Assembly (NCBI GenBank): GCA_963815115.1
Contig: CAWFFN010000009.1
Coordinates: 608,001 to 672,000, forward strand
Length of the DNA: 64,000 nt
Source of the DNA: an uncultured delta proteobacterium
GTDB taxonomy: Bacteria > Desulfobacterota > Binatia > DP-6
Direction of reading: 5' to 3'
Shown here: positions 1 through 64,000 of the stretch, piece by piece
Numbering within the stretch: the first letter of the stretch is position 1
How the letters are laid out: every line of letters begins with the position of its first letter
Notes under the pieces: generated by a model
Database searches by the model: none
Told to the model about the DNA's origin: nothing
The model's input: only the letters and a program-made list of their open reading frames with translations
Translations under genes and position numbers: made by a program

Positions 1-294
1 CTGGCGCCGCAGCGCGGCTCGTACCGCGGTGCGGTCGAGCCCGAGGGCATCACACAGATTGACGAAGGAGTACGGCCAGCTGCGGTCGTCCTCCTGGATC
101 CAGGCCTCGGCCTCGGGAACGAGCTGCGGGACGCGGACGTAGAGCCCGACCGCGTCCTCGAGCACGGCGAGCATGAGCCGTTTCTCGGGTTGCAACGATC
201 CCCGTGTCTGCACGCTGAAGAACTGGGACGGGAGGACGGTCTCGAACTCGTACCAGCTCCGTTCTTCGGTCTTTCGTGTTCGCCTGCGCGGCAT
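1..294 (-). CDS. Small conserved hypothetical protein (3' end off window; not in ORF track)
   Basis: Manual translation from ATG 294: MPRRRTRKTEERSWYEFETVLPSQFFSVQTRGSLQPEKRLMLAVLEDAVG...EAEAWIQEDDRSWPYSFVNLCDALGLD; open to window edge, GC3-rich. Confidence 0.8.
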   Translation of the reverse strand, partial: MPRRRTRKTEERSWYEFETVLPSQFFSVQTRGSLQPEKRLMLAVLEDAVGLYVRVPQLVPEAEAWIQEDDRSWPYSFVNLCDALGLDRTAVRAALRRQ

Positions 295-306
295 GCTGCA
301 CCGCGG

Positions 307-322
307 TGCAAGAGGCCTGCCA
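307..322 (-). promoter_or_regulatory. Sigma-54 (-24/-12) promoter
   Basis: Minus strand TGGCAGGCCTCTTGCA = GG-N10-GC matching TGGCA-N6-TTGCW, 12 nt before ATG 294. Confidence 0.7.
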
Positions 323-436
323 GGTGAGCACGGCGCTGGAAATGTGGCCGGTCGGCTGCGCTCGATGCCCGCGGTCGCCTGTCGCGCGTGCAGGGCTGCC
401 TCTCGATCGGGCAGTCGCGCTCGGAGAAGGCCGTCG

Positions 437-3016
437 TCACCGGTCGTCGAGCTGCTGAGGGGCGGAGGTCGCCCCGCGCGAACGCCGTCTTGGCTTCACT
501 CCGGGTATCGGGCTGTCCTCCGCGCGCAGCCTGGGGCGGGAGGTGCGGGTGGAGGTGCGGGAGGAAGTGCGGGCGGAAGTGCGGGCGACGTCCCGCCGGC
601 CACCAGAGGGCACTGCCGACCCGGGCTTCACCGTGACGTAGGGATCGGAAAGCGAGCCGCTCACCTCGAAGTCGACGGCCCGGACACCGCTGCTCTTGAC
701 GTCCGTGACCGTGGGGCTGCCGAGCGCCGGCACGTTCTTGGTCAGGCGGTCCAGCGCCTGGTAGCTCGGGACGAGCGTGCCGTTGAGCGAGAGATCGTCC
801 TTCATCCGATCGACCGTCCCGCGCACCGCCATCGCCACGGCGGGACCGGTCAGCGTGCCGTCGCTGATGACGATGACACCGGCACGGTGCGTGAGGGTGG
901 CGGTGAGCTGGGAGAACGGAATCCCGTCGCCCCGGAGCGCGTCCACGACTCCGGAGATCGATCCCAGCGCCGCGATCTTGGCGACCATCGGCGAGCGCGT
1001 GAGGGTGAAGCGGTCCACGCGCACGGTGCCTGCCAGCGGAAGGCCGGGAACGCCCAGGCGGCCCTCGCCGGTGAAACGCAACCGCCCTCCGCTGGCGTCC
1101 GCGTACGCGTCGATGGCGCGCAGCAGATCTCCCGCGTCGTCGGAGGTCACCGTCACCTGGCTTTGCGTTCCAGCGGGGCGGGCGGCGAAGGTGACATGGC
1201 CCGGGTGACCGCCCTCGGCGCGCGGAGCGATCTCGGCATGGGCCTCGACGGTGCGCCAGCTCTCGTCCGGGCCGAAGGTCGCCTGCCCGGCGAGCAGGGA
1301 GCCGCTGGCCTGCAGGCGGAAGTCGTCGACGCTGCGCACCTGGCCGTCGGCGAGAGCGAGCCGTGCCTGCGACGACGCGGCGACGCCGGCCTCCTTCACC
1401 ATGTTGAGGAGCGGAAGATCGAGGGAGGCAGGAGCGAGATCGAGGCGAAGGTCGAAATCGGACGTGGCCTGCCCCTGGGGAGCCAGACGTGCCTGGAAGC
1501 CGACGGGTCCGTCGAGCCACGGAGCAAGATCGAAGCCCAGCGCGTGCCGCGCCTCGACGTCGAGCCGGCCTTTCAGATCGATCGCGCGCCGTCCGCGCGC
1601 CGCGCCGGCCACCGTCTGTCGCCAGCGCAGCTCGGCCGCCGCGCGGCCGACGTGAACCGGGCCACGCAACACGAGCTGCCCGCCATCGAGATCGAAGCGC
1701 ATGCGCGGTGCCGTGACGGTACGCCCGCGGAAGGCGCGGCGCATGGCGACGCTGCGCAGGTCGCCGTTCGCGCGCACGACGAGCCCGGCCCGGTCCGGAG
1801 CCGCATCGAGAGGAACGTCGGTCTGCACTCGTGCCGTCAGCCCGCCCGAGATCTCACCGGCATGGAAGGGAATCGCCGCTCCCGCGTGCGCCGGCAAGCG
1901 CGCGAGCAGCGCGATGCCACGTGACAGGGGACCGTGCACGACCGCGTCGACGCGGAGCCCGGAGCCGGCGTCGCCGAGTCTCTCGGGCGTGATTGCCGTC
2001 CGCACGATGTCGACGCCCTCGACCTCGCCGCGTGCCACCCGCACCTGCCAGCGACGATCCCGGGAGAGGATCGCGGTGCCGCCGACTCCGGTCACCGGCG
2101 GCATCCCCTCGAGCCAGCGTACGGTCTGGCCGTCGAACTGCATCTTGCCCTCGACCGGTCCGAGGGTGAAGCCGGGCGAGGTCGTGCCGGTCAGTGTGCC
2201 CGCGAGCGTCATCTGGAGCGTGCGGATGCTGCCGCCGGTGACGCTGGCCAGCGTCCAGCGGCGGAAAGCAGGCGCCATGGTCGCGGGCCAGTAGCTCGCC
2301 AGCGATGCGGTGGGAAGGCCGCGCACGGTGGCGCGCAGGTCGACCTGGCCGCGCTCCGCGAGCCGGCCGCTGGCGACGACCCGCAACGGCGCGAGATCGA
2401 AGGACAGGTCGTCGACGGCGACCGCGCCCGGCTCGCGCCGCAGCGAGAGGGAGACGGCCGTCGCATGCCAGGTCGCGCCGGTCGCGCGATCTTCCAGGGA
2501 GACGTCGGCTTCCCGCACGCGGATCCGCTTCGGACCGGCGCCGGAGCGCGCCGCGCCGAACAGTCCGCCGGCAAGGAGATCCGTCGTGGCCGGGCCGGGC
2601 GCGGCGCCGATTCCGACGTCGATGCGCCCGTCGCGTTCACGCACCAGCTCGATGCGCGGCGCGATCGCCCGCACCGACCGCGGCATGACCGCGCCGCGCA
2701 GCAGCGCTCCGGGCGCGACGCCGACCGCCAGCACCGGCAGCCTGGCGAGCACGTCGCCTCCGGCGCCGCGCATCTCGACGTCGCGCGCGCGGACGTCGAG
2801 GTCGCGATGGGAGGGGTCCCACTCGAGCGCGGTCGAGGCGATCTGGACGGTGCTCGAGCCGTCCGGAGCGGCGAGCGCCGCCTGGAGACGCGGCGTCAGG
2901 AAGTCGAGCTCGATCGGTCCCCTGGACAGCCGCCAGGCGAGGCCGCCGGCGAGCAGCACCGCGCCCGCCACCAGCAGAGACACCGCGGTCACGACCGTCC
3001 CTGCCACCCTCCTCAT
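437..3016 (-). CDS. AsmA/YhdP-like (DUF3971, AsmA-like C-terminal) membrane-anchored protein
   Basis: N-terminal TM then 'WRLSRGPIELDFL', beta-rich body, C-terminal 'GIPFSQL...GTVDRMKDDLSLNGTLVP...FEVSGSLSDPYVTV'. Confidence 0.75.
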   Translation of the reverse strand: MRRVAGTVVTAVSLLVAGAVLLAGGLAWRLSRGPIELDFLTPRLQAALAAPDGSSTVQIASTALEWDPSHRDLDVRARDVEMRGAGGDVLARLPVLAVGVAPGALLRGAVMPRSVRAIAPRIELVRERDGRIDVGIGAAPGPATTDLLAGGLFGAARSGAGPKRIRVREADVSLEDRATGATWHATAVSLSLRREPGAVAVDDLSFDLAPLRVVASGRLAERGQVDLRATVRGLPTASLASYWPATMAPAFRRWTLASVTGGSIRTLQMTLAGTLTGTTSPGFTLGPVEGKMQFDGQTVRWLEGMPPVTGVGGTAILSRDRRWQVRVARGEVEGVDIVRTAITPERLGDAGSGLRVDAVVHGPLSRGIALLARLPAHAGAAIPFHAGEISGGLTARVQTDVPLDAAPDRAGLVVRANGDLRSVAMRRAFRGRTVTAPRMRFDLDGGQLVLRGPVHVGRAAAELRWRQTVAGAARGRRAIDLKGRLDVEARHALGFDLAPWLDGPVGFQARLAPQGQATSDFDLRLDLAPASLDLPLLNMVKEAGVAASSQARLALADGQVRSVDDFRLQASGSLLAGQATFGPDESWRTVEAHAEIAPRAEGGHPGHVTFAARPAGTQSQVTVTSDDAGDLLRAIDAYADASGGRLRFTGEGRLGVPGLPLAGTVRVDRFTLTRSPMVAKIAALGSISGVVDALRGDGIPFSQLTATLTHRAGVIVISDGTLTGPAVAMAVRGTVDRMKDDLSLNGTLVPSYQALDRLTKNVPALGSPTVTDVKSSGVRAVDFEVSGSLSDPYVTVKPGSAVPSGGRRDVARTSARTSSRTSTRTSRPRLRAEDSPIPGVKPRRRSRGATSAPQQLDDR

Positions 3017-3136
3017 ATCCTCGACTCCTCGACGGATTCTGCTCCTCCGCGCCCGACGTGTCAGCCGGGGCGGCGCAGCAATTCACAACTCGCCCGAGGA
3101 TGGAGGCGCGCGAGAGCCGCCGCGCGGTCGCTCGCG

Positions 3137-4273
3137 TCAGAAACCGTCGAGCTGCGCAACCCGCTCGCGGTGGAACGCCGGATCGCCGAAGGCGACCTCG
3201 TTGGCGTGTGCCCGCTTGAACCAGAGCTGCAGGTCGAACTCCCAGGTGAAGCCGATGCCGCCGTGCATCTCCACGGACCGCCGCGCCGTGCGGCTGTAGA
3301 CGTCGCCGAGGCTCGCCTTCGCCATGGCGGCGGCGCGTGCCGCCTCGCGCGGACGATGGTCGAAGGCGTGGGCGGCGTACCACACCAGCGAGCGTGTCGG
3401 CTCGACGTCGGCGACCATCTCGGCCGCGATGTGCTTGAGGGCCTGGAACGAGCCGATCGTACGGCCGAACTGCTGGCGCACCTTCGAGTACTCCACTGCC
3501 ATCTCGAGGGTGCGCTGAGCGCCGCCGAGGCTGTCCGCGGCGATGCCGATGGCGCCGAGATCGAGCATTCGCGCCAGAACCGGCCAGCCCTGGCCCTCGA
3601 CGCCCACCAGCGCCGTCTTCGCCACCGCGACCTCCTTCAGCACGAGCTCGCCGAAGCGCCGGGTGAGGTCGATGTGCCGCTGGGGCTTCGAGCGGACACC
3701 CTTCGCGCCGCGCTCCACCAGGAAGAGCGAGACGCCGGCGGCACCGCGTCCCGCCTTCGTGCGCGCGGCGACGAGGAACACGTCGGCGGCCGCCGCCTCG
3801 GGCACGAAGAGCTTCGTTCCCGACAGCACGAACCCGTCGCGCGTCCTGCGCGCGCGCGTCTGGATGCCCTCCGGATCGTGCCGGTCGCTCTCCTCGAGAT
3901 GAGCCAGGGTGGCGAAGGCCGCGCCGTCGAGCAGACGGGGCAGCCAGGCCGCGCGCTGCGCCGCGGTGCCGGCGCGCAGCAACCCCGCGATCACGAGCTG
4001 GGTGGCGAGGAACGGGCCCGGCGCGGCGACGCGTCCCAGCTCCTCGATCACCAGCGCGAGATCGAGCGCGCCCAGCCCGAGGCCGCCGTCCTTCTCGGGC
4101 ACGATGAGCCCCATCCAGCCGAGGTCGGCCATCTTCCGGTAGAGATCGCGGGGCACGCCGTCGTCGGTCTTGGCGGTCTCGCGCACCAGCACGGGCGGAC
4201 ATTCCCGGGCCAGAAATTCACGCGCCGAGCGCTGCAGCGCCTCCTGCTCCTCGGAGAGGCCGAAATCGATCAT
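3137..4273 (-). CDS. Acyl-CoA dehydrogenase family protein
   Basis: MIDFGLSEEQ start; GTKLFV, RQQFGRTIGSFQALKH, HGGIGFTWE. Confidence 0.9.
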   Translation of the reverse strand: MIDFGLSEEQEALQRSAREFLARECPPVLVRETAKTDDGVPRDLYRKMADLGWMGLIVPEKDGGLGLGALDLALVIEELGRVAAPGPFLATQLVIAGLLRAGTAAQRAAWLPRLLDGAAFATLAHLEESDRHDPEGIQTRARRTRDGFVLSGTKLFVPEAAAADVFLVAARTKAGRGAAGVSLFLVERGAKGVRSKPQRHIDLTRRFGELVLKEVAVAKTALVGVEGQGWPVLARMLDLGAIGIAADSLGGAQRTLEMAVEYSKVRQQFGRTIGSFQALKHIAAEMVADVEPTRSLVWYAAHAFDHRPREAARAAAMAKASLGDVYSRTARRSVEMHGGIGFTWEFDLQLWFKRAHANEVAFGDPAFHRERVAQLDGF

Positions 4274-4355
4274 GGGTCGCGGACGTAGCACGCGCCGACC
4301 CCGCTCGTCACGCACTTGCTTGACGCCGGACGAACCCCGGGAGTATCGCCCTGGC

Positions 4356-5993
4356 ATGTCATCGCGTGCGTTGCGCGCGTCGTCCGCGGTGCTCCTCGTC
4401 GCCCTCGCCTCTCGCGCCCGGCCGGCGACCTACTGCGTCGACCTGAGCGACAGCAGCTGTGACGTGAACTACACCGGATCGGCCGGCCTCACGTCGGCAC
4501 TGGACGCAGCGGCGCTCACGGCGGACGACGACACCGTCAAGATCGCGGCGGGCACCTATCTCGGACCGTTCACCTACGCACCGTCGGCCGATGCCGGCAC
4601 GCTGGCGATCATCGGCTCGGGGAGCGATCAGACGACGCTCAGCGTCCAGGTGCCCGGTTCATTCGGATCCGTTCTCGCGCTGGCCCGCGACACCGTCGGA
4701 CATCCGGCCAACGTGTCGCAGCTCGCGATCGTCATTCCGCCAAGCGCGGTAAGCGGCATCGCAACGGACGGGCTGGTCGAGGACGCGCGCATCACGTCGA
4801 CGCCCGCGACCGGGGGCGGGTTCGGTGTGTTTCTTCGCGGCACCGGCTCGGGGATCCGTCGCTGCCAGATCGAGATGAACAACGTGCCCAACGCCATCGG
4901 CGTGGAGACGGACCCCGGTACGACCTTCAGCCCCGACCCGTCGCCCGCCTTCATCGAGGACTCCAGCGTGCTCGACGGCCTGGTGACCATCGAGGCATTC
5001 GCACCGCTGCGGATCACGCGCTGTCGCGTGTCGGCCAAGGGAAATTCCGCGATCAACGCGCGGGGCACGGCCGTCACCGTCGAGGACTCCCTCGTCCTCG
5101 CGGAGACCGCGAGCGCCCTCGAGGCAAGTGGGGAAGCGGGACCCAGGTCTGGCAGCCTCCTCGTCCGCCAGGTGACCGCCGTGTCGGTCGGCGCGACGCC
5201 CGCCTTCGCCGGCATCGACGTCGACGCATCCGGTGCGGACGTGTCGGCCGACGTGCGCCACTCCGTCATCCGCGGCTTCCAGAACTCGACGTTCCGGCGG
5301 GCGGCGATGAACCTCGCGGCGACGGTGTCGATCAGCGCGTCCGACTATCCGTTCGGCGCGCATCTGGTGGAGGGCGCCGGGACGACGACCCTCACCGAGC
5401 CGGAGCCGAACATCGACGCCGATCCATTGTTCGTCGACGCGCTCGCCGGGAACTACGCGCTCCGCGACGGCTCGCCCGCGATCGACGCGGCGTACTCCCC
5501 GCCGCTCGCGCCGGGCGAGTCGCCGACCGATCTCCAGGGCGCACCGCGCATCCAGGACGGCAACGGCGACGGGATCGCGGCGCGCGACATGGGCGCGTTC
5601 GAGCACGCCGCGGTGGCGAAGCCGACGACGACCACGACCACCCTGCTCGCGACGACCACGACGACACCGCCCCCGACGACCACCACGACGCTGCCCTGCA
5701 CCACGCCGCGCTGCGTGTTCGACGCCGCGCTCCACGGGCCCGCGTGCGCGGGCGCGAACGTGCCGAGGGGGATCGTCGCGAAGATCGACGGGGCCGTGGC
5801 GCTCTCCGAGCGCGCCGGCACGAGCACGGGCAAGAAGCAGCGACGCCTGCTCGTCCGGACGCGGCAGACTCTGGGTGCGATCGGACGGGCGGCGGCCCAT
5901 GCGGCCAAGGGGAAGAAGCCCCGCCTCTCGGCGGAATGCGCGACCGCCATCGGCGGCGCCGCGAGCGCCGTTCGCGGCGAGCTCGGCCCGTAG
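4356..5993 (+). CDS. Secreted beta-helix / choice-of-anchor-Q-like protein with Thr-rich linker and Cys-containing basic C-terminal domain
   Basis: Signal peptide; DPLFVD..NYALRDGSPAIDA..DLQGAPRIQDGNGDG..DMGAFE motif; poly-Thr linker. Confidence 0.7.
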   Translation: MSSRALRASSAVLLVALASRARPATYCVDLSDSSCDVNYTGSAGLTSALDAAALTADDDTVKIAAGTYLGPFTYAPSADAGTLAIIGSGSDQTTLSVQVPGSFGSVLALARDTVGHPANVSQLAIVIPPSAVSGIATDGLVEDARITSTPATGGGFGVFLRGTGSGIRRCQIEMNNVPNAIGVETDPGTTFSPDPSPAFIEDSSVLDGLVTIEAFAPLRITRCRVSAKGNSAINARGTAVTVEDSLVLAETASALEASGEAGPRSGSLLVRQVTAVSVGATPAFAGIDVDASGADVSADVRHSVIRGFQNSTFRRAAMNLAATVSISASDYPFGAHLVEGAGTTTLTEPEPNIDADPLFVDALAGNYALRDGSPAIDAAYSPPLAPGESPTDLQGAPRIQDGNGDGIAARDMGAFEHAAVAKPTTTTTTLLATTTTTPPPTTTTTLPCTTPRCVFDAALHGPACAGANVPRGIVAKIDGAVALSERAGTSTGKKQRRLLVRTRQTLGAIGRAAAHAAKGKKPRLSAECATAIGGAASAVRGELGP

Positions 5994-6037
5994 CGCGTTC
6001 AGGTCACACCCTCCGGCTCGTCACGTTCGGGCGGCCG

Positions 6038-8083
6038 TCAGAGCACGAGGTCCGTCCCCGAGGATCCGTGCTCCAGGATGCGCCGGCAGAGGCCCGCGAT
6101 GGTCGCGCCGGCTTCCGCGGGATCGAGCCCGGCCGGCCGGATGTTCGAGATGCACTTGCGATCGGCGTCGGTGCTCTGCGGGCCGGCGTGGAGCGTGACG
6201 TAGCAGCCCAGGCTGTCCGGTGACGCGAGTCCCGGTCGCTCGCCGATCAGGTGTACCACGAGACGCGCGCCCACGGCGGCCGCGATGGCGTCGGCCACGG
6301 CGACGCGCCCGTTGCGGACGGCGACCGGCGTGCCGAGCGCTCCGAGCGGTGCCAGCCGGTCGCACAGCGCGGGCCAGAGCCGCTCGAGGTGCGTTTGGGC
6401 CGCTCGCGCCGAGAGCCCGTCGGAGACCACGAGCTGGATGGCGGGGTCGCGCGGACTCGCGGCGCGGATGCGGTCGAGGTCGTCCGCGGCGAGACGTCGT
6501 CCGAGCGGCGGCTCGCGGATGTAGGCCAGCCGGTCGGGCGCTGCCGAGGCGGCCAGCAGGAAGCCGCGCGCGCGCAGGCGATCGAGGAAGGCGGGACTCC
6601 ACTCGCTCCACACCGCGTCGCGCGCGGCGGCGTGATCGGCCTGGAACGCGAGCCACGCGGCCGTCGGCGGCCGTGCGCCCACGCGGCCGACGCCGAGCCG
6701 CGCCGGCGTGGTGCGGCGGGCGCGCTCGAGGTCGAAGGTCATGCGAGCGCGCGCGGGGTCGCCGGCAAGCGGCGTCAGGCGTCCGTCCTCCATCAGCCCG
6801 CGGGCCTCGAGCCAGGCTTCGAACTCGGACGCCGGGCGCAGGTCGAGCAGCTCGCGCAGCGCGGGCGCGTCGTGGAAGGACGTCGTCTGATAGCCCAGCA
6901 TGCAGTCGTCACCCATGGGCACCGCCATGAAGTAGTTGCAGCCGGCGGCGGCGAGCAGCACGGCGAGGCTCTCGAGATCGTTCTGATCCGCCGCCATGTG
7001 GTTCGTGTAGCAGACGTCCACCCCCATCGGGACGCCGAGCAGCTTGCCCATCAGGTGATCCTCGAGGCCCGCGCGCAGGACCTGGCGGGCGTCGTAGAGG
7101 TACTCGGGACCGATGAAGCCGACGACCGTGTTCACCAGCAGCGGGCGGTACCGCCGCGCGACCCCGTAGCAGCGCGCCTCCAGCGTCACCTGGTCGAGTC
7201 CCGCATGCGTCCCGCTGGACAGCTCGGAGCCCTGGCCGGTCTCGAAGTACCAGCGATGCGGGCCGTCGAGACGGCCGCGCGCCCGGATGGCGGCGTCGGC
7301 CTCGTCGAGGAGCGCGAGATCGATGCCGAAGGCGCGATTCGCCGCGGCCGTCCCGCCGACCGACTGGAAGATCAGGTCGAGCGGCGCGCCGGCCTCGAGC
7401 GCGCGCACCTGCGTCGTCACGTGGGCGAGGACCGACACCTGGGTGGGCGTGCCCAGGCGCTCGCGCAGCGCCTGGAGCCCGCCGGCCAGCCGCTCGACGA
7501 CCTCGACCCGATCGTCGGCGGGATTCACGCCGAGGACCGCGTCGCCGCAGCCGTAGCTGAGGCCCTCGAGGGTGGACGCGAGCACGCCGTCCAGGCCGTC
7601 GCGCGGATGGTTCGGCTGGATGCGGGTGGCGAGGCGGCCGCGCTCGCCGAGCGTGGTGCGGCCGGCGACCACGACCGCGAGCTTGCGCGCGCCGAGCATG
7701 AGGTCGAGGTTCGACATCAGCTTCGCGGCGCCCGCCGCCATCTCGGGCAGCAGGCCGGGACGCAGGGCGGCCAGCGACGAAGGAGCGTCGGCGAGCAGGT
7801 GCTCGCGCAACTCTCCGACGGTCCAGCCGGCGATGCGGCCGTAGACCTCACCGTCGAGCGCGTCGAGAAACGCGCGCGTCAGCTCGTCGCGCTCCGGCGG
7901 CAGGAGCGGCTCCTCGACGAACGTGCGGAGCGGCAGGTCCGCGAGGACGGCTTTCGCCGCGACGCGCTCCCGCGCGTCGGCGGCCGCCACCCCCGCCAGC
8001 CGGTCGCCCGACTTCTCCTCGTTCGCCTTCGCCATGACCTCGGCGAGGGAACCGAAGACGTGGCCGTGCGCGGCGAGCCGCAT
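6038..8083 (-). CDS. eutB: Ethanolamine ammonia-lyase large (EutB) and small (EutC) subunits read as one ORF
   Basis: EutB motifs KANEEKSGDRLAG, RIQPNHP, YFETGQGSELS, VVGFIGPEYLYD; EutC motifs TPARLGVGR, SDGLS, LIGERPGL, DADRKCISNI (eutC part about 6038-6742). Confidence 0.9.
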   Translation of the reverse strand: MRLAAHGHVFGSLAEVMAKANEEKSGDRLAGVAAADARERVAAKAVLADLPLRTFVEEPLLPPERDELTRAFLDALDGEVYGRIAGWTVGELREHLLADAPSSLAALRPGLLPEMAAGAAKLMSNLDLMLGARKLAVVVAGRTTLGERGRLATRIQPNHPRDGLDGVLASTLEGLSYGCGDAVLGVNPADDRVEVVERLAGGLQALRERLGTPTQVSVLAHVTTQVRALEAGAPLDLIFQSVGGTAAANRAFGIDLALLDEADAAIRARGRLDGPHRWYFETGQGSELSSGTHAGLDQVTLEARCYGVARRYRPLLVNTVVGFIGPEYLYDARQVLRAGLEDHLMGKLLGVPMGVDVCYTNHMAADQNDLESLAVLLAAAGCNYFMAVPMGDDCMLGYQTTSFHDAPALRELLDLRPASEFEAWLEARGLMEDGRLTPLAGDPARARMTFDLERARRTTPARLGVGRVGARPPTAAWLAFQADHAAARDAVWSEWSPAFLDRLRARGFLLAASAAPDRLAYIREPPLGRRLAADDLDRIRAASPRDPAIQLVVSDGLSARAAQTHLERLWPALCDRLAPLGALGTPVAVRNGRVAVADAIAAAVGARLVVHLIGERPGLASPDSLGCYVTLHAGPQSTDADRKCISNIRPAGLDPAEAGATIAGLCRRILEHGSSGTDLVL

Positions 8084-8264
8084 GTGCGAGCCGACGATAG
8101 GGAGCGACGCGCGGCGGGGTCAAACGGGCATCCGAGATCGGCGCGTCTTCTTGCCGCGGGGATGTCGTTCTCGGGACGTGCTGACCTCACAACCGTCAAC
8201 GAGGACGGGCGGCGCCGACGTCCGACGAGCCGCACGAGAGTGACCGCGAAGGCTTCTGCCTTTC

Positions 8265-9347
8265 TTGCCCCTGCGTATTGTCTTGCTCGAGCCAGCGGGC
8301 CTCCGCGTACGGCACTACAGCCGCCGGACCGAGCGGGCCTACGTCGGATGGATCCGCCGCTACGTCCTGTTTCACGGCAAGCGCCACCCGGCCGAGATGG
8401 GGGCCCAAGAGGTGTCGCGGTTCCTGTCGTGGCTAGCCGTCGAGGGAAGGGTTAGCGCGTCGACACAGAATCAGGCGCTGGCGGCGCTGCTGTTTCTCTA
8501 CGGGCCGGTGCTCGGCGTGGAGCTGCCGTGGCTGGACGAGCTGGCCCGGGCCGCGTGCTCGCCGCGGCTGCCGGTTGTCCTGTCGCGCGACGAGGTGCGC
8601 GCCGTCCTGCTCGCGATGCACGGGATCCCGCGCCTGATGGGCGTGCTGCTCTACGGCGCCGGACTTCGCCTGCTCGAGTGCGCGCGGCTCCGCATCAAGG
8701 ACGTGGACTTCTCGGCCAACCAGATCGTGGTCCGGAGCGGGAAGGGGGACCGCGATCGCGTCACGCTCCTTCCCGGCGTGGCCCGGTCCGCGCTGGAGCG
8801 CCACCTCGAGCAGGTGCGAGCGCAGCACGCCCGCGACCTGGCAGCAGGAGCCGGCTGGGTGGAGCTGCCGCACGCCCTGTCGCGGAAGTACCCCAACGCC
8901 GGCCGCGAGTGGCCATGGCAGTGGGTGTTCCCGGCGACGCGGACCTACGTCGAGCCTACGACCGGCCAACGCCGGCGCCATCACCGGCACGAGACCGTGG
9001 TGCAACGCGCAGCGCACCGGGCGGTGCGCGAGGCAGGGTTGACCAAGGCAGCCTCGTGCCACACGTTCCGGCACTCGTTCGCGACGCACCTGCTGGGGGA
9101 CGGCTACGACATCAGAACGGTCCAGGAGCTGCTGGGGCACCGGGACGTGCGGACGACCATGATCTACACGCACGTGCTCAACCGGGGGCCGGTGGCGGTG
9201 CGGCCGCCGGTCGAGGGTTTGGTGGAGGCGGGGGCGATGGCGCGCGTTCCCCGTCTGCCGGAGGAGGCCGCGCGTTACACCGCGGGGCCACGCAGTGTAA
9301 CGCGCGTGGGATGGGTCCCGTTCGGGGGGCGGAAGGAGCGGAAATGA
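8265..9347 (+). CDS. intI: Integron integrase (tyrosine recombinase)
   Basis: RHYSRRTE, SASTQNQAL, GLRLLE, GKG, IntI-specific patch VELPHALSRKYPNAGREWPWQWVFP, HTFRHSFATHLL, LLGH, TTMIYTHV; start uncertain. Confidence 0.95.
   Translation: MPLRIVLLEPAGLRVRHYSRRTERAYVGWIRRYVLFHGKRHPAEMGAQEVSRFLSWLAVEGRVSASTQNQALAALLFLYGPVLGVELPWLDELARAACSPRLPVVLSRDEVRAVLLAMHGIPRLMGVLLYGAGLRLLECARLRIKDVDFSANQIVVRSGKGDRDRVTLLPGVARSALERHLEQVRAQHARDLAAGAGWVELPHALSRKYPNAGREWPWQWVFPATRTYVEPTTGQRRRHHRHETVVQRAAHRAVREAGLTKAASCHTFRHSFATHLLGDGYDIRTVQELLGHRDVRTTMIYTHVLNRGPVAVRPPVEGLVEAGAMARVPRLPEEAARYTAGPRSVTRVGWVPFGGRKERK
9269..9306. repeat. 12-bp inverted repeat (CGCGCGTTACAC-N14-GTGTAACGCGCG) at the intI 3' end
   Basis: Read directly; GTTACAC recurs at 9417-9423. 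Confidence 0.75.
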
Positions 9348-9416
9348 CGGTGGAATGTCGAGCAGCGGAAGGCCCGTGGGTGAGTGATGGCCCGCAAGGC
9401 CGGCCAGCCTTTGGGC

Positions 9417-9447
9417 GTTACACGGAACCGTCCAAGTCTCGTTAGGC
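9417..9447 (+). other. Candidate attI site
   Basis: GTTAGGC core (9441-9447) just before the first cassette ORF, preceded by GTCCAAG (L-box-like) and a GTTACAC direct-repeat-like box; no attC hairpin upstream. Confidence 0.6.
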
Positions 9448-9464
9448 CGACAAGAGGTAACGGA

Positions 9465-10092
9465 ATGGCACCGCGAGCGACAATCTCGCCGGAGGTGATC
9501 GCTGACGTCCTCGCGATGTCGAGGCGGCGATGCTGCGTCTGCTTCAGCCTTTCAAGCGACACGGAAGAGAAGAAGGGCCAAGTCGCACACATCGACCGCG
9601 ATTCCTCAAACAGCGCCCGCGACAATCTTGTCTTCCTGTGCTTAGACCACCACGACCGGTACGATTCCCGCACGAGCCAGTCCAAGGGTCTCACCGTCGA
9701 GGAGGTCAGGGGATATCGAGCCCAGTTGGAACGCTTCGTCGCTCAATCCCTACCCCTCTCGGACATGGACGTCGCCCGCGCGCTCCTTGCTGGACTCGAC
9801 CGGCCTGCGTTCCGCACCCCGTTTCGCGAGGAGAGCTCGTTACCACGGTTCCGGAGAGCAATCGCTGAGACGATATCGGCGATCAACACTGGAAGGACGC
9901 CGAGCGGGACCCAACTCCCATCAAAGGCCGATGTCCGAGATCCGTCCGTGTGGCTGCCAGGATCCGGACTGCCCCGTCCACATGCTCAGCGACCGAGCAT
10001 ACCGCGAAATGGATCGACGCCGGCATGAACTGCTGGTCGCAGCCCAGGCGGTCGACCCCGCATTCCCGGTGAGTTTTTATGACATGGCGTGA
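9465..10092 (+). CDS. Cassette 1: HNH-nuclease-like protein, frameshift near 9945
   Basis: RRRCCVC...GQVAHID...NSARDNLVFLCLDHHDRYD; C-terminus continues in the 9787-10092 frame, ending just before attC. Confidence 0.65.
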
Positions 10093-10096
10093 TGCG

Positions 10097-10158
10097 GCCC
10101 AACAAGCCGATGCAGCGGACGGCACTTCGCGCCGCCGCTGATCGCCAGGACGTTATGC
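10097..10158 (+). other. attC site 1
   Basis: R'' GCCCAAC ... R' GTTATGC; internal palindrome CAGCGGACGGC/GCCGCCGCTG. Confidence 0.9.
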
Positions 10159-10172
10159 GACAGAGGTGAGCC

Positions 10173-10640
10173 GTGCATCAAACGTTTGACCTCATCGCGG
10201 CATTGGTGACGGCGCTCCTCACCGGCAGCGAATTGGCGATCGGCGTTTTCGTCCATCCCGTACTCTCAAAACTCCAGGAGGCCGCTCACGCTGAGGCGGC
10301 CAAGCCGCTGGCTCGACTGTTGGGGAAGGTCATGCCGTTTTGGTACGCGGCCGCATTGCTCTTGGTCGTCGTTGCGTTGCTCACTCGCGCGGTCGGCACT
10401 TGGTCTTGGTGGGCGTGTCTATCGTCCGCCGCTTTACTTGCCGTTACTGTACCATTCTCGCTGATCTGCCTGGTCCCGATTAACAACCGCGTGGTCGCTT
10501 GGGATTTGAACGCGCTTCCTGGCGACTGGAAAAATGACCGCAGAAGATGGGACCAATACCACTCCATCCGAATCGTGATTCTAGTGCTGGCATCTGTTGC
10601 GATAATGGTTGCGGTCTTGTGGAAGTCCGGTGTCGCATAA
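10173..10640 (+). CDS. Cassette 2: DUF1772 / anthrone-oxygenase-like membrane protein
   Basis: About 4 TM helices, LVPINNR...W...RRRWDQYHSIR; stop codon inside the R'' box. Confidence 0.8.
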   Translation: MHQTFDLIAALVTALLTGSELAIGVFVHPVLSKLQEAAHAEAAKPLARLLGKVMPFWYAAALLLVVVALLTRAVGTWSWWACLSSAALLAVTVPFSLICLVPINNRVVAWDLNALPGDWKNDRRRWDQYHSIRIVILVLASVAIMVAVLWKSGVA

Positions 10641-10734
10641 CCAGCTGTTGCAGCGGACCGGGCGGGCGTTGCGGTCCTCGTGATTGGATAGTCGGTCGGT
10701 GCCCGCCCGGCCGCTGAACGTCAATCCGTTGGCC
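10635..10734 (+). other. attC site 2
   Basis: R'' GCATAAC (complement of cassette start GTTATGC) ... R' GTTGGCC; stem CAGCGGACCGGGCGGGC/GCCCGCCCGGCCGCTG. Confidence 0.9.
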
Positions 10735-10740
10735 TACCCA

Positions 10741-11541
10741 ATGAGCGCGCCGAACCCGAGCCCACCGACTCCCTTTGCCGGTACCGCGACTTACTACGCT
10801 CGACACCGTCCGCCGTATCCGGATGAGTTCTTGTCCGAACTGCGATCTCGCGCCAGGACCACTGGGTATGGTTCGCTGCTCGATCTCGCTTGCGGACCGG
10901 GCCGCGTGGCGATCCCGATGGCGCCGTACTTCAAGCGCGTATTGGCTGTTGATGTCGAAGCCGAGATGATTGCAGGCGGCCAGCAGGAAGCCAGCAGATG
11001 CGGCGTTACGAAGATCGCGTGGGCTGTGGGGCGAGCAGAGGATCTGCAACTCCCGGCCGCCTCGCTCGAACTCATCACCATCGGCGAAGCGTTCCACCGG
11101 TTCGATCAGGAGCGCATCTTGAAGCGTGCCGTGGGATGGCTTCAACGTCGAGGGTCGCTGGCCACGCTCGGCGCCGAGCCTGTGTGGCGCGGCCCGGAGG
11201 AGTGGAAGCGAGTACTCGTGGAGGTCGTGAACAAGTGGACGGGACAGTCGTTGGGTGACCCCAACGAGCATGCGTGGGGCGGTCCCATCGACGAACTCCG
11301 CACGGCAGGTCTGGAGGTGGAAGAGCGCGAGTCGATCGTTGAGCGGATATGGACGTGCGATTCGATCATCGGCTTCATGTTCTCTACATCCATCGCTTCA
11401 CGCCGGGTTCTGGGGGACCAGGCGAGTACCTTCGAAGCGGACTTACGCGGGGCGCTCCTCGAGGCGGAGCCGAGTGACCGGTTCGCTTCGATGCAGAGGT
11501 TCGGTTTCACCTTGGGCATGAAGGATGGCGGCGATGGGTGA
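10741..11541 (+). CDS. Cassette 3: class I SAM-dependent methyltransferase
   Basis: YYARHRPPYP, LLDLACGPG, AVDVEAEM, GEAFHRFD. Confidence 0.9.
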   Translation: MSAPNPSPPTPFAGTATYYARHRPPYPDEFLSELRSRARTTGYGSLLDLACGPGRVAIPMAPYFKRVLAVDVEAEMIAGGQQEASRCGVTKIAWAVGRAEDLQLPAASLELITIGEAFHRFDQERILKRAVGWLQRRGSLATLGAEPVWRGPEEWKRVLVEVVNKWTGQSLGDPNEHAWGGPIDELRTAGLEVEERESIVERIWTCDSIIGFMFSTSIASRRVLGDQASTFEADLRGALLEAEPSDRFASMQRFGFTLGMKDGGDG

Positions 11542-11577
11542 CGTATCGTTCCTTCGGGTGAACCTCCATCAGCGGCG

Positions 11578-11693
11578 GCCCAACAAGCCGCTGAAGCTGA
11601 CGGCCGCGGGCTTCTGCCACGCGGATGGCTTCGGATGACACGAGTCGTGGCACCTTTCACCCGCGGCCGCAGCTTAGCGGCCATCCGTTAGAT
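11578..11693 (+). other. attC site 3 (R' box interrupted by IS110; now GTTAGAT)
   Basis: R'' GCCCAAC; stem CCGCTGAAGCTGACGGCCGCGGG/CCGCGGCCGCAGCTTAGCGG; R' GTTAG at 11687. Confidence 0.9.
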
Positions 11694-11706
11694 ACTCTCT
11701 CCTTCG

Positions 11707-12699
11707 TCAAGCAGCCGTGTGGAACTTCTCCGCTACGAATGCCGTCCGGGTCGTGAGCATCCCGTAGATCGCGTGCAGGAGCTTGCGCATGACGGCGACG
11801 TAAGCTTGCAGCGGGGTCTTGCCGCGCGCGACGAGCTTCTCGTGGAATGCGCGCACGTGGCGATTGTGTTGGACGGCGACGAGCGCCGGCATGTACAGCG
11901 CCCGCCGGATGTGGGCGTTGCCCACCTTCGAGATGCGCGCGGGCTTGTCGACGGACGTGCCCGATTGATGGGCGCGGGGATCGAGACCGGCATGGGCCAC
12001 CCACTGCCGCACCGTCATGGACTCGGGCAGCACGAGCAGCTCGGGGAGCAGCTGGACGGCGCTGTGGGTCGCGATCCCGGGCACGGACACCAGGAGGTCG
12101 AAGGCCGTCTGCAGCGCTGCGTGCTTGCCGATGAGCGTGACGGCTTGGGCCGAGAGGAGCTCCATGCGGCGCTCGAGGTGGCGGACGTTCACGTCGATAT
12201 CGCGGCACACCACGGGGGACGCGGCTGCCGTGGCCTGCAGAGCGTGCAGGCGATTGCGTTCGCGCGTCCGCTCGACGACCAGCGCGGCGATCCGGCGCGC
12301 GATGGCGCGCAGCTCCAGCACGTGCGCCGCCGGCGGCTCCCAGGCCACGAACGGCATCCGGATGACGAAGTCCCGCAGCGCGACGGCGGCCGTCAGGTCC
12401 GTCTTGGAGCGCTGCATGAGCGCCCCCGTGAACTGCTTGATGGCCCGGGGGTTGGCCACCATCACCGCCACCCCCCGTGTGCGCTGCAACGCCAGCGCGA
12501 CGTCGAGACTGTACGTCCCCGTCGACTCCAGGACCACCCGCACCGTGCGCCCGCCCTTCGTCAGCCGCCGGACCAAGCGCTGGTGGCCGGCGGCGTCATT
12601 GTCGAAGCGCGCCATCTCGAGCCGGCGTTCATCCCGTCGCACCGCGACGTCGAGCACGGCTTTGCTGACATCGATTCCCGCCTCCGTCACCTTGCGCAT
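11707..12699 (-). CDS. IS110 family transposase / bridge recombinase
   Basis: GIDVSK (D10), LESTG (E58), NPRAI, KTDLTAA (D101, A104), VPGIA, AGLDP..HQSGTS, ISKVGNAHIRRALY, AVMRKLL; RBS GGAGG. Confidence 0.95.
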   Translation of the reverse strand: MRKVTEAGIDVSKAVLDVAVRRDERRLEMARFDNDAAGHQRLVRRLTKGGRTVRVVLESTGTYSLDVALALQRTRGVAVMVANPRAIKQFTGALMQRSKTDLTAAVALRDFVIRMPFVAWEPPAAHVLELRAIARRIAALVVERTRERNRLHALQATAAASPVVCRDIDVNVRHLERRMELLSAQAVTLIGKHAALQTAFDLLVSVPGIATHSAVQLLPELLVLPESMTVRQWVAHAGLDPRAHQSGTSVDKPARISKVGNAHIRRALYMPALVAVQHNRHVRAFHEKLVARGKTPLQAYVAVMRKLLHAIYGMLTTRTAFVAEKFHTAA

Positions 12700-12754
12700 C
12701 CTCCACCTCCAGTCCTAGTCTCGCGCTCCGGGCCCCCCGACCCTGCACCTTGCG

Positions 12755-12915
12755 CCTACCGCTCTTGTGGATGCAGGCTGCCGGCCTCGGATACTCCACG
12801 GCATAGGCGAAGAGGGCGGGGGGCCGATCTAACGAACAAGCTCACGGCTTCTAGGCAGTCCGGCCTTCCCGGAGCGCCCTCCTCGCCTACACCGTGAGAG
12901 TCCGCAGCTGAAATC
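12755..12915 (-). ncRNA. Putative bridge RNA in the IS110 left non-coding end
   Basis: 15-bp stem (12804-12818/12875-12889) enclosing a loop with GACUGCCU and CGUUAG; second loop with GGAGUAUC and ACAAG; each loop has a short apical hairpin; RNA ends approximate. Confidence 0.75.
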
Positions 12916-12981
12916 CGAGATACAAGGCGGCGACGAAAGGTTCGTGGTTCAACAGTCCTTGTGTTGCAAAGGAGGTGTTCC

Positions 12982-13236
12982 GTGGACGACACCCTTCTGG
13001 TGTTCCTGGAGAAGCTGGCGAGGATTGGAGAGGATAACGACGCTCGCGAGACCGCGCGTCCCAAACGCATGCTCAACATCACGCGCGACACGGGTCGCCT
13101 CCTCTGGATCCTTATCAGGGCCATGGGCGCCACCCGGATACTGGAGATCGGTACCTCCAACGCATTCTCCACAATCTGGCTGGCCGATGCCGCACGCTCG
13201 ACCGGCGGCCGCGTCACAACGCTTGAGCTCAACCCC
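12982..13236 (+). pseudogene. Cassette 4: truncated O-methyltransferase (Methyltransf_3-like)
   Basis: RBS GGAGG, GTG; TGRLLWILIRAMGATRILEIGTSNAFSTIWLA..VTTLELNP, then runs abruptly into an attC 3' end. Confidence 0.8.
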
Positions 13237-13254
13237 TTATGCAGGCTGTTAGGC
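13236..13254 (+). other. Right-hand remnant of an attC
   Basis: CTTATGCAGGCTGTTAGGC (L'-spacer-R' GTTAGGC 13248-13254); complement GCCTAAC ends the next cassette. Confidence 0.7.
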
Positions 13255-13270
13255 GCTTGGTGGTGCTTTC

Positions 13271-13792
13271 GTGCTCGTGAACATCGCAACGATTGAGACG
13301 GAGCGGTTGAGGCTGCGGGCATTTGACGGCGGCGATCTACAGCCTTATGCCGAGATGTACGCGGACGACCTGTTCGTTCGTTATCTCGGTGGGAAGACGC
13401 TGACCAAAGAGCAAGCTTGGGAGAATATGGCCATCATACTGGGGCACTGGTCTCTGCTTGGATACGGCATCTGGGCAATTGAACGCCTAGGAACCGGTGA
13501 GCTTGTTGGAAGAGCTGGTCTATTGAATCTTCCTGGCTGGCCCGATGTGGAGGTCTGCTGGGCATTGTCCCCAAGCTTCTGGGGTAACGGATACGCTACC
13601 GAGGCGTCAAAGGCCGCTATCAATTGGGCATTCCGTGAGGCGGGCATGCGTCGCCTCATCAGCCTGATTCACCCCACAAACCAACGCTCTGAAGCGGTCG
13701 CGCTTCGTCTGGGCGAACGGTTTCGCGAACAAATCACCTTCGAAGCGAAGCCAACCAATGTATACGAAATCCTCAATGCACAACGCGCCTAA
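13271..13792 (+). CDS. Cassette 5: GNAT (RimJ/RimL-like) acetyltransferase
   Basis: IETERLRLR, GYGIWAIE, EVCWAL..FWGNGYATEA, LIHPTNQRSEAVALRLG; lower GC. Confidence 0.9.
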   Translation: MLVNIATIETERLRLRAFDGGDLQPYAEMYADDLFVRYLGGKTLTKEQAWENMAIILGHWSLLGYGIWAIERLGTGELVGRAGLLNLPGWPDVEVCWALSPSFWGNGYATEASKAAINWAFREAGMRRLISLIHPTNQRSEAVALRLGERFREQITFEAKPTNVYEILNAQRA

Positions 13793-13852
13793 CAAGCAGT
13801 TGCAGGTGACGCTACGCCTGTGGCGCAGCGCACCTGAACTGCGGCGTTAGGC
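13787..13852 (+). other. attC site (cassette 5)
   Basis: GCCTAAC...GTTAGGC; stem GCAGTTGCAGGTGACGCT/AGCGCACCTGAACTGC. Confidence 0.93.
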
Positions 13853-13870
13853 GAGTCCGCCGCTCGCCCC

Positions 13871-14901
13871 ATGAAAACCAAGCTGACACACCTCGCGCTG
13901 GCAGCAACGCTGGCCCTGATCCCGACCATCGACTGTCAGGCTCAGACCGTGCCCGTTACCGTGGACAACTTCATCCGCGCCGAGTCCGACTTGTATCTCG
14001 GCGGCATTCTCAAGGACAGCGGCGGAGCCCTCGGCGAGTTCAACCATCGCCGCGAACCTGCGGACATCGGCAACCAGACGGTCATCCGCTTGAACCGCGA
14101 CACGCTCTATTCGTCGGTCGTGTTCGACCTCGATGCCGGACCGGTGACCATCACGCTGCCCGATGCGGGCCCGCGCTTCCGCTCCATGCAGGTCATCAAT
14201 CAGGATCACTACGTGCCGGCGGTGATCTACCAGGCCGGTGCCCATACGCTCGACAAAGCCCTGGTCGGCACGCGCTATGTGGCGGTGGCGGTCCGCACCT
14301 TGGTCGATCCCGCGAACCCCGAAGACGTCACGCAGGTCCACGCGCTGCAGGACGCGATCAAGGTCGAGCAGCCGGGCGGCCCCGGCAAATTCGAGATACC
14401 GGAGTGGGACGCCGCCAGCCAGAAGAAGGTGCGCGACGCGCTGCTCGTGCTCGCCACGACGATGCCCGACTTCAGGCAATGCTTCGGCACGAGAGAGCAG
14501 GTCGATCCCGTTCGTCATCTCGTCGGCAGCGCCGCCGCGTGGGGCGGCAATCCCGACAAGGATGCGACGTATCTCAACTTCACCCCGGCCAAGAACGACG
14601 GCACAACCGTCTACCGGCTCGTGGTCAAAGACGTGCCCGTGGAGCGTTCTGGTCGATCAGCGTCTACAACGCCAAAGGTTACTTCGAGCCGAACAAGGAA
14701 AGCGCCTACTCGGTGAACAACCTCACCGCGAAAAAGAGCGCGGATGGTTCGGTCGCCATCCAGTTCGGTGGCGCCGCTGATGGCGCGCCGAATTACCTGC
14801 CGATCACCCCCGGTTGGAACTACACCGTGCGCCTCTATCGCCCGAGGAAGGAAATCCTCGACGGCACTTGGAAATTTCCCGAGCCGCAGCCGGTGAAGTG
14901 A
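13871..14901 (+). CDS. Cassette 6: secreted DUF1254/DUF1214 protein, frameshift near 14645
   Basis: [23 protein letters not shown]; continues FWSISVYN...[10 protein letters not shown] in the 14404-14901 frame. Confidence 0.85.
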
Positions 14902-14938
14902 ACTCTCCCGTCATGCCGGGTTCCAGTATGAACACATC

Positions 14939-15028
14939 GGCTAACCCGCTGCAGCGAAGCCGGCGTGAGCGTCGTGGTTGGAATCCCCGCATCCCGTGCG
15001 CCGGGTCGCTGAGCTTGGGTCGGTAGGC
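14939..15028 (+). other. Degenerate attC site
   Basis: GGCTAAC ... GGTAGGC (GTT changed to GGT); stem CAGCGAAGCCGGCG/CGCCGGGTCGCTG. Confidence 0.75.
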
Positions 15029-15037
15029 GCGCGGGAG

Positions 15038-15574
15038 ATGGCCGTGCCTGAATCAGGGTCTCGAGTGCCGACTCTGTACATTTTTTCCGGACTTCCCGGG
15101 AGCGGTAAGTCCACGCTCTCGCAATTGCTCGCGCGGCAACTCTCGGCGGTCTATTTGCGAATCGATACGATCGAGCAAGGACTACGGGAGCTTTGCTCGT
15201 TCGACGTGCAGGGAGAGGGCTACGGTCTCGCCTACAGAATTGCGTCTGACGATCTTCGCCTAGGACTGAGCGTCGTCGCGGATTCGTGTAACCCGATCGA
15301 ACTCACTCGGCGCGAGTGGGAACAGGTGGCACGCGATGCGCATGCTGACTACATCAACATCGAGGTCATCTGCTCCGACGCTCGTGAGCATCGCCGAAGA
15401 GCGGAGGTACGGGTTGCAGAAGTGTCTGGGTTGAAGCTCCCGACGTGGAGCGAGATCGAGAATCGTGAGTACCATGGCTGGACGGTCGACCGAGTGATTG
15501 TCGACACTGCGGGTAGGTCGAAGACGGAGTGTGCAAGTGACCTTCTCTCGAAAGTATCTCGGCGGCGCGCCTAG
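15038..15574 (+). CDS. Cassette 7: P-loop kinase (AAA_33-like)
   Basis: FSGLPGSGKSTLS, YLRIDTIEQ, SVVADSCNP. Confidence 0.85.
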   Translation: MAVPESGSRVPTLYIFSGLPGSGKSTLSQLLARQLSAVYLRIDTIEQGLRELCSFDVQGEGYGLAYRIASDDLRLGLSVVADSCNPIELTRREWEQVARDAHADYINIEVICSDAREHRRRAEVRVAEVSGLKLPTWSEIENREYHGWTVDRVIVDTAGRSKTECASDLLSKVSRRRA

Positions 15575-15665
15575 CCATTCGTTGGAGCGGACCCAACGAG
15601 GCGTCACGTCGTTTGCATGCACAAACGCTGCGCCACCTCGTCGGGCCGCTCTACTCAACTGCAGA
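15569..15665 (+). other. Degenerate terminal attC
   Basis: GCCTAGC R''; stem GAGCGGACCCAACGAGG/CCTCGTCGGGCCGCTC; no GTT R' box. Confidence 0.6.
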
Positions 15666-15679
15666 ACGAGGGGACTCCC

Positions 15680-17095
15680 GTGAATCGAGACGACCTGTGC
15701 TACGAGGCCACGGCCTCCCTGGCGCGCCGGATCCGCACCGGGGAGGTGTCGCCGCTTCAAGCGGTCGACGCCTATCTCGAGCGCATCGAGCGTGTCGATC
15801 CACGGGTCCACAGCTACCTCCACGTGGCCGCCGACCACGCCCGCGAGGCGGCACGGCGGGCGGAGCGGGCGCTCGCGGCGGGCGGTGAGCTCGGCGCGCT
15901 GCACGGCGTTCCCCTGGCGGTGAAAGACCTGTTCGACACCGCGGGCATGCCGACGACCTGCGGATCGCCGCGCATCCTCGGCGGCAACGTGCCGACGCGC
16001 ACTGCGACCGCCGTCGAACGGCTCGAGCAGGCGGGAGCGGTGCTCCTCGGCAAGCTCCACATGACCGAGTTCGCCTTCATTGCCCACCATCCCGACACGC
16101 AGGCCGCGCGGAATCCGTGGGCGCTGGACCGCTCGCCTGGCGGCTCGTCCAGCGGCTCGGCAGTCGCGGCGGCGTGTGGGCTGGCGAGCGCGACGCTCGG
16201 GACCGACACGGCGGCGTCGATCCGGCTTCCGGCCGCGTGGTGCGGCGCCGTCGGGCTCAAGCCCACATGGGGGCGGGTGTCGCGCGACGGCGTCTTCCCG
16301 CTGGCGGCGTCATTCGACCAGGTGGGTCCGATGGCGCGGAACGTCGCGGACGCGGCGCTCCTGCTGCACTGTATCGCCGGTCCCGATCCCCGCGACCCGT
16401 CCACGCGACGACAGGAAGCGCCGCCTGCCGAGCCGGCGGCACGAGACGACTTCAAGGGTGTGCGCATCGGGTGGGATGAAGACTATGCGACGATGGGCGT
16501 TTTCCCCGATGTCGTCGCGGCCGTGCGGGCGGCACGAGGTCGCATGGAGGCGCTCGGGGCGACGATCGTCCCGGTCGAGTTGCCGGACCTGGAGACCACG
16601 GTGACGACCTTCACCAGCGTGTTCGACGTCGAGATGCGGGCCGCGCACGCGGGGCTCTACCCGGAGCGCGCTCCGGACTACGGCCCGCTCGTGCGCCACG
16701 CGCTCGCCCACTTCTCGACTCGCGACCCGCTCGTACACGTCGGGGGCGCGATCGAAGCACGCGCGTTTCGGCAGCGGATCGATCAGCTGTTCGACGCGAC
16801 CGACGTGCTGCTCTGTCCCGTGTCCTCCATCACCGCACCGCCGCGGGTCGACGAGGGGACGATCGTCGCGATCTTCGCGGACGACCATCGCAACATCATC
16901 CGCCTGACGCGCTTGACCTCTTTCTGGGACCTGGCCGCGACGCCCGCCATCTCGCTGCCGTGGGGCTTCGATCGCGATGGACTGCCGCTCGCCGTGCAGC
17001 TCGTGACCCGGGTCGGGACCGACGAAGCGCTCCTCTCGATTGCCGCGCGCCTCGAGGTGGAGGCGCCGGATCGCGGACGGCGTCCACCACTCTGA
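15680..17095 (+). CDS. Amidase signature family enzyme
   Basis: GVPLAVKDLF, SPGGSSSGSA, LGTDTAASIRLPA, GLKPT. Confidence 0.92.
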   Translation: MNRDDLCYEATASLARRIRTGEVSPLQAVDAYLERIERVDPRVHSYLHVAADHAREAARRAERALAAGGELGALHGVPLAVKDLFDTAGMPTTCGSPRILGGNVPTRTATAVERLEQAGAVLLGKLHMTEFAFIAHHPDTQAARNPWALDRSPGGSSSGSAVAAACGLASATLGTDTAASIRLPAAWCGAVGLKPTWGRVSRDGVFPLAASFDQVGPMARNVADAALLLHCIAGPDPRDPSTRRQEAPPAEPAARDDFKGVRIGWDEDYATMGVFPDVVAAVRAARGRMEALGATIVPVELPDLETTVTTFTSVFDVEMRAAHAGLYPERAPDYGPLVRHALAHFSTRDPLVHVGGAIEARAFRQRIDQLFDATDVLLCPVSSITAPPRVDEGTIVAIFADDHRNIIRLTRLTSFWDLAATPAISLPWGFDRDGLPLAVQLVTRVGTDEALLSIAARLEVEAPDRGRRPPL

Positions 17096-17110
17096 CCATC
17101 ACGCGGCGCC

Positions 17111-17767
17111 TCACGACGACGAACGCCACTCCGGCGCGAGACCGTCGAGCATCGCGGGCACCTCGCGCAGGTCGCGGACGACGCGAGCGCTCGAGGTATG
17201 CTCGCCCACGGCGATGAAGTGCACGCCTGCCGACCGGGCGGCGGCCGCGTCGCTCTCGGCGTCGCCGACGTAGACGGCGGCGGCGGGCGGCACGGCGAGC
17301 CTCGCGAGGCACTCCAGGATGACGTCCGGGTGCGGCTTGGGGCGTGGCACGTCGAGAACGCCGACGGCTGCGTCGAGCCAGACGTCGAGCCCGAAGCGGC
17401 GCACGACCTCGGGCACCGTGCTGCCGCGATTGGTGGCCATGCCGAGGCGCCACGAAGGCCGCAGGGTCGCCAGCACGTCGAAGAGTCCGGAGGCCGGCAC
17501 CATCAGCTCGTAGAATGGCTCGTAGTCGATGAGGCGGGCGACGCGTAGCGCCTCCTCGAGTGTCGCCGGATCTGGCCCGAACATCTCCTCCAGGACGCTG
17601 GACGCGGCCAGGAAGTGCGCCCGGCGCTCCCACTCCGCGTCCATCGGTGGGAGCCCGAGCCTCGCCCGGATCGCGTTGTAGTAGGCGACGTTTGCGTGCC
17701 AGGAATCGAACAGCACGCCGTCGCAGTCGAAGATGACCGCGCGCGCGGTCGCGGGCACGGGGCTCAC
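17111..17767 (-). CDS. HAD-family hydrolase
   Basis: IFDCDGVLFDS, ATNRG, PKPHPD, YVGDAESD; GTGA overlap with upstream gene. Confidence 0.88.
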   Translation of the reverse strand: MSPVPATARAVIFDCDGVLFDSWHANVAYYNAIRARLGLPPMDAEWERRAHFLAASSVLEEMFGPDPATLEEALRVARLIDYEPFYELMVPASGLFDVLATLRPSWRLGMATNRGSTVPEVVRRFGLDVWLDAAVGVLDVPRPKPHPDVILECLARLAVPPAAAVYVGDAESDAAAARSAGVHFIAVGEHTSSARVVRDLREVPAMLDGLAPEWRSSS

Positions 17768-18771
17768 AGGTGGGCGATCACCGCGTCGGCGAACTCGTCG
17801 GTGCCGGCCGTCCCTCCGAGGTCGCGCGTGCGCACGGCGCCTTCCTCGAGGACGGCGTTGTAGGCCTTCTTGATGCGTTCCCCGAGCGCTTCCTCGTGCA
17901 GGTGGTTGAGCATCATCACGCCGCTCATGAGGCAGGCGAGCGGATTCGCGACGCCCCTGCCGGCGATGTCGGGCGCCGACCCGTGCACGGCCTCGAACAC
18001 CGAGGCGTCGTCCCCGATGTTCGCGCCCGGCACCACGCCGAGCCCGCCCACCAGCCCTGCGCACAGATCGCTCACCAGGTCGCCGTAGAGGTTCTCCATC
18101 AGGAGGACGTCGAAGCCGGCGGGCTTCTGCACCAGCCGCATGCAGCCCGCGTCGATGATCATCTCCTCGTACTCGATGTTGGGGTACTCCTCCTCCTGGA
18201 TCTTGCGGGCGCAGGTCAGGAAGAGGCCGTCGGTGAGCTTCATGATGTTGGCCTTGTGGAACACGGTGATCTTCTGCCGGTGCCGGCGTGTGGCGTAGCG
18301 GAACGCCCAGCGCGCGATCCGCGTGCAGCCCTTCTCGGTGGCGACCTTCAGCGACGTGACCACGCCGGGCGCCACGGCGTTCTCGATGCCGCTGTAGAGA
18401 CCCTCCGTGTTCTCCCGGACGATCACCAAGTCGACGCCGTCGAAGCGCGTCGGCACGCCGGGGAGGTTGCGCACCGGACGTACCGCCGCGTAGAGGTCGA
18501 GCGCCTGCCGCAGCTGCACGTTGACGCTGCGGAACCCCTTGCCGACGGGCGTCGTGACGGGCCCCTTCAGCGCCACCTTGTGGCCGCGGATCGCGGCGAG
18601 CGTCTCCGGGGGAAGGACGTCGCTGTAACCCTGTTCGACGGCCGTCGCGCCCGCCGGAAACTCGACCCACTGCACGTCGAGCCCCGCCGCTTCGAGGACG
18701 CGGCGCGTGGCGCCGGTCACCTCCGGCCCGATGCCGTCGCCGGGGATGAGCACGATGGTGTGCTTCGCCAT
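17764..18771 (-). CDS. Isocitrate/isopropylmalate dehydrogenase family (NAD-IDH-like)
   Basis: IPGDGIGPEV, RENTEGLY, HKANIMK, NLYGDLVSDL, EAVHGSAPDIAG. Confidence 0.92.
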   Translation of the reverse strand: MAKHTIVLIPGDGIGPEVTGATRRVLEAAGLDVQWVEFPAGATAVEQGYSDVLPPETLAAIRGHKVALKGPVTTPVGKGFRSVNVQLRQALDLYAAVRPVRNLPGVPTRFDGVDLVIVRENTEGLYSGIENAVAPGVVTSLKVATEKGCTRIARWAFRYATRRHRQKITVFHKANIMKLTDGLFLTCARKIQEEEYPNIEYEEMIIDAGCMRLVQKPAGFDVLLMENLYGDLVSDLCAGLVGGLGVVPGANIGDDASVFEAVHGSAPDIAGRGVANPLACLMSGVMMLNHLHEEALGERIKKAYNAVLEEGAVRTRDLGGTAGTDEFADAVIAHL

Positions 18772-18781
18772 GATCCGTCTC

Positions 18782-19192
18782 TCAGCCGAGGAGCCGGCGG
18801 TGCTCGACCATCAGACAGCGATCCTGCACCACCGCGATGCCGGCGTCCTCGAAGGTGCGAGCGGCCGCGTCGTTGCGGATGCCCGACTGGAGCCAGACGA
18901 GTGCTGGCCGCAGCGCCAGGATGTCGTCCACGTGCTCGGCCACCTGCTCGCTGCGCCGGAAGACGTCCACGACGTCCACCGGCTCCCCGATCTCGAGCAG
19001 CGACGCGCGTACCGGCTCGCCCCACAGCACCTGGCCCGCGTACACCGGGTTGGCGGGGAGGATGCGATAGCCTCGCCGGTGGAGGTAGCCGGGAACGTAG
19101 TGGGCTGGCTTCGCCGGGTCGGGATGGGCACCCAGCACGGCGATGCGACGGGCGCCGGTGAGGAGGACACGCAGGTCGTCGTCGGTGCGCAT
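18782..19192 (-). CDS. CoA-binding protein (YccU-like)
   Basis: IAVLGA..PAHYV..PANP, VDVVDVFR, WLQSGI, DRCLMVEH. Confidence 0.9.
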   Translation of the reverse strand: MRTDDDLRVLLTGARRIAVLGAHPDPAKPAHYVPGYLHRRGYRILPANPVYAGQVLWGEPVRASLLEIGEPVDVVDVFRRSEQVAEHVDDILALRPALVWLQSGIRNDAAARTFEDAGIAVVQDRCLMVEHRRLLG

Positions 19193-19361
19193 CGGCTCCC
19201 ACTGGCCTACTAGATCGGGTGTACCACGGCCAGCGCCCGGGCATCACCGCCGGGCGGACGCGTCACACGACGTCGGCTCAACCGTGCTCGATGCGGACGT
19301 ACACCTGGGAGTCAGCGCGCTTACTGGACGACCTTGCCACGCTGCATCTCGTGCGTCATAG

Positions 19362-19380
19362 TGATGCATATGCTGCATCA
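19362..19380. promoter_or_regulatory. Palindromic operator of TA module
   Basis: TGATGCA-N5-TGCATCA just upstream of the antitoxin RBS. Confidence 0.6.
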
Positions 19381-19395
19381 ACGAGAGGACGGAAC

Positions 19396-19656
19396 ATGAA
19401 GACCATCACCGTGCGCAACATGCCGCGCGAGCTGGCGAAGGAGATCGACCGCCGGGCGCGGGCTGGACGGACGAGCTTGAGCAAGACGGTCGTCGTGCTT
19501 CTCGAGGAGGCGACCGGCGTCGGCCACCGAAAACCGGAGCGGACCCTGCACGATGACCTCGATGATCTGGCGGGGTCCTGGAGTCGGGAGGAAGCGGATG
19601 CGTTCGACCGGGTACTCGCCGAGCAGCGTACGATAGACCCCGAGCTCTGGAAGTGA
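19396..19656 (+). CDS. Antitoxin (RHH/FitA-like)
   Basis: MKTITVRNMP...DLDDLAGSWS; overlaps PIN toxin (GTGA). Confidence 0.8.
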   Translation: MKTITVRNMPRELAKEIDRRARAGRTSLSKTVVVLLEEATGVGHRKPERTLHDDLDDLAGSWSREEADAFDRVLAEQRTIDPELWK

Positions 19657-20054
19657 CGCGACTGATTGTCGACACTTCCGCGTATTCAGCTCTCATGCGG
19701 GGACACGACGGTGTCATGGCGGCTCTCCGTGAGGCTGTATCCATCGCTGTGAATCCCATCATCCTGGGGGAGCTGCGCGCCGGTTTCCTCCGAGGCGTTC
19801 ACCGGCGGAAGAACGAGGGCGAGCTACGCCGGTTCCTCGCCTCGGCGCGCGTGTTCGTGGTCGCAATCGATGTGGAGACGGCGGAACGCTACGCCGTGAT
19901 CGTCGACTCGTTGCGCGCCGCAGGCACGCCCATCCCGACGAACGACGTCTGGATCGCCGCCAGCGCGATGCAGCATGGCCTCGGTGTGCTGACGACCGAC
20001 CGGCACTTCCATCGAATCCCCCAGGTGGCCGTAGAGCACCTTGCGCCCGCCTGA
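19653..20054 (+). CDS. vapC: VapC PIN toxin
   Basis: IVDTSAY, GELRAG, IPTNDVWIAA, TTDRHF. Confidence 0.92.
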   Translation: MTRLIVDTSAYSALMRGHDGVMAALREAVSIAVNPIILGELRAGFLRGVHRRKNEGELRRFLASARVFVVAIDVETAERYAVIVDSLRAAGTPIPTNDVWIAASAMQHGLGVLTTDRHFHRIPQVAVEHLAPA

Positions 20055-20121
20055 GGTTCCGGCCTCCGGGACAAGTGTCCCGTCGACGTCTCTGCAGGAA
20101 CGCACGCGCTCCCGGCAGAGC

Positions 20122-20196
20122 TCGCGCAAGCGCAACGGCCGCGCGGCCACCGACGACCCGCTCGTGCGCCGGCGCTTCGCCGATCTCGTCATTCGC
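20122..20196 (+). repeat. Diverged inverted copy of an internal acyl-CoA dehydrogenase segment (about 21447-21522)
   Basis: Encodes SRKRNGRAATDDPLVRRRFADLVIR vs SRKRNGRAATDDPLVRQRLADLAIR. Confidence 0.85.
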
Positions 20197-20203
20197 GGTG
20201 GCC

Positions 20204-21072
20204 TCACGGAAGCACGCTTCCGCCTCCGCCTCGCCCGGGAACTCGGACGCCCGTGGCCTGCTGGCACAGCTCGCCCGACGGTTCCGAGCTCGGGCGGTTG
20301 GCAAACGGATAGTAGGCCGTACCCCCGAAGGCGAGGATGCCGATCCGGGCGCGCATGACGATCGGCTCGCCGACGTGCCCCGCGACGTCCTTCGACAGTG
20401 CGAAGCCGCAGCCGGTGTGGATGGTACCGTGGACGACGTCGGTGTGCGCGAACAGGGAGTCGAAGTACCCCAGTCGCGGATTCTGCGTGAAGCCGTCCTG
20501 GGTGAAGAACTGGGCCGAGATGGTGGTGTCGATGAGATGGCTGCCGACGGCAGTCGCCTCGGCGCAGTGCATCGTGAGCGTGACCTCAACGGTCGTCGGA
20601 TCGCCGGAGTTCTTCGCCGTGGAGGTCGGCGGCGGCGTAATGACGTCGACGAAGCTCACGGCGCCCTCGTGCTGGGCGAATTCGTCGTCCGGTTGTTGCC
20701 GGCCACGAATCCCGCTCCGTAGAAGAACGGGCTGATGAGCGTGCCCGCCGATGCGTAGGCCCGGACGTAGCCCGGTCCGACCTCGCCGAACCCGTGGACG
20801 CCGGCGAACCCGCCGAAGTTCTGCGAGCCGCCCGGCCCCCAGAGGAAGCCGTCGTCGAGGAGGCACCCGTAGTCGTCGGCCTTGATGCCGTTTCCGCGGT
20901 CGACCAGACTCGCGAGCGTTGCCCGTGTGGTATCGGACGGCTGGAGCGTGTCGACCGCGAGCGCACACTCGGAGCCGTCGAACATGACGTCGACGCGGGG
21001 CTGGACCGTCGCCCGTCCGGCAGAGACCCTCGCCAGGATGATGACGGCGACCGTCAGCGCTCGCTTCGGCAT
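20204..21072 (-). CDS. Secreted hypothetical protein, frameshifted near 20700
   Basis: Signal peptide MPKRALTVAVIILA; coding frame switches from the 20656-21072 ORF to the 20204-20968 ORF. Confidence 0.55.
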
Positions 21073-21132
21073 GCCGGGAGGACTACCGCCGGCGGTCGCG
21101 ATGCAGGCAAGGGATTCTCGGCCAGGACCGGG

Positions 21133-22332
21133 TCAGCTCGGGCGCGGCTCGCGCGGCATGCCGAGGCCGCGCTCGGCGATGATGTTCTTCTGCACCTGCG
21201 CGGTGCCGCCCCCGATGATGAGCCCGAGCGCGAACATGTAGTCGTTCGGCCACGTGCCGTCGTCGGCGACCCGGGCGTCCTTCTTTCCGAGCCAGCCGTA
21301 GTCGCCGAGGATCTCGAGCGCGGAGCGCGCGAGCTGGTGGTTCAGCTCGCAGGTGACGAGCTTGTTCACCGAGGCGTTGATGCCCGGGGGACGCTTGCGC
21401 AACGTGTCCGTGAGCTGGCGGAACGCCTCCAGCTTCATGGTCTCGACGCGGATGGCGAGATCGGCGAGCCGCTGCCGTACGAGCGGGTCGTCGGTGGCGG
21501 CACGGCCGTTGCGCTTGCGCGAACGTGCCAGCCGCAGGAGGTTCTGGAACAGCTGCTGGCTGCGGGTGGTGGACGCCAGCATGTTGCGCTCGTGGAAGAG
21601 CGTCGCGTTCGCCACCGTCCAGCCGTCGTGCAGCTGGCCGACCAGGTTCGCGCGCGGCACGCGCACGTCCTCGAAGAAGACCTCGTTGAAGCCGGGATCG
21701 CCGGTCATCTGCACGAGCGGGCGCACCGTGATGCCGGGCGACTTCATGTCGATCAGGATGTAGGAGATGCCGCGATGCTTGGGCGCCTCGGGGTCGGTGC
21801 GCACCAGGCAGAACATCCGGTCGGCGTACTGCGCGCCCGAGGTCCAGATCTTCTGGCCGTTGACGACGAACTCGTCGCCGACGATCTCGGCGCGCGTGCG
21901 CAGCGACGCCAGGTCGGAGCCCGAGCCCGGCTCCGAGTAGCCCTGACACCAGATCTCCTCGGCTTCGAGTATGCGGGGCAGATACTGGCGCCGCTGCTCC
22001 TCCGTTCCGTGCGCGATGAGCGTCGGTCCGACCATCTGGATCCCCATCATGCCGATGAGACCCGGCGCCCGGGCCCGCACCATCTCCTCGTTCACGATGG
22101 TCTGCCGCATGACGTCGGCACCCTGGCCGCCGTACTCGGTGGGCCACCCCAGGGCGAGGTAGCCCGCCGCATGCACCTTGCGCTGCCATGCCTTGGCGCG
22201 CGTGATGCGCTCCTTGTCGGGAGCACCCTCCAGCGGATTGTCGCGCCGATCGTGCTTCGGAACGTTCCGCTTGAGCCAGGCGCGGACCTCGCGCTGGAAG
22301 GCGAGCTCGTCGGGTGAGTAGGACAGATCCAT
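21133..22332 (-). CDS. Acyl-CoA dehydrogenase
   Basis: MDLSYSPDE, WCQGYSEPGSGSDLA, NGQKIWTS, FNEVFFEDV, IGGGTAQVQKNIIAER. Confidence 0.93.
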   Translation of the reverse strand: MDLSYSPDELAFQREVRAWLKRNVPKHDRRDNPLEGAPDKERITRAKAWQRKVHAAGYLALGWPTEYGGQGADVMRQTIVNEEMVRARAPGLIGMMGIQMVGPTLIAHGTEEQRRQYLPRILEAEEIWCQGYSEPGSGSDLASLRTRAEIVGDEFVVNGQKIWTSGAQYADRMFCLVRTDPEAPKHRGISYILIDMKSPGITVRPLVQMTGDPGFNEVFFEDVRVPRANLVGQLHDGWTVANATLFHERNMLASTTRSQQLFQNLLRLARSRKRNGRAATDDPLVRQRLADLAIRVETMKLEAFRQLTDTLRKRPPGINASVNKLVTCELNHQLARSALEILGDYGWLGKKDARVADDGTWPNDYMFALGLIIGGGTAQVQKNIIAERGLGMPREPRPS

Positions 22333-22388
22333 CGCGGCGATGGGTAGCACGGGCCGCGGTGCCGCCGCCACCGCCGCGCCGCCGATCC

Positions 22389-23402
22389 TCACGCGGTCGC
22401 CTGGAACGCGTAGAAGCTCTCCATGGGGATCAGACGGCGGGAGTGGACCGCGGTGAAGCCCGCGCCGCGCAGCTGGGCGGTCAGCTCGTCGCGTCCCGGA
22501 AGCCGGCCGCAGCCCGCCGTGAGGGCCCCCCAGAGGTTCAGGAGCTGCGTGGTCGGGCTGCCACCCTGGCAGGCGGTGGTCAGCAGCAGACATCCACGCG
22601 GCCGGAGAAAGCTGCGTACGTGCGCGAGCAGCGGCGCGCGCCGGTCGACCGGGAAGTAGTAGACGTTGTTGTGGAGCGTGGCGAGGTCGAAGTCGCCGCC
22701 GGCCGGTCGTTGCAGGACGTCGCCCTGCTCGATCCGCACCCGGTCCGCCAGACCCCAGGCATGGACGTTCTCCCGCGCCAGCGCCACCACGTCCGCCGCG
22801 AGGTCGATGCCGACGGCAGTGAGCTCCGGGTTGCGCTCGGCGGCCGATCGGATGTGGATCGCGCTGCCGCACCCGATCTCGAAGAGACGGACCGCGCCGC
22901 GCGTAGGCACGACGTCCTCGACCGCATCGCCGACGAACGCCTCGAGGGTACGGGAAGAGCGCGCGATCAGGTCGCCGCGGAGGTCGTCGAGCGAGAGCCG
23001 GTGCGACTCGCGGAGGCGCTGCGGCGCCTCCGTGACCCAGCGCTGGTGAAGGGTCGCTGCCTCCTCGACGAGCGCAGCCGCCGGGTCGTGGTCGGGCTGG
23101 GCGAGGGCGCGCGCGAGCCGACCGCGCAGCGCATAGCCCGCGGGCGAGCGGCGCAGCTCCCCCAGGGACACGCCGAGATCGAGCCAGGCCTCGAGGCCGT
23201 CGCGCTCGTCGGGAGCGACCGCGAGCTCCGCCGCGAGCCGCTCGAGCGCCACCGGACCGCCGGCGAGACGCCGAAGCAAGCCCGATCCCGCCGCGGCGCC
23301 GAGGAAGCAGACCCGGTAGTAGGGCTTCAGCAGCCGTTGCAGGGAGAGGAGCACGCCCGCCTGGCCGGAGCGCAGGAGGGCCACGGCCGTGCGGAGCTTC
23401 AT
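22389..23402 (-). CDS. SAM-dependent methyltransferase
   Basis: RBS GGAGG; FEIGCGSA, GIDL, FDLATLHNNVYYF. Confidence 0.82.
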   Translation of the reverse strand: MKLRTAVALLRSGQAGVLLSLQRLLKPYYRVCFLGAAAGSGLLRRLAGGPVALERLAAELAVAPDERDGLEAWLDLGVSLGELRRSPAGYALRGRLARALAQPDHDPAAALVEEAATLHQRWVTEAPQRLRESHRLSLDDLRGDLIARSSRTLEAFVGDAVEDVVPTRGAVRLFEIGCGSAIHIRSAAERNPELTAVGIDLAADVVALARENVHAWGLADRVRIEQGDVLQRPAGGDFDLATLHNNVYYFPVDRRAPLLAHVRSFLRPRGCLLLTTACQGGSPTTQLLNLWGALTAGCGRLPGRDELTAQLRGAGFTAVHSRRLIPMESFYAFQATA

Positions 23403-23540
23403 CTCGCCTCCAGTCGCCGGCTCGTACATCCGCGCGAACGCCGCCGTCAACGTCGTCCCGACCGGCAGTCGCCGCGTTGACGGCGCCGAGCGGGCTGGGG
23501 TAGGCCGAACCAGATCCAGCACCACACGAAGGGGGGCACC

Positions 23541-25037
23541 ATGCAGGAGTATCGCCTCTACATCGACGGCGAGTTTTGTGCCGCTGCATCGGGCAAGACG
23601 GCCGACTCCACCAACCCGGCGACCGAGGAGCCCTGGGCACGCGTCGCGCGCGCCGGTCGCGAGGACACGCAGCGCGCCGTCCGGGCTGCGCGCCAGGCCT
23701 TCGACGCCGGGCCCTGGCCGCGCATGAGCCAGGCGGACCGCGGCAAGATACTGAATCAGATCGCCGACGGACTGCAGGAGCGCGCCCAGGAGATCGCGGT
23801 CATCGAGACGCAGGACTCGGGCGGCACCATCCGCAAGACCGGCGGCGATCTCATGCTCGCGAACGCCCAGCTGCGCTACTTCGCAGAGGCGGCGGAGCAG
23901 GTACCCCTGCTGTCGCAGATCCAGGTGCCGCAGTTCCCCGCCCAGTCGACGAACTGGGTCCAGCGCGAGCCGTTCGGCGTCTGCGGGCAGATCATCCCCT
24001 GGAACTTCCCCCTCATGATGGCGGTGTGGAAGATCGGACCCGCGCTCGCCACCGGCAACACGGTGGTGCTGAAGCCGGCCACCGACACGCCATGCTCGGC
24101 GTTCGAGCTGGCCGCGATCATCGACAAGACGGATCTGCCGAAGGGCGTGGTCAACGTGATCCACGGCTCGGGGGCGGAGTGCGGCGAGGAGCTGTGCACC
24201 AGCTCGCTGGTCGACAAGATCGCCTTCACCGGCTCGACCGCCGTCGGCAGCCGCATCATGCAGCTCGCCGCCGGGACGGTGAAGAAGGTGACTCTCGAGC
24301 TGGGCGGCAAGTCGGCCAACATCATCCTCGACGACGCCGACCTCGACATGGCCATCGACGGATCGCTCTTCGGCTGCTTCTTCCACCAGGGCCAGGCGTG
24401 CGAGTCGGGGACGCGGCTGCTGGTGTCGGAGGCCAAGCACGACGAGGTCGTGGCACGGCTGGTCGAGCGGACGAAGCTGATCAACTGCGGCGACCCGCTC
24501 GACATGATGAGCGCCCAGGGACCGCTCATCTCGGCGCGCCAGCGCGGAACGGTGGAGGGCTACATCAAGAAGGGCGTCGAGGAAGGCGCCAAGGTGGCCG
24601 TCGGCGGCGGCCGTCCTGCCGGCCTCTCGAAGGGGTACTACGTCGAGCCGACCATCCTGACCGACGTCAAGAACTCGATGACGGTGGCCCAGGAGGAGAT
24701 CTTCGGACCGGTGCTCGCGGTCATCCGGTACAAGGACATCGACGACGCCATCAAGATCGCGAACGACTCCATCTACGGGCTCGGCGGCGCCGTCTGGTCG
24801 CGCGACGACGACAAGGCGATGGAGGTCGCGAAGCGCGTCCGCACCGGCACGATGTGGATCAACGAGTACCACATGCTGTCGGCGGCGGCGCCTTTCGGAG
24901 GCTACAAGCAGAGCGGCATCGGCCGCGAGTTCGGCATGGAAGGCATCCTCGAGTACATGCAGATCAAGCACATCCACCGGGACGAGGTACGGAACCGCGC
25001 CGGCAAGTTCTGGTACGGGGCGCTCTTCGGCGCGTGA
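23541..25037 (+). CDS. Aldehyde dehydrogenase
   Basis: IIPWNFP, FTGST, LELGGKS, GQACESG, EEIFGPV, PFGGYKQSG. Confidence 0.95.
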   Translation: MQEYRLYIDGEFCAAASGKTADSTNPATEEPWARVARAGREDTQRAVRAARQAFDAGPWPRMSQADRGKILNQIADGLQERAQEIAVIETQDSGGTIRKTGGDLMLANAQLRYFAEAAEQVPLLSQIQVPQFPAQSTNWVQREPFGVCGQIIPWNFPLMMAVWKIGPALATGNTVVLKPATDTPCSAFELAAIIDKTDLPKGVVNVIHGSGAECGEELCTSSLVDKIAFTGSTAVGSRIMQLAAGTVKKVTLELGGKSANIILDDADLDMAIDGSLFGCFFHQGQACESGTRLLVSEAKHDEVVARLVERTKLINCGDPLDMMSAQGPLISARQRGTVEGYIKKGVEEGAKVAVGGGRPAGLSKGYYVEPTILTDVKNSMTVAQEEIFGPVLAVIRYKDIDDAIKIANDSIYGLGGAVWSRDDDKAMEVAKRVRTGTMWINEYHMLSAAAPFGGYKQSGIGREFGMEGILEYMQIKHIHRDEVRNRAGKFWYGALFGA

Positions 25038-25351
25038 CGGTCGACTTCAGCGGGACGGCGCTCCGGGTCGTGCGCGCGGTACAGGCCGCCCGACCCGGGG
25101 CGCCGCTCGTGTTCGTCTTCGGCGAGGGTTGCTGCGAGGGAACGGCGCCGCACCTGTTCGCCGATCACGTCGTCGGGCCCGACGAGCGCGCGGTGGGCCG
25201 CGCCGAGGAGGTTCCCGTGCTCGCGGGCGCACGCATGCGCGAGCTCTACGCCGGCCGTCGCGTGCTGATCGACGCGGAGGAGGACGCGCTCGCGGACGGG
25301 TTCTCCGCCGAGATCGAGCTCGGCTGGCGGTTCGTGCTGCGGACGTCCTGA
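25034..25351 (+). CDS. DUF779-like protein
   Basis: GEGCCEGTAP, GFSAEIELGWRF; follows ALDH with GTGA overlap. Confidence 0.75.
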   Translation: MTVDFSGTALRVVRAVQAARPGAPLVFVFGEGCCEGTAPHLFADHVVGPDERAVGRAEEVPVLAGARMRELYAGRRVLIDAEEDALADGFSAEIELGWRFVLRTS

Positions 25352-25403
25352 GGATCCGCTTGGCCTTCTCGGCCGAACGCTCTTGCGCTCGCGCCAATGG
25401 CGT

Positions 25404-25431
25404 GTAAGACATTCAGTGAGAAGTGTCATAC
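25404..25431. promoter_or_regulatory. Imperfect inverted repeat upstream of TA module
   Basis: GTAAGACA-N12-TGTCATAC before RBS GGAGG. Confidence 0.45.
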
Positions 25432-25440
25432 GGAGGTCTC

Positions 25441-25641
25441 ATGAAGACCGACAAGGTGCTCACCGTGCGAGTCGCAGGACGTCGGCTGCGCAGGATCATG
25501 CGCGCACGCGGGATCAAGCGGCAATCCGACCTGATCACCCGGCTGCTCGAGGAGGAGGAGGAGCGTCTGGAATCACTGGCCGTCCTGCGCCAGACCGCCG
25601 GAACCGCCCGGCGATCCGACTTCGATGATCGCCTTCTTTGA
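25441..25641 (+). CDS. Putative antitoxin
   Basis: 66 aa, RHH-like N-terminus, overlaps PIN gene. Confidence 0.7.
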   Translation: MKTDKVLTVRVAGRRLRRIMRARGIKRQSDLITRLLEEEEERLESLAVLRQTAGTARRSDFDDRLL

Positions 25642-26032
25642 CACGAGCATCCACGTCGACGTGCTCTCGCGCCGTCTCTCTCTCGAGGATGCCATCCAGG
25701 CGGCGGGTGGCGGCCCCGTGCGCCTGTCGCCGGTGGTGGCCAGCGAACTCCTGCGAGGCGCTACCGGGTCGGCCGTCGCACGCGTCGAGGAGCTCGTGAA
25801 GCGGTTGGTTCCGATCGAGCCCCCGTCGTGGCGACGGTGCTGGGTCGAGGTAGGCCGACTCCTCCCCAAGGTGTACCCGCACCACGAGGACGTCGGCCTC
25901 GCGCGGCTGCAGAATGATGCGTTTCTCGCGCTGACCGCCCGGCATACGGGAACCCTCTTCCTCACCCGGGATGCGCACTTCGAGACGCTCCGGACCCACG
26001 TGCCGTTCGCCCTGAGGCTCGTGAGTGCGTGA
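25625..26032 (+). CDS. vapC: VapC PIN toxin
   Basis: FFDTSI, VASELLRG, NDAFLA, LTRDAHF. Confidence 0.88.
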   Translation: MIAFFDTSIHVDVLSRRLSLEDAIQAAGGGPVRLSPVVASELLRGATGSAVARVEELVKRLVPIEPPSWRRCWVEVGRLLPKVYPHHEDVGLARLQNDAFLALTARHTGTLFLTRDAHFETLRTHVPFALRLVSA

Positions 26033-26095
26033 GTGGCCGGAGGGTCGGCGCCTTCTCGCCTGCCGGTGTCACACCGGGCGCAGCTCGACCCGCTC

Positions 26096-26944
26096 CTACC
26101 GAAACAACGCCTTCGCCAGCTCACCGCGATAGCGGTCCGTCAGCGGGTGGTCCGAGCCGAGCACCGCGAACAGGTCGACCATCGCCTTGCGGGCGCCGTC
26201 GTCGGCGAAGTGGCGGTCGCGCCGCACGACGTCGAGCAGCTCCGCCAGCGCGTCCTCGTGCCGGCCGAGCGCGGCGAGCGTGCGGCCGAGGCCGAGGCGG
26301 GCCTCGAGGTCGCCGGGATCGGCGGCGATCCGGGCGCGCAGCGCTGCCTGGTCGCCGGCGCCGTCGGCCCGCGTGCGCAGCTCGGCCGCGAGCCGCTCGG
26401 CCTCGCCGACCAGCGGTGACGGTGGCGAAACGCGCTCGAGGAGCTGGAGCGCCTCGGCCGTCTCGCCGCGCGCCGCGAGCATCCTGGCCAGCGCGAGCAG
26501 CGCTCGCGCGTGCCGCGGCTCGGTTGCGAGCGCCTCGCGCAGGGCCGCCTCGGCCGCGTCGGGGGCGAGCGCCGCCGCCTCCGCGACCAGCCGGTCGGTG
26601 GCCGACGGCAGCACCATCTCGAGCAGCTTCCGCACGGCCGGCTCGGGCTGCGCTCCGACGAACTCCGCCACCAGCGTCCCGTCGCGGAATCCCTTCACCG
26701 CCGGGATGCTCTGGATGCCGAACGCCTGCGCCACCGCCGGCGCCTCGTCGACGTTCACCTTGGCGAGGACGAACGCCCCCTGGTGCTCCTCCGCCAGCCG
26801 CTCCAGCAAGGGCCCGAGGGCCCGGCAGGGCCCGCACCAGGGCGCCCAGAAGTCGACGACCACGGGCGTGACCTCGGACCGTTCGAGGACCGCGGTCTCG
26901 AAGTCGGCATCCCCGACGTCGATGGTCCACGCGTTATCGCTCAT
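26096..26944 (-). CDS. ybbN: Thioredoxin-TPR co-chaperone (YbbN/CnoX)
   Basis: VVVDFWAPWCGPC, FGIQSIPAV, TPR C-terminus ending YRGELAKALF. Confidence 0.9.
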   Translation of the reverse strand: MSDNAWTIDVGDADFETAVLERSEVTPVVVDFWAPWCGPCRALGPLLERLAEEHQGAFVLAKVNVDEAPAVAQAFGIQSIPAVKGFRDGTLVAEFVGAQPEPAVRKLLEMVLPSATDRLVAEAAALAPDAAEAALREALATEPRHARALLALARMLAARGETAEALQLLERVSPPSPLVGEAERLAAELRTRADGAGDQAALRARIAADPGDLEARLGLGRTLAALGRHEDALAELLDVVRRDRHFADDGARKAMVDLFAVLGSDHPLTDRYRGELAKALFR

Positions 26945-27085
26945 GGAGACAACCCTGCGCACGGTCGGGCGCGAAGACAAGCCCGGCCTCCCCGCGTGGA
27001 AGGCCGGGGAGTAACGCATCTGCCTGGAAAAAGTAGCTTGCCGGCCTGGACCACCGGTGCTAGTCGAGCGACCCGGACACAGAAA

Positions 27086-29263
27086 ATGAGCATCGAAACC
27101 AGCTTTCGCATGAGAAATGGCGCGACGTTCGACGGTGGCACTGCCCGCGCCGGCCTCCCGGGCGGCGCGCTGCGTCGCCTTCCCTGCCTTTTCGTCCCTC
27201 TGCTCGCGGTCGTGCTGGTGGGCGCCCGGCCGGTGCATGGAGCCGACCTGTGCGCGGGTGTGGTCTGCGTCTCGTCCGGCGACTGCAGCCTCCCCGGCAC
27301 CTGCGATCCCGCGACCGGCACCTGCATCCCCGGCGCTCCGAAGCCGGCGGGAATCAGGTGCAGCGAGCGGAAGACCTGCACGGTCAATGCCCGCTGCGAC
27401 GGGGCTGGGCAGTGCGTGGGTGATCCGAAGCCGGCGGGTGCGAGGTGCAGCGATCGGAACGGTTGCACCGGCAATGACCGCTGCGACGAGGCGGGCCAGT
27501 GCGTCGGTGAAGCGAAGGCGGCGGGCTCGCGCTGCAACGATGGGAACGCCTGCACGGCCCATGATCGCTGCGACGGCGCAGGCGCCTGCGTGGGAGGCGA
27601 GCCGCGATCCGAGGGCCACCGGTGCTCAACCGATGACCGCTGCGGCGATCAGAAGACCTGCCAGGCCGGCGTCTGCACACCGGCCACGGTGGTGACCTGT
27701 GCCCCTCTCGACGGCTGCCACGTTGCCGCGTGCGACCCGACGACGGGCGGGTGCTTGAACCGCGCCACGACCGACGGGACGCCGTGCGGCGACGGCACCC
27801 CGTCGACGGCACGCGATTTCTGCGTTGCCGGAGCATGTGAGACGTTGCCGCCGCCGCTGAGCTCCCTCACGGTCTCGCCCCTCGCGTTGCGTCCGGCGTT
27901 CTCGCCGTCGATTCACGACTACGCCGTCCTGTGCGACGCCGGCACCAACAGCCTCGCGCTCGGGCTCACCGCGGCGCCGGGAGCGTCCGTCTCCCTGGCC
28001 GCCCCCCTCGCCACCATGGCGGGCGGGTCGACGACGGTGATGGTCTCGCTCCAGGAGGACCAGGCCGCGGTGGTGGAGGCGACGGATGCGAGCGGAGCCG
28101 TCGAGCGCTACTGGGTTCGCTGCCTGCCTCACGACTTCCCCGTCCTCGCTGCCACGCCGCACCCCGAGGCGGGGACCCCGACCCCCGGCTGGTACCTGAT
28201 GGGCAACGCCTTCGTCGCCATCGGATCCGGGAGCTTCGCCATGGTCGTCGACGCGCAGGGCACGCCGGTGTGGTACCACCGCTCGCCGGGAGGCGCCGTC
28301 GCGGTCGAGCCCTTCCCCGACTCGACGATCGCGGTCTCCCCGCTGCTGGGGCCGGGCTTCGGCGCCGACCCGAATCGCGGGATCACGCTCTACCACCTCG
28401 ACCCCTGGACGACGGAGCCCGTGCTCGCGGTCGGGATACCCACCGATCTCCACGAGATCCGCTCGCTGCCCAACGGCAACCGGATGGTCCTGTCGTATCC
28501 GCTGAAAGCCGGCGTGGATCTCACCGGGCTGCCGGGCCTCGGACCGAACGAGACCATCGCCGACTGCGCCGTCCAGGAGCTCACGCCCGCGGGCGATCTG
28601 GTGTGGGAGTGGAGGATGACCGATCACACCGATCCGGTGAAGGAGTCGGTAGCTCCCGCCCCGACCCCCTTGGGCGCACTGACGGTCATCGACGTGTACC
28701 ACTGCAACTCGATCGACGTGAACGAGGCGGGCGACGTGCTGGTGTCCGCGCGTGAGACGGACGCCGCGTTCCTGATCTCGCGGGCGACCGGCAAGATCGT
28801 GTGGAAGCTCGGAGGCACGCCCTTCAACGCCGACGGCGCCCAGCTCATCACGATCGCGGACGATCCGGAGACCGCGTTCTTCCGGCAGCACGACGCGCGG
28901 TTCCAGCCGAACGGGAACATCTCGCTGTTCGACGATCACGGCGCGGGCTCCGGCCCGGCCCGGGGCGTCGAGTACGAGCTCGATCTCGACGCGGGCACGG
29001 CCCGGGTGGCGTGGCAGTATCAGGGCGACGCCAGCAGCTTCGCGATGGGAAGCTTCCGCCGCTACGCGGACGGCGGCAGCGTGATCGGGTGGGGTGCCTC
29101 GAACGGCGCGGAGAGCCTCGCGTTCACCGAGGTCGATGCGTCCGGCCGCAACCTCCTCGATCTCTCGTTCGTGACGTATGGCAACTGGGCGTACCGCGCC
29201 GTGAAGGTCCCTCTCGAGACCTTCGACCGCGACGTGCTGCGGAACACGGCCGGGCTGCCCTGA
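27086..29263 (+). CDS. Secreted aryl-sulfotransferase (ASST)-like protein with Cys-rich repeats and cadherin-like domain
   Basis: TDLHE, DVYHCNSID, IVWKLGG, RQHDARF, SLFDDH; LSSLTVS..LRPAFSP..HDY. Confidence 0.78.
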   Translation: MSIETSFRMRNGATFDGGTARAGLPGGALRRLPCLFVPLLAVVLVGARPVHGADLCAGVVCVSSGDCSLPGTCDPATGTCIPGAPKPAGIRCSERKTCTVNARCDGAGQCVGDPKPAGARCSDRNGCTGNDRCDEAGQCVGEAKAAGSRCNDGNACTAHDRCDGAGACVGGEPRSEGHRCSTDDRCGDQKTCQAGVCTPATVVTCAPLDGCHVAACDPTTGGCLNRATTDGTPCGDGTPSTARDFCVAGACETLPPPLSSLTVSPLALRPAFSPSIHDYAVLCDAGTNSLALGLTAAPGASVSLAAPLATMAGGSTTVMVSLQEDQAAVVEATDASGAVERYWVRCLPHDFPVLAATPHPEAGTPTPGWYLMGNAFVAIGSGSFAMVVDAQGTPVWYHRSPGGAVAVEPFPDSTIAVSPLLGPGFGADPNRGITLYHLDPWTTEPVLAVGIPTDLHEIRSLPNGNRMVLSYPLKAGVDLTGLPGLGPNETIADCAVQELTPAGDLVWEWRMTDHTDPVKESVAPAPTPLGALTVIDVYHCNSIDVNEAGDVLVSARETDAAFLISRATGKIVWKLGGTPFNADGAQLITIADDPETAFFRQHDARFQPNGNISLFDDHGAGSGPARGVEYELDLDAGTARVAWQYQGDASSFAMGSFRRYADGGSVIGWGASNGAESLAFTEVDASGRNLLDLSFVTYGNWAYRAVKVPLETFDRDVLRNTAGLP
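27341..27601 (+). repeat. 87-bp (29-aa) Cys-rich tandem repeats, three copies
   Basis: KxAGxRCxxxxxCTxxxRCDxAGxCVG units starting at 27341, 27428, 27515. Confidence 0.85.
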
Positions 29264-29307
29264 GATCGTCCTGACGCCCTGAGACGCGAGCGGCCGCCCG
29301 GCCGCGG

Positions 29308-30768
29308 TCAGAACCAGGGCCGCCCCTTGGCGAGATCGCTCGACGACGGCAGCTCGCCGGCACTCCATCCGCCTCCGAGCGCGGCCACCAGCTGTACGCT
29401 GGCCGCCATCCGGCGGCCCTGGATGTTCACGGCCTGCTGCTCGTCGGTGAGCGCCGCGGCGTTCACCACGACGACGTTCAGGTAGCTCACGATGCCGCCC
29501 TCGTACTGGTTGGTCGTGAGCCGGACCGAATCCCGGGCCGCCTTGACCGCGCGGTCCTGCACTTCCGCTTCCTCCTCGAGGATGCGGAGCGCGGCCAGCT
29601 GATCCTCCACCTGCTGGAAGGCGGTGAGCACGGTCTGGCGGTAGGTGTCCACGGTCTCGTCGTAGAACGCGCGCGCCTGCTCGGTCTGCGCGGAGCGCCG
29701 GCCCGCGTCGTAGATGGTCTCGGAGACCGAAGGCCCGACCGACCAGAAGCGGCTCGGCCACATCAGCCACTTGGCGACGTCTCCGGATTCGAAGCCGCCC
29801 GAGCCGCTGATCGTGACCGTGGGGTACCAGGCGGACTTGGCGACGCCGATCTGGGCGTTGGCCGAGGCCATGTTGCGCTCGGCGGTGGCGACGTCGGGTC
29901 TGCGCTCGAGGAGATCGGACGGCACGCCGGCGGGGACCGGCGGCGGGCTGGCCGCCAGGTCGGCCGGCGGCAGCGAGAAGTCGGCGGGCGGCTTCCCGAT
30001 GAGCACGGCGATGGCGTGCTCGAGCGCCGCGCGCTGCACCCCGACGTCCACTGCCTGGGCCCGCGTGCCCTCGAGCTGGGTGAGCGCCTGTGCGACGTCG
30101 GCCCCGGACGCGATGCCGTTCTCGTGGCGGTTCTGCGTCAGCTGGACCGAGCGCTCGAAGGTCTTCGCCGTGTCCTCGAGGAGCTGCTTCTCGGCGTCGA
30201 GCGCGCGCAGCTGGAAGTAGTCCACCGCCAGCTCGGTCTGGAGGCTCAGCTGCGTGTTCGCCAGGTCGGCCGCGCTCGCCTGCGCGCCCGCCTCGTTCGA
30301 CTCCACCTGGCGGCGGATCTTGCCCCACAGATCGAGCTCCCACGAGATGCTGCCCGGGAGCGTGTAGTCCGAGGAGACGCTTCCCACGCCGAAGCCCTGT
30401 CCGCCGCGCAGCGTGCTCGACACGCGGGAGCGGGCGAACGACACGCCCACGACGGCCGTCGGGTACCAGTTGCTGCGCGCCTGCCAGACCAGGGTCCGGG
30501 CCTGCCGGAAGCGCGCTTCGGCCGCGGCGAGGTTCTGGTTGGCCCCCGGGACCTGCTCGACCAGGCCGCTCAGGACCGGATCGTCGTACAGCTCCCACCA
30601 CGCGCTGCGGAGCACGTCGTCGCGCGGCACCGCGGTCCGCCACCCCTCGACCTCCTTGAAGCCCTCGGACGTCGGCGCTTCGGGCCGCACGTAGTTCGGG
30701 CCGACGCTGCACCCGCCAGCGAGGAGCGTCACGGCCGTCAGCAGAGAGAGGACGAGAGATCGGTTCAC
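29308..30768 (-). CDS. NodT/OprM-family efflux outer membrane lipoprotein
   Basis: LAGGCSVGPNY lipobox, SWELDLWGKIRR, LLERRPDVATAER, ALGGGW. Confidence 0.92.
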   Translation of the reverse strand: MNRSLVLSLLTAVTLLAGGCSVGPNYVRPEAPTSEGFKEVEGWRTAVPRDDVLRSAWWELYDDPVLSGLVEQVPGANQNLAAAEARFRQARTLVWQARSNWYPTAVVGVSFARSRVSSTLRGGQGFGVGSVSSDYTLPGSISWELDLWGKIRRQVESNEAGAQASAADLANTQLSLQTELAVDYFQLRALDAEKQLLEDTAKTFERSVQLTQNRHENGIASGADVAQALTQLEGTRAQAVDVGVQRAALEHAIAVLIGKPPADFSLPPADLAASPPPVPAGVPSDLLERRPDVATAERNMASANAQIGVAKSAWYPTVTISGSGGFESGDVAKWLMWPSRFWSVGPSVSETIYDAGRRSAQTEQARAFYDETVDTYRQTVLTAFQQVEDQLAALRILEEEAEVQDRAVKAARDSVRLTTNQYEGGIVSYLNVVVVNAAALTDEQQAVNIQGRRMAASVQLVAALGGGWSAGELPSSSDLAKGRPWF

Positions 30769-33700
30769 GGGATTCGCGCCTCCGTGGGAGCAGGGGCCCC
30801 GGGCCTGGGAGTACCCGTCAGCCGGCGCCGCACGTTGCCGCGCGCTTGCACCGTCCAGGCCCGCAGGCGGTCGAGGTAGAGATAGACGACGGGCGTGGTG
30901 AAGAGCGTGAGGGCCTGGCTGACGATGAGCCCGCCCACGATCGCGATGCCGAGCGGCCGGCGCAGCTCCGCGCCCACGCCCCGGCTGAGCGCCAGGGGCA
31001 GCGCGCCGAACATCGCCGCCAGCGTGGTCATCATGATCGGCCGGAAGCGGAGCAGGCAGGCCTCGTAGATCGCTTCCTTCGGGCCGATGTTCCGGCTGCG
31101 CTCCGCCTCGAGGGCGAAGTCGATCATCATGATCGCGTTCTTCTTGACGATGCCGATCAGCAGGATGATGCCGATCAGGCCCATCACGTTCAGCTCGATG
31201 CCGGTCAGGAGGAGCGCCAGCAGCGCGCCGACGCCGGCCGACGGCAGGGTGGAGAGGATGGTGATGGGGTGGATGTAGCTCTCGTAGAGGACGCCGAGCA
31301 CGAGGTAGACGGTGAGGAGCGCGGCCAGGATGAGGACGGGCTCGCTGCTGAGCGACGCCTGGAAGGCCTGTGCGGCGCCCTGGAAGCTGCCGTGGACGCT
31401 CTGTGGCAAGCCCAGGTCGCGCATGGCGGCGTCGATCGCGGTCACCGCGTCGCCCAGCGCCACGCCTGGCGCGAGGTTGAACGACAGGGTCACCGCCGGG
31501 AACTGGCCCTGATGGTTCACCGCCAGGTTCGTCGGGCGGGGCTCGAAGTGGGTGAAGGCGCTGAGCGGGACCTGCGTGCCGTCGGCCGAGCGTACGTACA
31601 GGTCGCGCAGGATATCCGGGTTCTGCCAGTAGCGCGGCGCCACCTCCATCACGACGTGGTACTGGTTGAGCGACGTGTACGTGATCGACACCTGACGCTG
31701 GCCGAAGGCGTCGTACAGCGTGTCGTCGAGCAGCTTCGCCGAGATGCCGAGGCGCGACGCCGTGTCCCGGTCGACCACCAGCGACGCCTCGAGCCCGCGG
31801 TCCTGCTGATCGGTGCTCACGTCGACCAGCTCCGGCATGCTGCGGAACTTGGCGAGGACCTTGTTGCCCGCCGCCGCCAGCTCCTCCACGCTTCCGGCCT
31901 GCAGCGTGTACTGGTACTGCGCGTTGCCCGGGCGTCCGCCGATGCGCAGGTCCTGCACCGCCTGAAGGAAGGTGGGCGCGCCGGGGATGCTGGCCAGCGG
32001 ACCGCGCAGCCGGGCGAGCACCTCGTCGGCCGTGAGGGTCCGCGTGCTCGGCGAGCTGAGGGTGGCGTAGATGCGGCCCGTGTTGATGGCGCTCCCGCCT
32101 CCGCCACCGCCGCCGGTGAAGCCGAGCACGCTCTCCACGTCCGGATCGCTTGGCGATCGTGCTCACCACCTCGCGCAGCTTCTCCGACATGGCGGTGAAC
32201 GAGATGTCCTGCGCGGCCTGGATGCCGCCCGCGAGCCGGCCGGTGTCCTGCTGCGGGAAGAACCCCTTCGGCACCACCATGAACAGCTTCACGCTGAGCG
32301 CCACGGTGAGGAGCATGACGATCAGCATCAGCAGCGGATGGCGCAGCACCCAGCCCAGAGCCGTGGCGGTAGCCATTCGCCATGCCGTCGAGCGGCGCTC
32401 GCGGAGACTGCGTCCGGGGACGGTGCCGGAGCCCGTTCCTCCGCGGCTCGTGTCGCAGCAGCGACCCGCACATCATCGGCGTCGTGGTGAGCGACACCAC
32501 GAGCGAGATGACGACGGCGGCGGTGAGGACGGCGGCGAACTCGCGGAACAGGCGGCCGATGATGCCGCCCATCAGCAGGATGGGCAGGAAGACCGCGACC
32601 AGCGAGACGCTGATCGACAGCACGGTGAAGCCGATCTCGCGGGCGCCCTGCAGCGCAGCCTCGCGCGGCTTCATGCCCGCCTCCACGTGCCGCATGATGT
32701 TCTCGAGCACGACGATGGCGTCGTCCACCACGAAGCCGGTGGAGATCGTGAGGGCGGTGAGCGACAGGTTGTCGAGGCTGTAGCCGAACAGCCACATGAC
32801 GCCGAAGGTGCCGATGAGCGACACCGGCACGGCCACCGTGGGGATGAGCGCGGCGCGCGGGCTACGCAGGAAGGCGAAGACGACCAGCGTGACCAGGATC
32901 ACGGAGATGATCAGCGACCTCTCCACGTCGTGCAGCGAGGCGCGGATGGTGGGGGTCCGGTCGAGAGCCACCGACGTCTTGATCGCGGCCGGCAGCGACG
33001 CCTCGAGCTGCGGAAGCGCCGCGCGCACGCGATCCACGGTGGCGATGACGTTCGCACCCGGACTGCGGAAGATCACCACGAGGATCGCCGGCTGGCCGTT
33101 CGAGATGCCGCCCGCCCGCACGTCCTCGACGGAGTCCACCACGTCGGCCACCTCGGAGAGCTGGAGCGGCGCGCCGTTCTCCCAGGCGACGACGATGGGC
33201 CGGTACTGCATCGGCGGTGCGCAGCTGCCCGTTGGTGTCGATCTGGCGGGTCACGTCGCCGTCGACGAGCCGGCCGGTCGGACGCCGCACATTGGTAGCC
33301 GCGAGGGTCTGGCGCACGTCTTCCAGCCCGACGTTGTGACGGCTGAGGGCCTGCGGGTTGAGCTCCACCCGGACGGCCGGGAGCGAGCTGCCGCCCACGA
33401 ACACCTGGCCGACTCCCTCCACGCGGGACAGGCGCTGCTGCATGATGCTCGAAGCGGCATCGTACATCTGCCCGGTGCGCATCGTGTCGGAGGTGAGGGC
33501 GAGGATGAAGATGGGCGCGTCGGCGGGATTCACCTTCCGATACGTCGGGTTGATCGGCAGCGATGGCGGCAGGTAGGTCCGGGCGGCGCTGATAGCGGCC
33601 TGCACGTCTCGCGCCGCGCCGTCGATGTTCCGGTCGAGGTCGAACTGAAGCACGATCCCCGTCGTTCCGAGACTGCTCGTGGACGTCATGTCGGTAATGC

Positions 33701-33926
33701 CAGCGATGCGGCCGAACTGGCGCTCGAGCGGAGCCGCCACCGAGCTGGCCATGGTCTCGGGGCTCGCCCCGGGCAGCGAGGCGGAGACCTGGATGGTGGG
33801 GAAGTCCACCTGGGGCAGCGGCGCGACCGGCAGGAACTGGAACCCGAGCGCACCCGCGACGGCGAGCCCGATGGTGAGCAACGTCGTCGCGACGGGCCGG
33901 GTGATGAACGGTGCCGAGATGTTCAT
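30765..33926 (-). CDS. mdtC: RND efflux permease MdtC-like (frameshifted)
   Basis: [56 protein letters not shown] across several frames. Confidence 0.85.
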
Positions 33927-36900
33927 GACGGCGAGGCGCCGGGCTCGGGGATCACCTTGTCGGCGACTCCGCGCATCCGCTTCGCCAGGCGATCGAAGGC
34001 CAGGTAGATGACCGGCGTGGTGTAGAGGGTGAGGGCCTGGCTGACGATCAGGCCGCCCACGATCGCGATGCCGAGCGGCCGGCGCAGCTCGGCGCCCACG
34101 CCGTGGCTGAGCGCCAGGGGCAGCGCACCGAGCAGCGCCGCCATGGTCGTCATCATGATGGGCCGGAAGCGCAGCAGGCTGGCCTCGTAGATCGCGTCGG
34201 GCGGCGCGGCGCCCTTGCCGCGCTCCGCCTCGAGGGCGAAGTCGATCATCATGATGGCGTTCTTCTTGACGATGCCGATCAGCAGGATGATGCCGATCAG
34301 CGCCATGACGTTCAGCTCCGAGCCGAACAGCAGCAGCGCGAGCAGCGCGCCGACGCCGGCGGACGGCAGCGTGGACAGGATGGTGACGGGATGGATGTAG
34401 CTCTCGTAGAGCACGCCCAGGACGAGATACACGGTGACCAGCGCGGCCAGGATGAGCAGCGGCTCGTTGGCGAGCGACGCCTGGAACGCCTGCGCCGTGC
34501 CCTGGAAGCTGCCGTGGATCGACGGCGGCATGCCGAGCGCCGCGGTCGCCTCCTGCACCGCGTCGACCGCTGCGCCCAGCGACACGCCGGGCGCGAGGTT
34601 GAACGACAGCGTCACCACCGGGAATTGTCCCTGATGGCCGATCGAGAGCGGCGCGGTCGTATCCGTCACCTTCGTCACCGTGCGCAGCGGCACCGATCCG
34701 CCGTCCGGTCCCTCGAGGTAGATGTCGTCGAGGCCCGCCGGCCCCTGCCGCAGCTCCGGCGTCACCTCGAGCACGACGCGGTACTGGTTCAGCTGCGTGA
34801 ACATGGTGGAGATCTGGCGCTGGCCGAAGGCGTCGTAGAGCGTGTCGACCACCATCTGGGGCGTGATGCCGAGGCGCGAGGCCGTGGCCCGGTCGATCGT
34901 GACCATGGCCTGGAGGCCGGCGTCCTGCTGGTCGGTCCCGACGTCGCGCAGCTCGGGCCGCTCCCGCAGCGCCTCGCACGACGCGCGGCGCCCAGCGGCG
35001 CAGCTCGGCGGGATCGGCGTCCTCCAGGCTGTACTGGTACTGCGTGCGGCTGACGCGGTCCTCGACCGTCAGGTCCTGGACCGGCTGCATGAAGAGCGTG
35101 ATGCCGTCCACCTTCGCCAGCTCCGGCTGCAGGCGCCGGATCACGTCGCTCGCGGAGATCCCGCGCTTGGCGAGCGGCTTCAGCGTCACCTGGATGCGGC
35201 CGCTGTTGAGCGTCGTGTTCGTGCCGTCGATGCCGATGAACGACGAGACGTTGTCGACGGCGGGATCGCGCAGGATCACCTCCGCCAGCGCCTGCTGCCG
35301 CTCGGCCATGGCCGAGAAGGACACCGACTGGGGCGCCTCCGAGATGCCGAGGATGACGCCGGTGTCCTGGATCGGGAAGAAGCCCTTGGGCACGACGAGG
35401 TAGAGCACGATGGTGAGGGCCAGCACCGCCGACCGCGACCAGCAGCGTGGCGCGCTGGCGCTCGAGCACCCAGCGCAGCGTGCGTGCCGTACCCCTCGAT
35501 GAGGCGCTCGAAGAAGCGCTCGGAGGCCCTGTAGAAGCGTCCCTGCTGCTCGGCCGGCTTGTGGCGCAGCAGGCGGGCGCACATCATGGGAGTCAGCGTG
35601 AGCGACACGACCGCCGAGATCAGGATGGTGACGCCGAGCGTGATCGCGAACTCGCGGAACAGCCGGCCCACGACGTCGCCCATGAAGAGCAGCGGGATCA
35701 GCACGGCGACCAGCGAGACGGTGAGCGAGAGGATGGTGAAGCCGATCTCCTCGGCGCCCTTCAGCGCCGCCTCGAGCGGAGGATCGCCCTTCTCGACGTA
35801 GCGGGCGATGTTCTCGATCATCACGATGGCGTCGTCCACCACGAAGCCGGTGGAGATGGTGAGCGCCATCAGCGAGAGGTTGTTCAGGCTGAAGCCCAGC
35901 AGGTACATGACGGCGAAGGTGCCGATGAGCGAGAGCGGCACCGCCACCGCCGGGATGACCGTGCCGGCGAGGCTGCGCAGGAAGAGGAAGATCACCAGCA
36001 CGACCAGCACGACCGCCAGCATCATCTCCCACTGCACGTCCTCCACCGAGGCGCGGATGGTGGCGGTGCGGTCGGTCAGGATGGTCATGTGCACCGACGG
36101 CGGAAGCGTGGCTTCGAGCTGGGGCAGGAGCTGGCGCACGCGGTCGACGACGGCGATGACGTTGGCGCCCGGCTGACGCTGGATGTTGACGATCACCGCG
36201 GGCGTTTGGTTCATCCATGCGGCCTGCTCGACGTTCTCCGCGTCGTCCACGACCTCGGCCACGTCGGACAGGCGCACGGGAGCGCCGTTGCGGTGCGCCA
36301 CGATCAGCGGCTTGTACTCGGCGCTCGTCAGGAGCTGGTCGTTGGCCGCGATGGTGTAGGACTGATCGGGGCCGTCGAAGGCGCCCTTGGCCTGGTTCAC
36401 GTTGGCCGCCGCGATCACCGCCCGCAGGTCCTCCAGCGTGATGCCGTACGCCGCCAGTGCCGTCGGGTTGGCGCGGACCCGGACCGCGGGCCGCTGCCCG
36501 CCGCCGATGCTCACCAGCCCGACGCCGGACAGCTCCGCGATCTTCTGCACCAGCCGCGTCTCGGCCAGGTCCTCGACCTGCGGCAGGGGCAGCGAATCGG
36601 AGGTCAGCGCCAGCGTCAGGATGGGCGCGTCCGCCGGGTTGACCTTGCTGTAGACGGGCGGGATCGGGAGGTCCTTCGGCAGGAAGCTGGTGGCGGCGTT
36701 GATCGCCGCCTGGACCTCCTGCTCGGCGACGTCGAGGCTCAGGTCGAGCGCGAAGCGGAGCGTGATCAGCGAGCTGCCGGCGGAGCTGGTGGAGGTCATC
36801 TGGGCGAGCCCGGGCATCTGCCCGAGCTGGCGCTCCAGCGGCGCCGTCACGGTGGACGCCATCACGTCCGGATTGGCGCCCGGGAAAGAAGGTGGCGACC

Positions 36901-37037
36901 TGGATGGTGGGGTAGTCCACCTGCGGCAGCGCCGACACCGGCAGCTTCCGGTATCCGAGCGCGCCGACCAGCAGGATGGCCACCATGAGCAGGCTGGTGG
37001 CGACCGGCCGGAGGATGAACGGCCGGGACAGGCTCAC
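33923..37037 (-). CDS. mdtB: RND efflux permease MdtB-like (frameshifted)
   Basis: [51 protein letters not shown]. Confidence 0.85.
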
Positions 37038-38230
37038 GAATGGCCCTGCTCCGCTGCCGCCCGACCCTGTGCCCGCGGCGTCACCGTCATGCCGTCGCGC
37101 AGCGCGTCCGCTCCGTCGGTCACCACGATGTCGCCGGGCGCGAGTCCCTCGTCGATGGAGGTGTCGTTGCCCTCGGTGACGCCGATACGTACCGGGCGCG
37201 CCTGCACGGTCTGCTCGGGGGTCACCACGTAGACGAACGCGCCCTGCGTCCCGCGCCGCACCGCGACGCCCGGCACCAGCGTGACGCCGCGGCGGACGTC
37301 GAGGAGCAAGCGCGCATTGACGAACTGGTTCGGAAAGAGGGCGAAGTCGTCGTTCGGGAACTGCGCCTTCACCTTGACCGTGCCGGTGGTGGGATCGATG
37401 GAGTTGTCGACGGTGAGCACCGCTCCGGTCGCGATGCGGCGCGATCCCGCGCGGTCGTAGGCCTCCACCTCGGGCGGATCGCCGTTCCGCATCCGCGGCA
37501 TCAAGGCATCGGCAGGTCGTCCTCGGGCACCGCGAAGACCACGGCGATCGGCCGGATCTGCGTGATCGTCACCAGGCCGCCGGGGTCGGTCGCGTGCACC
37601 ATGTTGCCGGCATCGACCAGGCGCAGCCCGAGCCGGCCGCTGACGGGCGCGGTGATGCGGGAGTAGGTGAGCTGGAGCTTCGCCGCGTCGACCTGGCCCT
37701 TGTCGGTCTCGATGGACGCCTTGTATTGCCGGACCAGCGCTTCCTGGGTGTCGAGCTGCTGCTTCGGGATGGAGTCCTGCGCCCACAGCTTGCGGTAGCG
37801 CTCCAGGTCCACCAGGCCGTTGGCGAGCAGGGCCTGGTCCTTGGCGAGCTGCCCCTGGGCCTGCTGCAGCTGCACCTGGAACGGGCGCGGATCGATCTCG
37901 GCCAGGAGATCGCCCGCGTGGACCATCTGGCCTTCCTGGAAGTGCACCGCCATGAGCTGGCCGTCCACCCGGCTGCGCACGGTGACGGTGGCGAGCGGGG
38001 TCACCGCGCCCAGGCCGTCGATGTAGACCGGGATGTCGCCGGTGCGCGCCGGCTCCGTGACCACGGGAACCGGACGCGCCTTGGCGGCCGGCGGCAGCGC
38101 CGCGTCGCTGGTGGCGCCCTGCCGTGGCCACAGGCGATACGCCACGCCTGCCACCACCACGGCTGCCGACCAGCAGCAGCATCATGCGGGCTCCGGAGCG
38201 CCTGCCGCTCCGGGGTTTCTCGTCCGTCAT
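37034..38230 (-). CDS. mdtA: RND membrane fusion protein MdtA-like (frameshifted)
   Basis: [57 protein letters not shown]. Confidence 0.85.
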
Positions 38231-38875
38231 CAGGAACCGTCCTTGCCATTGCGCAGCGAGCCCGTGCATGGCCGCGAGCGAGAAGCGAGTGACGTGATCC
38301 GCGAGCTGCTGGACCTCGCGGGCCGGCACCAGCTCGGGATAGAGGCGGCTCACCACGGCCGCGCTGTTACGGTAGAAGACGCATTGCGAGATGACGCTCA
38401 GCGTGCAGAGCCGGACCGCCTCGGCAGAGGCCTCCGGCCCGAGCAGCGCGCGGATGATGTCCGCGAGCTGGTCGTGGTTGGCGCGCATGCGCCGCCGCAC
38501 GAAGCGGTCGAGCGCGGGTGTGGGGTCGATCAGCTCGCGGGCCAGGAGGCGCGCCATCCAGGTCGGCCTGCGGGAGTCGAGCAGTCGCGAGAGGAACGAT
38601 GCGACGTGGGCGCGCAGGCGCTCCTCGGGGCCGGCGTCGTCCTGCGACGTCCGGGGGCGGTGCGCTCGGGGGCGTTGCGCTCGGCGTACTCGAAGACGGC
38701 GGCATACAGCCCCTCCTTGTCGCCGAAATGATAGTGCGCGGCCGCGATGTTGGCCCCTGCGCAGCTTGCAGATGCGCTGGATGGTCGCCTTGCGGAAGCC
38801 CTCCTCGGCGAAGACCTCGACGGCCGCCTCGAGCAGGCGGGCCCTGGTGTCGGCGGAACGCGCGGCTTGTCCCAT
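38227..38875 (-). CDS. TetR-family regulator (CecR/DUF1956-like), frameshifted
   Basis: TRARLLEAAVEVFAEEGFRKATIQRIC, HYHFGDK, SVISQCVFY; boundaries approximate. Confidence 0.8.
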
Positions 38876-38877
38876 CG

Positions 38878-38906
38878 TGAAATGAGACTTTGAAATGGTC
38901 ATTTGA
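38878..38906. promoter_or_regulatory. Tandem TetR-type operators
   Basis: TGAAATG-GT-CATTTGA (38891-38906) overlapping TGAAATG-AG-ACTTTGA (38878-38893); AT-rich patch before the regulator. Confidence 0.65.
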
Positions 38907-38973
38907 TTCAGTCAAGTGCCGGGAGGGCCCGGCGCGTCGGACGGTCGTCATGTGGCCGGGCGACGGTGCGCTG

Positions 38974-39360
38974 CTACGCGAGCTCGAGGTCTGTCCGGGC
39001 GAAACCTCTCCCGGTGCAGAGGAGGGGCTCCTGCGCCAGCTTCGCGGTCGCGTAGGTCAGGCAATCGCCGAAGTTCAATGCTGCTCCGTGGCGACCCTTG
39101 CCGAAGCGCCGGTAGGCATCGACGGCCGCGCGCCAGTGCCCCTCTCCGAACGGCACCACCACGATCCCCAGCTCGGTCACGAACTGGGCCAGCAGGGCCC
39201 GCGCGTGCGCTCCGATGCGCGCCGTGAGCACGATGCCGGTCTCGACCAACGTCGGGGTGCCGACGGCGACCGCCGTTGCCGCGCCCAGCTTCCCGACGAT
39301 CGTGTCGGCTCCGGGTTCCTTCAGGAACACCGCGACGATGGCGGACGTGTCGAGGATCAC
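38974..39360 (-). CDS. vapC: VapC PIN toxin
   Basis: ILDTSAIVA, FGKGRHGAALNFGDCLTYA. Confidence 0.92.
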   Translation of the reverse strand: MILDTSAIVAVFLKEPGADTIVGKLGAATAVAVGTPTLVETGIVLTARIGAHARALLAQFVTELGIVVVPFGEGHWRAAVDAYRRFGKGRHGAALNFGDCLTYATAKLAQEPLLCTGRGFARTDLELA

Positions 39361-39629
39361 ACGCCCCTCGGCCCGTAGCCCAGGATTCCGTTCTCCGTAC
39401 GACGGGACAGGCGGCGACCAAGCTGCCCGCGGGGTACCCGGGGCCACACCTCGTGCTCGAGGAACTCCCGCAGATGCGCGGCGCGGTCCTGGCGCACGAC
39501 CCGGAGGGCGAGACGTTCGCGGCGCTCCGCGAGGGCGCGGCGGACGGCCTCCGTCTTGGTTTCTCCCGCGAGCCGTGCGACTTCGTCCACGAGGCGCTCG
39601 ACGTCGGCATTTTTGATGTTGAGCGGCAC
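39357..39629 (-). CDS. vapB: VapB antitoxin (Rv0623-like)
   Basis: LNIKNADVERL..LAGETKTEAVRRAL..ILGYGPRGV. Confidence 0.88.
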   Translation of the reverse strand: MPLNIKNADVERLVDEVARLAGETKTEAVRRALAERRERLALRVVRQDRAAHLREFLEHEVWPRVPRGQLGRRLSRRTENGILGYGPRGV

Positions 39630-39777
39630 GGGACGCACTATTCCACCAGGCCAGCTGTTATCAACCATGGTGGATCACGGCTGGCACCACGTCCGACTGC
39701 CGACCGCCGCCCGCGGGCGATCGGCGCTCGACGCTCGGGTGGCGCCCGTCCTCCGACTGCGCTACGGCTTGCCCGCC

Positions 39778-40575
39778 ATGCCCGTCACGGTCGCCATCAT
39801 CCCGGCGCGGCATCGCTCCACCCGGCTCCCGGGAAAGGCGCTCGCCGACATCGCGGGCCGTCCCATGGTGTGGCACGTCGCGCAGCGGGCGCTGCGGGCG
39901 CGCGGCATCGCGCGCGTCATCGTGGCGACCGACGACCCCCTCATCGGCGACGCCGTGGCGGGGATGGGGGTCGACGTGGCGCTCACCAGCCCCCAGCACC
40001 CGACCGGGACCGATCGGCTCGCCGAGGTGGCGCGCGGACTCGACGCCGACGTCGTGCTGAACGTCCAGGGCGACCTGCCGCTCCTCGACCCGGCAATGGT
40101 CGAGGCGCTCGCCGCCCGCATGACGGACGATGCCGGCCTGGCCATGGCCACGGTGGCGACGGCGCTGCACGACGAGAAGGAATGGCGCTCGCCGCACGTC
40201 GTGAAGGTGGTGGTCGACGCCGGCGCTCGGGCTCTCTACTTCTCGCGCAGCCCGATCCCGTACGACCGGGACGGCGTGCGGGCGGCGGGCGAGCCCTTCG
40301 GCTGGCGTCACGTGGGGATGTACGCCTACCGCCGCGACGTGCTGCTCCGGCTGGCGGCGCTGCCGCCGTCTCCGCTCGAGCGCCGGGAGCAGCTCGAGCA
40401 GCTGCGGGCGCTCGAGCACGGCATCGCCATCGGCGTGGTCACGTGGACGGGCACGGCACCGCTCATCGAGGTCGACACGCGGGAGGATCTCGAGCGCGCG
40501 CGCGCGGCCATGCAGGCCGATGCGCACGAGGCCGCGGGCCCGCGCGCGGCGTGCGTCAAGCCCGAAGACTCCTGA
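39778..40575 (+). CDS. kdsB: 3-deoxy-manno-octulosonate cytidylyltransferase
   Basis: IIPAR..STRLPGKAL, TGTDRLAE, NVQGD, LYFSRSPIP, EQLEQLRALE. Confidence 0.95.
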   Translation: MPVTVAIIPARHRSTRLPGKALADIAGRPMVWHVAQRALRARGIARVIVATDDPLIGDAVAGMGVDVALTSPQHPTGTDRLAEVARGLDADVVLNVQGDLPLLDPAMVEALAARMTDDAGLAMATVATALHDEKEWRSPHVVKVVVDAGARALYFSRSPIPYDRDGVRAAGEPFGWRHVGMYAYRRDVLLRLAALPPSPLERREQLEQLRALEHGIAIGVVTWTGTAPLIEVDTREDLERARAAMQADAHEAAGPRAACVKPEDS

Positions 40576-40581
40576 CCCGGG

Positions 40582-42174
40582 TCAGCGGTCCGGGGGCGCG
40601 GCGCCGGGGCCGTCGAGCACCAGCACGGCGAACTCGCCCGCCGGCAGGCTGCGCCCCGTGCGGGCGCCGAGCGCCGCGCCGAGGGCGGGTGCCACCTGCG
40701 CCGCCGTGACGAGGTAGCGGATGTGCTGGCCGTCGACCAGCTCGGCGAGCTGCTCGGCCGTCGTGCGCCCGCCGACGGCGTTCTGCGCTTCCTGGGCGCG
40801 CTGCGCGAACTGTGGCGTGAGGAACCAGTGGCCGGCGTAGACGCGGTGGTCGGTGTAGGCGGGGATGTAGTTGCCGAGATCGGGAGGCGCGAGCACGTTG
40901 CCGGCGGGCAGAGTCGCGAGCACGTCCAGCGCCTGCAGGCCCGACTGCCGGATGCGGTGCGTCTCGACCTCGTCGATGCACTTGGCCGTCAGCGCGAGCG
41001 GCGCCTGGAAGAGCAGGATCAGCAGCCCGGCCGCCCATGCCAGCCCGGACGGGCGGGCGCGCAGGCGATCGAGCGTGCGCGTGAGCGCCGGCGCCGCCGC
41101 CAGGCAGAGCGGCGGCCAGAGGTGAAACACGAAGTGGTAGCCGTTCAGCACGGTCGAGGTGTGCAGGACGAGGACGGCGAGCGTCCAGGCGCCAACGCCG
41201 AGGCGTCCCGTCTCGCCGTCCGCGATCCATCTCCGCCAGCCTCGCACGGCGAAGAGGCCCACGACCCCGAGCGTCACGGGATACCAGAAGATCGACAGCG
41301 CCTGCGGCCCGAGCATGCTGTCGGACGACGCACGGTAGACCGCGTCGCCGCTCTGCCACGCGGAAAGCGACGCGGCGACGAGCGCCCCCGGCACGAGTCC
41401 GGCCGCGATCCATCCCGCGCCCGCGAGCCCACCCGGGATCTCGAGGAGCCACGCGACGGCGGGTCGGGCGATCGCGACGGCGAGGACGACGACGGCCGAG
41501 TAGGGATGCACGAGGACGAGCGCGACGAAGCCGGCGCCGAGACGAACGGCGTCGCCCGCTCCCGCAGGACCCGCGCGGCGCACCAGCGGCACCAAGGCGA
41601 CCAGCGTCAGCGCGAGGGCGGCCACCCACAGGGGATTGTAGGACGCGGCGAACGTGTTCCAGCCCTGGAGGTGCCAGAGATCCTGGTTGACCTGCCACTG
41701 GATCTGCCCGGGAAGATGCGGCACGAGCCGGTCGGCCACGGCCTCGAGTCCCCCGGCAAGCATCACGAGCCAGCAGGCAACCACGCGCTCGCGGCGCTGA
41801 TCGAGGACGACGCCGGTGATGTGCCATACGGCACCGAGCAGGAGGAAGAGCAGCGGCACGCGGGACAGCTCCAGCACCGTGAAGGGGCTCGCGCCGGTCC
41901 ACCGCGAGACGGCGCCGAGCACATCGAAGAACGCTGGCAAGTAGCGACCGTCCTGCGGCGCCGTGGTGAACGGATTCGCCAGGAGCCAGTGTCCCCCCGC
42001 CGCCTCCCGCACGAACGCCGTGTAGGCGAGCCAGTCCTTCGGGTTGTAGCCGATGGGCGGCAGGACGCCGCCGGCCGTCGGCGCTCCGCCGAGCGACGCC
42101 GCCCACGGCAGCGCGCGCAGGACGGCGGAGATGGCGGGCGCGAGCCAGAGCGTCCAGGGTGGCCGGTCCGTCAC
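40582..42174 (-). CDS. Polytopic membrane protein, possibly GT-C glycosyltransferase-like
   Basis: About 12 hydrophobic segments; NPKDWLAY..NPFT loop, HPY, C-terminal GNYIPAYT..VYAGHW. Confidence 0.55.
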   Translation of the reverse strand: MTDRPPWTLWLAPAISAVLRALPWAASLGGAPTAGGVLPPIGYNPKDWLAYTAFVREAAGGHWLLANPFTTAPQDGRYLPAFFDVLGAVSRWTGASPFTVLELSRVPLLFLLLGAVWHITGVVLDQRRERVVACWLVMLAGGLEAVADRLVPHLPGQIQWQVNQDLWHLQGWNTFAASYNPLWVAALALTLVALVPLVRRAGPAGAGDAVRLGAGFVALVLVHPYSAVVVLAVAIARPAVAWLLEIPGGLAGAGWIAAGLVPGALVAASLSAWQSGDAVYRASSDSMLGPQALSIFWYPVTLGVVGLFAVRGWRRWIADGETGRLGVGAWTLAVLVLHTSTVLNGYHFVFHLWPPLCLAAAPALTRTLDRLRARPSGLAWAAGLLILLFQAPLALTAKCIDEVETHRIRQSGLQALDVLATLPAGNVLAPPDLGNYIPAYTDHRVYAGHWFLTPQFAQRAQEAQNAVGGRTTAEQLAELVDGQHIRYLVTAAQVAPALGAALGARTGRSLPAGEFAVLVLDGPGAAPPDR

Positions 42175-42245
42175 GGCGTCCCCGGCTACGTCCCGCCGCG
42201 GCGCGCTGTCAAGGAACGATGCTGCCGCGCCGTGCCGAAAAGCGA

Positions 42246-42277
42246 AGCCCCCGGGTCCCATTCGAGACCCGGGGGCT
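42246..42277 (-). terminator. Rho-independent terminator
   Basis: AGCCCCCGGGTC/GACCCGGGGGCT 12-bp stem, T-run on minus strand. Confidence 0.75.
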
Positions 42278-42305
42278 CCTGATCGAATCTGGACCTAGCT
42301 AGACG

Positions 42306-43961
42306 CTAGTTATGCGCGTTGAACGTACCCGGGAGGGATACGGCGCCAGGGCCAGGCAGGTCGGCAGCGAAGTTGACCAGCCCGTTGGCGGTCGACGCGA
42401 TGCAGAAGACGGATGCCAGCGTCGCCGTGGCGTCTGCGCCGGTGGTGATCGGGCCGGCCGCGACGCCGTTCTCGATGATGGTTTGACAGGTCGGCTGGCC
42501 GAAGCACCCATTGGTGCCGGGGCTTCCCCCCTGGCCGGGGCAGAACGTGCCGGTGGCATTGTTCGCGTTGGCAATGCCCGTGGTGAGTGGCGAGAGATCG
42601 ACCGCGATCGGGCCGACGATCGTGCCGTCCACGCAGCCGTCGTGCCCGGGGACGCCGGCCTGGCAGTCCTTCGGAGGGGCGCCGACGCCGCCGGTCAGGC
42701 AGTCACGCGTGTAGCCGAGCGAGTCCGTGGTCGTGCAGGCCTGGGTCGCACGCGGGCCGCGGTCGCAGAAGCCATGCGCCGGGCTAGCCGGGCTGCCGCT
42801 GAGGATCGCGCCGGTACCGCCGGCGCCGGCGCGGCACGCCGGGCACGGCTGCGCCACGTTGCCCGTGAGGTACGTGGTGGAGGTGAGCGAGACGTTCGTG
42901 CTCGAGGTGCCGGTGGAGAGGTCGAGCGTACCGCTCGCATTGGAGGTGAAGGTGTTCAGCACGCAGGTGGTCAGGTTGGGCAGGGACGTGTTGGGGATCG
43001 GCAGCGGCGTGCCGAAGTTGCAGCCCGTGGCCGTGCAGTCGGGGGCCGAGCTGTTCACGGGAGGCGTGGTGTTCGTCGAGGAGATCGTGCAGCTCGTTCC
43101 CACGCAGGCCAGAGCGAAGCGGCTCTGCGAGCCGTCGGGCGTCGGGCCCTCTCCCACGGTCGAGGCGCCGCCCCCGATGTTGAGACCACCGCAATGGAGG
43201 GTCTTGATCACAGTGTTGGACCCGTCCCGCGCCGAACCGCAGGTGCCACCCGGGAGGCCGTTGGCGAAGTCGAGGATGGTCGGGGGCGGCGGCGGGGTCG
43301 TCAGGTTGAAGATGTCGAGCGCGAAGGCGTCGACCTTGGCCTCCATGGCAGCGACGTCGATGGGGGTCAGGCAGTCGTTCGGGACCTTCGCATAGAGCTT
43401 CGCGAAGCAGCCCTTCGTCGGGTCGGCGCCGCCGTCGAACTTGTCCGTTGCCTTCTGGAGGCAGGCGGGGTCGACCGGGAGGTTCTTGCCGGCCGCCTTG
43501 TTGTAGCAGCCGAGCACCGCCTTCACCTTGTTGGCGACGCACTTCTTCTTGCCCGCCGAGCACTTGCTCAGCACGGGCGCCGGGTAGCCGGGATCGAGCT
43601 CTTGCACCACGTCGAGCACGAAGGCGTCCGACTTGTTCTCGAGGAGCGCGATGAATCCGCTACCACTGGTCGGGCAGGGCGACTTCACCAGGTCCTTCTC
43701 GGCCTTGTCCATGCAGCCCTTGGCCGGGAGCGTGAACTTCTGCTCGGCCTTCGTGATGCATGCCGGATCGACCGGCACGTTCTTGCCCTCGGCCTTGTTG
43801 TGACAGCCGAGGAAGGCGGTGGCCTTGCCGTTGACGCACTTGATCTGCGCCGCGCTACACTTGAACGTGGTCGGCGGCCCGGCCGCCTGCGCGCCGATCG
43901 CGCCGAGCAGGAGCGCCGCCGCCGACAGCGTGGCCGCCCCGTACATCGAGAATCTCTTCAT
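42306..43961 (-). CDS. Secreted Cys-rich protein, paralog 1
   Basis: Signal peptide; two Lys/Cys repeats; shared C-terminal domain CGGLNIGGG...NGLVNFAADLPGPGAVSLPGTF. Confidence 0.85.
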   Translation of the reverse strand: MKRFSMYGAATLSAAALLLGAIGAQAAGPPTTFKCSAAQIKCVNGKATAFLGCHNKAEGKNVPVDPACITKAEQKFTLPAKGCMDKAEKDLVKSPCPTSGSGFIALLENKSDAFVLDVVQELDPGYPAPVLSKCSAGKKKCVANKVKAVLGCYNKAAGKNLPVDPACLQKATDKFDGGADPTKGCFAKLYAKVPNDCLTPIDVAAMEAKVDAFALDIFNLTTPPPPPTILDFANGLPGGTCGSARDGSNTVIKTLHCGGLNIGGGASTVGEGPTPDGSQSRFALACVGTSCTISSTNTTPPVNSSAPDCTATGCNFGTPLPIPNTSLPNLTTCVLNTFTSNASGTLDLSTGTSSTNVSLTSTTYLTGNVAQPCPACRAGAGGTGAILSGSPASPAHGFCDRGPRATQACTTTDSLGYTRDCLTGGVGAPPKDCQAGVPGHDGCVDGTIVGPIAVDLSPLTTGIANANNATGTFCPGQGGSPGTNGCFGQPTCQTIIENGVAAGPITTGADATATLASVFCIASTANGLVNFAADLPGPGAVSLPGTFNAHN

Positions 43962-44243
43962 ACCTTGACCCCCCTCGTTTTTCTTGTGTTGGTTTGGTGA
44001 ATCGACGTCTGACAGCGCGAGGTGTAAACCTGACCGGCGTTCGGCGTCAAGCAGCTTTTTCGAGAATTTGCATTCGCCTGAGACATCCCGCCCTTCCAGC
44101 GCGTCGCCGCGAGTATGGCAGGGGCTATACCCTCGAAAGTCTTGACAACCAGGGCGCCTCAGGCCATGTCAAACTGTACGGACCTGCGCCTCGCTGAACC
44201 GCCCGATCGCGATCCACCACCTCTCTCTGAGTAAGGAGATTCC

Positions 44244-45737
44244 ATGCGATTCCTCCCGTGTAGCTGTAGCTTCCTCGCGCTGCTGGCGCTTCTCGCCGCT
44301 GCGCCCTCGACGAGCCGCGCCGCCGTCTGCTCCGACACGTCGGGCTTCGCGGCCGCGATGGAAGCCGTCGAGGCGGCCGTGCCCTGCGACGGCGCGGCCA
44401 AGCATGCGAAGTACGTGAAGTCGGCGAAGAAGGCGCTCGGTGGCGCACTCTCGGGGGCCTGCAAGAAGGCCTTCGTGAAGCGCTTCATCGCGAATTCCAC
44501 GTGTGGCCGGGGTGGGTTCGAGGTCTGCTGCCAGGTCAACAAGAAAGGCAAGGACGTCAGCAAGGTCGTGAAGATCGGCAAGTGCAAGGGGACGACCTGC
44601 AGCGAACAGGCGCCGACCAGCGTCGGCGAGGGCTGCACGTCGAACGGCCTGTGCGCCACCACGACGACCACCAGCACGACGACCACCACGCTCAATGCGC
44701 CGGCGACCACCACGACGACGTCGTCCACCACCACGACGACGTGCCCCGGCGGCGTCTGCGTGCAGCTCAACCTCGACTTCACCAACGGTGCCGCCGGCGG
44801 CCAGTGTGGCACGGCGACGGACGCCTCCAACGCCGTCGTCAAGACTCTCACCTGCGGCGGCCTCAACATCGGCGGTGGCGCAACGACCATCCAGGAAGGC
44901 CCCACGCCCGACGGCGCGACGAACCGCTTCATGGTGAGCTGCGCCGACGTCAACTCGGTCTGCTCGCTCGCGCCGTACACGACCCCGCCTCCCGTCAACA
45001 GCGCTGCGCCGGACTGCAGCACCACGGGCTGCAACTTCGGCACGCCGCTGGAGATCCCGAATCCGAATCTGGCCAATCTCACGGTGTGTGTGCTGAACTC
45101 GTTCGCGGCGCCGGCGAGCGGCACCCTGAGCCTGGTCGACGGCACGTCGAGCACGAACGTATCCCTCACGTCCGACAACTACATCACGGGCAACCTGGCC
45201 CAGCCCTGTCCGCGATGCCGCGCCGACGCCGGTGGCACCGGCACGATCGTCAGCGGTAGCCAGGCCGCGCCTGCAACCGGATTCTGCGACCGTGGTCCGC
45301 GTACGGGTCAGGCGTGTACCTCGACGAACTCGATCGGCCTGACGCGCGACTGCCCGACCGGGGGTGCGGGGCCTGGCCTTCCGTGCGGGCCTTCCGACAA
45401 GTGCATCGACGGTACGCACGTGGGGCCGATCAGCGTCGACCTCACCCCGCTCTCCACGGGCACTGCAAGCAAGACCGACCCGGCCGGCAACTTCTGCCCC
45501 GGTCAGGGCGGAACGCCCGGGTCGCCGGGCTGCTTCGCTCAGCCGACGTGTCGCACGATCACCGAGACCGGCAAGCCCGCCGTCGGCCCGATCACGATCG
45601 GCACGCCGGCGAGCGCCACGCTCGCCTCGGTGTTCTGCATCGCGGCAACGCCCAACGGCCTGGTGAACTTCGCAGCCGATCTGCCGGGTCCCGGAGCCAC
45701 CAGCCTGCCGGGCACGTTCATGACCAGCGAGCCCTGA
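44244..45737 (+). CDS. Secreted Cys-rich protein, paralog 2
   Basis: RBS TAAGGAG; signal peptide, different N-domain, poly-Thr linker, same C-terminal domain. Confidence 0.85.
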   Translation: MRFLPCSCSFLALLALLAAAPSTSRAAVCSDTSGFAAAMEAVEAAVPCDGAAKHAKYVKSAKKALGGALSGACKKAFVKRFIANSTCGRGGFEVCCQVNKKGKDVSKVVKIGKCKGTTCSEQAPTSVGEGCTSNGLCATTTTTSTTTTTLNAPATTTTTSSTTTTTCPGGVCVQLNLDFTNGAAGGQCGTATDASNAVVKTLTCGGLNIGGGATTIQEGPTPDGATNRFMVSCADVNSVCSLAPYTTPPPVNSAAPDCSTTGCNFGTPLEIPNPNLANLTVCVLNSFAAPASGTLSLVDGTSSTNVSLTSDNYITGNLAQPCPRCRADAGGTGTIVSGSQAAPATGFCDRGPRTGQACTSTNSIGLTRDCPTGGAGPGLPCGPSDKCIDGTHVGPISVDLTPLSTGTASKTDPAGNFCPGQGGTPGSPGCFAQPTCRTITETGKPAVGPITIGTPASATLASVFCIAATPNGLVNFAADLPGPGATSLPGTFMTSEP

Positions 45738-45760
45738 TCGGGCTGTAGGAAGCCGGCACG

Positions 45761-45799
45761 AAAGGGCCGGAAGCCTTCGGGCTTCCGGCCTTTTCTTTT
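45761..45799 (+). terminator. Rho-independent terminator
   Basis: GGCCGGAAGCC-TTCG-GGCTTCCGGCC then TTTTCTTTT. Confidence 0.92.
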
Positions 45800-46084
45800 G
45801 TCGGGAACCGGCGGCCCCGACGTCGACATCTGTCATTCGGCAAGCGGCCCCCGGGCCCTTTCCTTTTCCAGTCGGCGCAGTACCGCGCTGTCAGCCCTGC
45901 GGGTCGCCCTCCGAGAGTCCGCGCTGGAGCACGTGCGCTCCCCGGCTGACACCAGGCGGGATTCCGTCGATTTGTTCTTCCGTCGATTGCGAGACCTGTG
46001 GTAGCCCAGAGCCGAGACAGTCGAAGCGACTTTGTCAGATTCACGGACCGGACCGATCGGACCAACATCTAGGGGGGGGCTACC

Positions 46085-47872
46085 ATGGTCCAGAAGCGAA
46101 CCGCGACGTTCCTGTCCACCGTGGCCGCGCTGTGTCTGCTGAGCGGCGGGGCGTGGGCGGCGCAGAGCAAGTGCATCGTCAGCAAGAACAAGTGCATGTC
46201 GAAGAAGGCCGGCTCGCTGCTGAAATGCCACCAGAAGGCGGAGACGCCGGGCAAGTCGACCGATCCCAATTTCGGCGGCTGCGTCGACAAGGCCAAAGGG
46301 AAGTTCGACGGTGGCGCTGACCCGACCAAGGGCTGCTTCGAGAAGCTCGAGAACAAGTCGAACAACGACTGCATCACCTTCAACGACACGATGGCGGGCG
46401 AGACGAGCGTCGACGTCTGCGTCGACAAGATCGTGGCCGCGATAGATCCGGGCGCGGTGACTCAGACCAAGTGCGGCGTCGGCAAGAAGAAGTGCGTCGC
46501 CAAGAAGCTGAAGAGCATCCTCAAGTGCTACCAGAAGGCGGAGACGCCCGGGAAGCCGATGGACCCGAACACGGGCGGATGCATCGACAAGGCGATGGCG
46601 AAGTACGACGGCGGCGGCGATCCGTCGAAGGGCTGCTTCGTCAAGCTGGAGCAGAAGAACGGCAACGACTGCGTGGCGCCGATCGGCAACCAGGGCGCGC
46701 TCGAGGACATCGTCGACTCGTGCGCCGGCGCCTTCGTCGCGATCATCGAGACCCCCACCACGACCACGACGACCACGACCGTCGCGACCACGAGCACGAC
46801 CACCACGACCAGCACCACCACGACCACGACGATCGCAACGACCACGACCACGACGACCACGGGCGGGACGACCACCACGACGATGGGCGGGTCGGCCGGC
46901 CCGGCCATCCTCGACTTCACCACGGGTCCCGCGGCCGGCGTCTGCGGCGAGACCCGCGATGGGTCCAACGTCCTCATCAAGAACCTCACCTGTGGTGGCC
47001 TCAACATCGGTGGTGGCGCCTCGACGGTGGCGGAAGGCCCGGTACCGAATGGCTCGACCAACCGGTTCGGGCTGAGCTGCACCGGGTCGAGCTGCACCGT
47101 CAGCTCGACCTCGACGATGCCCGCCGTCAACAGCACGCAGCCCGACTGCACCACCACGGGATGCAACTTCGGCGCGCCGCTGCCGATCCCCAACCTCTCC
47201 CTCACCAACCTAACTACCTGCGTGCTGAACACCTACCAGTCGGCGGCGGGCGGGACGCTCGATCTGTCGACCGGTGCGGCGGTGACGACCGCCGTGCTGA
47301 CGTCCGACATCTACCTCACGGGCAACGTTGGACAGCCGTGCCCCGTGTGCCGTGCCGGCGTCGGCGGTACCGGCGCAGTCCTGAGCGGCACCCCGGCCAG
47401 CCCGGCGACGGGCTTCTGCGACCGCGGCCCGCGTGCGACCATGGCCTGCACCACCACGAACACGCAGGGCCTTTCGCGTGACTGCCTGACGGGCGGCGCC
47501 AATGGCGCGCACCCCTGCATGGCCGGCTCGCCTGGCAATGATAGCTGCATCGACGGCACGCACGTCGGTCCGATCACCGTGAACCTGTCGCCGCTCACCA
47601 CCACCACCACCACGGTGACCAATGCGATGGGTAACTTCTGCCCCCTCCAGGGCGGAAACCCCGGGGCGCCCGGGTGCTTCGGCTCGGGAACGTGCCGCAC
47701 CATCACCGAGAACGGCTCGCCGGCCGGCCCGATGACGACCGGAGTGCCGGCGAACGTGACTCTCGCATACGTCTTCTGCATCACCGCCACTCCGAACGGA
47801 CTGGTGAACTTCGCAGCCGACCTGCCCGGCCCGGGCGCGGTGTCTCTGCCCGGTACGTTCACGGCGAACTGA
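46085..47872 (+). CDS. Secreted Cys-rich protein, paralog 3
   Basis: Signal peptide; two Lys/Cys repeats (KCxxxKxKCxxKK...KFDGGADPTKGCF), long poly-Thr, same C-terminal domain. Confidence 0.85.
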   Translation: MVQKRTATFLSTVAALCLLSGGAWAAQSKCIVSKNKCMSKKAGSLLKCHQKAETPGKSTDPNFGGCVDKAKGKFDGGADPTKGCFEKLENKSNNDCITFNDTMAGETSVDVCVDKIVAAIDPGAVTQTKCGVGKKKCVAKKLKSILKCYQKAETPGKPMDPNTGGCIDKAMAKYDGGGDPSKGCFVKLEQKNGNDCVAPIGNQGALEDIVDSCAGAFVAIIETPTTTTTTTTVATTSTTTTTSTTTTTTIATTTTTTTTGGTTTTTMGGSAGPAILDFTTGPAAGVCGETRDGSNVLIKNLTCGGLNIGGGASTVAEGPVPNGSTNRFGLSCTGSSCTVSSTSTMPAVNSTQPDCTTTGCNFGAPLPIPNLSLTNLTTCVLNTYQSAAGGTLDLSTGAAVTTAVLTSDIYLTGNVGQPCPVCRAGVGGTGAVLSGTPASPATGFCDRGPRATMACTTTNTQGLSRDCLTGGANGAHPCMAGSPGNDSCIDGTHVGPITVNLSPLTTTTTTVTNAMGNFCPLQGGNPGAPGCFGSGTCRTITENGSPAGPMTTGVPANVTLAYVFCITATPNGLVNFAADLPGPGAVSLPGTFTAN

Positions 47873-47894
47873 CCTCTTCTCTCCGCCGTGGCAT

Positions 47895-47925
47895 GGCCCC
47901 GGAGCCCGAATCGGGCTCCGGGGCC
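47895..47925 (+). terminator. GC-rich hairpin after paralog 3
   Basis: GGCCCCGGAGCCCGA/TCGGGCTCCGGGGCC; no U-tract. Confidence 0.55.
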
Positions 47926-47983
47926 GGCCGCGGTGCCGCATGGAGCGGCGACCTCGCCCGACCAGGAGCGCGCCGACCTCGCG

Positions 47984-48013
47984 TTGACACACCCGAGGAG
48001 CGCCTCCTATAGT
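47984..48013 (+). promoter_or_regulatory. Sigma-70 promoter of pyrG operon
   Basis: TTGACA-N18-TATAGT. Confidence 0.75.
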
Positions 48014-48213
48014 CGAGGCCCGTAGCCAGTTCCGGAGATACGGCGCGCCCGGCGCCGTGACCGTGGCGGATGGCCGCCCACGGCTCCGAGACTGCGCTAC
48101 GGTTTTTCGTTCATGCTCCCGGTGACGGTCGCCATTCTCTCCCCGCGCGCGCCCCCCGATCTGGCCGCGGGAATGGCCCCGCTCGGCCGGGAGGAGGCCG
48201 CGGGGGAGAGTGG

Positions 48214-49892
<1,679 letters not shown>

Positions 49893-49893
49893 G

Positions 49894-51710
<1,817 letters not shown>

Positions 51711-51711
<1 letters not shown>

Positions 51712-52691
51712 TGGCCACCCATCCCGGCACGACGGCAACGCGCGAGCCGACGGTGGAGGAGCCGGCCCAGCCGAAGCGCCGGCGCTCGCTCTGGAAGCGC
51801 TTCCGCCGCGCCACCCGCGGGCCGCGCAACGCCGTGCTGGCGCGCGCCATCTGGGGAGTGGGACGTGCCGTCGGTGCGCTGCCGCCGCCGGCTGCCCTGG
51901 CGGTCGGCCGCGCGCTCGGCCGCGGCGCGCACGTGCTCCTCGGCACGCCGCGCCAGCTGGCCCGCCGGCACGTCGGCCAGGCCTTCCCGGAGCTCGACGG
52001 GGAGGCACGCGCACGGATCGTGCGTGCGACGTTCGAGCACGCCGGCGAGTCGTTCGTCGAGCTTGGCTTGTGGCGCCGCATCGCGCACGATTCCGGCTAC
52101 GTGCTCGGCAACTTCGAGGTGCTCGACGAGGCACTCGCGGAAGGGCGCGGCACGATCGCCATCACCGGCCACGTCGGCAACTGGGAGCTGCTCGCCGCCA
52201 CCGTGGCCGAGCGCGGCTATGGCCTGTCGGTGGTGGCGCGCCGCGTGAACGACGCCCGCTTCGACGCCCTGATCACGCGCTTCCGCGGCGACCGGGGCAT
52301 GGAGATCCTGGTTCGGGATGCCCCCGATTTCCTCGCCCAGGTCCGGGCGGCGCTGGCGCGAGGCCACATCGTCGCCATCCTGATGGACCAGGACAGCCGC
52401 GGCGGCGGCGTGTTCGTTCCCTTCTTCGGGCGTCCGGCGCACACCCCGCCGGGCGCGGCCGTGCTTGCGCTCCGGACGCGGGCGCCCGTCGTCACCGTCT
52501 TCATCCGGAGGCGCCGCGAGGGCGGCCACTTGATCACCTTCGAGCGGGTGCCGATCGAGCAGGGGACGGGCCGCGGCCAGCTGACGGCCCTGACCGCGCG
52601 TTTCACCGCCGCGATCGAGGCGGCCATTCGCTTGTCGCCGGCGGAATGGGTGTGGTGGCATGAGCGCTGGCGCCGCCAGCCGGACGCCTGA
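51711..52691 (+). CDS. Lipid A late acyltransferase (LpxL/HtrB family)
   Basis: TGHVGNWEL, ILMDQD, VPFFGRPA, EWVWWHERW. Confidence 0.88.
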
Positions 52692-52856
52692 GTCTCCACC
52701 GGGAGACGCCGGAGAGCGACCGCGGAAGCGGCGGGAGGGCGCAGCGGCACCTCCCTCACATCGAAGCGAGGCGAGGCGCCCCGGGCCCGACCGCCCGGGG
52801 CTCAATCTTTACTCCCTCCACCCCCCATGGTAGCTCTCGCGTCGCAGGGAGCTCCA

Positions 52857-53450
52857 ATGCGAAGGTCACGGCTACGCGCCGGTCTGCTCGTCGTGGTAGC
52901 CATCGCCCTCGCGGGGCTCGGCTACCGGGTGTGGCGCAACGTGGCCGAGCGTACCCCGCGATCTCTCGAGGAGCTCGGCGTCGAGCTGCTCCCCGAGGTC
53001 GCGCAGCACATGCAGAACTTCCACCGCTTCAAGGTGAAGAACGGGCGGACGGAGTGGGAGATCAAGGCCGACGATGCGCGCTACTTCGAGAAGCAGAACG
53101 AGATCGTCGTGCGGTCGCCCGAGGTGACGATCTACACCGAGCAAGGGCAGCAACGCGCCTGGCTGACGAGCACGGAGGGGCATCTCGGACTGGACGCGGG
53201 GGGACGGGAGCTCGGATCGGTGGAGCTCCGCGGCTCCGTGGTCCTGTGGCTCGACGACCTCGAGCTGCACACCGACAGCGCCACCTACGACAAGTCGCGC
53301 GACCTCATCACCGCTCCCGGACCCGTCACCATCGTCGGCCGTTCGATGAACGTGCAGGCCAACGGCATGGAGGTCGACGTCACTCCGCAGCGCATCCGCC
53401 TGCACGACAACGTGCACACCCTGCTGAAGCCGAATGCCCAGGCGTCGTAG
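52857..53450 (+). CDS. lptC: LPS export protein LptC
   Basis: N-terminal TM, WEIKADDA, beta-jellyroll pattern, synteny. Confidence 0.82.
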   Translation: MRRSRLRAGLLVVVAIALAGLGYRVWRNVAERTPRSLEELGVELLPEVAQHMQNFHRFKVKNGRTEWEIKADDARYFEKQNEIVVRSPEVTIYTEQGQQRAWLTSTEGHLGLDAGGRELGSVELRGSVVLWLDDLELHTDSATYDKSRDLITAPGPVTIVGRSMNVQANGMEVDVTPQRIRLHDNVHTLLKPNAQAS

Positions 53451-54156
53451 CGTGAGCGCGGCGGTCGTGCTCGCACTCGCCACGGCCGCCCAGCCTGCCG
53501 GTCCTCCGCCGGGGCAGGAGCCGCAGTCGAGCCCGTTCGGCTTCGACGGCCTCGGCAAGAGCAAGGAACCGATCAACGTGACGTCGGACAACCTCGAGTA
53601 CGACTACAAGGCGAACGTGGTCGTCTATCGCGGCGCCGTGGAGGTGATACAGGGAGCGGTGAAGCTGACCAGCGACACCCTCACGGTCACCATGGTGAAC
53701 GACAAGAAGGACGGCGACAAGAAGGCCGCCGCCGACAAGACGAACGCCGACAAGACGAGCGACAAGGCCGGAGATTCCCCGGCCGCCGATCCCGGCGGCG
53801 GAGCGGCGGCGCCGAGCAGTGACACCGGGCGGGTGCAGAACATCGTCGCGGCCGGCAACGTGCGCATCGACCAGGGGACGCGCTGGGCAGTGGGCGGTCA
53901 GGCGGTGTTCGATCAGGGACAGCGCACGCTGGTGCTGACCGAGAACCCGGTCCTGCACGACGGGCCCAACGTCGTCGCGGGTGATCGGGTGGTCGTGTTC
54001 CTGGACGAGAATCGCAGCATCGTCGAGGGCGGCCGCAAGCGCGTGAAGGCGGTGCTCTACCCGAACAGCAACGACACCAGCGGCGGCCAGGCCGGCACGC
54101 CGGCCAAGCCCAAGGCCAAGTCGGCGCCCGCGGCCACCGCGCGGAAGGCCCGGTGA
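53434..54156 (+). CDS. lptA: LPS transport periplasmic protein LptA
   Basis: [29 protein letters not shown]. Confidence 0.85.
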
Positions 54157-54890
54157 ACGGCACCGGCGCGGCGGTTCTCCAGGCCGAGCGGCTCACGAAG
54201 TCGTTCAGCGGTCGTTGCGTCGTCAAGGGCGTCACCATCGCCGTGCGCGCCGGCGAGGTGGTGGGACTGCTCGGACCCAACGGCGCCGGCAAGACGACCA
54301 GCTTTCACATGATCGTCGGGCTGCAGCATCCCGACAGCGGCGAGGTCTTCCTGAACGGCGAGAACCTGACCCAGCTGCCGATGTACGAGCGCGCCCGCCG
54401 GGGCATCGGCTACCTGCCGCAGGAAGCGTCGGTCTTCCGCAAGCTCACGGTCGAGGAGAACATCCTCGCGATCCTCGAGACCCTCAACCTCGGTGCCGAG
54501 CAGCGCCGCGAACGCCTCGGCTCGCTCCTCGAAGAGCTCGGCATCGCGCGCCTGGCGAAGAACAAGGCGTACTCACTGTCGGGCGGAGAGCGACGGCGGC
54601 TCGAGATCACCCGCGCTCTCGTCATCTCGCCGTCGTTCATGCTCCTCGACGAGCCATTCGCTGGCATCGACCCGATAGCGGTGGTTGACATTCAGAGCAT
54701 AGTCACTCAGTTAAAGACGCGAGGCATCGGCGTCCTCATCACAGATCACAACGTGCGCGAAACCCTTGGCATCTGTGACCGCGCGTACATCGTCAGCGAA
54801 GGTGAGGTGCTTGAGGAGGGCGATCCCGCGCACATCGCCGCCAGCCGGCGGGCGCGCGAAATCTACCTCGGCGAGAAGTTCCGCCTGTAG
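54153..54890 (+). CDS. lptB: LPS export ABC ATPase
   Basis: [46 protein letters not shown]. Confidence 0.95.
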
Positions 54891-54908
54891 CCGTTCCGAT
54901 CCGACTCG

Positions 54909-56384
54909 ATGATGGCCGACACCCGGCTCGTTCAGCAGCTGCGGATGACCCAGCAGCTCGTGATGACCCCGCAGCTGCGGCAGGCCATCAAGATACTCCA
55001 GGTGTCGCGCGCGGAGCTGGAGTCGCTCATCGACCAGGAGCTCACCGAGAACCCGGTGCTCGAGGAGCAGCAGACGACGGACGAGAAGGCCGAGCCCGAG
55101 GTGCCGACGGTCGACGGGCAGAGTGCCGGAGAGGAATGGCAGCCCGACAGCGCGCAGCCGGAGGTGCCGGAGGCGTCGAGCATCGACCAGATCGACTGGA
55201 AGGAGTTCGCCGAGAACTACAGCAACGACATTCACGGCTCGGTCGGCGGCTCGGCCAGCGACGACGACGACGAGCGACGGCCGGCTCTCGAGAACACCCT
55301 CGTCAAGCGAACGCTGCTGTCCGATCACCTGATGTGGCAGCTCCGGCTCTCCGATCTCCAGGACGCCGAGAAGGAGCTCGCCGCGCTCCTCATCGGGAGC
55401 CTCGATGCCGACGGCTACCTCACCATCTCGATCGAGGAGATCGCCTTCCTCGCCAACGTGTGGCCGCACCTCGAGGGAGTCGAGTCGGCACTCCGCCGCG
55501 TGCAGGACTTCGATCCGCCCGGCGTCGCCGCCCGCGACCTGCCCGAGTGCCTTTCCATCCAGCTCCGCCAGCTCGGGTTGCCCGACGAGTCGCTGCCGGC
55601 CCGGATCGTGCGCGATCATCTCCCGATGCTCGAGAGCCGGCGCTTCGACCGGCTCGCGAAGGAGCTGGGCGTCCCGTTCGAGCAGATCGCCGAGGCCACG
55701 AAGGTCATCTCGGTGCTCGAGCCCAAGCCGGGGCGCGACTACGGCGACGGCGATACGCGCTACGTCACCCCCGACGTCTTCATCCAGAAGGTCGGCGACG
55801 AGTTCGTCGTCACGCTGAACGAGGACGGCATGCCGCGGCTTCGGGTGTCGCCCTTCTACCGCCAGATGCTCGGCCACAACGGCTCGCCCGAGGCGAAGGG
55901 CTACATCCAGGAGAAGATGCGGGCGGCAGCCTGGCTGATCAAATCGATCCACCAGCGCCAGCGCACGCTCTACATGGTCACCTCGAGCATCGCGAAGTTC
56001 CAGCGCGAGTTTCTCGAGCGCGGCGTGTCGCAGCTCCGTCCCCTCGTGCTGAAGGACGTCGCGAACGACATCGGCATGCACGAGTCGACGGTCAGCCGCG
56101 CGACCGCCGGGAAGTACGTGCACACGCCGCAGGGCACGTTCGAGCTGAAGTACTTCTTCACCTCGAGCCTGCGCAGCGCGCACGGCGAGGAGGTCTCGGC
56201 CGAGAGCGTGAAGGCCAGGATCCAGGACATCATTGCCAAGGAGGACGGCCGCAAGCCGCTGAGCGACCAGTACATCGCGGAGCTACTCGGCAAGGAGCAG
56301 GTGGACATCGCGCGGCGCACCGTGGCGAAGTACCGGGAGCAGCTGGGCATTCTTCCATCGTCCAAGCGCAAGCAGGTGTACTAG
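54909..56384 (+). CDS. rpoN: RNA polymerase sigma-54
   Basis: QQLVMTPQLRQAIKILQ, HESTVSRA, RpoN box ARRTVAKYRE. Confidence 0.97.
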   Translation: MMADTRLVQQLRMTQQLVMTPQLRQAIKILQVSRAELESLIDQELTENPVLEEQQTTDEKAEPEVPTVDGQSAGEEWQPDSAQPEVPEASSIDQIDWKEFAENYSNDIHGSVGGSASDDDDERRPALENTLVKRTLLSDHLMWQLRLSDLQDAEKELAALLIGSLDADGYLTISIEEIAFLANVWPHLEGVESALRRVQDFDPPGVAARDLPECLSIQLRQLGLPDESLPARIVRDHLPMLESRRFDRLAKELGVPFEQIAEATKVISVLEPKPGRDYGDGDTRYVTPDVFIQKVGDEFVVTLNEDGMPRLRVSPFYRQMLGHNGSPEAKGYIQEKMRAAAWLIKSIHQRQRTLYMVTSSIAKFQREFLERGVSQLRPLVLKDVANDIGMHESTVSRATAGKYVHTPQGTFELKYFFTSSLRSAHGEEVSAESVKARIQDIIAKEDGRKPLSDQYIAELLGKEQVDIARRTVAKYREQLGILPSSKRKQVY

Positions 56385-56417
56385 GCCGCCGTCGGATGCC
56401 CGCCCGCGGAGGGGCTG

Positions 56418-56984
56418 ATGCAGATCACGGTCACGTTCCGGCACGTCGATCCCACACCGGCGCTTCGTACGTACGCCGAGGAGAAGGTGACGAAGGTCGC
56501 CCGGAAGTACCTTCGCCGTCCCGGCGACGCCCACGTCATCCTGGGCGTGTCGAAGGAGCGCCACGTCGCCGAGATCACGCTCCAGGCGCAGCACGTGTCG
56601 ATGTTCGCCAAGGAGACCACCCACGACCTCTACTCCGCCATCGACCTCGCGGTGGAGAAGCTCGAGCACCAGGTGCAGAAGCTGAAGGCGCGGCGGAGCG
56701 ATCGCAAGGGCGCGGACACGCCGCGCGGCGGCGCGGTGTCCGACGGCCTCGAGCGCCCGGTCGCCCCGCGGCGGGTGGCCGAGACGCGGGGGGTGATCGA
56801 GACGCGGCGGGTGCCGGCGACGCCGATGTCGGTGGACGACGCGATCGGACGGCTGGAGCGCTCCGCCGACGAGTTTCTCGTGTTCACCAACGAAGCCGAC
56901 CGGCGGCTGGCGGTCCTGTACCGTCGCCGGGACGGGCGCTACGGTCTCATCGTGGCCGCGGCGCGGCGGGGAAGAGGCACATGA
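56418..56984 (+). CDS. hpf: Ribosome hibernation factor (long HPF)
   Basis: MQITVTFRH, DLYSAIDLA, PMSVDDA, VLYRRRDGRYGLI. Confidence 0.9.
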   Translation: MQITVTFRHVDPTPALRTYAEEKVTKVARKYLRRPGDAHVILGVSKERHVAEITLQAQHVSMFAKETTHDLYSAIDLAVEKLEHQVQKLKARRSDRKGADTPRGGAVSDGLERPVAPRRVAETRGVIETRRVPATPMSVDDAIGRLERSADEFLVFTNEADRRLAVLYRRRDGRYGLIVAAARRGRGT

Positions 56985-57442
56985 AGATCGAGGAGATCCT
57001 CAGCGAGGACCTGGTCATCCCCAACCTCGATGCGCGCAACAAGACCGACGCTCTGGTCGAGCTGGCCAGCGCGGTGGCGCGCCGGCATTCCGAGCTCGAG
57101 CGCGAGCGCCTCGTGCAGGCCCTCGAGGATCGCGAGCGGCTGAACAGCACCGCGCTGGGCGACGGTGTGGCCATCCCGCACGGCAAGCTCCCGGGCATCA
57201 AGCGCGTCTTCGCCGCCTTCGCGCGCAGCCCGCAGGGCGTCGACTTCCAGTCCCTCGACGGCCGGCCGACGCATCTCTTCTTCCTGCTGGTGGCCCCCGA
57301 GGACTCGGCCGGGGCCCACCTGAAGGCGCTGGCCCGTATCTCGCGGCTCTTGAAGAACGAGGAGTTCCGCGCCCGGCTCATGCAGGCGCCCGACGCGCGG
57401 GCGCTGTGGGAGACCATCCGCGAGGAGGACGCGCGGTACTGA
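56981..57442 (+). CDS. ptsN: PTS EIIA-Ntr-like
   Basis: RERLNSTALGDGVAIPHG, HLKALARISR. Confidence 0.88.
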   Translation: MKIEEILSEDLVIPNLDARNKTDALVELASAVARRHSELERERLVQALEDRERLNSTALGDGVAIPHGKLPGIKRVFAAFARSPQGVDFQSLDGRPTHLFFLLVAPEDSAGAHLKALARISRLLKNEEFRARLMQAPDARALWETIREEDARY

Positions 57443-57446
57443 GCGT

Positions 57447-58376
57447 ATGGTGACGGTCCGGGACCTGCTGGAGGCTCGCGCACCCGGCCTCGGCCTCGCG
57501 CTGGCGGCGGGCGCGCGCGGACTCGACCGCCCGATCGCGATGCCGCGGCTCCAGCAGCCGGGGCTCGCGCTCGCCGGCTTCCTGCCCCAGCTGCACCCCG
57601 ATCGCATCCAGGTGCTCGGCAACAGCGAGATCAGCTACCTCGCCACCCTCGGGGCGCCGGCCGCGGAGCGCGTGGCTGCGGTGGCAGATGCCGGGGTGGC
57701 GTGCTTCGTGGTGACGAACGGGACGCCGGCACCCGCGGCCCTGACGCGATCGGCGGAGGCAGCGGGCGTTTCGGTGCTGCTCACGGCGACCCGGACCGGG
57801 GAGTTCATCCGTGCCGCCACGGCTTGGCTCGAGGAGCGGCTCGCGCCCGAGACCACGCTGCACGCGGGGCTGGTGGAGGTGCACGGGCTCGGCACGCTGA
57901 TCCTGGGCGACAGCGGCATCGGCAAGAGCGAAGCGGCGCTCGACCTGGTGTCGCGCGGCCACCGTCTGGTGGCGGACGACGCGGTGCTCGTGCGCCGCAT
58001 CTCGCCGAGCGTGCTGCGCGGCCGGACGGCGGAGCTGCTCGCCCATCACATGGAGATCCGCGGCCTCGGCGTGATCGACATCGAAGCCCTGTTCGGTACC
58101 CTGGCGACGCTCGACGACCGGCAGATCGACCTCGTGGTCGAGCTCACCGAGTGGAGCGACGACGCGGACCGGCTCGGGATCGAGGAGTCGACCTACACGC
58201 TGCTGGAAGTGGCGCTCCCGCTGGTGCGCATCCCCGTCCAGGCCGGTCGCACGCTCGGGCTCCTGATCGAGACCGCGGCCCGCAACCAGCTGCTCCGCTG
58301 GCGCGGCCGCCACAGCGCGGCCGAGTTCACCGAGCGGGTCGATCGCGCCGCCGCCGTGCGGCGCTCCCGCGGATGA
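57447..58376 (+). CDS. hprK: HPr kinase/phosphorylase
   Basis: PGLALAGF, GDSGIGKSEAALDL, HRLVADD, MEIRGLG. Confidence 0.93.
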   Translation: MVTVRDLLEARAPGLGLALAAGARGLDRPIAMPRLQQPGLALAGFLPQLHPDRIQVLGNSEISYLATLGAPAAERVAAVADAGVACFVVTNGTPAPAALTRSAEAAGVSVLLTATRTGEFIRAATAWLEERLAPETTLHAGLVEVHGLGTLILGDSGIGKSEAALDLVSRGHRLVADDAVLVRRISPSVLRGRTAELLAHHMEIRGLGVIDIEALFGTLATLDDRQIDLVVELTEWSDDADRLGIEESTYTLLEVALPLVRIPVQAGRTLGLLIETAARNQLLRWRGRHSAAEFTERVDRAAAVRRSRG

Positions 58377-58389
58377 CCGCGCGCCGACG

Positions 58390-59253
<864 letters not shown>

Positions 59254-59254
59254 C

Positions 59255-59356
59255 TCCGACCCGAGACTTCGTCTCGGGTCGGAAGGGAACGCCCGCACGG
59301 TTCATCGAGCTCCACTCTCGCTCTCCGTCCCGACCCGAGACGCAGTCTCGGGTCGG
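59255..59356. repeat. Pair of REP-like palindromes with identical stems
   Basis: CCGACCCGAGAC-N3-GTCTCGGGTCGG at 59256-59282 and 59330-59356. Confidence 0.85.
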
Positions 59357-59401
59357 CTCTCTGCTTGCCCGGGTGCGGCGCCGAAGGTTAGGATCGCCCG
59401 G

Positions 59402-59791
59402 ATGGTCGGTCTCGTCGTAGTGGGACACGGTCGGCTCGGCGAGGCCATGGTCGAGGCCCTGCAGAACATCGTCGGGCCGCTCGAGGGCGTCGAGGCGGTG
59501 ACCAGTACGCCCGCCGCCGGCTGGCAGGACATCCTGGATGACATCCGCGCCGCCGTCCGGCGCGTCGACCGCGGGCAGGGCGTGCTCATCGTCACGGACA
59601 TGCTGGGCGACACGCAGACCAACATGAGCGTGCTGGTGGCGCGCGAGACCGGTGCGCAGGTCGTGGCCGGGGTCAACATGCCCATGCTGGTCAAGCTGAG
59701 TAGCGTGCGGCGCGACATGGACGCCGCCGCGCTCGCGCAGTTCATCAAGCGGTACGGGCAGGAGCACATCTTCTGCGTCACGACGCCATGA
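59402..59791 (+). CDS. PTS EIIA mannose-type
   Basis: VVVGHG, IVTDMLG, GVNMPML. Confidence 0.88.
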   Translation: MVGLVVVGHGRLGEAMVEALQNIVGPLEGVEAVTSTPAAGWQDILDDIRAAVRRVDRGQGVLIVTDMLGDTQTNMSVLVARETGAQVVAGVNMPMLVKLSSVRRDMDAAALAQFIKRYGQEHIFCVTTP

Positions 59792-60075
59792 GCGGCGGCA
59801 CGCCGGATCACCACGCCACGCTGGAGATCAAGAACCGGCTCGGTCTGCACGCCCGCGCGGCGGTCCTGCTGGTGCAGACCGCGAACCGCTTCGAGGCCGA
59901 GGTCGCGATCACCAAGGACGGCCAGAGCGTGAACGGCCGCAGCATCATGGGGATCATGATGCTGGCGGCGGAGCAGGGCAGCACGATCGACGTCGACACC
60001 TCGGGGCCGCAGGCGGCGGAGGCGCTCGAGGCCATCCGCGAGCTGGTCGATGCGCGCTTCCACGAGCCGAGCTGA
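59788..60075 (+). CDS. ptsH: Phosphocarrier HPr
   Basis: GLHARAA, NGRSIMGIMML. Confidence 0.9.
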   Translation: MSGGTPDHHATLEIKNRLGLHARAAVLLVQTANRFEAEVAITKDGQSVNGRSIMGIMMLAAEQGSTIDVDTSGPQAAEALEAIRELVDARFHEPS

Positions 60076-60138
60076 CGCGAAGGCCAGGGCAGACGCGCGG
60101 CTTGCCGGGCCGGGAGGCGTTCGGTAAGGTCCGCCGCC

Positions 60139-61323
60139 ATGCTCAAGGACTATGTCTTCACCTCCGAGTCGGTGAACGAGGGCCACCCCGACAAGGTGTG
60201 CGACCAGATCTCCGACGCCATCGTCGACACCCTGATCGCCCAGGACCCCGACAGCCGCATCGCCTGCGAGGCGCTCATCAAGACCGGCCTCGTGGTGGTG
60301 GCGGGCGAGATCACCAGCCAGGGCAAGGCGGAGTTCGGCGAGGTCGCCAAGGGCGTCATCCGCGACATCGGCTACACGACCCCCGAGAGCGGCTTCAACT
60401 GTGACAGCTGCGCGGTGGTCGTCGCGGTCGAGAAGCAATCGCCCGACATCTCCCAGGGCGTCACCGAGGGCCAGGGCCTGTTCAAGGAGCAGGGAGCGGG
60501 CGACCAGGGAATGATGTTCGGCTACGCCTGCGACGAGACCAAGGAGTACATGCCGTTCGCGATCTACGCCGCGCACCGCATCGGACAGCAGCTTGCCGAG
60601 TCGCGCAAATCGGGCCAGCTGCCCTTCCTGCTCCCCGACGGCAAGTGCCAGGTATCCGTCGAGTACCGGGACAACAAGGCCGTGCGCGCGAAGACGGTCG
60701 TCGTGTCCTCGCAGCACCGCTCGGACGTCTCCCACTTGACTCTCAAGGAGGCGATCATCGAGGAGGTGGTGAAGAAGGTCGTGCCGCCGGAGTTCCTCGA
60801 CCGCGAGACCGTGTACTACATCAACCCGACCGGCAAGTTCTGCGTCGGCGGTCCGCAGGGCGACTGCGGCCTCACCGGCCGCAAGATCATCGTCGACACC
60901 TACGGCGGCTACGGGCGGCACGGGGGCGGCGCGTTCAGCGGGAAGGATCCGAGCAAGGTCGACCGGAGCGCCGCCTACTTCGCCCGCTACGTCGCGAAGA
61001 ACGTGGTGGCGGCCGAGCTTGCGGCGCGCTGCGAGCTGCAGGTGGCCTACGCCATCGGAGTCGCAGATCCGGTCTCGGTGCTGGTCGATACCTTCGGCAC
61101 CGGCGTCGTGCCGGACGAGAAGATCGGCGCCCTGGTGCGGGAGCTGTTCGACTTCAAGCCCGCCTCGCTGATCCGCACCCTGGGCCTGAAGCGCCCCATC
61201 TACCGCCGGACGGCGGCCTACGGGCACTTCGGGCGCGTCCCCGACGGACCGCACTTCACCTGGGAGCGCACCGACCGGGTGGACGATCTCCGCGGCGCGG
61301 CGGGTCTCGGCAAGCGGTCCTAG
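60139..61323 (+). CDS. metK: S-adenosylmethionine synthetase
   Basis: [35 protein letters not shown]. Confidence 0.97.
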
Positions 61324-61402
61324 CACCGCGGCGTGCGGGCGGCCTGCGCGAGCCGTCCGCGGACTGGCGTCGCCTCCGTGACCGGGCCAGTATCTCCCGA
61401 CC

Positions 61403-63067
61403 ATGGGGAGTGGGCCCGATCCGCTGGAGCAGCGCCGCGCGCAGATGTTCAGCACCCTCGCGCCCGAGCAGCTGGCGCGTATCGCCTCCGTGGGCGCACG
61501 CCGGCAATTGCGTCGAGGGGAGGTCCTCTACGATCAGGGGGATCGGGAAATCCCCTTCTACGTCGTCACGCAGGGGACCCTCGAGACCGTGCGTCCCCAC
61601 GACGCCATCGAGGACCCGATCTCCATCCTCGGCCCGGGCCAGTTCACGGGTGAGATGAACATGCTGACCGGCCGGCGCAGCCTCGTGCGCGTCCGCGCCC
61701 GCGAGGACGGCGAGGTGATCGAGGTGCGTCCCGAGGCGGTGCGCGCGCTGGTGCAGGTCGACTCGGAGCTGAGCGAGCTGCTCATGCGTGCGTTCATCCT
61801 CCGGCGTGTCAGCCTCATCGCGCGCGGGATGGGCGACGTGGTCCTGGTGGGATCGCACCACTCCTCCGACACGCTGCGGATCAAGGAGTTCCTGGTGCGC
61901 AACGGCCATCCGTACACCTATCTCGACGTGGATCAGCACGACGACGTCCAGGCGACGCTCGATCGCTTCCACGTCACGGTCGAGGAGATCCCGGTGATCA
62001 TCTGCCGGGGCGTGAAGGTGCTCCGGAACCCGACGCCGGAGAAGCTCGCGGACTGCCTCGGCTTCAACCCGGACCTGCACGTCGAGGTCGTGCGTGATCT
62101 CCTGGTCGTGGGTGCCGGGCCGGCCGGGCTCGCGGCGGCGGTGTACGGCGCATCCGAGGGGCTGAGCGTCCAGGTGCTCGAGAGCCACGCGCCGGGCGGC
62201 CAGGCCGGCTCGAGCTCCAGGATCGAGAACTATCTCGGCTTCCCCACCGGCATCTCCGGCCAGGCGCTGGCCGGAAGGGCGTTCACCCAGGCGGAGAAGT
62301 TCGGCGCCGGCGTGGCGATCGCGCGCGCGGCGGGGAAGCTGCTCTGCGAGCGGAATCCCTACGCCGTGCAGCTCTCCACGGGCGAGGTGATGCACGCCCG
62401 GGCGGTCGTCATCGCCTCGGGCGCCCGGTACCGTAAGCTACCGCTGACCAAGCTGTCGATGTTCGAGGGAGCCGGGGTGTACTACGCCGCGTCCCAGATG
62501 GAGGCCCAGCTCTGCGTCGGCGAGGAGGTGATCGTCGTCGGCGGGGGCAACTCGGCCGGCCAAGCGGCGATCTTTCTCTCCGAGACCGCCAGTCGGGTGC
62601 ACGTGCTGGTACGCTCGGACGGGCTCGGCGAGACCATGTCGCGCTATCTCGTCCGGCGCATCGAGGACAGCCCCCACGTCACGGTCCACACACGCACGGA
62701 GATCGAGTCGCTCGACGGAGACAGGTCGCTCGAGACCGTCCGCTGGCGGAATGCCGGCGGCGAGATCGAGTCCCACTCGATCCGGCACGTGTTCCTGATG
62801 ACGGGTGCGGTTCCCAACACCGGGTGGGTCAAGGGATGCGTGACGCTGGACGACAAGGGCTTCGTCAAGACCGGCAGCGACCTCACGGCCGAGGAGCTGG
62901 CGGCGGCGCGCTGGCCGCTGCGGCGCGCGCCCTATCTGCTGGAGACCAGCCGCCCCGGCGTCTTCGCCGTGGGCGACGCCCGCGCGGGCAGCGTCAAGCG
63001 CGTGGCCTCGGCGGTGGGCGAGGGATCGATCTGCGTCCAGCTCTGCCACAAGGTACTGTCGGAATGA
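61403..63067 (+). CDS. cNMP-binding domain plus thioredoxin reductase-like flavoprotein
   Basis: GPGQFTGE, VVGAGPAG, SSRIENYLGFP, VGGGNSAGQAA, KRVASAVGEG. Confidence 0.9.
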   Translation: MGSGPDPLEQRRAQMFSTLAPEQLARIASVGARRQLRRGEVLYDQGDREIPFYVVTQGTLETVRPHDAIEDPISILGPGQFTGEMNMLTGRRSLVRVRAREDGEVIEVRPEAVRALVQVDSELSELLMRAFILRRVSLIARGMGDVVLVGSHHSSDTLRIKEFLVRNGHPYTYLDVDQHDDVQATLDRFHVTVEEIPVIICRGVKVLRNPTPEKLADCLGFNPDLHVEVVRDLLVVGAGPAGLAAAVYGASEGLSVQVLESHAPGGQAGSSSRIENYLGFPTGISGQALAGRAFTQAEKFGAGVAIARAAGKLLCERNPYAVQLSTGEVMHARAVVIASGARYRKLPLTKLSMFEGAGVYYAASQMEAQLCVGEEVIVVGGGNSAGQAAIFLSETASRVHVLVRSDGLGETMSRYLVRRIEDSPHVTVHTRTEIESLDGDRSLETVRWRNAGGEIESHSIRHVFLMTGAVPNTGWVKGCVTLDDKGFVKTGSDLTAEELAAARWPLRRAPYLLETSRPGVFAVGDARAGSVKRVASAVGEGSICVQLCHKVLSE

Positions 63068-63070
63068 CGT

Positions 63071-64000
63071 TCACGCCCGATCGGGCACCCAGTTGCCGTG
63101 GAACCCGAACGGCACCCGGTCGGGCAGGTGGATGGTCGCCAGCGGCGTGCCGGTGAAGTCCTGCGCGTGCAGGATGACCACGTCGCTGCGGCCGCTGCCG
63201 CCGTCGTAGACGTACGACAGCACCCAGCCATCGTCCTCCGCCGAATCGGGCGTGCGGGGCACGAAGACCGGCTCCAGAGTCACCCGATCCGACCCGTAGT
63301 GGTGCACCTCGGTGGTGCCGCGCTCGAGGTCGTACTTGAGCGCGGGGCCATGGCGGAGGGCGTCGAAGGTAGCGGCATAGCCGAAGCGATGGCGTCGGCC
63401 GACGAGCCGCTCGTCGTGGCGGGGGAACTCGATGGCGCGGTCGTCCATGCGCTGCTCGCGAGCCTGACCGCCGTCGGGGTCGAGCGTCCAGCGGGTGAGC
63501 ACCGGGGGCCCCTCGCTGGGTCCCCGCTCGTCCGTCTCGAACATCCGCGGGTGGCGGACGGCGTCGAGGACGACCCGACCGTTCGGCAGATCGTAGGCAT
63601 TCAGCGGATGGAAGACGTAGCAGGGCTCGATCTCGATCCAGCGGATCTGGTCCGCCGAGCCCTCACGGGGCAGCAGGCCGATGCGTGACGGATGTCCCGG
63701 GTTCCACTTGTAGGGGAGGGTCACTTCCGACATCGCCATCTCGAGATTGAAGGTGACCGGCAGGTCGAGCACCAGCACGTAGCGCTCGGTGAGGGCGCAG
63801 TCGTGGATCATGGGGCCGTCGGCCACCGGAACGTGGACCGTCCGGCGCACGCGGCCGTCCGTTCCGACGACGACGTAGCGCACGTGGTCCCATTCCCAGT
63901 AATAGGTCAGCGCGTGCAGCTCGCCGGTCACCGGGTCGCGCTTCGGGTGCGCCGTGAACGAGCCGTCGAGCGTGCCGTCGAAGTCCGACCGGCGCACCGT
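63071..64000 (-). CDS. Carotenoid/lignostilbene cleavage oxygenase family (5' end off window)
   Basis: FTAHPKRDP, MIHD, YVFHPLNAY, EFPR, EPVFVP, VPFGFHGNW. Confidence 0.92.
   Translation of the reverse strand, partial: TVRRSDFDGTLDGSFTAHPKRDPVTGELHALTYYWEWDHVRYVVVGTDGRVRRTVHVPVADGPMIHDCALTERYVLVLDLPVTFNLEMAMSEVTLPYKWNPGHPSRIGLLPREGSADQIRWIEIEPCYVFHPLNAYDLPNGRVVLDAVRHPRMFETDERGPSEGPPVLTRWTLDPDGGQAREQRMDDRAIEFPRHDERLVGRRHRFGYAATFDALRHGPALKYDLERGTTEVHHYGSDRVTLEPVFVPRTPDSAEDDGWVLSYVYDGGSGRSDVVILHAQDFTGTPLATIHLPDRVPFGFHGNWVPDRA

What the first reader, a model, noticed from the sequence alone, without database searches (positions are those of the whole stretch)
11687..12928. IS110 bridge-recombinase element whose predicted bridge RNA is programmed against the integron attC core
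Seen: the IS lies between GTT-AG (11687-11691) and AG-GC (12925-12928), so removing it restores CGTTAGGC, the R' box of attC3. The IS end junction on the minus strand is AGAGTAT-CT-TGTAT. The left non-coding end folds into two loops. One carries GACUGCCU (+ strand 12853-12860) and CGUUAG (12829-12834), matching the target GC-CT-AACG 6/6 on the right arm and 5/8 plus one G-U on the left. The other carries GGAGUAUC (12790-12797) and ACAAG (12764-12768), matching the junction 7/8 and 5/5. Established: IS621-type IS110s use a left-end bridge RNA with target- and donor-binding loops and a CT core; the IS621 donor as I recall it, ACAGTATCTTGTAT, differs by one base. The attC-targeting ISs I know are the IS1111-attC subgroup. 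Inference: an IS621-like lineage that uses RNA guidance to colonise cassette junctions.
Basis: partly seen in the sequence, partly recalled or inferred. Interest (0 to 1): 0.92.

Follow-up and report, generated by a model that had tools for sequence, protein, structure and literature searches.

The report
Bridge-RNA insertion sequence aimed at attC
A small jumping gene of the IS110 kind sits exactly in the crossover box of an integron recombination site, and its own guide RNA, like those of many soil relatives, is written to find that box.

Summary
A 1,235-bp IS110-family element (11692-12926, gene on the minus strand) splits the R' box of an integron attC. Removing it restores CGTTAGGC.

Its 225-nt left end holds two internal loops. 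Their letters match the target GCCT|AACG and the element's own end junction.

Eighty metagenomic relatives share the architecture. Their loop letters change together with their flanks (0 of 10,000 permutations as good). 41 of 57 restored sites read GTTRRRY.

A covariance model built only from the distant half of the family finds the window's RNA at 122 bits, E 3e-23.

The recombinase is 37% identical to IS621's, and the donor junction differs from IS621's by one base. The non-coding region lies upstream of the gene, and the insertion is at the 3' end of attC. The known IS1111-attC group differs on both points.

I read it as an IS110-group lineage that reached attC targeting on its own. I found no paper describing this, but supplements were closed.

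One oddity: the fourth DEDD residue is alanine in this whole subclade, which is nevertheless under purifying selection. Transcription and activity were not shown.

The parts
11692..12926 (-). Inserted DNA: an IS110-group element. The body is 11692-12924 (1,233 nt) plus one copy of the CT core (12925-12926 on the minus strand; the other copy is at 11690-11691).
   Evidence: Junctions read. Deletion restores the attC R' box. Single copy in the genome.
11707..12699 (-). Recombinase/transposase gene, 330 aa. RuvC-like DEDD domain plus Tnp domain. D10, E58, D101 and S246 align with IS621 D11, E60, D102 and S241. A104 aligns with IS621 D105.
   Evidence: PF01548 78 bits and PF02371 66.9 bits. NF033542 172.4 bits against a cut-off of 140. 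37% identity to IS621, E 2e-47. Motif table.
11692..11710 (-). Right end. It is 15 nt non-coding after the stop codon. TTGACG (11710-11705, overlapping the stop) is the -35 half of the promoter that forms only when the ends are joined. The left donor AGAGTAT is at 11698-11692.
   Evidence: Computed junction TTGACG - 17 nt - TATCTC. The 17-nt spacer is present in 62 of 63 relatives.
12700..12924 (-). Left non-coding end, 225 nt. Starts TGTATCTC (right donor and -10 half) and contains the bridge RNA.
   Evidence: Single-sequence fold -113 kcal/mol, z -3.09, 0 of 200 shuffles as good.
12735..12871 (-). Conserved bridge-RNA core: target-binding loop followed by donor-binding loop.
   Evidence: Model R1, built from 42 relatives outside this subclade, scores 122.3 bits, E 2.9e-23. 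The next hits in the 64-kb window are at E >= 4.
12823..12864 (-). Target-binding loop. Closing stem 12864-12862 with 12825-12823. Left target guide GACUGCCU 12860-12853. Inner hairpin 12850-12838. Right target guide UUCGUUAG 12836-12829.
   Evidence: Consensus structure and compensatory pairs. Column-to-coordinate mapping. Guide-flank covariation.
12735..12821 (-). Donor-binding loop. Closing stem CCCCGCCCU 12821-12813 with AGGGUCGGGG 12744-12735. Left donor guide GGAGUAUC 12797-12790. Inner hairpin 12787-12775. Right donor guide AU..ACAAG 12772-12764.
   Evidence: Donor-guide changes matched by end changes in relatives.
11578..11691 (+). attC of the methyltransferase cassette, up to the break. 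R'' GCCCAAC is at 11578-11584 and the first five bases of R' (GTTAG) at 11687-11691. The last two R' bases, GC, lie at 12927-12928.
   Evidence: The restored 116-nt site has complementary R''/R' boxes, and its bottom strand folds at -72.1 kcal/mol. attC-like repeats at 10094, 10632 and 11575.
8265..9347 (+). Integron integrase gene. The cassettes run downstream on the same strand.
   Evidence: TIGR02249 431.6 bits against a cut-off of 265. PF00589 + PF13495.
13787..13852 (+). Next intact attC, 66 nt, GCCTAAC...GTTAGGC. Not occupied by the element.

Best explanation
This is an IS110-group, IS621-type insertion sequence. It most likely moves by bridge-RNA-guided recombination, and its guide RNA is written for the R' crossover box of integron attC sites.

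Proposed cycle:
1. The element excises as a circle.
2. Joining the right end (TTGACG) to the left end (TATCTC) creates a promoter that transcribes the left end.
3. The resulting RNA carries two internal loops.
4. The target loop pairs its 5' arm (GACUGCCU) with the bottom strand of ..GCCT and its 3' arm (UUCGUUAG) with the top strand of CTAACG... Together these cover the box GTTAGGC of attC.
5. The donor loop pairs with the element's own joined ends, AGAGTAT-CT-TGTAT.
6. The recombinase exchanges strands at the CT core.

The result is an insertion at the 3' end of attC, antisense to the cassettes, in one fixed orientation.

Shown here: the anatomy, the restored site, the conserved RNA structure, and guide-target and guide-donor covariation across relatives.

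Inferred from IS621 work: the circle, transcription from the junction promoter, the RNA-protein complex, and the chemistry.
For: 1. Exact junctions and a restored CGTTAGGC.

2. Family membership: PF01548 + PF02371 and NF033542 'IS110 family RNA-guided transposase' at 172 bits against a cut-off of 140.

3. Likeness to IS621: 37% identity over 327 aa, and a donor junction one base away from that of a fetched IS621 copy.

4. Relatives share the architecture. 80 metagenomic and 4 genomic loci were fetched.

5. Guide-target covariation.
- Left target: 265 of 384 positions match the guide, against 195.4 +/- 6.6 for permuted pairings (0 of 10,000; 64 loci).
- Right target: 309 of 390 against 225.8 +/- 6.2 (0 of 10,000; 65 loci).
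- 16 of 20 loci whose right guide departs from AACG have a flank that departs in the same way.

6. RNA structure on 62 sequences: 97.7% of cells paired, 9 pairs with changes on both sides, 0 of 500 shuffles as good, and slid controls at or below 58.8%.

7. A covariance model built without this subclade scores the window's RNA at 122.3 bits.

8. Donor-guide changes are mirrored in the ends. L034 has GAGCAU with GAGCAT, and L085 has GAGGAU with GAGGAT. CAUC goes with TGTAT ends and CGUC with TGTAC ends.

9. Junction promoter spacing is 17 nt in 62 of 63 loci.

10. 41 of 57 distinct restored sites fit GTTRRRY, and 27 are GTTAGGC.

11. A crude hairpin test passes 22 of 51 AAC-flanked loci, at a threshold passed by 5% of 600 random AAC sites of this genome.

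12. In a soil run, a 99% identical copy (14 differences in 1,212 nt) sits in another attC with the same CGTTAG|..|AGGC junctions. An attC arm identical over 30 nt runs uninterrupted through CGTTAG-GC.
Against: - The left target guide of this copy matches its own site at only 5 of 8 positions. The restored site has 4 mismatches in 14 to the guide-predicted ideal. Better-matching sites exist in the genome, for example 3 mismatches at the attI-like box at 9441-9447, and they are empty.
- The recombinase has alanine where IS621 has D105. In IS621, mutating D105 abolishes recombination (PMC11208158, passages).
- The element is single-copy here.
- Rfam has no family that matches, and my family model does not reach the IS621 left end. 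Homology of the RNA to IS621's therefore rests on architecture only.
- No transcript was shown. RNA-library contigs cover parts of the gene and short conserved left-end pieces of relatives, and they may be DNA carry-over.
- The 80 relatives are the best 80 of 520 hits to one scan, so they are a biased sample. They are related to each other, so the permutation figures overstate independence.
- By my automatic tests only 15 to 22 of 51 AAC flanks qualify as attC. The higher figure from reading the flanks is my own judgement.
Confidence: 0.85

Rival explanations
1. It is a member of the known IS1111-attC group (ISPa21, ISPst6, ISKpn4). Those elements carry their guide (seekRNA) downstream of the transposase gene.
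For: Same broad family. It also targets attC and is also antisense to the cassettes (PMC3001079 passage; PMC11187229 passages).
Against: - The long non-coding region is upstream (225 nt) and not downstream (15 nt). Both 2024 papers use this to separate the IS110 type from IS1111.
- No inverted repeat of 7 nt or more links the first and last 60 nt.
- The guide order, with the left/bottom-strand guide 5' of the right/top-strand guide, is that of IS621.
- The insertion is at the 3' end (R') of attC, whereas the IS1111-attC elements are described as 'near the 5'-end'.
- IS621 is among the closest named relatives in plasmids.
- I could not fetch an IS1111-attC sequence to compare directly.
Confidence: 0.03
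2. The loop-target matches are coincidental. The element finds attC through protein or DNA-hairpin recognition alone.
For: - attC sites are structured.
- A preprint reports that the IS110 element ISPpu10 needs a target hairpin as well as RNA pairing (10.64898/2026.03.19.712850, abstract only).
- This copy's left guide fits its site poorly.
Against: - Relatives with different loop letters sit at correspondingly different sites, several of them not attC. Examples are L004/L034, L028/L029, L038, L087/L092 and L072.
- No permutation out of 10,000 reaches the observed match.

A hairpin contribution on top of pairing is not excluded.
Confidence: 0.05
3. The element is a passenger: a gene cassette captured by the integron integrase, and not an insertion of its own.
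For: It lies between two attC sites in a cassette array. After insertion, the upstream junction still reads GTTAGAT, which has the form of an R' box.
Against: - The break lies inside the R' box at a duplicated CT/AG dinucleotide, two bases from the G|TT crossover.
- Removing the element restores one attC and does not leave two.
- The same junctions recur in dozens of unrelated attC sites, and in non-attC sites that match the guides.
Confidence: 0.02
4. The architecture is that of a bridge-RNA element, but this particular copy is a dead relic that can no longer move, because the fourth catalytic acid is missing.
For: - A104 aligns with IS621 D105.
- D105 mutation abolishes IS621 activity.
- The element is single-copy.
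- Better target sites in the genome are unoccupied.
Against: - All 24 of 24 members of the subclade carry the alanine, yet they occupy many different sites, including retargeted ones.
- dN/dS among 14 of them is 0.146 at the median and 0.288 at most, over 91 pairs.
- A 99% identical copy lies in a different attC in another sample.
- The reading frame and both ends are intact.
Confidence: 0.12

Closest known systems
IS621 and the IS110-group bridge-RNA elements (Durrant et al. 2024, PMC11208160; Hiraizumi et al. 2024, PMC11208158)
   Same: - Two-domain recombinase, 37% identical.
- Long left end and short right end, with CT cores.
- A target loop followed by a donor loop. The left guide lies on the 5' side and pairs with the bottom strand. 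The right guide lies on the 3' side and pairs with the top strand (passages).
- A donor junction one base different.
- A promoter split across the end junction.
   Different: - The target is the attC R' box, not REP-like sequences.
- The RNA sequence is too diverged for my family model to find the IS621 left end.
- The donor loop is closed by a 9-bp long-range stem and carries an extra small hairpin.
- The fourth DEDD residue is alanine in this subclade.
IS1111-attC group: ISPa21, ISPst6, ISKpn4, ISPa25 (Tetu & Holmes 2008, not readable here; Post & Hall 2009, not held; Siddiquee et al. 2024, PMC11187229)
   Same: DEDD-family elements that insert site- and orientation-specifically into attC, antisense to the cassettes, guided by an element-encoded RNA.
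   Different: - Their guide RNA lies downstream of the gene and they have long subterminal inverted repeats. Here the guide lies upstream and no such repeat is present.
- They are described as inserting near the 5' end of attC. Here the insertion is in R' at the 3' end.
- Targeting of attC therefore appears to have arisen separately. I could not place both groups in one tree.
Group IIC-attC introns (PMC3001079)
   Same: Mobile elements that home to attC in one orientation, antisense to the cassettes.
   Different: [quoted passage not shown]
ISPpu10, a 'structure-gated' IS110 element (bioRxiv 10.64898/2026.03.19.712850, abstract only)
   Same: An IS110-group element whose natural targets lie next to a genomic hairpin.
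   Different: A hairpin requirement is shown there. Here a role for the attC hairpin is only a possibility, and the hairpin lies on the right-target side.

Membership tests
IS110 family (DEDD recombinase insertion sequences) | RuvC-like DEDD_Tnp_IS110 domain plus Transposase_20 domain above curated cut-offs | tested here: met
   PF01548 78 bits (cut-off 29) and PF02371 66.9 bits (cut-off 21.3). NF033542 172.4 bits (cut-off 140).
IS110 family (DEDD recombinase insertion sequences) | All four acidic residues of the DEDD tetrad (IS621 D11, E60, D102, D105) | tested here: not met
   D10, E58 and D101 are present. A104 aligns with D105. The motif is KTDLTAA in 24 of 24 subclade members and KTDxxDA in 59 of 59 others, including IS621. 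I therefore file it as a member with an atypical tetrad, on the strength of the HMM scores.
IS110 family (DEDD recombinase insertion sequences) | Conserved serine nucleophile in the Tnp domain (IS621 S241-G242) | tested here: met
   S246-G247 aligns with it.
IS110 group (IS621 type), as opposed to the IS1111 group | Long non-coding left end, short right end | tested here: met
   225 nt against 15 nt. The criterion comes from PMC11208160 and PMC11187229.
IS110 group (IS621 type), as opposed to the IS1111 group | Left-end RNA with two internal loops whose arms match the target and the joined ends, including the core | tested here: met
   Structure, model score, and covariation with flanks and ends.
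IS110 group (IS621 type), as opposed to the IS1111 group | Core dinucleotide present at both junctions, with no other duplication | tested here: met
   CT at 12926-12925 and 11691-11690 on the minus strand. The right junction is CT in nearly all relatives.
IS110 group (IS621 type), as opposed to the IS1111 group | The bridge RNA is transcribed and bound by the recombinase; a circular intermediate forms | not testable with these tools
   Only a predicted junction promoter and ambiguous RNA-library contigs.
IS1111-attC group | Guide-bearing non-coding region downstream of the transposase gene | tested here: not met
   Only 15 nt follow the stop codon.
IS1111-attC group | Subterminal inverted repeats of 7-17 bp | tested here: not met
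   The longest exact inverted match between the first and last 60 nt is 6 nt, and it is not at matching positions.
IS1111-attC group | Insertion near the 5' end of attC | tested here: not met
   The insertion is in R' at the 3' end, after the cassette gene and the R'' box. The description of the group is from PMC3001079. The primary paper could not be read.
Integron (context of the target) | Integron-type integrase, plus attC sites with complementary R''/R' boxes and a folded bottom strand | tested here: met
   TIGR02249 431.6 bits. Restored attC of 116 nt and a neighbouring attC of 66 nt. No curated attC model was available.

The most novel reading that the evidence does not exclude
An IS110-group lineage evolved attC targeting separately from the IS1111-attC group. 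It aims at the crossover box itself in a way that leaves a usable box behind. After insertion the attC ends in GTTAG-AT, which still has the form GTTRRRY, because every family member ends in ..GTAT-CT. The element then becomes the first part of the downstream cassette, and the integron integrase could excise and move it along with that cassette. The result would be an RNA-guided element that also rides the integron's own recombination system. On top of this, the subclade works with a DED-A active site that is lethal in IS621.
Probability: 0.3. Interest if true: 0.75.

Novelty: new member of a known kind. Interest (0 to 1): 0.58.

Why it matters
- It gives integron biology a second, apparently independent and abundant family of RNA-guided elements that home to attC. 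This one targets the crossover box, which could block, tag or hitch-hike on cassette exchange in environmental integrons.
- It gives bridge-recombinase research a natural, well-sampled family. Guide-target rules, retargeting events and a natural loss of the D105-equivalent residue can all be read from sequence and tested directly.
- The mechanism itself is the one already described for IS621, so the advance is in natural history and variants, not in kind.

Tried and rejected
- Rfam at gathering and at permissive thresholds gave only chance microRNA-like hairpin hits on the left end. No bridge-RNA family matched.
- The single-sequence fold pairs the donor-loop stem with an upstream stretch. That pairing is specific to this subclade, and I dropped it in favour of the family consensus.
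- Three attempts to recognise attC automatically in relatives' flanks were too strict or crude:
  - exact boxes plus fold energy: 19 of 73;
  - AAC-GTT pairing in the minimum-energy fold: 12 of 58 AAC flanks;
  - arm-duplex energy: 15 of 51 at the 2% control threshold and 22 of 51 at the 5% threshold, with L022 and L033 being the same site.
- Reading the flanks by eye suggests about thirty attC sites. That is a judgement, not a test.
- The plasmid search did not yield an identifiable IS1111-attC element for direct comparison.
- Model R1 found no match in the IS621 left end at E <= 10.
- Sequencing runs gave contigs only. No joint showing a circle or a precise excision of this copy was listed. 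RNA-library contigs on the gene (X19 records 6 and 7, X20 record 19) and short pieces on the conserved left-end core (X19 records 8 and 9) do not show transcription. Parts without cover mean nothing.
- Literature:
  - 'bridge RNA' + IS110 + attC found only Durrant 2024, where attC occurs only in a reference title.
  - 'bridge recombinase' + integron found nothing.
  - A 2026 review and a 2026 IS110 preprint contain neither attC nor integron.
Durrant's Supplementary Data 2 (target motifs per guide) may already list this target.
  - ISfinder could not be consulted.
- A structure prediction to look for a compensating acidic residue was not run, because the tool returns no coordinates.
Full report
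**What is in the sequence**

The coordinates and letters of the finding are correct.
- On the plus strand, GTTAG is at 11687-11691 and is followed by ATACTCTC.... At the other end...GAGATACA is followed by AGGC at 12925-12928.
- In the orientation of the gene (minus strand), the left junction reads GCCGC-CT-TGTATCTC and the right junction reads GAGAGTAT-CT-AACGG.
- Taking out 11692-12926 (1,235 bp: a 1,233-bp body plus one CT) gives ...CCATCCGTTAGGCGGCG..., so one GTTAGGC box is restored.

**The element**

- A 330-aa frame (11707-12699, minus strand) carries the two IS110 domains. It passes NCBI's model 'IS110 family RNA-guided transposase'.
- Only 15 nt follow its stop codon, and 225 nt precede its start codon. 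That is the arrangement of the IS110 group, not of the IS1111 group (passages of PMC11208160 and PMC11187229).
- No inverted repeat of 7 nt or more joins the two ends.
- The element is single-copy in its 6.9-Mb genome. That genome holds other, unrelated IS110-family copies.
- Against plasmid records the best matches are about 50% identical (Salinibacter ruber, Acidisarcina). IS621 comes next at 36-37%.
- A fetched IS621 copy has ends ...ACAGTAT-CT and CT-TGTAT.... The joined ends of the two elements therefore differ by one base.

**The site**

- An integron integrase gene lies at 8265-9347 (TIGR02249, 431.6 bits against a cut-off of 265).
- Small genes follow on the same strand, separated by attC-like repeats.
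- The restored site 11578-11691 + 12927-12928 is a 116-nt attC. Its R'' box is GCCCAAC, just after the methyltransferase gene, and its R' box is GTTAGGC at the far end. The bottom strand folds strongly.
- The next attC (13787-13852) is intact.
- The element therefore sits in R', the box in which the integrase crosses over. It lies two bases from the G|TT point and is antisense to the cassettes.

**Relatives**

- One scan of genome contigs gave 4 loci. One scan of metagenome contigs gave 520 confirmed hits, of which the best 80 were kept. These share 52-89% protein identity with the window's recombinase.
- Nearly all end in TTGAC..GAGTAT-CT and begin with CT-TGTA....
- The left ends share a conserved core. 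Its order is: a stem, about 8-9 variable letters ending in CU, a small hairpin, about 8 letters mostly reading ..CGUUAG, the other half of the stem, CCCCGCCC, GGAGUAUC, a small hairpin..ACAAG.., and AGGGUCGGGG.

**Guides follow flanks**

Among 72 non-identical loci:
- The six non-core left-flank positions equal the left-guide letters in 265 of 384 cells, against 195.4 +/- 6.6 when guides and flanks are re-paired at random (64 loci).
- The six right-flank positions equal the reverse complement of the right guide in 309 of 390 cells, against 225.8 +/- 6.2 (65 loci).
- In both tests, none of 10,000 permutations reached the observed value.
- 45 of 65 right guides read AACG, and 40 of these have an AACG flank. 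Of the 20 guides that read otherwise, 16 have a flank changed in the same way.
- Examples are ATCA (L028, L029), GTCC (L004, L034), ATCC (L087, L092), ACTG (L072) and CCGA (L008). L038 matches its left flank 9 of 9 and lies beside a tRNA gene.
- The loci are related to each other, and only exact duplicates were removed. The permutation figures are therefore not probabilities.

**The targets are mostly attC boxes**

- Of 57 distinct sites for which both flanks are known, 41 restore a 7-mer of the form GTTRRRY, and 27 restore GTTAGGC. The consensus is GCCGCCT|AACG.
- The right flanks often continue as an imperfect palindrome closed by GTT.
- A crude arm-duplex test passes 22 of 51 AAC-flanked loci, at a threshold that 5% of 600 random AAC sites of this G+C-rich genome pass. 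At the 2% threshold it passes 15 of 51. It passes 1 of 14 non-AAC loci.
- No curated attC model was on hand, so the true share is uncertain.

**RNA structure**

On 62 left ends, RNAalifold predicts four elements:
- the target-loop stem;
- its inner hairpin;
- a 9-bp long-range stem, CCCCGCCCU with AGGGUCGGGG, that closes the donor loop;
- an inner hairpin, AGGC with GCCU.

Of all cells, 97.7% are paired, and 9 pairs show changes on both sides. None of 500 column shuffles reaches these values, and slid controls reach at most 58.8% paired. Many of the double changes come from one 18-sequence clade, so they represent few events.

A covariance model built from 42 sequences of the other major clade only gives these scores:
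- the window at 12735-12871, minus strand: 122.3 bits, E 2.9e-23, the only hit in the 64 kb better than E = 4;
- the Salinibacter copy: 49 bits;
- two relatives with 35-37% protein identity: weak hits (E about 0.02-0.03) in the right place;
- the IS621 left end: no hit.

**Donor side**

- The left donor guide GGAGUAUC copies the right end AGAGTAT-C.
- Where relatives' ends differ, the guide differs too. L034 has GAGCAT and L085 has GAGGAT; L080 and L073 follow partly; L086 is a one-base exception. L005 (GAGCACTT) I read by eye.
- ACAAG pairs with CT-TGT. Two letters further 5', AU goes with ends reading TGTAT and GU with ends reading TGTAC. This recalls the discontinuous pairing described for IS621.
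- Joining the ends gives TTGACG - 17 nt - TATCTC. The 17-nt spacing holds in 62 of 63 relatives. The same split promoter is described for IS621.

**Tree**

- In a quick maximum-likelihood tree of 87 recombinases, the 84 family members form one clade (SH-aLRT 100) on a long branch from IS621.
- CTAACG-reading guides occur throughout both major subclades, and other targets are scattered at the tips.
- attC targeting therefore looks ancestral to the sampled family, with occasional retargeting. The sample is biased towards close relatives of the query.

**Other samples**

- Soil and cave metagenome runs hold up to 42% of the sampled words.
- In run X2, a 1,374-nt contig carries a copy with 14 differences in 1,212 nt, inside a different attC with the same CGTTAG|...|AGGC junctions.
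- Another X2 contig matches the last 30 nt of the window's attC up to CGTTAG and then runs on with GC... and a different cassette. That is an uninterrupted site.
- Contigs from RNA libraries cover parts of the gene. This does not show transcription.

**An oddity in the enzyme**

- D10, E58, D101 and S246 align with IS621 D11, E60, D102 and S241. The residue aligned with D105 is alanine.
- All 24 members of the window's subclade have KTDLTAA-type motifs. All 59 others, IS621 included, have KTDxxDA.
- In IS621, mutation of D105 abolishes recombination (PMC11208158, passages).
- Nevertheless the subclade occupies many different sites. Its genes show dN/dS of 0.146 at the median and 0.288 at most, over 91 pairs from 14 sequences.
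- I take this to mean the variant is functional, but I did not find what compensates for the loss.

**How it most likely works**

The mechanism is as given in the best explanation: excision to a circle, transcription of the left end from the junction promoter, a two-loop RNA that holds the attC box and the joined ends, and strand exchange at CT.

The steps up to the RNA's shape and its pairing logic are supported by the comparisons above. The circle, the transcript, the complex and the chemistry are carried over from IS621 and were not tested.

This copy's left guide fits its site at only 5 of 8 positions. The restored site has 4 mismatches in 14 to the ideal target. That is shared by 2,454 of 13.8 million 14-mers in the genome. 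The insertion was therefore at a good site but not the best one. The attI-like GTTAGGC at 9441-9447 fits better and is empty.

**Comparison and novelty**

- The mechanism is that of IS621.
- Targeting of attC by RNA-guided DEDD elements is known, but only for the IS1111-attC group. Those elements carry the guide downstream and are described as inserting near the 5' end of attC.
- I found no paper describing an IS110-group lineage aimed at R'.
- Limits on that claim:
  - the two primary IS1111-attC papers could not be read;
  - supplements were closed;
  - ISfinder was not available;
- I therefore rate the finding as a new member of a known kind, of moderate interest. Two open leads remain: the box-preserving junction GTTAG-AT, and the DED-A active site.

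Noticed in passing
window 12388-12390 (codon of A104, minus strand); relatives L003, L004, L014-L034: The residue aligned with the essential IS621 D105 is alanine in all 24 members of this subclade and aspartate in all 59 others. The subclade's genes are nevertheless under purifying selection (median dN/dS 0.146) and sit at many different sites.
   Followed up: partly
window 11687-11693: After insertion the attC ends in GTTAG-AT, which still fits GTTRRRY. All relatives end in ..GTAT-CT, so they would leave the same box. The element may therefore count as the start of the downstream cassette for the integrase.
   Followed up: no
window 9441-9447: A GTTAGGC box lies about 95 nt after the integrase stop codon, on the cassette strand, and is probably the attI crossover. 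The 14-mer around it has 3 mismatches to the element's predicted ideal target, fewer than the occupied site, and it is empty. The integrase gene points the same way as the cassettes.
   Followed up: partly
G000:C5:519851-520699 and about 520.9-522.7 kb: A second integron integrase (TIGR02249, 389 bits). It is followed by several CTAAC sites with attC-like hairpin scores. This suggests a second integron with no copy of this element.
   Followed up: partly
window 10097-10158; loci L036, L039, L041, L044, L045: The first attC of the array ends in GTTATGC, not GTTAGGC. One subgroup of relatives has left guides ending in AU, not CU. In 2 of those 5 (L039, L045) the left junction dinucleotide is AT, while the right junction stays CT.
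   Followed up: no
window 12961-13296 and 13271-13792: The cassette downstream of the element holds a 111-aa O-methyltransferase fragment, matching profile positions 21-82 of 204. A complete GNAT acetyltransferase frame overlaps it. This may be a truncated or fused cassette.
   Followed up: no
L038 (metagenome locus), right flank: This relative's left guide matches its left flank 9 of 9. The flank is not an attC, and what looks like a tRNA gene lies on the opposite strand. It appears to be a retargeted member.
   Followed up: no
L087 and L092 (metagenome loci): Two related copies have the right guide UCGGAUAG and the right flank CTATCCGA. In L087 the left flank holds the reverse complement of the right flank, so the target is a palindrome that is not an attC by my tests.
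   Followed up: no
window 6038-8083 (minus strand): A single 681-aa frame matches both EutB (residues 9-437) and EutC (453-679). The two ethanolamine ammonia-lyase subunits appear to be fused.
   Followed up: no
G000:C8:220625, C9:342300, C9:353016, C9:428939, C5:1395255: Four places in the genome give the same NF033542 score (257.9 bits) and a fifth gives 252.2 bits. They appear to be copies of a different IS110-family element and share no DNA similarity with this one, apart from one 55-nt stretch found elsewhere.
   Followed up: no
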